Positions 1 through 64,000 of a DNA stretch of 64,000 nt are shown piece after piece. The translations under genes and the position numbers were made by a program. Where the stretch lies: the IMG/VR virus record IMGVR_UViG_3300045988_130630. One strand, given 5' to 3'. The notes beneath the pieces are model-generated. The model was not told where the DNA came from. It did no database searches and worked only from the letters and a program-made list of their open reading frames with translations. Within the stretch, counting starts at the first letter, position 1. Each line of letters opens with the position of its first letter. The DNA is from a virus.

Positions 1-10192: not shown

Positions 10193-11455
10193 TTACATAT
10201 GTTCAGCTAATGCCGCAATTTTAGAACGATGAATTTGTTTTAATTCAATTTCACCATATACATCTGATCCTCTAAATACTTTAGAAGCACGACGCATACC
10301 ATTATTGGCTCCAGCAAAAGCAATATCATCAACTTGGGTTTTATCATCGCCATCAATGATACAAATACCATCTTCACCAATACGCTGCAAGGTCAATTTC
10401 ATAAGCGAAATATCCATATTTTGTGCTTCAGAAATATAAATACCTGCTTTCATTCCAGTAGTGTCATAACCACGGATATCACTTAATGGTAAAAGAACTA
10501 ATTGTTCGTTTTCAATCATGCGCTCAACTGCTAAGCGACCACCAAATTTACTAATTAAAAGATTGCCAATTTGGCTATCAAGTAATTTTTCATCTCGAGT
10601 GCCAGGATAAAAACCTAATTTCGCGGAATTTTTAGTGGCAATTGTATTACAAAATACAATGATTTTATCAATGCGCCCACGTTCAAATTGATTCATTAAA
10701 AATGCTAAACTTAAATAAGTTTTACCTGAACCCGCAGGGCCACGAACCATAGTAATAGTATTATTAATAAGACTATCTGCGAATAAAGCTTGATAAGGGT
10801 CATCTTTCATAGGTTTTACTTTTCCAAATTGAGTAGAATCAAAATTACCAAATGAAATAGGGCGATAACCATCACCAGTATAACATACTTTATCAACGAT
10901 ATTATTATCTTTATCTTTTATAATTAAATATTCATTAATATGTAAATTATAAACATTTTCATATTGGTTAGAATAAAAATCAGCCATTTCCGCATTTGAC
11001 ATTGTAATTTCCACATATCCTTTATATTCATCAATTAATTCTTCATCTATGCTTTGAATATAATCTTTGTCAAAGAAAAGATTTGCCATTGCTTTTAATG
11101 ATAAATCATTAGTGATAAATATGGTATTTGGATGGGCTAATTTAAATTCAATTGCGGTAGATAAAATTTTACTATCATCAGTAATTGGAAGGTTAGAATC
11201 TTCAATTATTTTTAATCCATCTAATTTAAATAGTTGGATAATATAATTATCAGGGTTTTCATTCAATTTATGTAATACTTTACGAGCTGAATATTTAACA
11301 TCAGCATCTTTATTTGATGATGTTTTTATATTTTCTAACTCTTTTAAAGTAATAGAAGATATAACAGGTGTATATTCTTCCTCTTGGAGAAATGTATCAA
11401 CCGCCATCAGCAAACTACAAGTATCATAAAATTTATACATCTTCGTACTCATCAT
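10193..11455 (-). CDS. phoH: PhoH-like ATPase with N-terminal PIN domain
   Basis: Walker A motif GPAGSGKT. PhoH-family C-terminal region. N-terminal PIN-like acidic residues. 420 aa. A terminator hairpin follows at 10155-10190. Confidence 0.8.
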   Translation of the reverse strand: MMSTKMYKFYDTCSLLMAVDTFLQEEEYTPVISSITLKELENIKTSSNKDADVKYSARKVLHKLNENPDNYIIQLFKLDGLKIIEDSNLPITDDSKILSTAIEFKLAHPNTIFITNDLSLKAMANLFFDKDYIQSIDEELIDEYKGYVEITMSNAEMADFYSNQYENVYNLHINEYLIIKDKDNNIVDKVCYTGDGYRPISFGNFDSTQFGKVKPMKDDPYQALFADSLINNTITMVRGPAGSGKTYLSLAFLMNQFERGRIDKIIVFCNTIATKNSAKLGFYPGTRDEKLLDSQIGNLLISKFGGRLAVERMIENEQLVLLPLSDIRGYDTTGMKAGIYISEAQNMDISLMKLTLQRIGEDGICIIDGDDKTQVDDIAFAGANNGMRRASKVFRGSDVYGEIELKQIHRSKIAALAEHM

Positions 11456-11747
11456 CTTCTTCCTCTTCTATGTTTGGTATAGCAAATCCGACTGCGTGAA
11501 TTGAAGTCTTTGTATCGGTTGCTAATTTTTCGATTTGGGAATTATACTCTGCTATTTTTAGAGTTAATTTTCCCTTTACCAATTCGAGAAAAGTTGTCAA
11601 TAAACTAACTAAACTATCTCCTATTGGGTATAAAAATGCGATAAATATTATTCCGAATATAAATGTTAAAATAAATATTCACCCTTTCATTAGGGATTTG
11701 AAGATTTTTACCTCTTAACATTTATAAAAATTTATATATTTTTATTT

Positions 11748-12185
11748 TTAATTCTTGGCCTCATTACGATGTTTACGAATACTCTGGTAAAATTTATCTT
11801 TTTCTTTTATGATATAATTTAATTCATCTTTAGCATTTTTAATAGAGTCATTTACATAACTAATATCTTCTTGTCTTTGGCGGATTTGCCGTTGAAGCAT
11901 TTTATTTTCATAGGATTTAGGATTAAAATATTTGCTTCTATTCATTGAATAATATAATTGATTTAAAGCTCTAAGTTGAATTTTTAATTCTTTTTTATAT
12001 GCTTGTAAAACTTTAATATAAGCTCGTCTATAAGCAAAATTACACCCAGTTTTTTCATTTGCCATATCCATATCATCAGGATGACATTTAGCGATACCAT
12101 AAATAATATTACCATCTTTGTCTTCAATTAAACAAGAAGCTTCACCTGATTCAGGGTTATAACTAAATAAAGGTTCTTTTTTCAA
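11748..12185 (-). CDS. hypothetical protein (145 aa)
   Basis: ORF with RBS. Last gene of the radical SAM cassette. Confidence 0.35.
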   Translation of the reverse strand: MKKEPLFSYNPESGEASCLIEDKDGNIIYGIAKCHPDDMDMANEKTGCNFAYRRAYIKVLQAYKKELKIQLRALNQLYYSMNRSKYFNPKSYENKMLQRQIRQRQEDISYVNDSIKNAKDELNYIIKEKDKFYQSIRKHRNEAKN

Positions 12186-12251
12186 AGTAGTAGAACTCCT
12201 TTCTATCTATTTCTATAAATATATTAACATAAAAATTATTAAAAAGCAAAA

Positions 12252-12282
12252 AAATAAAGGCGAAAGTATTATACTTTCGCCT
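12252..12282 (-). terminator. rho-independent terminator after the radical SAM gene
   Basis: aaaggcgaaagtattatactttcgccttt hairpin plus T-run. Confidence 0.55.
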
Positions 12283-12287
12283 TTATT

Positions 12288-13580
12288 TTAATTCAATAAT
12301 TCATCTATCCACTCTTGTTTCATATTATTCGGAAATTCTTCGTCTATATTATGTTTTTTATAATATTTATTCCAAAATTCAATGTTGGCAAGAGCGCGAG
12401 CTTTATGCATAGGACAAATATAAGTAACTCTTTTATTAAGAATTCCAGTATCTTGATAATTATATGCTTGACACCAAGCACAACCATTAGCAATAGGACA
12501 TTCACGACATTCGTCAGAAGATTGAGTATAAGAATTAATTGCTTTTAATTCTTTTGTTAATTGTTTTTGTTTTTCTGTTGTTGCTATTTCATTTTTATTT
12601 ACATTTCCTATAATAAGAGGTGGGACGGAATCGCCCAGAGCATCTTCCATATATCGTAAGCAGGGGTATAAATTACCAGTATAATTCATAGCAATCATAC
12701 TTCCATTTCCGCCGCACCAATTCTATAGATCATCTTTATTAGTCCAATCTTTTGGTCTAAATAATTTCAAATCTGGATATTCAAAAAATGAAATATATAC
12801 ATCTTCTTCTAAATTATTATCAAGGAGATATTGTCCTAATTCTTGTAATTGTTTATAGTAAATTTTGGCGTGTTCTAAAGTCCAACCTTTTTCAAAAATT
12901 ACATTCCCTAATATAGAAGTAAATCCTATATCTAAAAGAGCTTTTACGGCATCATTTAAATACATAACATTATCAGGAGATAAAGTAATTTTTGAGCAGG
13001 GATATTCTCCAGTTTTTTCTCGCCAGTCTTTTATCGCTTTTACTACAATATCATAACTACCAGAGCCATCAGGAAATTTTCTACAAGCATCATGCAATTC
13101 TTTATTACCATCAATACTAATAGAAACAGATAGCCATTGCTTATATTTATCTAAAAATTTTTGTACTTTTGGATCAAAATATAATGTTCCATTAGTACAA
13201 ATTAAAAATCTTGTAAAATAAATTAATGGACTGTTCATTTCAATTAATTTAGAAATTGTATAATCCATTACTTTATCTATTAAATCTAAATTTAAAAAAG
13301 GTTCTCCACCAATAAAATCAAAGACTAAACCTATAATATTATCTGGGTCAAAGTAATCATTTTTCTAAGGATTTACTATTAACATATCAATATATTTTTT
13401 AGCTGTTTCAAAATCCATTAAATGATTTTTTTTACAAGTTTGATAACAATAACTACATCTTAAATTACAAGCGTCAGTGACCTGTAAAGTTATATCAAAA
13501 ACTTTATCGCTTTCATTTTTCCATAGTTCTGGATATAATCTTTGAATTGTATCACTATACTATTCGAATTTACGTCTCAT
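12288..13580 (-). CDS. radical SAM enzyme with SPASM/twitch C-terminal domain (3 in-frame TAG)
   Basis: Hand translation from ATG at about 13580: MRRKFE*YSD...TDACNLRCSYCYQ (CxxxCxxC). A TAG follows at about 13370 and another at 12723, joining the ORFs 12723-13268 and 12288-12698. C-terminal CPIANGCAWCQ...CPMHK cysteine cluster. TAA stop, then a terminator hairpin. Confidence 0.65.
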
Positions 13581-13885
13581 TCAGCATTATCATTAATTGT
13601 TATTGTAATAATTTTTGCTTGGAAGTCAATACTCCAATAGGCATTATTACCATATTTTTCTAAATCATAATATTTTCCAACTTTATTTCTAATTTTATCA
13701 TATTCAATAAATTTTTCAACGTATTCTTGATGATATCTTTTATAATTATCAGTATCCATATTATTAAATGAAGTGCTATTCATCATATAAGTAATAATAC
13801 TTTGACGAGCAAGAAGATCTTGATAAGCTCGTTCTAATTTATCATTTAATTCTACATTATTAGCATTTACTGTAATTGTTTTCAT
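13577..13885 (-). CDS. hypothetical protein (102 aa)
   Basis: AAAGGAG RBS. Its TGA stop overlaps the ATG of the radical SAM gene (ATGA), which suggests translational coupling. Confidence 0.4.
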   Translation of the reverse strand: MKTITVNANNVELNDKLERAYQDLLARQSIITYMMNSTSFNNMDTDNYKRYHQEYVEKFIEYDKIRNKVGKYYDLEKYGNNAYWSIDFQAKIITITINDNAE

Positions 13886-13911
13886 TATTTTTCTCCTTTT
13901 TATCTTATAAA

Positions 13912-14626
13912 TTAACTTTTTAAAATTTTAGAATATAAAGACTTTAAAGCAGTAATTGCTTTCTGCATTTCAGATTTAGTACAGACATTTCCATTATAAG
14001 AAGTGTTCTACATTTTAGAAATATTTGTGAATATTTCATTTTTTAAGTTTGTATTAACTTTACTGTTAGAAGAAACTTTTGTAGGTAAAGTACTATATCC
14101 ACGTCTAGATAATTCTTTATTTAACATAGTATAAATATTTGCAATATCAGCAGCATATAAAACGATTCTTAAATTAATAGAATTATAAAGATTTACATTA
14201 GCTGAAGTGGTACATCCATTATCGCAGCCTCCCGTACAATTGCCAGTACAAGCAGAACAGTCATGCCTACAACTAGCACTGCATCCAACACATCCGCCAG
14301 AACAGCTTCCACTACAATCGGTGCGACAACTAGCACTACATCCAACACATCCGCCAGAACAGCTTCCACTACAATCGGTACTGCAAGAACTGCCACATCC
14401 AGAGCAACCTCCATCACATCCGCCTGAACAACTATTACTACAAACTCCTCCGCATCCGGAGCAACTTCCATCACAGTCTCCTCTACAACTTCCTTGGCAT
14501 TGGCTAGTGCCGCAAGTTTCACACATAGAACAATTACCGCCACAACCATGGTCACATCCATTACTACAGCTTACAAAGCAAGTTCCGACACAACCCTATG
14601 TAGTACAATTAGCCATATGTTATGTC
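13912..14626 (-). CDS. Cys/Gly/Ser-rich repeat protein (CSGSCSGGCVGCSASCRxDCSG repeats), 2 in-frame TAG
   Basis: AGGAGG RBS then MANCTT*GCVG...(CxxC repeats)...NISKM*NTSYNGNVCTKSEMQKAITALKSLYSKILKS. 63-nt tandem repeats are visible at 14220-14460. TAA stop. Confidence 0.55.
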
Positions 14627-14636
14627 CTCCTTACAT

Positions 14637-15087
14637 TAAATTTTTTACAATATTTTCTAATTCATCTAATTTGTTAAATAATTGATATTTAATAAATATG
14701 CTACTTAATAAAGAATAATATCTTAAAGAATTATTTTCTTTTATTTTATAATTCTTAAAGAATTCTATATTATTTTCTTTTGTGTCTGAATCTAACTTTA
14801 CTTCTAAAAATAGATAATCAATAGCAGTTAAAACTTGAGTATTATTTTTTAGATAACTAATTTTATTAATGAAATCTTGTAATTTGTCAATCTATTCTAA
14901 ATTTCTAAGATTTTCAAAATTTTGAATATTATAAAAAATTATTGCAATAGTTTCTTGATATTCGATATCAGAAATTTCATTTAACTATAAAATCAATTCA
15001 TTGTCATCAAATAAAATACCATTTTCTAACTCTTTAGAAACTTTAATTTTTAAAAGTAAAACATCTTTTTCGGATAGAGACATTTTA
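14637..15087 (-). CDS. hypothetical protein (about 150 aa, 2 in-frame TAG)
   Basis: AAGAAAGG RBS then MNKMSLSEKDV...ELIL*LNEIS...NLE*IDKL...KNLM. Ends with TAA directly before the RBS of the Cys-rich gene. Confidence 0.35.
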
Positions 15088-15274
15088 TTCATCCTTTCTT
15101 TAATATAAATTATAGCAAAATTTTTTTGATTTTGCAAATTTTTTATTTACCTAATTTATTTATAAATATTGGGTTTATTTTTAATGAGAAATGGCCTTTT
15201 AGGTTTTTGCTAAAAAAATTTCTATGGGTGTGAACAATTGGAACTACGGCCGATCGCGTTGATCAGGGATAAAA

Positions 15275-15312
15275 AAAATAGACACTATGAAATAATCATA
15301 GTGTCTACTTAA
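15275..15312 (-). terminator. rho-independent terminator after the flotillin gene
   Basis: tagacactatg...catagtgtcta hairpin followed by T8. Confidence 0.55.
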
Positions 15313-15313
15313 A

Positions 15314-16699
15314 TTACTTATTCAATGCCTTTGTAAGCATCTCTTTGATGTCGATGCCATTTTCAGACATTGCTTCAATGACCTGGTTTGCGGAACCCAT
15401 AACATCCTTTACAAGACGAGCAGAGTTTCCATCGCCATACTGGACGATCTTATCCACATTGGTAAGAGGGGCTGCCGCATTTGCCACGATTTGAGGCATT
15501 GCATTGAAATACATTTCAATGATAGAAGCTTCACCCATCTTCTTTTGTGCTTCTGCTTTCTTGTCGATTGCTGTAGCTTCGGCTTCACCAACAGCCGCAA
15601 TACCAGCAGCTTTCTGTTCGGCTGCGAACTTTTCTGCTTCAGCGCGAGCACGCATAGCTTTTGCTTCCTGCTCGATCTCATAAGCCTTAGCTTCAGCATC
15701 CTTCTGACGACGAATCAGGTCTGCTTCAGCCGCCTTTTCCGCAGCATACTTATCAGCATCAGCCTGCTTACGAACCAATGCAGTCAGTTCGTATTCCTTA
15801 AGCTCGATTTCTTTCTGCTTCAGTTCAGCTTCACGCTCAGCCTTTGCGATATTCGCGTTAGTTGCCGCAACATCCTTGAGCTTACGCTGATTTTCAGACT
15901 CAATACCAGCAGCCGCTTCTGCCTGAGCTTTCTTGGTATCAGCTTCCTGCTTCAACTGAGCCTGCTTAATAGCAAGATCGTTATTGCGGATTGCGATTTC
16001 CTCAGCGGCCTTAACCTTAGCGTCATTAGACTGCTTAGCATTTTCCGCACGAGCGACCTCAATCTCACGTTCCGCATTGGACTTAGCAATTGCCGCGTTC
16101 TTGCTAATCTGAGCGACATTATCAATACCGAGGTTAGTGATAACATCATTATCATCAGAGAAGTTCTGAACGTTAAAGGTAATCAGCTCAAGACCATAAC
16201 GTGCCAGATCAGGAACTGCATTCTCCTGGACTTTCTCACTAAACAACTTACGATCGCTAACCATATCAGTCAACTTCATCTGACCGACGATCTCACGAAT
16301 ATTACCTTCAAGAAGGTCGTTAATCTTACGAGAAATTTCATCACGGCCTACGTTAAGGAAGTTCTGAGCGGCGAGCGCAATCATTTCAGGATCTCTACCC
16401 ACACGAACAGAAACCGTAGAATCAACACGAACGTTAATGTATTCGGCAGTAGGGACCGCAGATCCAGTCTTTACATCAATTTGGATAGCTCCGAGAGCAA
16501 GCTTATCCAAACGTTCGAAGAAAGGAATCTTCAAGCCAGCTTTACCAACAAGAATTCGAGGTTTCTTATGGACACCACTGATGATATAAGCCATATCAGG
16601 CGGAGCCTTTACATAACCATTGAGGAAAATGAAAATTACCAGTAGCGCGATAAGAACTACAGGAATCGCCGGAAGGATAAATGAAATAATAGCGGGCAT
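15314..16699 (-). CDS. flotillin / SPFH (band-7) domain protein
   Basis: N-terminal TM segment, then SPFH domain (GAIQIDVKTGSAVPTAEYINVRVDSTVSVRVG). C-terminal Ala/Glu/Lys-rich coiled coil (flotillin-like). 461 aa. GC is visibly higher than neighbouring genes. A terminator hairpin follows. Confidence 0.8.
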   Translation of the reverse strand: MPAIISFILPAIPVVLIALLVIFIFLNGYVKAPPDMAYIISGVHKKPRILVGKAGLKIPFFERLDKLALGAIQIDVKTGSAVPTAEYINVRVDSTVSVRVGRDPEMIALAAQNFLNVGRDEISRKINDLLEGNIREIVGQMKLTDMVSDRKLFSEKVQENAVPDLARYGLELITFNVQNFSDDNDVITNLGIDNVAQISKNAAIAKSNAEREIEVARAENAKQSNDAKVKAAEEIAIRNNDLAIKQAQLKQEADTKKAQAEAAAGIESENQRKLKDVAATNANIAKAEREAELKQKEIELKEYELTALVRKQADADKYAAEKAAEADLIRRQKDAEAKAYEIEQEAKAMRARAEAEKFAAEQKAAGIAAVGEAEATAIDKKAEAQKKMGEASIIEMYFNAMPQIVANAAAPLTNVDKIVQYGDGNSARLVKDVMGSANQVIEAMSENGIDIKEMLTKALNK

Positions 16700-16725
16700 A
16701 AATAATTCTCCTTATTTATTTAATT

Positions 16726-16989
16726 TTAAATTTTATACTTATATTTGAATAATGCTTCAATAGCATCATCAATCGAATTATAGTATCCATTATGTTCAAA
16801 TTCTCCATCTTCATCCCATAAAAAAGAGATTTCTACACCTAATGGACCTTGTTCCAATTTTTCTTTTACTTCTTTGTAAATTGCTTCTTCCATTTGTCTT
16901 GTTATTAATTTTTCCCAATCTTCATAGGACATTTTTCCAGTAATGAGTTTTTTTGTTAAATCATTACCTTTATAATCATAAAGTGCCAT
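16726..16989 (-). CDS. hypothetical protein (87 aa)
   Basis: ORF only. Confidence 0.3.
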   Translation of the reverse strand: MALYDYKGNDLTKKLITGKMSYEDWEKLITRQMEEAIYKEVKEKLEQGPLGVEISFLWDEDGEFEHNGYYNSIDDAIEALFKYKYKI

Positions 16990-16999
16990 TTAATTTTCC

Positions 17000-17560
17000 T
17001 CATTCATCAAGAAATGATTTACATTCCTCAACTTTGGCTTTCATAGCATCAATGATTACATCAAGATTAATTGGATAGCCATGATGAGAATCAACACCTA
17101 CATGATACATATAAGGTCGATCTTCAAAGAAGTTAGTGGTTTGATGAGTATGACCGTAAAGATTCAAAGTCATTTGATGAAGATTTTCTCTTTCAAGATT
17201 GCCAGTCATACAAGGGAAATGGGTCATAAAGAAATGGTATTTACGATAATTTAGCATAATCGCCCAATCCATTTCAACAACATTAGGCAAATCTGCGTAA
17301 AGTTTCTGCCGAGTTGCTGTATCATGGTTGCCAAATACAATATGAAATTTGCCTTTAAGACGTTTAACATATTCAATATTAGAAGGTTCTCCAAGCATTA
17401 AATCACCAAGAATATAAACATCATCTTCATCAGAAACGATGCTATTCCATTTCTCAACATAATCTTCATTCATTTCTTCAATTGAAGAATAACCGCGAGC
17501 TTTCCAAATAAATTCTCGATCATGTCCAAAGTGCATATCACTGGTTAAAAAGATTGCCAT
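17000..17560 (-). CDS. metallophosphoesterase (calcineurin-like)
   Basis: DMHFGHD, GDLMLGE, GNHD and GHTH motifs. 186 aa. Overlaps the upstream kinase ORF by 16 nt. Confidence 0.7.
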   Translation of the reverse strand: MAIFLTSDMHFGHDREFIWKARGYSSIEEMNEDYVEKWNSIVSDEDDVYILGDLMLGEPSNIEYVKRLKGKFHIVFGNHDTATRQKLYADLPNVVEMDWAIMLNYRKYHFFMTHFPCMTGNLERENLHQMTLNLYGHTHQTTNFFEDRPYMYHVGVDSHHGYPINLDVIIDAMKAKVEECKSFLDE

Positions 17561-18075
17561 GTATGAATCACTTCTCCTTTTTCATTAACCTCTTGGATAA
17601 GGTTATATTTAATATATTCTTTAAAAGTGGGAGGAGTAAAAGAATTTGCCATACTCCGAATTACTTCTTCTGGAACCTGCGCTCGACCATCACGCTGTTT
17701 ATTGCGCTCAATACAAACTTCAACAGGAACATTAAAATAAATAATATTCACATTAAGATTTGCATATCCTTTTGCGTTAATTGCTTTAAGAAGTTTCTTG
17801 CGAGAGCCGGGTCCAAGATGCGTAGCATCTGCATACACATCATCATAGTCTCTTAAAGAAAGAGTAATTGCTTCAACAAAAGCGTGCCATACGCTTTCTT
17901 CTTTGGCAAAATAACTTTCATCATCATTTAACATTTGAAAACGAATTGCATCACGAGAAACAACACAACCACATTGAGGCCAACGATTTTTAAGGAACGT
18001 GCTTTTGCCCGATGCTGGCACTCCGGACATAATCCAAAGATTCTTTTGCTTCATCTTTATACACCCCATTCTCAA
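17545..18075 (-). CDS. P-loop nucleotide/polynucleotide kinase-like protein
   Basis: Walker A motif GVPASGKST. AAA_33/Pnk-like size (176 aa). Fused in operon with the metallophosphoesterase. This resembles a split Pnkp with kinase and phosphoesterase on separate ORFs. Confidence 0.55.
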   Translation of the reverse strand: MRMGCIKMKQKNLWIMSGVPASGKSTFLKNRWPQCGCVVSRDAIRFQMLNDDESYFAKEESVWHAFVEAITLSLRDYDDVYADATHLGPGSRKKLLKAINAKGYANLNVNIIYFNVPVEVCIERNKQRDGRAQVPEEVIRSMANSFTPPTFKEYIKYNLIQEVNEKGEVIHTWQSF

Positions 18076-18274
18076 AATTTTCTTTAAACTCTTCTACTTC
18101 TTCTGGAGTTCTACATTCGATATGATTTACTTCTTCTTTGCAATAAATACAATACAACTTTTTACGATGAAATTTACCATGTTGAAGACTTACTCGACGA
18201 GATAAAGGAATTCCTTTTCGTCCACAATTCATACAGTAAAAATCATGGTTTTCATAAGAGGCCATTTGTATCAC
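17990..18274 (-). CDS. Zn-ribbon protein (94 aa)
   Basis: CMNCGRK...CIYCKEE motif. Confidence 0.3.
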   Translation of the reverse strand: MIQMASYENHDFYCMNCGRKGIPLSRRVSLQHGKFHRKKLYCIYCKEEVNHIECRTPEEVEEFKENFENGVYKDEAKESLDYVRSASIGQKHVP

Positions 18275-18477
18275 TCCTTTGATCTTGAATGAGAAGGAAT
18301 TGCAATATTAATAAAAATCTTAATGACAAACATCTGCCAATAAGTAATGCTTGGAAAACAAAACCAAGGAATAAGAGCGGTATTCCAAATAAATAGCATA
18401 ATAGCTACTTCAATGAACATAAAAGCTACACTTGCGACTGCCCAAGAAATATCATCATAATCGTTCATTTTTATCAA
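18271..18477 (-). CDS. small membrane protein (68 aa)
   Basis: Hydrophobic. Has a promoter copy upstream. Confidence 0.3.
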   Translation of the reverse strand: MIKMNDYDDISWAVASVAFMFIEVAIMLFIWNTALIPWFCFPSITYWQMFVIKIFINIAIPSHSRSKE

Positions 18478-18480
18478 TTC

Positions 18481-18539
18481 CTTTCTTAACCTTATATATA
18501 TATTATATATTATTTTTTATAAAAAATCAATAAAGATCT
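18481..18539 (-). promoter_or_regulatory. phage promoter copy
   Basis: tatatatattatatattattttttataaaaaatcaat. Reverse complement: TTGATT-N17-TATAAT plus the AAGG leader. Confidence 0.55.
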
Positions 18540-18818
18540 TTATACTTCCTTTAAATGATTTTCGCATTCTTCAGCATCATATTCAACAGTTAAATTTGTA
18601 GCATCAAGATAACCACCATCATAGTAAAGTATATCGTGTTTAACAGTAGCATTTTTATAAATTTCTTCCTCGTTAGTATCTTTTACAATTTCAAAAAGAT
18701 CACATAAAAATCTACAAGCAGATTCAATGGTGTCAAATTCAAGAGCTTTATCATCCCAACAGAGTGGATTAACACCCTCTTTTGTTTCATAAATATGATA
18801 TTTCATACCTCTAACCAT
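18540..18818 (-). CDS. hypothetical protein (92 aa)
   Basis: ORF only. Confidence 0.3.
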   Translation of the reverse strand: MVRGMKYHIYETKEGVNPLCWDDKALEFDTIESACRFLCDLFEIVKDTNEEEIYKNATVKHDILYYDGGYLDATNLTVEYDAEECENHLKEV

Positions 18819-18829
18819 TATTTTTCTCC

Positions 18830-19549
18830 TTACATAGTAAATTCAATAGTCTCGAATGTATCAAGATCAATAAGACAAGTTTTTCCAGTAGCAAAAGAAC
18901 CATTATCAATATCGCACTTATGTCCATCGCAATACCAAAAATGATTCATATTTTCCAAATCAAAATCTTTATAGCTTTTACCTACTGCAATATAAGGATC
19001 ATAATTAGGCATCAGTAGAAAAGGCGTATGGCCATGAATACAGAAAGTGCGGTCCGCGGGCGAACCTTCGGGCCACGGATCATAGAAATGATCTCGACTC
19101 CAAATTAAATTATAAGAATTAGGACTATCGCCAAGAGTATAACCGGCATGAGAAAGAAGAATAATTTGATTATTCTTATTCACATGGGTTTTTTGCAGAG
19201 GAAGTTTAGCAAGTTCACGATACCATCCAGGATTAGCATGTTCTCCAATTTGCCAATCTTCAAATGTTTTTGCTCCACTATTATTACAAAGAAGAGCATA
19301 TGCTCGACTAAAATTTTCATCTTTAAGATAATCTTTCATAGCTTCAAATAGCATATCTTCATGATTACCTTTAAGATAAATAACTCTTTTATCTGCAAGA
19401 GCGTCTTTAATAATTTCCCAACCATTATTTCCACGGTCCGCGCAATCACCCAGACAATAAAGAGTATCAGTCGGATCAAGATATTTCATAATTTGATCCC
19501 AAAGGGGCTTCATACCATGAATATCACTAACCGCATATGTTTTATTCAT
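18830..19549 (-). CDS. PPP-family Ser/Thr (lambda-like) protein phosphatase
   Basis: DIHG, GDCADRG and GNHE motifs. 239 aa. Confidence 0.7.
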   Translation of the reverse strand: MNKTYAVSDIHGMKPLWDQIMKYLDPTDTLYCLGDCADRGNNGWEIIKDALADKRVIYLKGNHEDMLFEAMKDYLKDENFSRAYALLCNNSGAKTFEDWQIGEHANPGWYRELAKLPLQKTHVNKNNQIILLSHAGYTLGDSPNSYNLIWSRDHFYDPWPEGSPADRTFCIHGHTPFLLMPNYDPYIAVGKSYKDFDLENMNHFWYCDGHKCDIDNGSFATGKTCLIDLDTFETIEFTM

Positions 19550-19560
19550 AAAATATCAAT

Positions 19561-19620
19561 CCTTTTTTAATTTATATATATATTATAATATATTTTTATA
19601 AAAAAATCAAGAGTGAGAAA
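19561..19620 (-). promoter_or_regulatory. phage promoter copy
   Basis: Same motif. Confidence 0.55.
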
Positions 19621-19908
19621 TTATCCCACTCTTGTAAGCTTCATAAATAGATTACAAATGTTTACTCCTAAGCAACTTGCTAAAATCCAAATGTTCCAAT
19701 ATAGCATTTTATCAATGTCTTTATACTTTTTAACAAAAGTGCATTGAATCCACTGGATAAAGCAAAAACACCAAATGGCAAAACAAGCCCAAAACAAAGC
19801 TAAAAACAAATAATACATTTAATTTCCCTCTCTTTAAATAAAAATGATAATTATTGGGCTAACTGAGAAAATCAATACTAAATAATTTTAAAATAATATT
19901 GAAAGGAT

Positions 19909-20634
19909 GTGGTTTATTTGAAAATTGATTTAACAAATAAACAATGTGAAAATTTTAAAGTTATAAATCGAAATATTGAAAAAAAAGGTAAAAATGTTTG
20001 GTGGAATTGTCAATGTAAATGTGGTAAAATGTTTACAGCAACAACTACTGATATTAATAGAGGCATTATTAAATCTTGCGGTTGTATGAAATCTGAATTA
20101 TTAAGCAAAGCTCATCTACAAGATTTAACAGGAAAAACATTTGGAGAGTTATACGTAATTCGTAGAAACAAAGAAGCTCAAATTAATGGGCATAAAGCTA
20201 CAACTATGTATGATTGTCAATGTTCTTGTGGTAATATTATTACTGTAGAAAGAGGTAAGTTAATATCAAGAGGTCAAAAATCTTGTGGATGTAAAAATTC
20301 TATTGGGGAGTTAAATATTAACAAATTATTAACTGATAATAACATAAATTATATTTCTCAATATACAAATTAGAGCTTAAAAACTCAAAACAACGGTTTT
20401 TTAAGATTTGATTTTGCTATACTTGATAAAGAAAATAATGTTATTCGTTTAATTGAATTTGATGGTCCACAACACACTAAAACAGTTGAGTATTTTAATA
20501 AAACAGATTTATTAAAAGAAGTCCAAGCAAGAGATGAATTAAAAAATAATTATGCAAAAAATAATAATATCCCTTTAGTAAGAATTCCTTATTATAAAAG
20601 AGATACTATTAAAATTGAAGAATTATTAGGGGAT
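19909..20634 (+). CDS. Zn-ribbon repeat plus DUF559/Vsr-like PD-(D/E)XK nuclease (homing-endonuclease-like), 1 in-frame TAG
   Basis: The only clear plus-strand gene. CxxC repeats, then a TAG at 20371-20373. The frame continues as LRFDFAILD...IEFDGPQH...PLVRIPY (DUF559-like). Paralogous to 24352-25079 and 26659-27452. Confidence 0.5.
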
Positions 20635-20640
20635 CAGTTT

Positions 20641-50377: not shown

Positions 50378-52963
50378 TTAAGCCTTTCCACCGTTAAGGA
50401 TAAGTTCATCACCAGCAGTTTGAACTAATTTATTAACATTTATATTATTAACAGTAGCTACACCAGTGTCAGAAACACTAATAGCATTTTCAGCATCAGA
50501 GCTGACAATTAAACCTGCGCGAGCTGCGGTAGCAAGAGGAATATTAACAGTCTTTTCGCTAATTGCGATTTCAGTACCATTAACTTGAATCTTTTCAATT
50601 ACATTAGGCTGTGCAGCATCCCACTGGGCGATTTTCTCAGAAGTAATTCCTGCATAATCAGCTTTCTTTAATTCAGCGATTGCATCAGCATTAGCTTTTT
50701 CAGCAGTTTCAGCGCGAGTGGTCTCAGCAGCGATTGCATCAGCATTAGCTTTTTCAGCTGCTTTAGCACGAGTAGCTTCATCACTAATAGCAGTGGCATT
50801 GGTACCTTCAGCAGTTTTAGCACGAGTAGCTTCATCTTCGACTGCTTTCTTATTAGCCGCGATATCTTTAACCATTTGGTCTGCAGCAGAACCATGTGTG
50901 GTGATATAAGTTTGAATTTCCTTTAAAGTATCAACTGCGGCGTCGCCGACTTCTGCGGCTGCAAGGAAGGCATCAACACGAGATTTAACACCAGCAATAG
51001 CAGTAGCATTTGCTTGTTCTTTACCTTCTGCACGTGTTTGTTCAGCAGCAACGGCATCTTTAACAGTCTTAGCTACAGAGCCTTCAACAGTATCAATACC
51101 ATTTAATTTAGCAATAGCATCTGTATTGGTCTTAATACTTGCTTTAACAACACTATCATCATAAGTAGCAGCCTTTTGAGCATCAGCAATCATCTGAACG
51201 ATTGTCTTGTCTGCTGGAATGGTGCCAACCTTATCACTTAATGTATTAACAGCAGTCTGAGCATCAGTGCCAGCCTTCTTTGCATCAGCAACAGCAGTAT
51301 CAACCTCAGTCTTAACAGCATAGCCCTTAGCTTCGACTTGAGCCATAGTAGCCTTGGAGGCAGCAAGTTCATAAGCTTCTTTTACAGTTCCGGTATGTCC
51401 TTCACCAAGGATAGCGGTTTTAGCGGCAGCCACTTTAGTATCAGCATTAGTGCCTGCGGATGTAATAGCTTCAGACTTAGCTGTAGCAATTGCACCACTT
51501 ACACTATCAACATCAACTTTGCCTTCAAGAGTAGCAACTTTCTTACCAATAGCAGAAGTATCACCAACTAAACTATCAGCATAAGCCTTAGTTGTTCTAC
51601 CAACTTCGTCTGCATAAAGTTTAGCACCATGAATAGTTTCACTATCTTTAGTATCAACATCAGTCTGGCCATCTTCACCGCCAAGAGTATGACGTAAATT
51701 ATCAACTGCGGTATTAACTGTGCTTACTGTAGCAGCTTTATTAGTGCCAGAATTATATTCACCATCAAAGGTTAAATTATTTTGTTTACTATCAAGAGCA
51801 TCCTGAAGACCATCAATTTTGGAAATACCAAGAGTAGGAATATCGGAGACCGCAAGATTTTCGCCTTTAGTTACAAGACCTTTGGCATCATAGGTAATCT
51901 TTGTGGCAGTACCAGCGGTAATGTCTTTGTTAGCAACAACAGCAGCATTAGCTTTCTTTTCCACAGCAGCAATAGCAGCCGTATTATCACTATCAGCTTT
52001 GTCAAGAGCTGTCATCTTAGTATCATAAGCAGATTTATCAACAAAATTACCAGCATCTTGCTTTGCATTCCACTTAGCAATGTCTTCGGCAGTAATGCCA
52101 ACAGCAGGAAGCTTCTCAAGAGTTTCAACACGTCCAGCAAGAGCAGTTAAATCCGCAGCCTTAGCATAATCGCCAATCTTGAGAGCTTTAATAGCGTTAT
52201 CAATATAAGTTTTTACTTCAGGAGATTGACCTTCAGCAGTACCAAATCCTTTAAGAATAGCTTTTAATTTATTAATGTCGCCAGTTAAACCATTAACAAT
52301 ATCGGGATGGCCCGCAACCCAATCAACTAATTCTTTAAAGGTGTCAATAGTACCATTTTCAGTAGCTTTGGTAGCAAAATCGTTAATAGCATCATTAACA
52401 GCTTTAGTAACTGAACCTTCACCAGTGCCATTCAAAACACCAATAGCATCTTCATTAGTCTTAATACGTTTACGAAGACCAGCAGTATCATCAGCACCGA
52501 CGACAGCTTCAAGAGCATCTACATCAGTCTATGCTGCAACAGCTTTATCATCGGCAATTTTAGCGTCGGCAACGCCTTTATCTGCTTGCTTCTGGGCAGC
52601 TTCAATTAGAGCATATAAACCAGTAGCAACAGTTTCACCATGAGTAGCAGAGCCAACTTTTTCAATAAGAGAAGCAACTTGACTTTGAAGAGTAGAAACA
52701 TCAGAGGCAAGATCGCCAGAAGCAGTGGTAGAAGCAAGTTTAACAAGAGTACCAGCCTCATTGCTAATCATATAAGCTTCGCATTTATTATCAGCAATTA
52801 AAGTTAAAATCTGACCAACATAGGCGGTAGCGCCAGATTTTGCATAAGTTTCGAGTTCTGCTTTATTATACCATACCGCAGTAGTATCAACAGGAGCAGG
52901 ATTACCACGTTTAATAGAAAGTGGGAAACCCATATAAGCAGCATCATTCATAATAACAGCCAT
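50378..52963 (-). CDS. long fibrous (Ala-rich coiled-coil) tail fibre-like protein (1 in-frame TAG)
   Basis: ORFs 52529-52963 and 50378-52435 are in the same frame and joined by a TAG at about 52529. About 860 aa with AKANADAIAAETTRAETAEKANADAIAE repeats. TAA stop plus terminator hairpin at 50337-50362. Confidence 0.55.
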
Positions 52964-52986
52964 ATTATATATTTACCTCCTTCAAA

Positions 52987-54234
52987 TTAGCCGATGGTGA
53001 CAGCATAAGTCTCGCCAGCATCAATAGAAGCAGGCTGATAAACATATACATCATATTTAGCCGCAGTATAACCATTAGCACCTTCAACATCAACTTGAGT
53101 GCCCTGTTTTACGAATAGAGCAGTAACATCAGCATTGAGTGCGCTAGGCATAAGAACCTTAGTAATCTTGCGACCAGCAGGAACGGCAACAATAACTTTC
53201 TTCGCGCCAGCACCAGCACCAAAAGTAGTGAGAGCGCCAGTACCACTAGCCTGTTTATGCGCAAGGGCGCGAATATTGACAGAGTTTAGAGCCATATCAG
53301 CACTGGACATGGGACCCCAGAACATATAACGGACACCAGTTAGAGTTTTGGAATTTGCAGTAGCACTACCAGCTTTAATCTTACCTTCAGGATAAGGATT
53401 ACCAAGATTAGTCTTAGGAACCGCACCCTCATTATAGGTAGCCTTGGCGGTAATCTTTTTGGAAGTGGCCTCAGCAACAACATTCTCAAAAGAACCAGTT
53501 GCAGTGGACTTACTATCAGCAACACCAGTACAATTGACTTCCCAAGTTTGAGCAGTGATACCAGTAGCAGGACCATAGGTATAATTACCAGTAGACAGAG
53601 CTGCAGTATAAGTCAAATTTTTCTTAGTGCCAATTTCAAAAGTACCAAAACCGCCTTCGGCTGTAAAAGATACAGCAGGATTAGACTTAGAAGGATTGGC
53701 CTCCTAAGCCATTAAAGAAGAGAGTACCTATTCAACATTCTTACCCTTAGCAGCAAATTTAGCAGAGCCAGAGGGCTGAGCAAGAGTACCAATGGCAACA
53801 GTATAAGTAATATCATCATCAAAATACACATTATCAGCACGATAATTGCCATCAAAAGCGGCCCAATTAGCACCATTATAGAAATACGCAGTACGAGAAG
53901 TTTTACCTTCAACAAACGCATTTTCAACAACAGCCATATCTCCCTGAACAGGGGTGGCAATTGTTGCTAACATATCGGCATCAGTCTTACCTTCAGTTAG
54001 AGTTAAGACAGAAACTTTATCACGATTGCTATTAATAATAGATTTAATAGCATTCTCATCGACACCGGAGTAACTAAGTTCGTTCCAAGCTTTAGTACCA
54101 TCACCAATCTTAATTTTACCAGTGTCAACTTCAATACCCATTTCACCTTTTAACAGCACAGGGTTTTTTTCAACCCAAGTGGCTGCTTCATCATTGCGGA
54201 GTTGAATACGGGTTTTTAAAGTATTTCCAGCCAT
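52987..54234 (-). CDS. structural protein with the N-terminal anchor domain (2 in-frame TAG)
   Basis: MAGNTLKTRIQLRNDEAATWVEKNPVLLKGEMGIEVDTGKIKIGDGTKAWNEL, then ...KNVE*VLSSLMA*EANPS... joining to ORF 52987-53616. TAA stop. Confidence 0.55.
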
Positions 54235-54262
54235 ATTAAAATTTCCTCCTTAATAAAAAAAA

Positions 54263-54596
54263 ATTAAGCATTTCCGCCATCTATTAATGAATACTAAGAA
54301 GTTTTACCAATTTCAGTAATACTATTATCTTCATTAACCAAATAGGGAGTCCATTGTTTATTCTAAAAAATTGAAATTACTTCACCCTTATAATCATATT
54401 TTGCGATCCAAGTGCGAGCTTCAATTATAGAATCAAAAGAAGTCTTTTTGGTAATATATTTTAAATTACCTTCATCATCATAATAATAAGCCTCTGACTA
54501 ATTTTCATCAGTTGTTAAAATTAGACTTTCTTTTGGAATAATACCTTGTTTGATGCTGGATTTAATTTTATTTTTATCTGCATAGACAACATTAAA
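54263..54596 (-). CDS. hypothetical protein (3 in-frame TAG)
   Basis: GGAGGG RBS then MAFNVVYADKNKIK...DEN*SEAYYYDDEG...SIF*NKQW...KTS*YSLIDGGNA, TAA stop. Confidence 0.3.
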
Positions 54597-54603
54597 CGCC
54601 ATA

Positions 54604-55855
54604 TTATCCCTCCTTTATTATATTATAATAATTATTTACTAATTTTTGTTTATATCCAGAAGCAATAAATTCTTCGGGAAGAGGTTTATTAAATTTTCCA
54701 CCTTTAATAATAATTTCGGCATTATTTATACTAGAAAGGATTTTATCACAAGTAGTTTCAAAAATTCCTCCATTAATAATTAAAATACCAGCATTAATAT
54801 CATCATTATTCTTTTTACATTGGATAACTTCATAACCATCATCAGTATAGAAATAACCATCATTTATAGTTAAACTTTTACCAACGTTATAAAGCATACC
54901 ATAAAAATTACCACCATTAATTTCACAAATACCAGCATCATCATTTTTAATAGTAGTATAAGTATTAATAAAAGTACCACCATTAATAATTAATTTAGGA
55001 TATTCCGCGGACTCGCCTAAATGGTATTGAGAAAGATAATCGTAATATCCATTCTCAATCATACTAGATAACCCGCCCGGAGAGGAGAATATTCCATCAT
55101 AAATAGACATTTCACCATGATTTACTATTACATAATATCCATTACCTTTTTCATCAATAGAACGTTTATACTCACCATTTATAATAGTTGTATTTCCATT
55201 ATTCTCAATAGATGCTTTACCATGTTTATTACATTCAACACATCCTTCTCCCGAAATAATTAAAGAAGCGTTATTATTAATTTTAACTGGATTGTCTTCA
55301 TTATTTAAGATACTAATATTATTTAAATCAATATTAATATTTTTTCCTTTTGGAATATCAATATTTTTAACTGTTTTCTACAAAATTATAGTATCATTAT
55401 TAGAAGCATTTTGAATTGCTTCTTCAATAGTAGAATATTTTGTTCCATTAATTTCTACTTCATCAGCAGGTAGTCCTTGGTCTTCACCTTTAATTTTTAT
55501 AACTTCAACAGTTCCTTGAGAAGATTTACCTTGTAATAATCTCCATTTTTCACCATCATAAATATAAAAATCTTCACCAACTAAGCACATTGTACCTTCT
55601 TTAGTATTTGGATCTTCAGGTAAAGATTCTTTCTATCCAATAAAATAAGCGACATCACTAAAATATTTATTTATTTCATTCTTTATCTCATTTTCTGCAA
55701 GATAAGGAAGATTATTCCACTAATGAATACCATCGCCAACCTTTAATCGACCAGTATCTATTTCAAAACCAGGCTCGCCAGGTCCTAAGAGAATATTTTT
55801 CTCAATCCAAGAAGCTGCCTTTCCGCGTTTAAAATAGAACTTTGATTTCATATAA
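54604..55855 (-). CDS. tailspike-like protein: N-terminal anchor domain plus parallel beta-helix repeats (at least 3 in-frame TAG)
   Basis: MKSKFYFKRGKAASWIEKNILLGPGEPGFEIDTGRLKVGDGIH*WNNLPY, then repeated INGG(T/N/I)F-type beta-helix rungs as in ORF 54604-55110. Confidence 0.5.
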
Positions 55856-55885
55856 ACATCAGCCAATTAAACGCACCTCCTTAAT

Positions 55886-56150
55886 CAATACTACCGCCAT
55901 CCCAAATGTATGTATTATCAGGATTAGAAGGTTCGGTACTTCCACCGCCACTGCTATTATTACTATTGGATTTCTATTCAACCCAAGTATTATTATCTTG
56001 ATAAATATATAATTTTGATGATTTAGGAATAAAAGCAGTACTGCCAGGGAGCAACGAAATTGTTGGAATTTTTTCAATATCTTCAACAGAATCAACTATG
56101 AATTTTTTTAATCCATAATTAACTTTACCATTTTGATGTGTTAAAGTATA
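55886..56150 (-). CDS. small structural protein (1 in-frame TAG)
   Basis: GGAGGC RBS then MYTLTHQNGKVNYG...NTWVE*KSNSNNSSGGGSTEP..., TAA stop. Confidence 0.3.
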
Positions 56151-56261
56151 CATCTTATTGCCTCCTCTTTTATTACATCATTCTAAATAATATAAAAAAA
56201 TATTCTTTATGAATATAAAAAATTGGCCTACTGAAAATTTCAGTAGGCCAAATTAATTTTA

Positions 56262-58300
56262 ATAATTGTTGTATGCAGTTGATAAAGTATCTAACTATGT
56301 TTTAAAACTCGCGTCACCTGATATTACTTTAGTGTTATTTCCTAAAGCTGTTGCTATTGCATTAAACCAAACTACCAAGCGCAATGGGTTTGTATCATTA
56401 ATAGTAGTAATTGAACTGTTTAAATAAGTATTTATATATCCTGCAAAAGTATTTGCTTCACTTCTGGAATAATCTTTCCAAGTAAACGTGGGCCACCAAA
56501 CTGCATAATAAGTTATATTAGATGTTCCAGCAGAAATTGAAGGGGTTGCTCCCTTTTTATAAGTCGCAGTTTTTGCTGAAGATGATGTAGACCATCCTTT
56601 AAAAATATAATTAGACTTTGTTGGGAAATTAGATCCATTTATATTGAAAGAAGAATTGGTATTAACCGTCTATGATCCAGGTCCACCAGAACCGCCATTT
56701 GCATTATAAGTCACAGTAATTGTATTTCTTTTCCAAACTGCATAAAAAGTTGTTGAACCACTTACAGACACAGAACTTCCTGCGCTATAGCCAGAAGTAG
56801 CAGATGAAGAAGTACTCCATCCTTGGAAAGTATAATCAGTACGAGTGGGAACGGAAGCCATTGTAGCAGTCATGGAATCAGCATAGACATAATTAGTAGA
56901 CCAAACAGTATTAGTACCATCATTTCTATTAAAAGTTATTGTATATTGTCTATAATAATTATACTGCCAAGGTATAGAATATGTACCACTACTGCTCCAA
57001 GCTGCATTTACATACCAATAGTAAGTAGTGCTTGCTGACGCTGTATGTTCAATTTTAGTATCATATCCAGTTCCTGCTCCATCATCATCTGTTTTTAATG
57101 CTGTTCCACTAACAGCACTTGTTCTATTAGTTCCTGAACCAGCTGATAAAAGTGAAGAACTTAAATGACTATAATAATCAGGAGTTTTAGAATTACTGGT
57201 TGTTTTAAAAACTAATTTTCCAGCATAACTTGGTGTTGTTACTGTGATATATCCTGCTTTATAGGCCGGTACAGAAGTAGTACTACTTGTTCCACTAGTG
57301 CCACTGCCTATAGTATACATATTAATTGGAGTCATCCAAGAACTTATTGATTCAAAATAAAAATAAAGTTGTCCTGAAAAAGCAGCAGGATTACTCCAAG
57401 GAGCCACCGTTATTCTATAAGTTGTATTAGCTGTTACAGAAAATTGAGTTATTTTAAAATGACCATTTCCTCCACTCTAATCATCAGAGGTTAAATAATT
57501 TGTTATTGCCTAATATCCATTAGAAGCGCTTGAATTTAGTCCTATTGAATTAGCATATCCTATAGTTCCATAATCATCAAAACTACTTCCAGAGGCGTAA
57601 GCTGTAAATAATCCATTTGAGCTGGGGGTATAATCAATATATCCAATTCCATAAGAAGATAAATTATAATCTACATAAGTATTAACAGCTCCACTATAAT
57701 TACCTAAATTTTGTAAATACCATCCGGTTGGAGCTTCTGTATAAAAGAAAACTATATAAGGATGTCTTGAACTGTGATTGGTACAAACGGAATCTGTTCC
57801 ATCATAATTTCCATTTTGTGCCTGTTCTACGCATTTTGACCAAGTGCTATGATAAACATAACCCTAATAAGTATACCCACTAATAGTAGGAGCCGTAATA
57901 CTTGAAGAAGAAGTGGAAGTTTCATAGCCCATATAATCTCCAGCAGTTAAATTATAGCAATCCCAATAATAATCACCACTAGCAGGAGGATCAGGGTCAG
58001 GATCGGTTCCTCCACCAGAATCTTCATCAGTCCAAGCAGTTCCTGTTCCAGAAGCTCCATTGTGCCAATCGTTTGCTGTATAATAGTCTACTTCCCAAAC
58101 ATATTCATATCTTGTACCAGGAGTTAGCCCTGAGATTCGAACCCAAGGAGCCCCAGTTGTTGAAGGTCCAGTATCTGAAGTTCCATCGTCCAAGCGGACA
58201 TATAATCTTCTACTAACATTATCTGAGCTTATTCCACTTGCTTCAAAAATTAATGAAGTAGTACTACTAGTCGTGCAATCTACAGAAATAGCCATTTTAT
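56262..58300 (-). CDS. large adhesin-like structural protein with Listeria-Bacteroides (flg_new) repeats (several in-frame TAG)
   Basis: AAGGAGG RBS then MAISVDCTT... The frame continues through TAGs (at about 57864, 57475, 56670 and 56300) into ORF 56670-57407. It contains YTFQGWSTSSSATSGYSAGSSVSVSGSTTFYAVWK and YIFKGWSTSSSAKT...ITYYAVW repeats. Confidence 0.45.
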
Positions 58301-58813
58301 TTCCTCCTTTTATCTTAAAAATTTCTAAAAGCATTTTTGAATTGCGGTTTTCGGTCTTTGCGCTTGATGCCGGTCGGACCACATTAACCGCCCTTATTTA
58401 AGCAAACAAAAATGCTCTTAAATTTTGTTATCATGTTCTTTTACTCCGCAAACGCTAACCCGTAGGTTGCCTTACGCTTCCTTCCACCATCAAAGAACAA
58501 TCAAACTCCATTTAAGAGCATTTCCTCGGTTTGTTTTCAGTATTCAATTTGGTTAGATTTAAATAGGAAATCTTACTTATTCCGCACCGATTAGTATTAA
58601 AATTAACAGTAGTGCCAAATCACCTTTAATATAAATATTCCTTACCTATTCTTAATCACTCTTTCGTTGTGATTAACGTCTTTTCTTCAGCCTGTTAGGA
58701 AAAGAAACCTACCGTTTTAAATAAACAACGCCGTCGCCATCTACGACCCTGCCACTTACTCAGGTACGATAAGCAGTTTTTGCGATTACTATAAAGTATA
58801 CTGCCAAATACTT

Positions 58814-58903
58814 TGGTCGGAGATGAGGGAATCGAACCCACTCGAGCGACTAAGCGCACCGGTTTTACAGACCGGGGTGTCTACCTTATCACGTTAATCT
58901 CCG
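58814..58903 (-). tRNA. tRNA-Tyr(GUA), class II
   Basis: Acceptor CGGAGAT/ATCTCCG. Anticodon arm CCGGT CUGUAAA ACCGG. Long variable arm. T-arm GTGGG-TTCGATT-CCCTC. A CCA. Confidence 0.6.
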
Positions 58904-59243
58904 AAATGTACTTCTTATAATCTTTAATAAATCGCCAATAATCTTCTCGATTATAAGGAATATTATTGTATTTATTAAAATCATGTGCAAAAGCGCAATA
59001 AATTAGAAAATCTAAATATTTAGATTTTAATTGGACATGCCATTCATAAGAACCATCAAGTCTAGCCCCATAAGCCCGATGAAATAAAGTATATTCTCCA
59101 AACCGCACTTTGTCAGCGAGTACAATTTTAAAATTATCTCGATTATTATAAATATTTAAAACATCATAACCAAGACCATTTTTAGTAAACTTATGATAGC
59201 CACCAAAAGTTTCTTCACAATAATTCAAATAAATATCAAACAT
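58881..59243 (-). CDS. hypothetical protein (120 aa)
   Basis: ORF. Its 3' end overlaps the tRNA-Tyr 5' end by about 20 nt, so the true stop or start is uncertain. Confidence 0.3.
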   Translation of the reverse strand: MFDIYLNYCEETFGGYHKFTKNGLGYDVLNIYNNRDNFKIVLADKVRFGEYTLFHRAYGARLDGSYEWHVQLKSKYLDFLIYCAFAHDFNKYNNIPYNREDYWRFIKDYKKYISEINVIR

Positions 59244-59477
59244 TTTTTTATTTGAGGGTTTTAATTAGGTTAACCCACAACCTCCGATAGTGTGTCTACT
59301 GGACCAAGGAAATACCCGATCGCCGCATTTCGCTCTTTAAAAGATGGACGCTTCTAATCCTACTTCCTATCGTATAAAAGGACTTATCAATGGCTTTTAT
59401 ACATATTGCCTTTATTATCTTTATAAACAAATTAGCATTACCCAGTGCTACCGCGAGGAGGTTTTGTTTTTAGCACC

Positions 59478-59550
59478 GCAGAGGAAGTGGGAGTCGAACC
59501 CACACCCAGTGATTTAGAGTCACTTGACCTAGCCGTTAGCCGATTCCTCG
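59478..59550 (-). tRNA. suppressor tRNA with anticodon CUA (reads UAG); class I, discriminator G73, CCA not encoded
   Basis: CGAGGAA TC GGCT AACGGCTA GGTC A AGTGA CUCUAAA TCACT GGGTG GTGGG TTCGACT CCCAC TTCCTCT G. Anticodon stem AGTGA/TCACT 5/5 and loop C-U-CUA-A-A. G73, a weak 1:72 pair and U35 are compatible with a Gln-type origin. Confidence 0.6.
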
Positions 59551-59825
59551 TAACTCCTTAATTCAACTTACGGAGTTTTCGCTTCATCTTATTAATGAGA
59601 CGCTGATTCATAACTTCACCATGGGAATACAACTTTGCAATACGATTTTCATAATGTTCTTTAGTGCGACAAATCATAATTTTTCTCCTTAAATTGAATT
59701 TATGGTTCGGAGAGGGTTATCTGCGTCATCTAGACCCAATTTTTTCATTCATTATATATTCTTTCAGAGTAGCAAATTCTTAATTAAATATATAACTTAG
59801 CAGAACTCCGATGGCACGGTCGGCT

Positions 59826-59997
59826 GGACTCGAACCAGCAGATGCAGGAGTCAGGGCTCAAAAGTTGGACTTGCACCAACATTCTCGGTTTTATAGGACC
59901 GGAAGCCTACTAACAGAACTTGTATAATACTACTTAACCCCGTCATATTATATAACCCATTTAACTGATTTTGAGAAAGTCCTGTGCCTTACCATTT
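59826..59997 (-). tRNA. tRNA-Gln-like gene with a short (about 110-nt) intervening sequence
   Basis: 5' part ACGGTCG TC GCC AAAATGGTAA GGC A CAGGA CUUU... 3' part ...GAC TCCTG CATCT GCTGG TTCGAGT CCAGC CGACCGT G CCA. Acceptor 7/7 and anticodon stem 5/5 pair across the insert. The joined loop CUUUGAC would give anticodon UUG. Confidence 0.4.
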
Positions 59998-60273
59998 TGG
60001 CGACGACCGTATAAAACAAGACACCAAAGAATTTCAATCAATTCATTTCATCTATTTGTCGATTAATTCTCTCTTACCCCAAATAGACTACACCTTCGAC
60101 AGGTAATCAAAAGTTATTGATAAAACAATATCTCTGTTATCTTCTATTATAGAAAAGAAAATTCGCAGTTTGTGGTGTCTTTGATATATTTAAAACACGA
60201 ACGCTGTGCTTAACCATTACACTAATTACAGCTGATTATTGGAATCGAACCAATCCTGCGTTCGGTGGTACGG

Positions 60274-60349
60274 GATGAGGGACTCGAACCCACGGCCTCC
60301 TGAATGTAAGTCAGATGCGCTACCAGCTGCGCTAATCCCGTATAAGCAA
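60274..60349 (-). tRNA. tRNA-Val(UAC)
   Basis: ACGGGAT TA GCGC AGCTGGTA GCGC A TCTGA CUUACAU TCAGG AGGCC GTGGG TTCGAGT CCCTC ATCCCGT A CCA. Confidence 0.6.
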
Positions 60350-60350
60350 C

Positions 60351-60545
60351 TCAATTAATAAAAGTTGCTACAAAATCCTTTTCAAACATATACATAGGAG
60401 CAGAAGCAAGACCGCCATCATCAATCTTGCAATACAGAATAATATCTTCCGCATTGGGATTAGAAGCGCGGGCGATTGCTTTTACAAGCTCTTTATTATC
60501 AATGGAATTATAATAGCAACCAAAATCAACAGAAGTCTTTTTCAT
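60351..60545 (-). CDS. hypothetical protein (64 aa)
   Basis: ORF with a promoter copy upstream. Confidence 0.3.
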   Translation of the reverse strand: MKKTSVDFGCYYNSIDNKELVKAIARASNPNAEDIILYCKIDDGGLASAPMYMFEKDFVATFIN

Positions 60546-60549
60546 TTTT

Positions 60550-60615
60550 TTATCAATTCCTTTCTTAACTTTCTATATATATTATATTATATTTTTTATA
60601 AAAAATCAAAAAAGT
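60550..60615 (-). promoter_or_regulatory. phage promoter copy
   Basis: Same motif. Leader AGAAAGTTAAGAAAGGAATTGATAAAAAAATG. Confidence 0.55.
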
Positions 60616-60689
60616 TATTTCAAACTAGACACGTTAGAAAACATAATTTCAAGTTATGTGCGTTAACCAATTTCGCCAAAACCCCAATT

Positions 60690-60900
60690 GGAGTTTACAG
60701 GATTTGAACCCGTATACCTTTCTAATGAAAGAATTGCTGTGTGTGTCTAAATGGTCCGAGTGGAGCGACTCAAACGCTCGGCCTCCTGAACCCTAGTGGC
60801 AACAATGAGATTCGAACTCATAACAGCTATTAACTGACCTCGGGAGCGACCCTCAGACATTACCATTCTGTCATCTTGCCAAATCAGGCGTTCTATCAAC
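60690..60900 (-). tRNA. two or three tRNA-like sequences (one class II, about 60812-60895) not fully resolved
   Basis: T-arm signatures GGATTTGAACCC (60706), GAGATTCGAACTCAT (60816) and ATGAG-TTCGAAT-CTCAT with acceptor GGCAAGA/TGTTGCC. Anticodons could not be assigned confidently by hand. Confidence 0.3.
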
Positions 60901-61284
60901 TGAACTACACCCGGAAATAAACTATATTTTTTATTTTAAACTAAATCAATTTCATCTAAAATAAAATTTTGTTCCTTTTTACAATGAACGCAATACATTG
61001 TTTTTCGATGTTTCTTTCCTTTGTAAGAAAATCTTTTAAAATTCTTAACTTTAGGAGCGGTCATTTGTAAATGGCAAACAGGACAATGAAAATACCTTAA
61101 TTGAAATTTCATTATTTATACCTCTCAATCAAGACGATTTTTTAAATCACAATCAAGCATCCTATTAATTAAATTATATTTAAAAATACAGTTAAGGTCC
61201 TGCACCACACATCCGATCTTTGTTCCCCACATATAGGAGTGGGTATGGCCTTTAGGCAGAATCGTATTTGTTATTAACTGCCCA

Positions 61285-61359
61285 TGGTGCCAAGAGGTAG
61301 AGTCGAACTACCATGACGAAATTATCAGTTTCGCATACTAACCATTATATGATCTCGGC
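61285..61359 (-). tRNA. tRNA-Ile(GAU)
   Basis: GCCGAGA TC ATAT AATGGTTAG TATG CGAAA CUGAUAA TTTCG ... GGTAG TTCGACT CTACC TCTTGGC A CCA. Confidence 0.65.
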
Positions 61360-61374
61360 AAAACAAGACTAAAT

Positions 61375-64000: not shown

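What the first reader, a model, noticed from the sequence alone, without database searches (positions are those of the whole stretch)
12288..15087. Late-expressed radical SAM/SPASM enzyme adjacent to a highly repetitive Cys-Gly-Ser-rich protein (RiPP-like or crosslinked structural protein cassette)
Five co-oriented genes are each separated by only a few nucleotides: ORF150, the Cys-rich protein, ORF102, the radical SAM gene and ORF145. The ORF102 stop overlaps the radical SAM start. The Cys-rich protein, the radical SAM gene and ORF150 all need TAG read-through.

The Cys-rich protein is built from 21-aa CSGSCSGGCVGCSASCRxDCSG repeats (63-nt DNA repeats) followed by a non-repetitive C-terminal domain.

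SPASM radical SAM enzymes typically install thioether or Cys-derived crosslinks on Cys-rich substrates (sactipeptides, ranthipeptides, SCIFF) or mature proteins such as anSME. A phage-encoded pair of this kind is not a standard feature.
Basis: partly seen in the sequence, partly recalled or inferred. Interest (0 to 1): 0.7.

Follow-up and report, generated by a model that had tools for sequence, protein, structure and literature searches.

The report
Phage CXXX-repeat radical SAM cassette
A stop-codon-recoded giant gut phage carries a complete three-gene system in which an iron-sulfur radical enzyme most likely cross-links a protein with 35 regularly spaced cysteines; the enzyme family is already catalogued but unstudied, and it turns out to be a common late-gene module that usually sits between the tail-fibre and lysis genes in phages of gut Clostridia.

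Summary
On the minus strand, ORF150, a 234-aa Cys-rich protein, ORF102 and a 430-aa radical SAM/SPASM gene form one tight unit. It runs from a promoter-like site to a strong terminator directly after the rSAM stop. ORF145 lies beyond that terminator. TAG read-through is real and TAG most likely encodes Gln. The tandem unit is 57 nt/19 aa x1.9, not 63 nt/21 aa.

The enzyme passes the curated NCBIfam cutoff for TIGR04115, the "radical SAM peptide maturase, CXXX-repeat target family" (405 vs 350 bits). The substrate has 35 Cys at CX2-3 spacing. ORF102 belongs to the conserved small partner family.

The pair is not unusual for phages. Relatives occur in at least 540 IMG/VR contigs and 258 bacterial species genomes, and 148 of 153 analysable loci keep an adjacent CXXX protein. 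The flanking genes are typically tail fibres upstream and endolysins or holins downstream.

The window's substrate is a domain-order permutation of the commonest form. In related small phages, a variable tip domain is swapped after the Cys array.

Best reading: a late-expressed, probably thioether-cross-linked protein associated with the tail or with lysis, rather than a classical exported RiPP. The chemistry and role are not demonstrated. It is a new member of a known but uncharacterised kind.

The parts
15109..15138 (-). Promoter-like site (TTTGCA-18-TG-TATAAT) upstream of ORF150
   Evidence: 10/12 match with an extended -10. The scan as a whole is not enriched over shuffles (34 found vs 29 expected), so this is only suggestive.
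14631..15092 (-). ORF150 (150-153 aa; 2 in-frame TAG at 14985-14987 and 14892-14894). First gene of the unit, lineage-specific, function unknown.
   Evidence: No family hit. No counterpart in other cassettes.
13912..14616 (-). CXXX-repeat substrate protein, 234 aa. Residues 4-135 hold 35 Cys at CX2-3 spacing. Residues 136-234 form a conserved ExxRR helical domain. In-frame TAG at 14596-14598 and 14008-14010.
   Evidence: Weak TIGR04114 hit of 14.9 bits. The C-domain is homologous to the N-domain of the majority architecture: hhalign 98.2%, E 3.4e-14.
14269..14379 (-). 57-nt (19-aa) tandem duplication inside the Cys array (CSGSCSGGCVGCSASCRxD x1.9)
   Evidence: Copy number varies among relatives: 196, 234 and 253 aa.
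13577..13885 (-). ORF102, the small conserved partner protein (distant TIGR04116-like). Its stop overlaps the rSAM start.
   Evidence: TIGR04116 is the top family but sub-threshold; 57/64 small ORFs abutting the rSAM gene belong to one family. AF2 pLDDT 91.8; no RRE-like fold; the matches are uncharacterised gut-phage proteins.
12288..13580 (-). Radical SAM/SPASM maturase, 430 aa, TIGR04115 family. CX3CX2C at residues 38-45 plus 8 invariant auxiliary Cys. In-frame TAG at 13560-13562, 13365-13367 and 12723-12725.
   Evidence: 405.3 bits vs cutoff 350. Radical_SAM, Fer4_12 and SPASM domains; invariant Cys; closest solved structure is 5wgg.
12251..12289 (-). Terminator-like hairpin (18-bp stem plus T-run) immediately after the rSAM stop; end of the unit
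11748..12185 (-). ORF145, the downstream neighbour beyond the terminator. Lineage-specific; probably not part of the system.
   Evidence: (phrog_32438, unknown function).
8828..10129 (-). Endolysin (Phage_lysozyme2 + Amidase_2) with 8 in-frame TAG. It places the cassette next to the lysis region, as in related prophages.
59478..59550 (-). Suppressor tRNA (anticodon CUA) needed to translate the cassette
45540..46634 (-). Tail-fibre-like protein ending in the ...LLWIDT...LKY...W..VPVAWT motif. In small prophages this motif ends the gene directly upstream of the CXXX substrate gene, so it is a possible physical partner.
   Evidence: The link is an inference only.

Best explanation
The region encodes a complete CXXX-repeat radical SAM maturation system: a substrate, a small partner protein and a TIGR04115 SPASM maturase. 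These genes, plus a lineage-specific first gene, sit in one late operon of a phage of up to about 197 kb that reads TAG as Gln.

Shown:
- The enzyme's family membership.
- The adjacency and conservation of the three genes.
- Invariance of the Cys array.
- The need for TAG suppression.
- The family-wide position between tail-fibre and lysis genes.

Inferred mechanism:
- Once the suppressor tRNA allows translation late in infection, the cytoplasmic enzyme binds the substrate. The enzyme has one SAM cluster and two auxiliary 4Fe-4S clusters. It lacks the fused N-terminal recognition domain of CteB.
- Binding is through the substrate's conserved ~100-aa ExxRR helical domain, probably with help from ORF102.
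- The enzyme then works along the 35-Cys CX2-3 array, abstracting H atoms and joining Cys sulfurs to carbons of neighbouring residues (thioether rings). My estimate for thioether chemistry is about 0.55.
- The product is not cleaved or exported. It remains a covalently stapled protein that is released at lysis or built into the virion, most likely as a tail-fibre-associated rod or adhesin. My estimate for virion association is about 0.4.
For: Enzyme:
- TIGR04115 scores 405.3 bits (cutoff 350). The next best are PapB 194, SCIFF maturase 134 and QhpD 106; anSME scores only 78.
- CX3CX2C and 8 further Cys are invariant across the family.
- The closest solved structure is 5wgg, aligned from its residue 86 onward.

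Substrate:
- 35 Cys; the Cys columns are 33/35 invariant while the X positions vary.
- 148/153 loci have a CXXX ORF on the same strand within 6 kb.
- Family grammar is 2358 CX3C and 957 CX2C intervals, with X mostly Ser, Gly or Thr and a median of 44 Cys per locus.

Partner: 57/64 small ORFs abutting the rSAM gene form one family. The model is confident.

Recognition domain: the window's C-domain equals the majority N-domain (hhalign 98.2%), with E33 and R37 invariant and R36 nearly so (ExxRR core).

Operon: promoter-like site and two flanking terminators.

Late timing: in-frame TAG plus tRNA-CUA, and an adjacent endolysin with 8 TAG. The paper 10.1101/2021.08.26.457843 reports recoded stops in structural and lysis genes.

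Phage module:
- Both Caproicibacterium copies lie in prophage tail/lysis regions. Other contexts show BppU_N upstream and Amidase_2 downstream.
- Every functionally named family among the 25 commonest PHROGs for the '-1' genes is tail fibre or tail.
- Downstream Pfam hits are dominated by Amidase_2, Amidase_3, GH25, CHAP and holins.

Structural role:
- The substrate gene starts 8-20 nt after a tail-fibre gene in many loci.
- In 29 near-identical phage contigs (compared pair: rSAM 99% identical) the domain after the Cys array is swapped, divergent, absent or split off, as with receptor-binding tips.
- No peptidase or exporter family is among the 25 commonest Pfam families of the sampled downstream genes.
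Against: - No biochemical data exist for any member, and I found no paper on the system.
- Thioether chemistry is extrapolated from relatives that score well below their own family cutoffs.
- The X positions are mostly Gly, Ser and Thr rather than the Asp/Glu acceptors of PapB and QhpD.
- The window's substrate has no tip domain. Its cassette lies about 30 kb from the tail-fibre genes, next to a PIN-PhoH gene and the endolysin, so the structural argument is borrowed from other subfamilies.
- The substrate-domain model is only moderate in confidence (pLDDT 63.5).
- ORF102 shows no similarity to known RiPP recognition elements, so its role is a guess.
- The promoter scan is not enriched over shuffles.
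- Expression timing has not been measured.
Confidence: 0.5

Rival explanations
1. Classical RiPP or bacteriocin. The Cys-rich protein is a precursor whose ~100-aa domain acts as a long leader (a follower in the window). After cross-linking, the domain is cut off. The polycyclic peptide is released by phage lysis and acts as an antimicrobial, signal or exclusion factor that benefits the phage or lysogen.
For: The enzyme sits among RiPP maturases such as PapB, SCIFF, CcpM and nif11-type. A conserved non-repeat domain next to a hypervariable core resembles leader/core logic. Phage-borne bacteriocin clusters are known (10.1101/2020.10.01.322628). Lysis would remove the need for an exporter.
Against: No protease or transporter family is among the 25 commonest Pfam families of the sampled downstream genes, and the conserved core is only three genes. 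Cores reach 144 Cys and 650 aa, far beyond known RiPPs. Some substrates carry a folded, swappable C-terminal domain after the array. The gene is tightly juxtaposed to tail-fibre genes.
Confidence: 0.22
2. The Cys array is mainly a metal or iron-sulfur binding, or redox-buffering, protein similar to a metallothionein. The rSAM enzyme would perform a different or limited modification, for example Cys to formylglycine or dehydroalanine, methylation, or a few links only.
For: The composition (Cys 35, Gly 31 and Ser 25 of 135 residues) resembles metallothionein-type sequences. anSME-type chemistry exists in the same superfamily (78 bits). The X residues lack the usual Asp/Glu acceptors.
Against: The strict co-occurrence of this enzyme family with CXXX arrays (148/153 loci) argues that the array itself is the substrate. 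The nearest characterised relatives make thioethers. No metal-handling genes travel with the cassette.
Confidence: 0.12
3. The rSAM gene is an unrelated housekeeping or anti-defence enzyme (NrdG-type activase, viperin-like, or anSME acting on a host sulfatase), and the Cys-rich ORF is merely a neighbour.
For: Weak generic hits to pVip models in PADLOC (42 bits). Distant SPASM rSAM genes occur in SPN3US-like jumbo phages (26% identity).
Against: The score is above cutoff for TIGR04115 and far below cutoff for every other family. The full SPASM Cys set is present. Gene adjacency is conserved over hundreds of loci.
Confidence: 0.03
4. The Cys-rich ORF is a low-complexity artefact or antisense noise.
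For: Overlapping alternative-frame ORFs exist in the repeat region.
Against: The ORF is conserved in all 9 related contigs, with invariant Cys and a conserved C-domain (76/99 columns invariant). It has a good AAGGAGG ribosome-binding site. Its domain is homologous to that of dozens of other substrates across the surveyed loci.
Confidence: 0.01

Closest known systems
CXXX-repeat peptide modification system (NCBIfam/TIGRFAM TIGR04115 maturase, TIGR04114 Cys-rich repeat target, TIGR04116 associated protein)
   Same: The enzyme passes the curated cutoff. The gene order is target, small protein, rSAM. The substrate is a tandem CXXX array. The small partner gives a full-length but weak TIGR04116 match.
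   Different: The target and partner fall below the curated cutoffs. The substrate has the repeats first and the recognition domain last, which is a permutation of the majority form. It is encoded by a TAG-recoded phage of up to about 197 kb. The system has no published biochemistry that I could find. Its tail-fibre/lysis context is not described in any paper I found.
PapB/PapA (freyrasin) ranthipeptide system
   Same: Second-best family match (194 bits). A SPASM maturase makes several small thioether rings from regularly spaced Cys in a repetitive core. PapB links Cys to Asp or Glu (PMC9413430 abstract).
   Different: Below the PapB cutoff of 340 bits. The acceptor positions here are mostly Gly, Ser or Thr. 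There are 35 Cys rather than 6. The substrate is a 234-aa protein with a folded domain, not a short leader-core peptide.
CteB / SCIFF maturase (PDB 5wgg, 5why; the name CteB and its Cys-Thr thioether chemistry are from my own knowledge of Grove et al. 2017)
   Same: Closest solved structure by profile (E 5.8e-31). Same radical SAM core plus SPASM domain.
   Different: The alignment starts at residue 86 of 5wgg, so this family lacks that N-terminal recognition domain. A separate ~100-aa partner protein is encoded instead, and its fold is not RRE-like.
QhpD/QhpC (quinohemoprotein amine dehydrogenase maturation; from established knowledge)
   Same: A SPASM enzyme (106 bits) that installs Cys thioether links in a protein that stays as a structural subunit. 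This is a precedent for 'cross-linked protein, not exported peptide'.
   Different: Far below the cutoff of 453 bits. Only a few links, to Asp/Glu. Periplasmic enzyme context. Not phage-borne.
Anaerobic sulfatase maturase (anSME)
   Same: Same SPASM architecture; acts on Cys in a protein.
   Different: 77.8 bits vs cutoff 349. No sulfatase nearby. The family co-occurs with CXXX arrays instead.
Covalently cross-linked virion proteins such as HK97 capsid chainmail (from established knowledge); an analogy of function only
   Same: If the structural reading is right, both use post-translational covalent links to toughen a virion component.
   Different: HK97 links are autocatalytic isopeptide bonds between capsid subunits. 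Here a dedicated radical enzyme would act within one tail-associated protein. No homology.

Membership tests
Radical SAM superfamily | CX3CX2C motif binding the SAM 4Fe-4S cluster; Pfam PF04055 above its gathering score | tested here: met
   C38-x3-C42-x2-C45, invariant in the family alignment. PF04055 scores 42.4 bits vs 29.5.
SPASM subfamily | C-terminal 7-Cys motif for two auxiliary 4Fe-4S clusters (CX9-15GX4C ... CX2CX5CX2-3C ... C) | tested here: met
   C289-x12-G302-x4-C307, C358-x2-C361-x5-C367-x2-C370 and C389, plus C166, are all invariant. The Pfam SPASM score of 20.8 is just under the 21.5 cutoff.
TIGR04115 (rSAM peptide maturase, CXXX-repeat target family) | HMM score at or above the curated cutoff (350 bits) | tested here: met
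   405.3 bits, E 2.9e-121, model positions 4-359 of 359.
TIGR04115 (rSAM peptide maturase, CXXX-repeat target family) | Genomic adjacency to a CXXX-repeat protein | tested here: met
   In the window the substrate gene lies two genes upstream. Family-wide, 148/153 loci show the adjacency.
TIGR04114 (Cys-rich CXXX repeat target) | Tandem Cys-Xaa-Xaa-Xaa repeats | tested here: met
   35 Cys; 25 of 34 steps are exactly 4 residues.
TIGR04114 (Cys-rich CXXX repeat target) | HMM score at or above the curated cutoff (20 bits) | tested here: not met
   14.9 bits, E 0.028. The 18-position repeat model is narrow.
TIGR04116 (CXXX repeat peptide modification system protein) | HMM score at or above the curated cutoff (50 bits) | tested here: not met
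   13 bits, E 0.084, although the match covers model positions 10-89 of 90. Among 46 family members TIGR04116 is the commonest hit (5 members, best E 0.0052), always sub-threshold.
TIGR04116 (CXXX repeat peptide modification system protein) | ~90-100-aa protein encoded between the target and the rSAM gene | tested here: met
   ORF102 overlaps the rSAM start. 57/64 equivalently placed ORFs are homologous to it.
PapB-family ranthipeptide maturase (NF047865) | HMM score at or above 340 bits | tested here: not met
   194.1 bits.
SCIFF maturase (TIGR03974) | HMM score at or above 425 bits; N-terminal recognition domain | tested here: not met
   133.9 bits. The alignment to 5wgg starts at its residue 86.
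Anaerobic sulfatase maturase (TIGR03942) | HMM score at or above 349 bits | tested here: not met
   77.8 bits.
Classical RiPP cluster | Leader/core precursor plus a leader peptidase and/or exporter in the cluster | tested here: not met
   The conserved core is three genes. No peptidase or ABC-transporter family is among the 25 commonest Pfam families for 94 sampled downstream genes. The named PHROG families for the upstream genes are tail proteins. Caveat: only two downstream genes per locus and the first upstream gene were sampled.
RiPP recognition element (PqqD-like RRE) | Winged-helix PqqD-like fold in the enzyme or a partner protein | tested here: not met
Thioether (sacti-/ranthi-) cross-link chemistry | Cys S to C-alpha, C-beta or C-gamma bonds in the product | not testable with these tools
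   Needs mass spectrometry or NMR on the modified protein.
Virion structural protein | Presence in purified particles | not testable with these tools
   Only contextual evidence is available.

The most novel reading that the evidence does not exclude
The CXXX-repeat proteins are tail-fibre-associated virion components. Their Cys-rich stalk would be turned by a phage-encoded radical SAM enzyme into a chain of dozens of thioether rings. That would be the first enzyme-installed, radical-SAM-dependent covalent cross-linking of a viral structural protein. It would be widespread in gut Clostridia phages, with swappable receptor-binding tips, and retained even in a stop-codon-recoded jumbo phage.
Probability: 0.3. 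Interest if true: 0.85.

Novelty: new member of a known kind. Interest (0 to 1): 0.58.

Why it matters
The window adds little that is new in kind, because its enzyme falls inside a curated family. The follow-up shows three things about that family. It has thousands of members. It has no published biochemistry that I could find. It is largely a phage late-gene module wedged between tail-fibre and lysis genes.

Its substrates are proteins with up to 144 regularly spaced cysteines, and some carry swappable distal domains. If the enzyme staples these arrays with thioethers, this would be a new way for viruses to harden or diversify a host-recognition structure in the protease-rich, anoxic gut. It would also be a source of very large polycyclic scaffolds for peptide engineering.

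The question is directly testable. Several cultured isolates carry the cassette: Caproicibacterium, and Neglectibacter timonensis, Desnuesiella massiliensis, Eubacterium pyruvativorans and Anaerobacterium chartisolvens.

Tried and rejected
- Nucleotide search of the cassette against GenBank phages found no match. A protein search found only distant hits, at most 37% identity.
- Literature searches for 'CXXX repeat', TIGR04115, ranthipeptide plus prophage, thioether plus tail fiber, and the SPASM review returned nothing on this system.
- Pfam, PHROG and NCBIfam gave no hit for the substrate domain, ORF150, or the swappable tip domains. The precomputed Pfam family PF27846 on substrate relatives is not in the local Pfam copy.
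- AF2 of the substrate C-domain gave only pLDDT 63.5, a three-helix arrangement. I judged that too weak and too simple for a fold search.
I repeated it successfully with hits from the representative search.
- Fold searches of ORF102 against the PDB gave only generic alpha-hairpin matches. The AFDB library was unavailable.
- I tested whether ORF150 or ORF145 is a fourth conserved component. They are not.
- PADLOC gave only generic viperin-model hits to the radical SAM core, so I dropped a defence or anti-defence reading.
- I rejected the idea that ORF102 is a stand-alone RRE on fold grounds. It may still act as a docking protein or chaperone.
Full report
**1. What is in the sequence**

The reported interval 12288-15087 is read on the minus strand. 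Under the standard code the genes are broken by TAG. Reading TAG as a sense codon restores four tightly packed ORFs:
- ORF150, 14631..15092, with 2 in-frame TAG.
- A 234-aa Cys-rich protein, 13912..14616, with 2 TAG.
- ORF102, 13577..13885, with no TAG.
- A 430-aa radical SAM gene, 12288..13580, with 3 TAG.

The gaps are 14 nt and 26 nt, followed by a 4-nt ATGA overlap between ORF102 and the rSAM gene.

A promoter-like site with an extended -10 lies at 15138..15109. Terminator-like hairpins flank the unit. One, at 15310..15276, follows the upstream SPFH/flotillin-like gene. The other, at 12289..12251, has an 18-bp stem and sits directly after the rSAM stop.

ORF145 (11748..12185) therefore lies outside the unit, about 100 nt downstream. 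The promoter scan is not enriched over shuffles, so the promoter is only suggestive. The two minus-strand terminators sit exactly in the intergenic gaps.

**2. TAG recoding**

- A tRNA with anticodon CUA is at 59478..59550.
- Among nine close relatives from IMG/VR, columns holding TAG in some genomes most often hold Gln in others. Gln is present in 7 of 13 variable columns and Lys in 3.
- A natural 196-aa variant of the Cys-rich protein in the protein database has Gln at both TAG positions.
- About half of the window's ORFs contain in-frame TAG. These include the tail-fibre-like genes and the endolysin, which has 8.
- A published survey reports that recoded stops mark structural and lysis genes and may time late expression (10.1101/2021.08.26.457843).

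'Late-expressed' is therefore a fair inference, not a measurement.

**3. The repeat**

Tandem Repeats Finder reports one array, 14269..14379, with period 57 nt (19 aa), 1.9 copies and 98% identity. It is not 63 nt/21 aa.

Around it the protein is a degenerate CXXX array. It has 35 Cys in residues 4-135, with steps of 4 residues 25 times, 3 residues 7 times and 5 residues twice. The composition is dominated by Cys, Gly and Ser.

Residues 136-234 are non-repetitive.

Among the window and nine relatives, 33 of 35 Cys columns are invariant. That compares with 42 of 100 other repeat columns and 76 of 99 C-domain columns. The 19-aa unit varies in copy number, giving proteins of 196, 234 and 253 aa.

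**4. The enzyme**

The rSAM protein scores 405.3 bits against NCBIfam TIGR04115, 'radical SAM peptide maturase, CXXX-repeat target family' (cutoff 350). It covers the whole model. Every other family is far below its own cutoff:

| Family | Score (bits) | Cutoff (bits) |
|---|---|---|
| PapB | 194 | 340 |
| SCIFF maturase | 134 | 425 |
| QhpD | 106 | 453 |
| anSME | 78 | 349 |

The CX3CX2C motif (C38/C42/C45) and eight further Cys are invariant across 16 diverse members. Those Cys are at positions 166, 289, 307, 358, 361, 367, 370 and 389. This is a full SPASM set.

The closest solved structure by profile is 5wgg (E 5.8e-31). From my own knowledge this is CteB, the thioether-forming SCIFF maturase. 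The alignment begins at its residue 86, so this family lacks that N-terminal recognition domain.

**5. The partner**

ORF102 gives a weak but full-length match to TIGR04116, 'CXXX repeat peptide modification system protein' (13 bits, cutoff 50).
- Across 71 de-replicated loci, 64 have a small ORF abutting the rSAM gene. Of these, 57 are recovered by jackhmmer seeded with ORF102.
- TIGR04116 is the commonest NCBIfam hit among 46 members, though always sub-threshold.
- An exhaustive phmmer search finds 60 representative relatives, nearly all 90-120 aa.
- AF2 gives a confident model (pLDDT 91.8) with topology beta1, long alpha-hairpin, beta2, beta3.
- BFVD gives full-length matches (TM 0.75-0.85) only to uncharacterised ~90-aa proteins of uncultured gut phages.

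**6. The family at large**

The rSAM protein has more than 7,400 database relatives at E<=1e-20. They are about 50% identical to Clostridia proteins named 'CXXX-repeat target family'.

Pattern scans found 258 relatives in species-representative genomes. The 80 loci kept were nearly all Bacillota, mostly Clostridia such as Oscillospiraceae and Lachnospiraceae.

No deposited phage genome has a close homologue; the best is 37% identical.

In 148 of 153 analysable loci, a CXXX-dense ORF lies on the same strand within 6 kb. Family-wide there are 2358 CX3C and 957 CX2C intervals. The X positions are mostly Ser, Gly or Thr. The median is 44 Cys per locus and the maximum 144.

**7. Substrate architecture**

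- The commonest form has a ~105-115-aa N-terminal domain followed by the Cys array.
- The window has the array first and a ~100-aa C-terminal domain. This form also occurs in several bacterial genomes.
- Profile-profile comparison shows the two domains are the same: hhalign probability 98.2%, E 3.4e-14. E33 and R37 are invariant and R36 nearly so, giving an ExxRR core.
- The window protein is therefore a domain-order permutation.
- AF2 of the domain is only moderately confident (pLDDT 63.5) and predicts three main helices.

**8. Genomic context**

- In the Caproicibacterium chromosome the identical enzyme occurs twice. Each copy sits in a prophage region with the order Baseplate_J, tail-fibre genes, an uncalled substrate gene, the partner, the rSAM gene, a small ORF, a GH25 endolysin and membrane proteins.
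- Other members follow BppU_N tail proteins and precede Amidase_2 endolysins at prophage ends.
- For 56 co-oriented genes immediately upstream of the cassette, every functionally named family among the 25 commonest PHROGs is tail fibre, tail collar fibre or minor tail.
- In 24 of 65 loci one of the three upstream genes ends in a shared ...LWIDT..GG..KYYNG..W.....VWG motif.
- For 94 downstream genes, Pfam hits are led by Amidase_2 (14), Amidase_3 (5), PG_binding_1, holins, SH3, GH25, glucosaminidase and CHAP. No peptidase or exporter family is in the top 25.
- In the window the cassette is one gene (PIN-PhoH) away from a Phage_lysozyme2 + Amidase_2 endolysin.
- A tail-fibre-like protein 30 kb away (45540..46634) ends in the same WIDT...W..VAWT motif.

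**9. A clue to function**

I examined 29 near-identical small phage contigs. In the pair I compared, the rSAM proteins are 99% identical and the anchor domain plus repeats 94% identical. The segment after the Cys array varies among the 29:
- a fused ~190-aa beta-rich domain, with alleles only 54-61% identical to each other;
- an unrelated ~125-136-aa domain;
- nothing;
- a separate ORF.

Distal-module swapping of this kind between otherwise identical phages is typical of receptor-binding proteins. It argues that the CXXX protein is a fibre-like virion component with a Cys-rich stalk. These tips have no PHROG or GenBank-phage match. The window's own protein has no such tip.

**10. Interpretation**

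Most likely, the operon produces a protein late in infection whose Cys array is covalently stapled by the SPASM enzyme. The ExxRR domain would serve as the docking element and ORF102 as a helper.

Thioether formation is inferred from the nearest characterised relatives (PapB, CteB, QhpD). I put it at about 0.55.

Several facts favour a full-length cross-linked protein associated with the tail or released at lysis over a classical RiPP:
- no peptidase or exporter was seen in or next to the cassette;
- the size of the arrays;
- the tail-fibre juxtaposition;
- the tip swapping.

I put virion association at about 0.4, a released RiPP-like product at about 0.22, and metal binding or another chemistry at about 0.12.

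**11. Novelty**

The cassette is a new member of a catalogued kind (TIGR04114-04116). It is notable for sitting in a TAG-recoded phage whose related contigs reach 197 kb, and for its permuted substrate.

I found no publication on the system. The family-level picture is therefore the part worth following up experimentally. That picture is a phage tail/lysis-junction module with very large Cys arrays and swappable tips.

Noticed in passing
window 39422-39550 (-): A RAGATH-33 RNA (Rfam RF03102, 126.8 bits vs gathering score 120.4) lies in the tRNA-rich region of the phage.
   Followed up: no
window 59478-59550 (-) and 60797-60880 (-): A suppressor tRNA with anticodon CUA, which ARAGORN labels 'Pyl'. 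Rfam also finds an additional tRNA at 60797-60880 that ARAGORN did not report.
   Followed up: partly
window 15314-16699 (-): An SPFH/Band 7/flotillin-like 461-aa membrane protein directly upstream of the cassette. It has no in-frame TAG, its region has higher GC than the cassette, and it has its own terminator. This is unusual cargo for a phage.
   Followed up: partly
window 10193-11455 (-): A PIN-domain + PhoH-like ATPase fusion, written in standard code, sits between the cassette and the endolysin.
   Followed up: no
window 8828-10129 (-) and 8431-8826 (-): An endolysin (Phage_lysozyme2 + Amidase_2) carries 8 in-frame TAG codons. It is followed by a 131-aa ORF with a hydrophobic N-terminal stretch and no TAG, possibly a holin. 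This fits lysis timing controlled by TAG suppression.
   Followed up: partly
window 45540-55851 (-): Five paralogous tail-fibre-like genes have similar N-termini (M-A-x-x-x-Y/F-x-x-R-I...W...). One (47189-48694) has 10 in-frame TAG. One (45540-46634) ends in the WIDT...W..VAWT motif that precedes CXXX cassettes in small prophages.
   Followed up: partly
window 4617-5303 (-) and 62525-63307 (-): ORFs with GIY-YIG-looking N-termini (IYKI.N..N.K.YIG.S) carry 3 and 5 in-frame TAG. They may be homing endonucleases. I judged this by eye and did not check it against family models.
   Followed up: no
L139-L180 (IMG/VR contigs from sample 3300045988 and others): In near-identical small phages the domain after the CXXX array is swapped, divergent, absent or split into its own ORF. 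This suggests a host-range module.
   Followed up: partly
L014 2888-6317: A TAG-recoded phage-like contig carries a second, shorter rSAM gene (312 aa). It lies upstream of two substrate genes (169 aa with the domain and a few CXXX; 114 aa with 22 Cys), the partner and the TIGR04115-type rSAM gene.
   Followed up: no
L010 and L011 (Caproicibacterium CP135996.1, 1318302-1329621 and 855248-866567): Two prophage regions in one chromosome carry the identical rSAM protein. The gene caller missed the substrate gene and instead called a wrong-frame 193-aa ORF. This is a likely systematic annotation problem for CXXX genes.
   Followed up: partly
P0133, P0135, P0162 and other substrate relatives: The protein database assigns a newer Pfam family, PF27846, to the substrate of the majority architecture. 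It is absent from the local Pfam copy, so I could not read its name or definition.
   Followed up: partly
A3 downstream gene set (L021-L172): Two loci have a reverse transcriptase (RVT_1) just downstream of the cassette. Others carry a Tad2-like anti-Thoeris domain, a PARG domain or a CdiA-CT RNase domain. These are accessory cargo at the same tail/lysis junction.
   Followed up: no

Follow-up and report, generated by a model that had tools for sequence, protein, structure and literature searches.

A phage tRNA-Gln(UUG) gene split in its anticodon loop by a tRNA-shaped RNA

In the 64,000-nucleotide stretch of viral DNA analysed here (IMG/VR record IMGVR_UViG_3300045988_130630; hereafter 'the window'), a tRNA-Gln(UUG) gene with an encoded CCA end (59812-60010, minus strand) is split between U35 and G36 by an insert of 123 nt (59853-59975). 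That this insert is itself a tRNA-shaped RNA, which is supported by covariation and also occurs free-standing, had been overlooked in a preliminary description of the same DNA. Whether the gene is a functional split tRNA-Gln(UUG), with an insert that would be cut out by tRNA-trimming enzymes and halves that would be rejoined by an RNA ligase, is a question on which we stand evenly balanced between yes and no, and the evidence bearing on it is laid out below together with the rival readings.

Anatomy of the split gene

The 5' exon (59976-60010, minus strand; ACGGUCG UC GCC-AAAAUGGUAA-GGC A CAGGA CUUU) provides the 5' strand of the acceptor stem, the D-arm, the 5' strand of the anticodon stem and the loop bases C32 U33 U34 U35; it is delimited by its sequence, by the intron mode of ARAGORN and by compensatory changes with the 3' exon. 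The latter (59812-59852, minus strand; GAC UCCUG CAUCU GCUGG-UUCGAGU-CCAGC CGACCGU G CCA), for which sequence, compensatory changes and an excision test agree, adds G36 A37 C38, the 3' strand of the anticodon stem, the variable loop, the T-arm, the 3' strand of the acceptor stem, G73 and CCA. The stems of the resulting cloverleaf are paired 7/7, 3/3, 5/5 and 5/5, and the marks of tRNA-Gln identity are present, i.e. the loop CUUUGAC with UUG, G73, G10 and a D-arm GCC..GGUAAGGCA that is typical of bacterial tRNA-Gln. Joined in silico, the exons give a 76-nt tRNA-Gln(UUG) with a standard cloverleaf and a 7-nt anticodon loop in default ARAGORN, and the exon–exon junction of the spliced tRNA would read AAGGCACAGGACTTT|GACTCCTGCATCTGC (also given as GGACUUU|GACUCC). 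With the cut placed at U35|G36, the gene has exactly the loop and anticodon arm that are seen in 66 uninterrupted phage tRNA-Gln(UUG) genes, and an intact tRNA-Gln at another locus (L002) has an identical T-arm.

In its essentials, the preliminary description of this gene stands: exon anatomy and the ARAGORN call on the excised sequence confirm an interrupted tRNA-Gln(UUG), the 7/7 pairing of the acceptor stem and the 5/5 pairing of the anticodon stem can be read off the exons, and removal of the insert does leave CUUUGAC with the anticodon UUG. The gene had been located correctly, but the interval assigned to it (59826-59997) clipped both ends; likewise, the halves are separated by an insert as claimed, but by more than the estimated 110 nt or so. 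A contiguous tRNA, which had been named as the simple alternative to look for, is found on neither strand by default ARAGORN or the Rfam tRNA model. ARAGORN in intron mode recovers the split gene with a junction that is off by one base, which gives the loop CUUUCAC and a Glu anticodon. A blastn search with the region 59700-60100 against a phage collection gave no match.

Structure of the insert

The insert (minus strand) matches R1, the covariance model of its family, with 131 bits (E 2.7e-31). Across 26 distinct copies it folds into a five-helix cloverleaf with 97.3% of cells paired, compared with 38–45% in slid controls, and with compensatory changes at 27 of 31 pairs. The acceptor stem, formed by CUCAAAA (59969-59975) and UUUUGAG (59857-59863), is paired 7/7 in every one of the 26 copies and all seven pairs covary. 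Its first base is the 5' junction, position -1 being U35, and a U at -1 is shared by every copy of the family; on the other side, the 3' strand runs into a tail C-CCU (59853-59856), directly after which lies the 3' junction. The D-stem, in which AGUU (59963-59966) pairs with GGCU (59904-59907), shows 100% pairing, and two of its pairs are compensatory (AG/CU to GU/AC). Within the D-loop stands a 10-bp hairpin (59920-59955; 97.7% paired, nine of ten pairs compensatory) with a conserved loop of 15–16 nt, UGAYGGG(G)UUAAGUAG, and with flanks that are invariant in the family alignments, AAAUGGG (59956-59962) and GUUCUGUUAGUA (59908-59919). The anticodon-arm position is taken by a variable hairpin (59885-59902; 87.7% paired, 5/5 pairs compensatory) with a stem of 4–5 bp and a variable loop of 6–9 nt that is not of the U33 type. 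The T-arm GUUGG-UGCAAGU-CCAAC (59864-59880; 100% paired, four of five pairs compensatory), with a T-loop invariant in the 26 copies, directly abuts the 3' strand of the acceptor stem. The connectors measure 2/1/4-5/0 nt, as in tRNA, and covariation (G.U / A.C / U.G) also links the unpaired counterparts of tRNA positions 26 and 44.

In having a cloverleaf, a 7-bp acceptor stem, a D-stem, a stem at the anticodon position, a T-arm and tRNA connectors, the insert is a tRNA-like RNA, and it departs from a canonical tRNA in its variable 6–9-nt loop and in about 50 extra nucleotides in the D-loop. Genuine tRNAs from this window and from phage T4 align with R1 end to end only if a D-loop stretch of about 50 nt is deleted; default ARAGORN is silent on the insert and RF00005 gives no match at E<=10. 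Thermodynamic folding, which had been suggested as a check, yields no signal for either the precursor (z = -0.43) or the insert (z = -0.15), and in the D region the minimum-free-energy fold is not the one that covariation supports.

The strong conservation of unpaired blocks (AAAUGGG, UGAYGGGUUAAGUAG and GUUCUGUUAGUA) would also suit an insert that processes itself, be it as a mini group I-like intron or as a self-cleaving ribozyme, whose 2',3'-cyclic-phosphate and 5'-OH ends would be healed and sealed by phage enzymes or RtcB. The U at the end of the 5' exon, a phage kinase, phosphoesterases and a cyclic-phosphate-processing domain that suit ribozyme-type ends, and a theta/HDV-like ribozyme candidate adjoining the split gene (59423-59477) speak for such a process. 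We nevertheless regard self-processing as very improbable: no Rfam family, those of ribozymes and introns included, matches the insert at the gathering threshold or, in a 241-nt search, at E<=10; G is never the last intron base; the fold supported by covariation is a cloverleaf and not a P3–P9 core; the D-loop module is no less conserved in the free-standing copies, which lack exons; and inserts of 57–65 nt that obey the same junction rule (see below) consist of acceptor, D and T arms only, with no room for a ribozyme. A group I intron proper, which had already been discounted, was rejected on the grounds of the length of the insert, its cloverleaf fold, its last base (U or A throughout the 27 nested variants, hence never a terminal omega-G) and the lack of an RF00028 match at E<=10.

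An RNA family with a common junction rule

Judged from its sequences, the family to which the insert belongs is a new, phage-restricted and well-supported structured RNA of 121–123 nt. Its members are found in three settings, i.e. nested at 35|36 in many different tRNA-Gln bodies, nested at 36|37 in one tRNA-Lys (L084) and as free-standing genes in tRNA arrays. The split tRNA-Gln architecture comprises 27 distinct sequence variants on viral and metagenome contigs, which share phylogeny, so that this count overstates independent events; the carrier phages are 110–220 kb in size. A scan of GTDB genomes produced a single match, a 164-kb contig that carries the same split gene and is binned as 'Mollicutes MAG' but is probably a phage contig. 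The R1 search reveals one copy per locus and no additional copy in the window, and it ruled out an insert in a tRNA-Pro as a family member.

In all 27 nested tRNA-Gln variants and in the tRNA-Lys, the insert starts at acceptor position +1 and stops 4 nt beyond the acceptor stem. Excision according to this rule leaves a Gln(UUG) or Lys(UUU) tRNA that is called by default ARAGORN, the exception being L076. Further odd tRNA genes do occur near the split tRNA-Gln, as had been noted. The junction rule also applies to nine further cases of unrelated, smaller tRNA-shaped inserts (57–123 nt) at sites from 32|33 to 36|37, in Pro, Ile (two), Leu, Lys, Gly, Glu and Asp tRNAs (eight further contexts), so that the hosts so far comprise Gln(UUG), Lys(UUU), Glu(UUC), Asp, Pro, Leu, Ile and Gly tRNAs. 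Position -1 is a pyrimidine in all of these non-family cases. For tRNA-Asp, a cut by the rule produces CUGUCAC, which is the canonical loop, whereas ARAGORN's own junction has the gene called His. Over all loci, the intron mode of ARAGORN produces many false 'introns' by chaining neighbouring tRNAs, and these were filtered by an acceptor plus T-arm rule; with respect to the junction rule this filter is circular, and the independent check is the standard tRNA that is regained on rule-based excision in each of the nine cases.

Selection on the exons

Compensatory changes reach across the insert in five pairs of the outer acceptor stem and three pairs of the anticodon stem, and 98.7% of cells in the exon stems are paired, compared with 32–44% in slid controls. 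Because the exon stems co-vary across the insert, the split gene is under selection. No uninterrupted allele with the same exons is found in IMG/VR; the split form is therefore fixed in the clade, and there is no presence/absence polymorphism that would set the junction at the DNA level.

These observations bear on the possibility that the tRNA-Gln has simply been inactivated by a mobile or recombined tRNA-like gene, with only the inner RNA being made, its release depending on RNase P and 3' processing, and the halves being discarded without any ligation. The same element does occur free-standing, at some loci directly upstream of an intact tRNA-Gln (L106/L060, L082), internally there is hardly a difference between the free copy L106 and the nested copies L052 and L071, and one nested copy (L076, with a UUUU tail) has a partly decayed 3' exon and gives no tRNA on excision. 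Inactivation is unlikely, however, in view of the perfect exon cloverleaf with its compensatory substitutions in at least seven divergent tRNA-Gln bodies among the 27 variants, the invariance of precisely those seven loop bases (CUUU/GAC) that re-form CUUUGAC, the restoration of a standard tRNA from other host tRNAs in the nine additional cases and the fixation of the split form.

Conservation of the outer cloverleaf and CCA could alternatively mean that maturation ends with the 199-nt chimera, in which the tRNA-Gln halves scaffold the inner RNA and nothing is excised. Foreign RNAs can indeed be stabilized by insertion into a tRNA anticodon loop, as in engineered tRNA-scaffold RNAs. Yet a scaffold has no need of invariant loop bases that rebuild precisely the canonical loops of the host tRNAs, among them Gln, Lys and Asp, the insert, with U at -1 and every other determinant of an RNase P substrate, should be cut in any bacterium, and the same inner RNA functions unscaffolded in free-standing genes. 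We therefore consider a scaffold quite improbable.

A potential processing pathway

Splicing as such and every enzymatic step proposed here are what we infer from features that the analysis establishes, i.e. gene anatomy, insert fold, the family with its three settings, junction rule, exon co-evolution and the presence of ligase and healing genes. The precursor of a functional split tRNA-Gln would fold as a tRNA inside a tRNA. Host RNase P would take the insert for a pre-tRNA and cut at its first acceptor nucleotide, which would leave U35 with a 3'-OH, and a second endonuclease would cut directly after position 76 of the insert and thereby free G36. The nicked tRNA-Gln would be held together by its own acceptor, anticodon and tertiary pairings, its ends may be healed, if needed, by a phage kinase and phosphoesterases, and the nick would be sealed by an ATP-dependent RNA ligase to give the canonical loop CUUUGAC; RtcB or another ligase of the host might just as well take the place of the phage ligase. 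The freed 123-nt RNA would probably be stable and have a function in its own right, since copies with an identical core exist as free-standing genes.

That both junctions coincide with the ends of a tRNA-like RNA, i.e. the 5' end of the insert and a 3' end at position 76, and that the family is also free-standing points to host tRNA end-processing, at least by RNase P. Bacterial RNase P recognizes a 12-bp coaxial stack of acceptor and T-stem, a pyrimidine, preferably U, at -1 and a 3' N-CC tail, and by its letters the insert carries the corresponding marks, with 7 + 5 bp without a linker, U at -1 and C74/C75 within the tail CCCU. As regards the 3' junction, CCA is an anti-determinant for RNase Z, and a cut by this enzyme after N73 would make the 3' exon three bases too long. 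Nested copies have tails of the type N-CC-(A/U), although not always CCA (CCCU in the window copy; ACUA, ACUG and ACAA elsewhere), whereas the tails of free-standing copies are A-U-rich without CC (AUCA, AUUA, AAUU, AUUC); CC in nested but not in free tails fits a role of C74/C75 in blocking RNase Z after N73. It weighs against the pathway that, for the likely hosts, we know of no bacterial enzyme with an established endonucleolytic cut at precisely this place, directly behind position 76 of a tRNA that bears CCA.

N-CC(A) tails precisely at the 3' boundary of nested copies, as opposed to free genes with no encoded CCA, are also the signature expected if a mature, CCA-tailed RNA had been ligated into a cleaved anticodon loop and then been copied into DNA. 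As a broader and more tentative proposal, to which we lend appreciable but clearly less than even credence, tRNA-shaped inserts may be an undescribed kind of intron of gut phages, which would be removed by enzymes of tRNA end maturation (RNase P at the 5' junction) and not by a bulge-helix-bulge endonuclease or a ribozyme. The host tRNA would gain its function only once its anticodon loop has been sealed by an RNA ligase, probably phage-encoded, and the inserts might be RNA-level mobile elements made by a phage tRNA-repair ligase. The window encodes Mtd-like proteins, which are characteristic of diversity-generating retroelements.

The window does contain candidate genes for end healing and sealing, as had been stated for a kinase, a phosphoesterase and ligases: it encodes a P-loop polynucleotide-kinase-like protein, several metallophosphoesterases, an ATP-dependent RNA ligase and a DNA ligase. 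The candidate trans-acting factor is the ATP-dependent RNA ligase (22959-24344, minus strand; 461 aa), assigned at the domain level by Pfam PF09414 and, in its N-terminal part, by a match to TIGR02306 (DraRnl type) below the family cutoff; a PDB search with its sequence gave no match. Of the IMG/VR contigs with a type A or type B split tRNA-Gln, 15/15 carry a homologue, and none was seen on type C contigs by a search reaching close relatives only. End healing might involve the P-loop kinase (17545-18075, minus strand; AAA_33, 6.8e-22), which matches the bacterial Pnkp kinase domain (1e-13) below the family-specific cutoff, and a metallophosphoesterase (17000-17560, minus strand; Metallophos_2, 1.1e-11). 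Three metallophosphoesterases and a cyclic-phosphate-processing REC domain are encoded in the window. A putative RlaP-family nucleotidyltransferase (27735-28541, minus strand; PF10127, 8.1e-05, i.e. a domain-level match just under the cutoff) is a candidate accessory factor, as members of this family add 1–2 NMP to damaged RNA 3' ends (PMC12776372).

A dependence on proteins would also be the logic of an intron of the archaeal/eukaryal type, with a bulge-helix-bulge motif cut by a splicing endonuclease, and a PD-(D/E)XK nuclease ORF is in fact located in the tRNA cluster (38322-38747). Since this ORF adjoins a probable group I intron, however, a homing endonuclease is to be expected there, and no splicing-endonuclease domain was detected among about 50 window ORFs scanned with Pfam. 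The search for a bulge-helix-bulge that had been recommended earlier turned out negative: the junctions flank a 7-bp helix with a 4-nt tail in a 4 x 7-nt internal loop and not two 3-nt bulges 4 bp apart, and the site is 35|36, and 32|33 to 36|37 in other hosts, rather than 37|38. We find this type of intron hardly credible here.

Relation to known systems

The closest precedent, and the only one found in the literature on nested, permuted or tRNA-like phage tRNA introns, is that of the Lak megaphages, whose tRNA genes contain highly conserved, 'enigmatic' inserts in the anticodon loop, with one insert in a tRNA-Thr(UGU) noted to 'itself encode a possible tRNA' (Devoto et al. 2019, Nat Microbiol, PMC6784885). 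Compared by description, the insert reported here is of this kind, being a conserved, tRNA-looking insert in an anticodon loop; in addition, both cases concern gut phages with alternative coding, and in both the junction proposed by software had to be corrected by one base (PMC6784885). In contrast, the Lak study contains no structure family, junction rule, free-standing copies or mechanism, and Lak phages have 540 kb as opposed to the 110–220 kb of the present carriers (PMC6784885). If the pathway outlined above were to operate, the Lak-phage tRNA introns would be explained.

To our knowledge, a tRNA splicing pathway of the archaeal/eukaryal type is not known in bacteria or phages. Protein-spliced introns of archaea and eukaryotes (EndA/Sen with RtcB or Trl1) resemble the proposed pathway in that a folded pre-tRNA is cut twice by an endonuclease in its anticodon region and is then sealed by an RNA ligase, but here it would be the tRNA shape of the intron that is recognized, without a bulge-helix-bulge, at variable sites and in a bacterial/phage setting. 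tRNA-shaped modules that direct RNase P and 3'-end cleavage to their own boundaries within a longer transcript are familiar from mitochondrial tRNA punctuation and from the mascRNA of MALAT1. The flanks generated there are not re-ligated, whereas in the split gene they are the halves of another tRNA and would have to be joined. That a phage kinase-phosphatase and a ligase can seal a broken tRNA anticodon loop is exemplified by Pnkp and Rnl1 of T4; T4 repair, however, is a response to host damage and lies outside the expression of tRNA genes.

RNase P would, if the inferred pathway is right, be a splicing endonuclease, and bacteria and phages would gain an enzyme-dependent tRNA splicing thought to be confined to archaea and eukaryotes. 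The sets of RNA ligase, kinase, phosphoesterase and RlaP in large phages would have a biosynthetic role beside repair, and maturation of key tRNAs would depend on a phage enzyme, with a possible timing switch in phages with a suppressor tRNA. At a practical level, tRNA finders miss or mis-assign such genes (Glu for Gln here, His for Asp elsewhere), which biases phage tRNA inventories and analyses of codon use.

Group I introns in the anticodon loop of bacterial tRNAs are known from cyanobacterial tRNA-Leu(UAA), tRNA-fMet and Azoarcus tRNA-Ile. The insert shares with them its location in the anticodon loop of a bacterial-type tRNA and a 5' exon ending in U, and differs from them in its 123 nt and in the features for which a group I intron was rejected above. 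Patescibacteria are also among the bacteria with group I tRNA introns (PMC13011429). In the window, the tRNA-Leu(UAA) gene seems to hold a group I intron at U34|A35 (39564-40000).

The free-standing copies, being stable-RNA-like genes in phage tRNA arrays, are reminiscent of T4 rnaC/rnaD (species 1 and 2 RNAs); there is no homology, and both T4 genes were rejected as family homologues, with rnaC scoring 14 bits against the family model. YrlA (RF02553) likewise is a tRNA-mimicking non-coding RNA linked to RNA-repair genes, but its tRNA-like module is permuted and closed by a 5'/3' stem, whereas the insert has tRNA topology, with both of its ends in the acceptor stem, and no RF02553 match over its length. 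A YrlA-like RNA is situated 1.4 kb from the split gene (61354-61463), and the window also encodes a DUF2828/DUF7788 protein, for which a PDB sequence search with the DUF2828 protein gave no match, as well as a major-vault-protein-like protein.

A split tRNA-Gln gene with conserved exons

The window is AT-rich (approx. 33% GC) and carries all of its annotated tRNAs and nearly all of its long ORFs on the minus strand, where a tRNA-Gln(UUG) gene (59812-60010) is split between U35 and G36 by an insert of 123 nt (59853-59975). The 5' exon, starting at 60010, reads ACGGUCG UC GCC-AAAAUGGUAA-GGC A CAGGA CUUU, and the 3' exon, ending at 59812, reads GAC UCCUG CAUCU GCUGG-UUCGAGU-CCAGC CGACCGU G CCA. 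This confirms the interrupted tRNA-Gln noticed in a preliminary description of the sequence: the acceptor and anticodon stems pair 7/7 and 5/5 as stated there, and removing the insert at the U35/G36 junction yields the expected loop CUUUGAC with anticodon UUG. The interval proposed at that stage (59826-59997) cut off both gene ends, and the insert is longer than the estimated 110 nt. A contiguous tRNA, which would have spoken against this reading, is found on neither strand of the locus by default ARAGORN or the Rfam tRNA model, even at E<=10. With introns allowed, ARAGORN detects the split gene, placing the junction one base off and calling it 'Glu UUC'; run by default on the spliced sequence, it returns tRNA-Gln(UUG). 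The anticodon arm CAGGA-CUUUGAC-UCCUG, loop included, is the same as in 66 uninterrupted phage tRNA-Gln(UUG) genes.

Exon stems are paired in 98.7% of cells, as against 32-44% in slid controls, with five compensatory pairs across the insert in the outer acceptor stem and three in the anticodon stem; U5-A68 of the window is U.G or C-G in relatives. All seven loop bases are invariant, and IMG/VR holds no uninterrupted allele with the exons of the window. Taken together, exon covariation, the invariant loop and the missing uninterrupted allele argue, indirectly, against the split gene being a pseudogene or a mere 'scaffold', and they count against the most plausible of four rival explanations, i.e. 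a disrupted gene of which only the inner RNA matters. At locus L076, on a 188-kb contig with approx. 300x assembly coverage, a nested copy (4452-4572 plus flanks) has the tail UUUU in place of N-CC-N and a 3' exon with weakened T-arm and acceptor stem, so that excision gives no tRNA; this split gene may be in decay.

The insert is a tRNA-shaped RNA

In an alignment of 26 distinct insert copies, five helices are paired in 97.3% of cells, with two-sided changes at 27 of 31 pairs; none of 500 shuffles reached these values, and slid controls were 38-45% paired. Thermodynamic prediction by itself was insufficient to reveal this fold. A terminal stem of 7 bp is followed, two bases on, by a 4-bp stem holding a 10-bp hairpin within its loop; a single base separates the 4-bp stem from a variable 5-bp hairpin, and four bases separate this hairpin from a 5-bp stem whose loop, UGCAAGU, is invariant and which adjoins the terminal stem without a linker. 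These connector lengths (2/1/4/0) are those of the tRNA cloverleaf, and the two unpaired bases that correspond to positions 26 and 44 of tRNA covary (G.U, A.C, U.G). A covariance model of the family, with which the window copy reaches 131 bits, aligns genuine tRNAs (seven from T4 and, from the window, the suppressor tRNA, tRNA-Val and tRNA-Cys) end to end once about 50 D-loop positions are deleted. Thus, the insert has the shape of a tRNA and differs from a genuine one in three respects: a conserved D-loop module (AAAUGGG, followed by the 10-bp hairpin, whose loop is UGAYGGG(G)UUAAGUAG, and by GUUCUGUUAGUA), a variable, non-decoding 'anticodon' loop of 6-9 nt, and the absence of a matching Rfam family.

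Distribution and settings of the insert family

A gapped pattern (tRNA-Gln with a 110-140-nt insert) retrieved 18 split tRNA-Gln genes of three sequence types (A, B and C) from IMG/VR, on contigs of 65-219 kb, the majority above 110 kb. A second pattern, which combined two blocks that are invariant in the insert, matched 53 metagenome loci, of which about 47 are genuine, and in GTDB only one 164-kb contig, in a 'Mollicutes MAG', with the same split gene; the element is therefore essentially confined to phages.

In the metagenome hits the element measures 119-123 nt and occurs in three settings: nested, i.e. within tRNA exons, at U35/G36 in many different tRNA-Gln bodies; nested at U36/A37 in a tRNA-Lys(UUU) (L084); and free-standing without exons (L062, L075, L082, L093, L110, L106/L060 and probably L102). 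Free-standing copies mostly lie within tRNA arrays, twice just upstream of an intact tRNA-Gln. The interior of one free-standing copy (L106, 1186-1307) is almost identical to that of nested copies (L052, 4660-4781, and L071), with differences confined to acceptor stem and tail (AUUC versus GCCA), and it is preceded by the same promoter-like sequence as the nested tRNA-Gln of L004 (3953-4072). As judged from these sequences, this likeness implies that a switch between the free and nested states was recent.

A common junction rule

Every nested copy begins at its own acceptor nucleotide 1 and stops exactly 4 nt past its acceptor stem, with the tails CCCU, UCCU, CUCU, UCCA, CCCA or GCCA. Excision by this rule regenerates a standard tRNA from all 27 Gln variants and from the tRNA-Lys copy (L084); applied to free-standing copies and the decayed L076 copy, it restores none. 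When all retrieved loci were scanned for inserts whose 7-bp terminal stem adjoins a T-like hairpin, unrelated, smaller tRNA-shaped inserts (57-123 nt) with the same junction rule emerged, i.e. in Pro(UGG) at 34/35 (window, 60752-60914, minus strand, insert 60794-60880), Ile(UAU) at 32/33 (L021) and 36/37 (L061), Leu(CAA) at 34/35 (L052, L091), Lys(UUU) at 34/35 (L075), Gly(UCC) at 35/36 (L076), Glu(UUC) at 36/37 (L109) and Asp(GUC) at 35/36 (L110). Excision restored a standard tRNA in all nine of these cases tested; since they were picked with the rule itself, independent support comes from the 7-nt loops that re-form and from anticodons that agree with their tRNA bodies. For Asp, called His by ARAGORN, the rule yields the loop CUGUCAC. 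All family copies have U immediately before the insert, and the remaining cases have a pyrimidine there.

The tRNA-Pro insert is an 87-nt tRNA-like RNA between U34 and G35 that Rfam scores as tRNA (35 bits), with a 7-bp acceptor stem containing one mismatch and the tail ACUA; this split gene is conserved in L015 and L068, and excision restores tRNA-Pro.

Proposed excision and sealing

Where an insert begins and ends is dictated by its own tRNA-like termini, independently of host tRNA and loop position, and the smallest inserts consist of acceptor, D and T arms and nothing else. This suggests that the excising machinery should be whatever recognises tRNA shape; among the rivals, a self-processing RNA ranks third and a bulge-helix-bulge intron last in plausibility. 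At the 5' junction, tRNA-shape recognition would most obviously mean a cut by RNase P, leaving U35 with a 3'-OH: the acceptor/T stack of the insert measures 12 bp, the base at -1 is U, and C74/C75 can pair with bacterial RNase P RNA. At the 3' junction, a nuclease would have to cut after insert position 76. Cleavage by RNase Z normally follows N73, and CCA inhibits this enzyme. C74 is present in 13 of 14 nested tail types, and free copies end in AUCA, AUUA, AAUU or AUUC. RNase Z could explain this contrast: free copies would be cut after N73, with CCA added later, and a nested copy cut in this way would retain three additional bases on its 3' exon.

The tRNA-Gln halves would then be sealed by a ligase; a stable chimera, the second most plausible rival, would dispense with this step. 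Among the genes of the window are those for an ATP-dependent RNA ligase (PF09414, with a DraRnl-like N-terminus), a Pnkp-like P-loop kinase adjoining a metallophosphoesterase, two more metallophosphoesterases, and other RNA-repair-type proteins (RlaP, NADAR, a weak Macro domain and a REC domain for cyclic-phosphate processing, cREC_REC); with ligase, kinase and phosphoesterases, either end chemistry could be handled. A ligase homologue occurs on 15/15 IMG/VR contigs with type A or B split genes and on none with type C, in a search that reaches close relatives only. The initial interpretation, an unusual processing pathway that might be phage-encoded, using kinase, phosphoesterase and ligases, and might depend on the host, is supported in part.

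All of these genes, the three metallophosphoesterases included, lie in a dense RNA-repair-type island (approx. 15300-35300, minus strand), which they share with SPFH/band-7, a DUF2828/DUF7788 protein and a protein resembling the major vault protein (shoulder and repeat domains). A PIN-PhoH2-like protein is encoded at 10193-11455.

Relation to known phage tRNA introns

The sole comparable report found in our literature search, with no follow-up found, describes 'enigmatic', highly conserved introns in Lak megaphage tRNAs, one of which, in a tRNA-Thr, 'may encode a tRNA', and proposes no mechanism (Devoto et al. 2019, PMC6784885); introns are not discussed in the paper on theta ribozymes of recoded gut phages. 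The present feature is a new variant of this rarely noted and unexplained kind of phage tRNA intron. Beyond that report, it provides an RNA family that is defined, has a solved secondary structure and occurs in both free and nested states, a general boundary rule valid in the window case and ten other host-tRNA contexts, and a pathway open to testing. There is a realistic chance that the split tRNA-Gln represents a new splicing route.

Other unusual RNAs and genes in the window

A tRNA-Leu(UAA) (39564-40000, minus strand) carries a 349-nt insert at U34/A35, the classical group I position, with a terminal G and a AGACUACAAC-like core motif and no Rfam group I match; the insert end is similar in a CUA-anticodon tRNA of L091. 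Directly downstream lies a RAGATH-33 RNA (39422-39550, 127 bits), and nearby a PD-(D/E)XK endonuclease ORF (38322-38747).

The suppressor tRNA(CUA) (59478-59550, minus strand) has no encoded CCA and is directly followed by a weak HDV-F-prausnitzii-like match (region 59423-59550; 26 bits, below gathering), the same tRNA-then-ribozyme arrangement as for theta ribozymes of recoded gut phages. Long minus-strand ORFs at 47192-48730, 8831-10186, 56262-58397 and 42152-43768 exist only with TAG read-through (10, 8, 5 and 4 in-frame TAGs, respectively); they fit partial TAG recoding and the suppressor tRNA, but with such a high AT content this is only suggestive.

Two minus-strand RNAs have a permuted tRNA-like order. 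A YrlA-like Y RNA candidate abutting tRNA-Ile (61354-61463; 32 bits, below gathering) runs from T-arm, acceptor 3' strand GCUCCCG, GCCA and U to acceptor 5' strand CGGGAGU and D-arm, with its 5' and 3' ends pairing in a stem that closes the whole RNA. The second, just downstream of tRNA-Pro (60610-60725; Rfam tRNA 24.5 bits, below threshold), comprises T-arm and acceptor 3' strand, AUU, acceptor 5' strand, D-arm and the stem-loop CAUAA-CUUGAAA-UUAUG. A free-standing tRNA-like RNA (63594-63666, minus strand) ends in an encoded GCCA, and its anticodon arm is non-standard; it reaches 33 bits with the insert model, receives no call from default ARAGORN, and has a D-arm (UA GUUU AAAUGGUA AAAU) similar to that of small nested inserts of other contigs.

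Finally, two minus-strand proteins (45540-46634 and 53728-54234) have N-terminal Mtd_N (major tropism determinant) domains, and such proteins are typical targets of diversity-generating retroelements.
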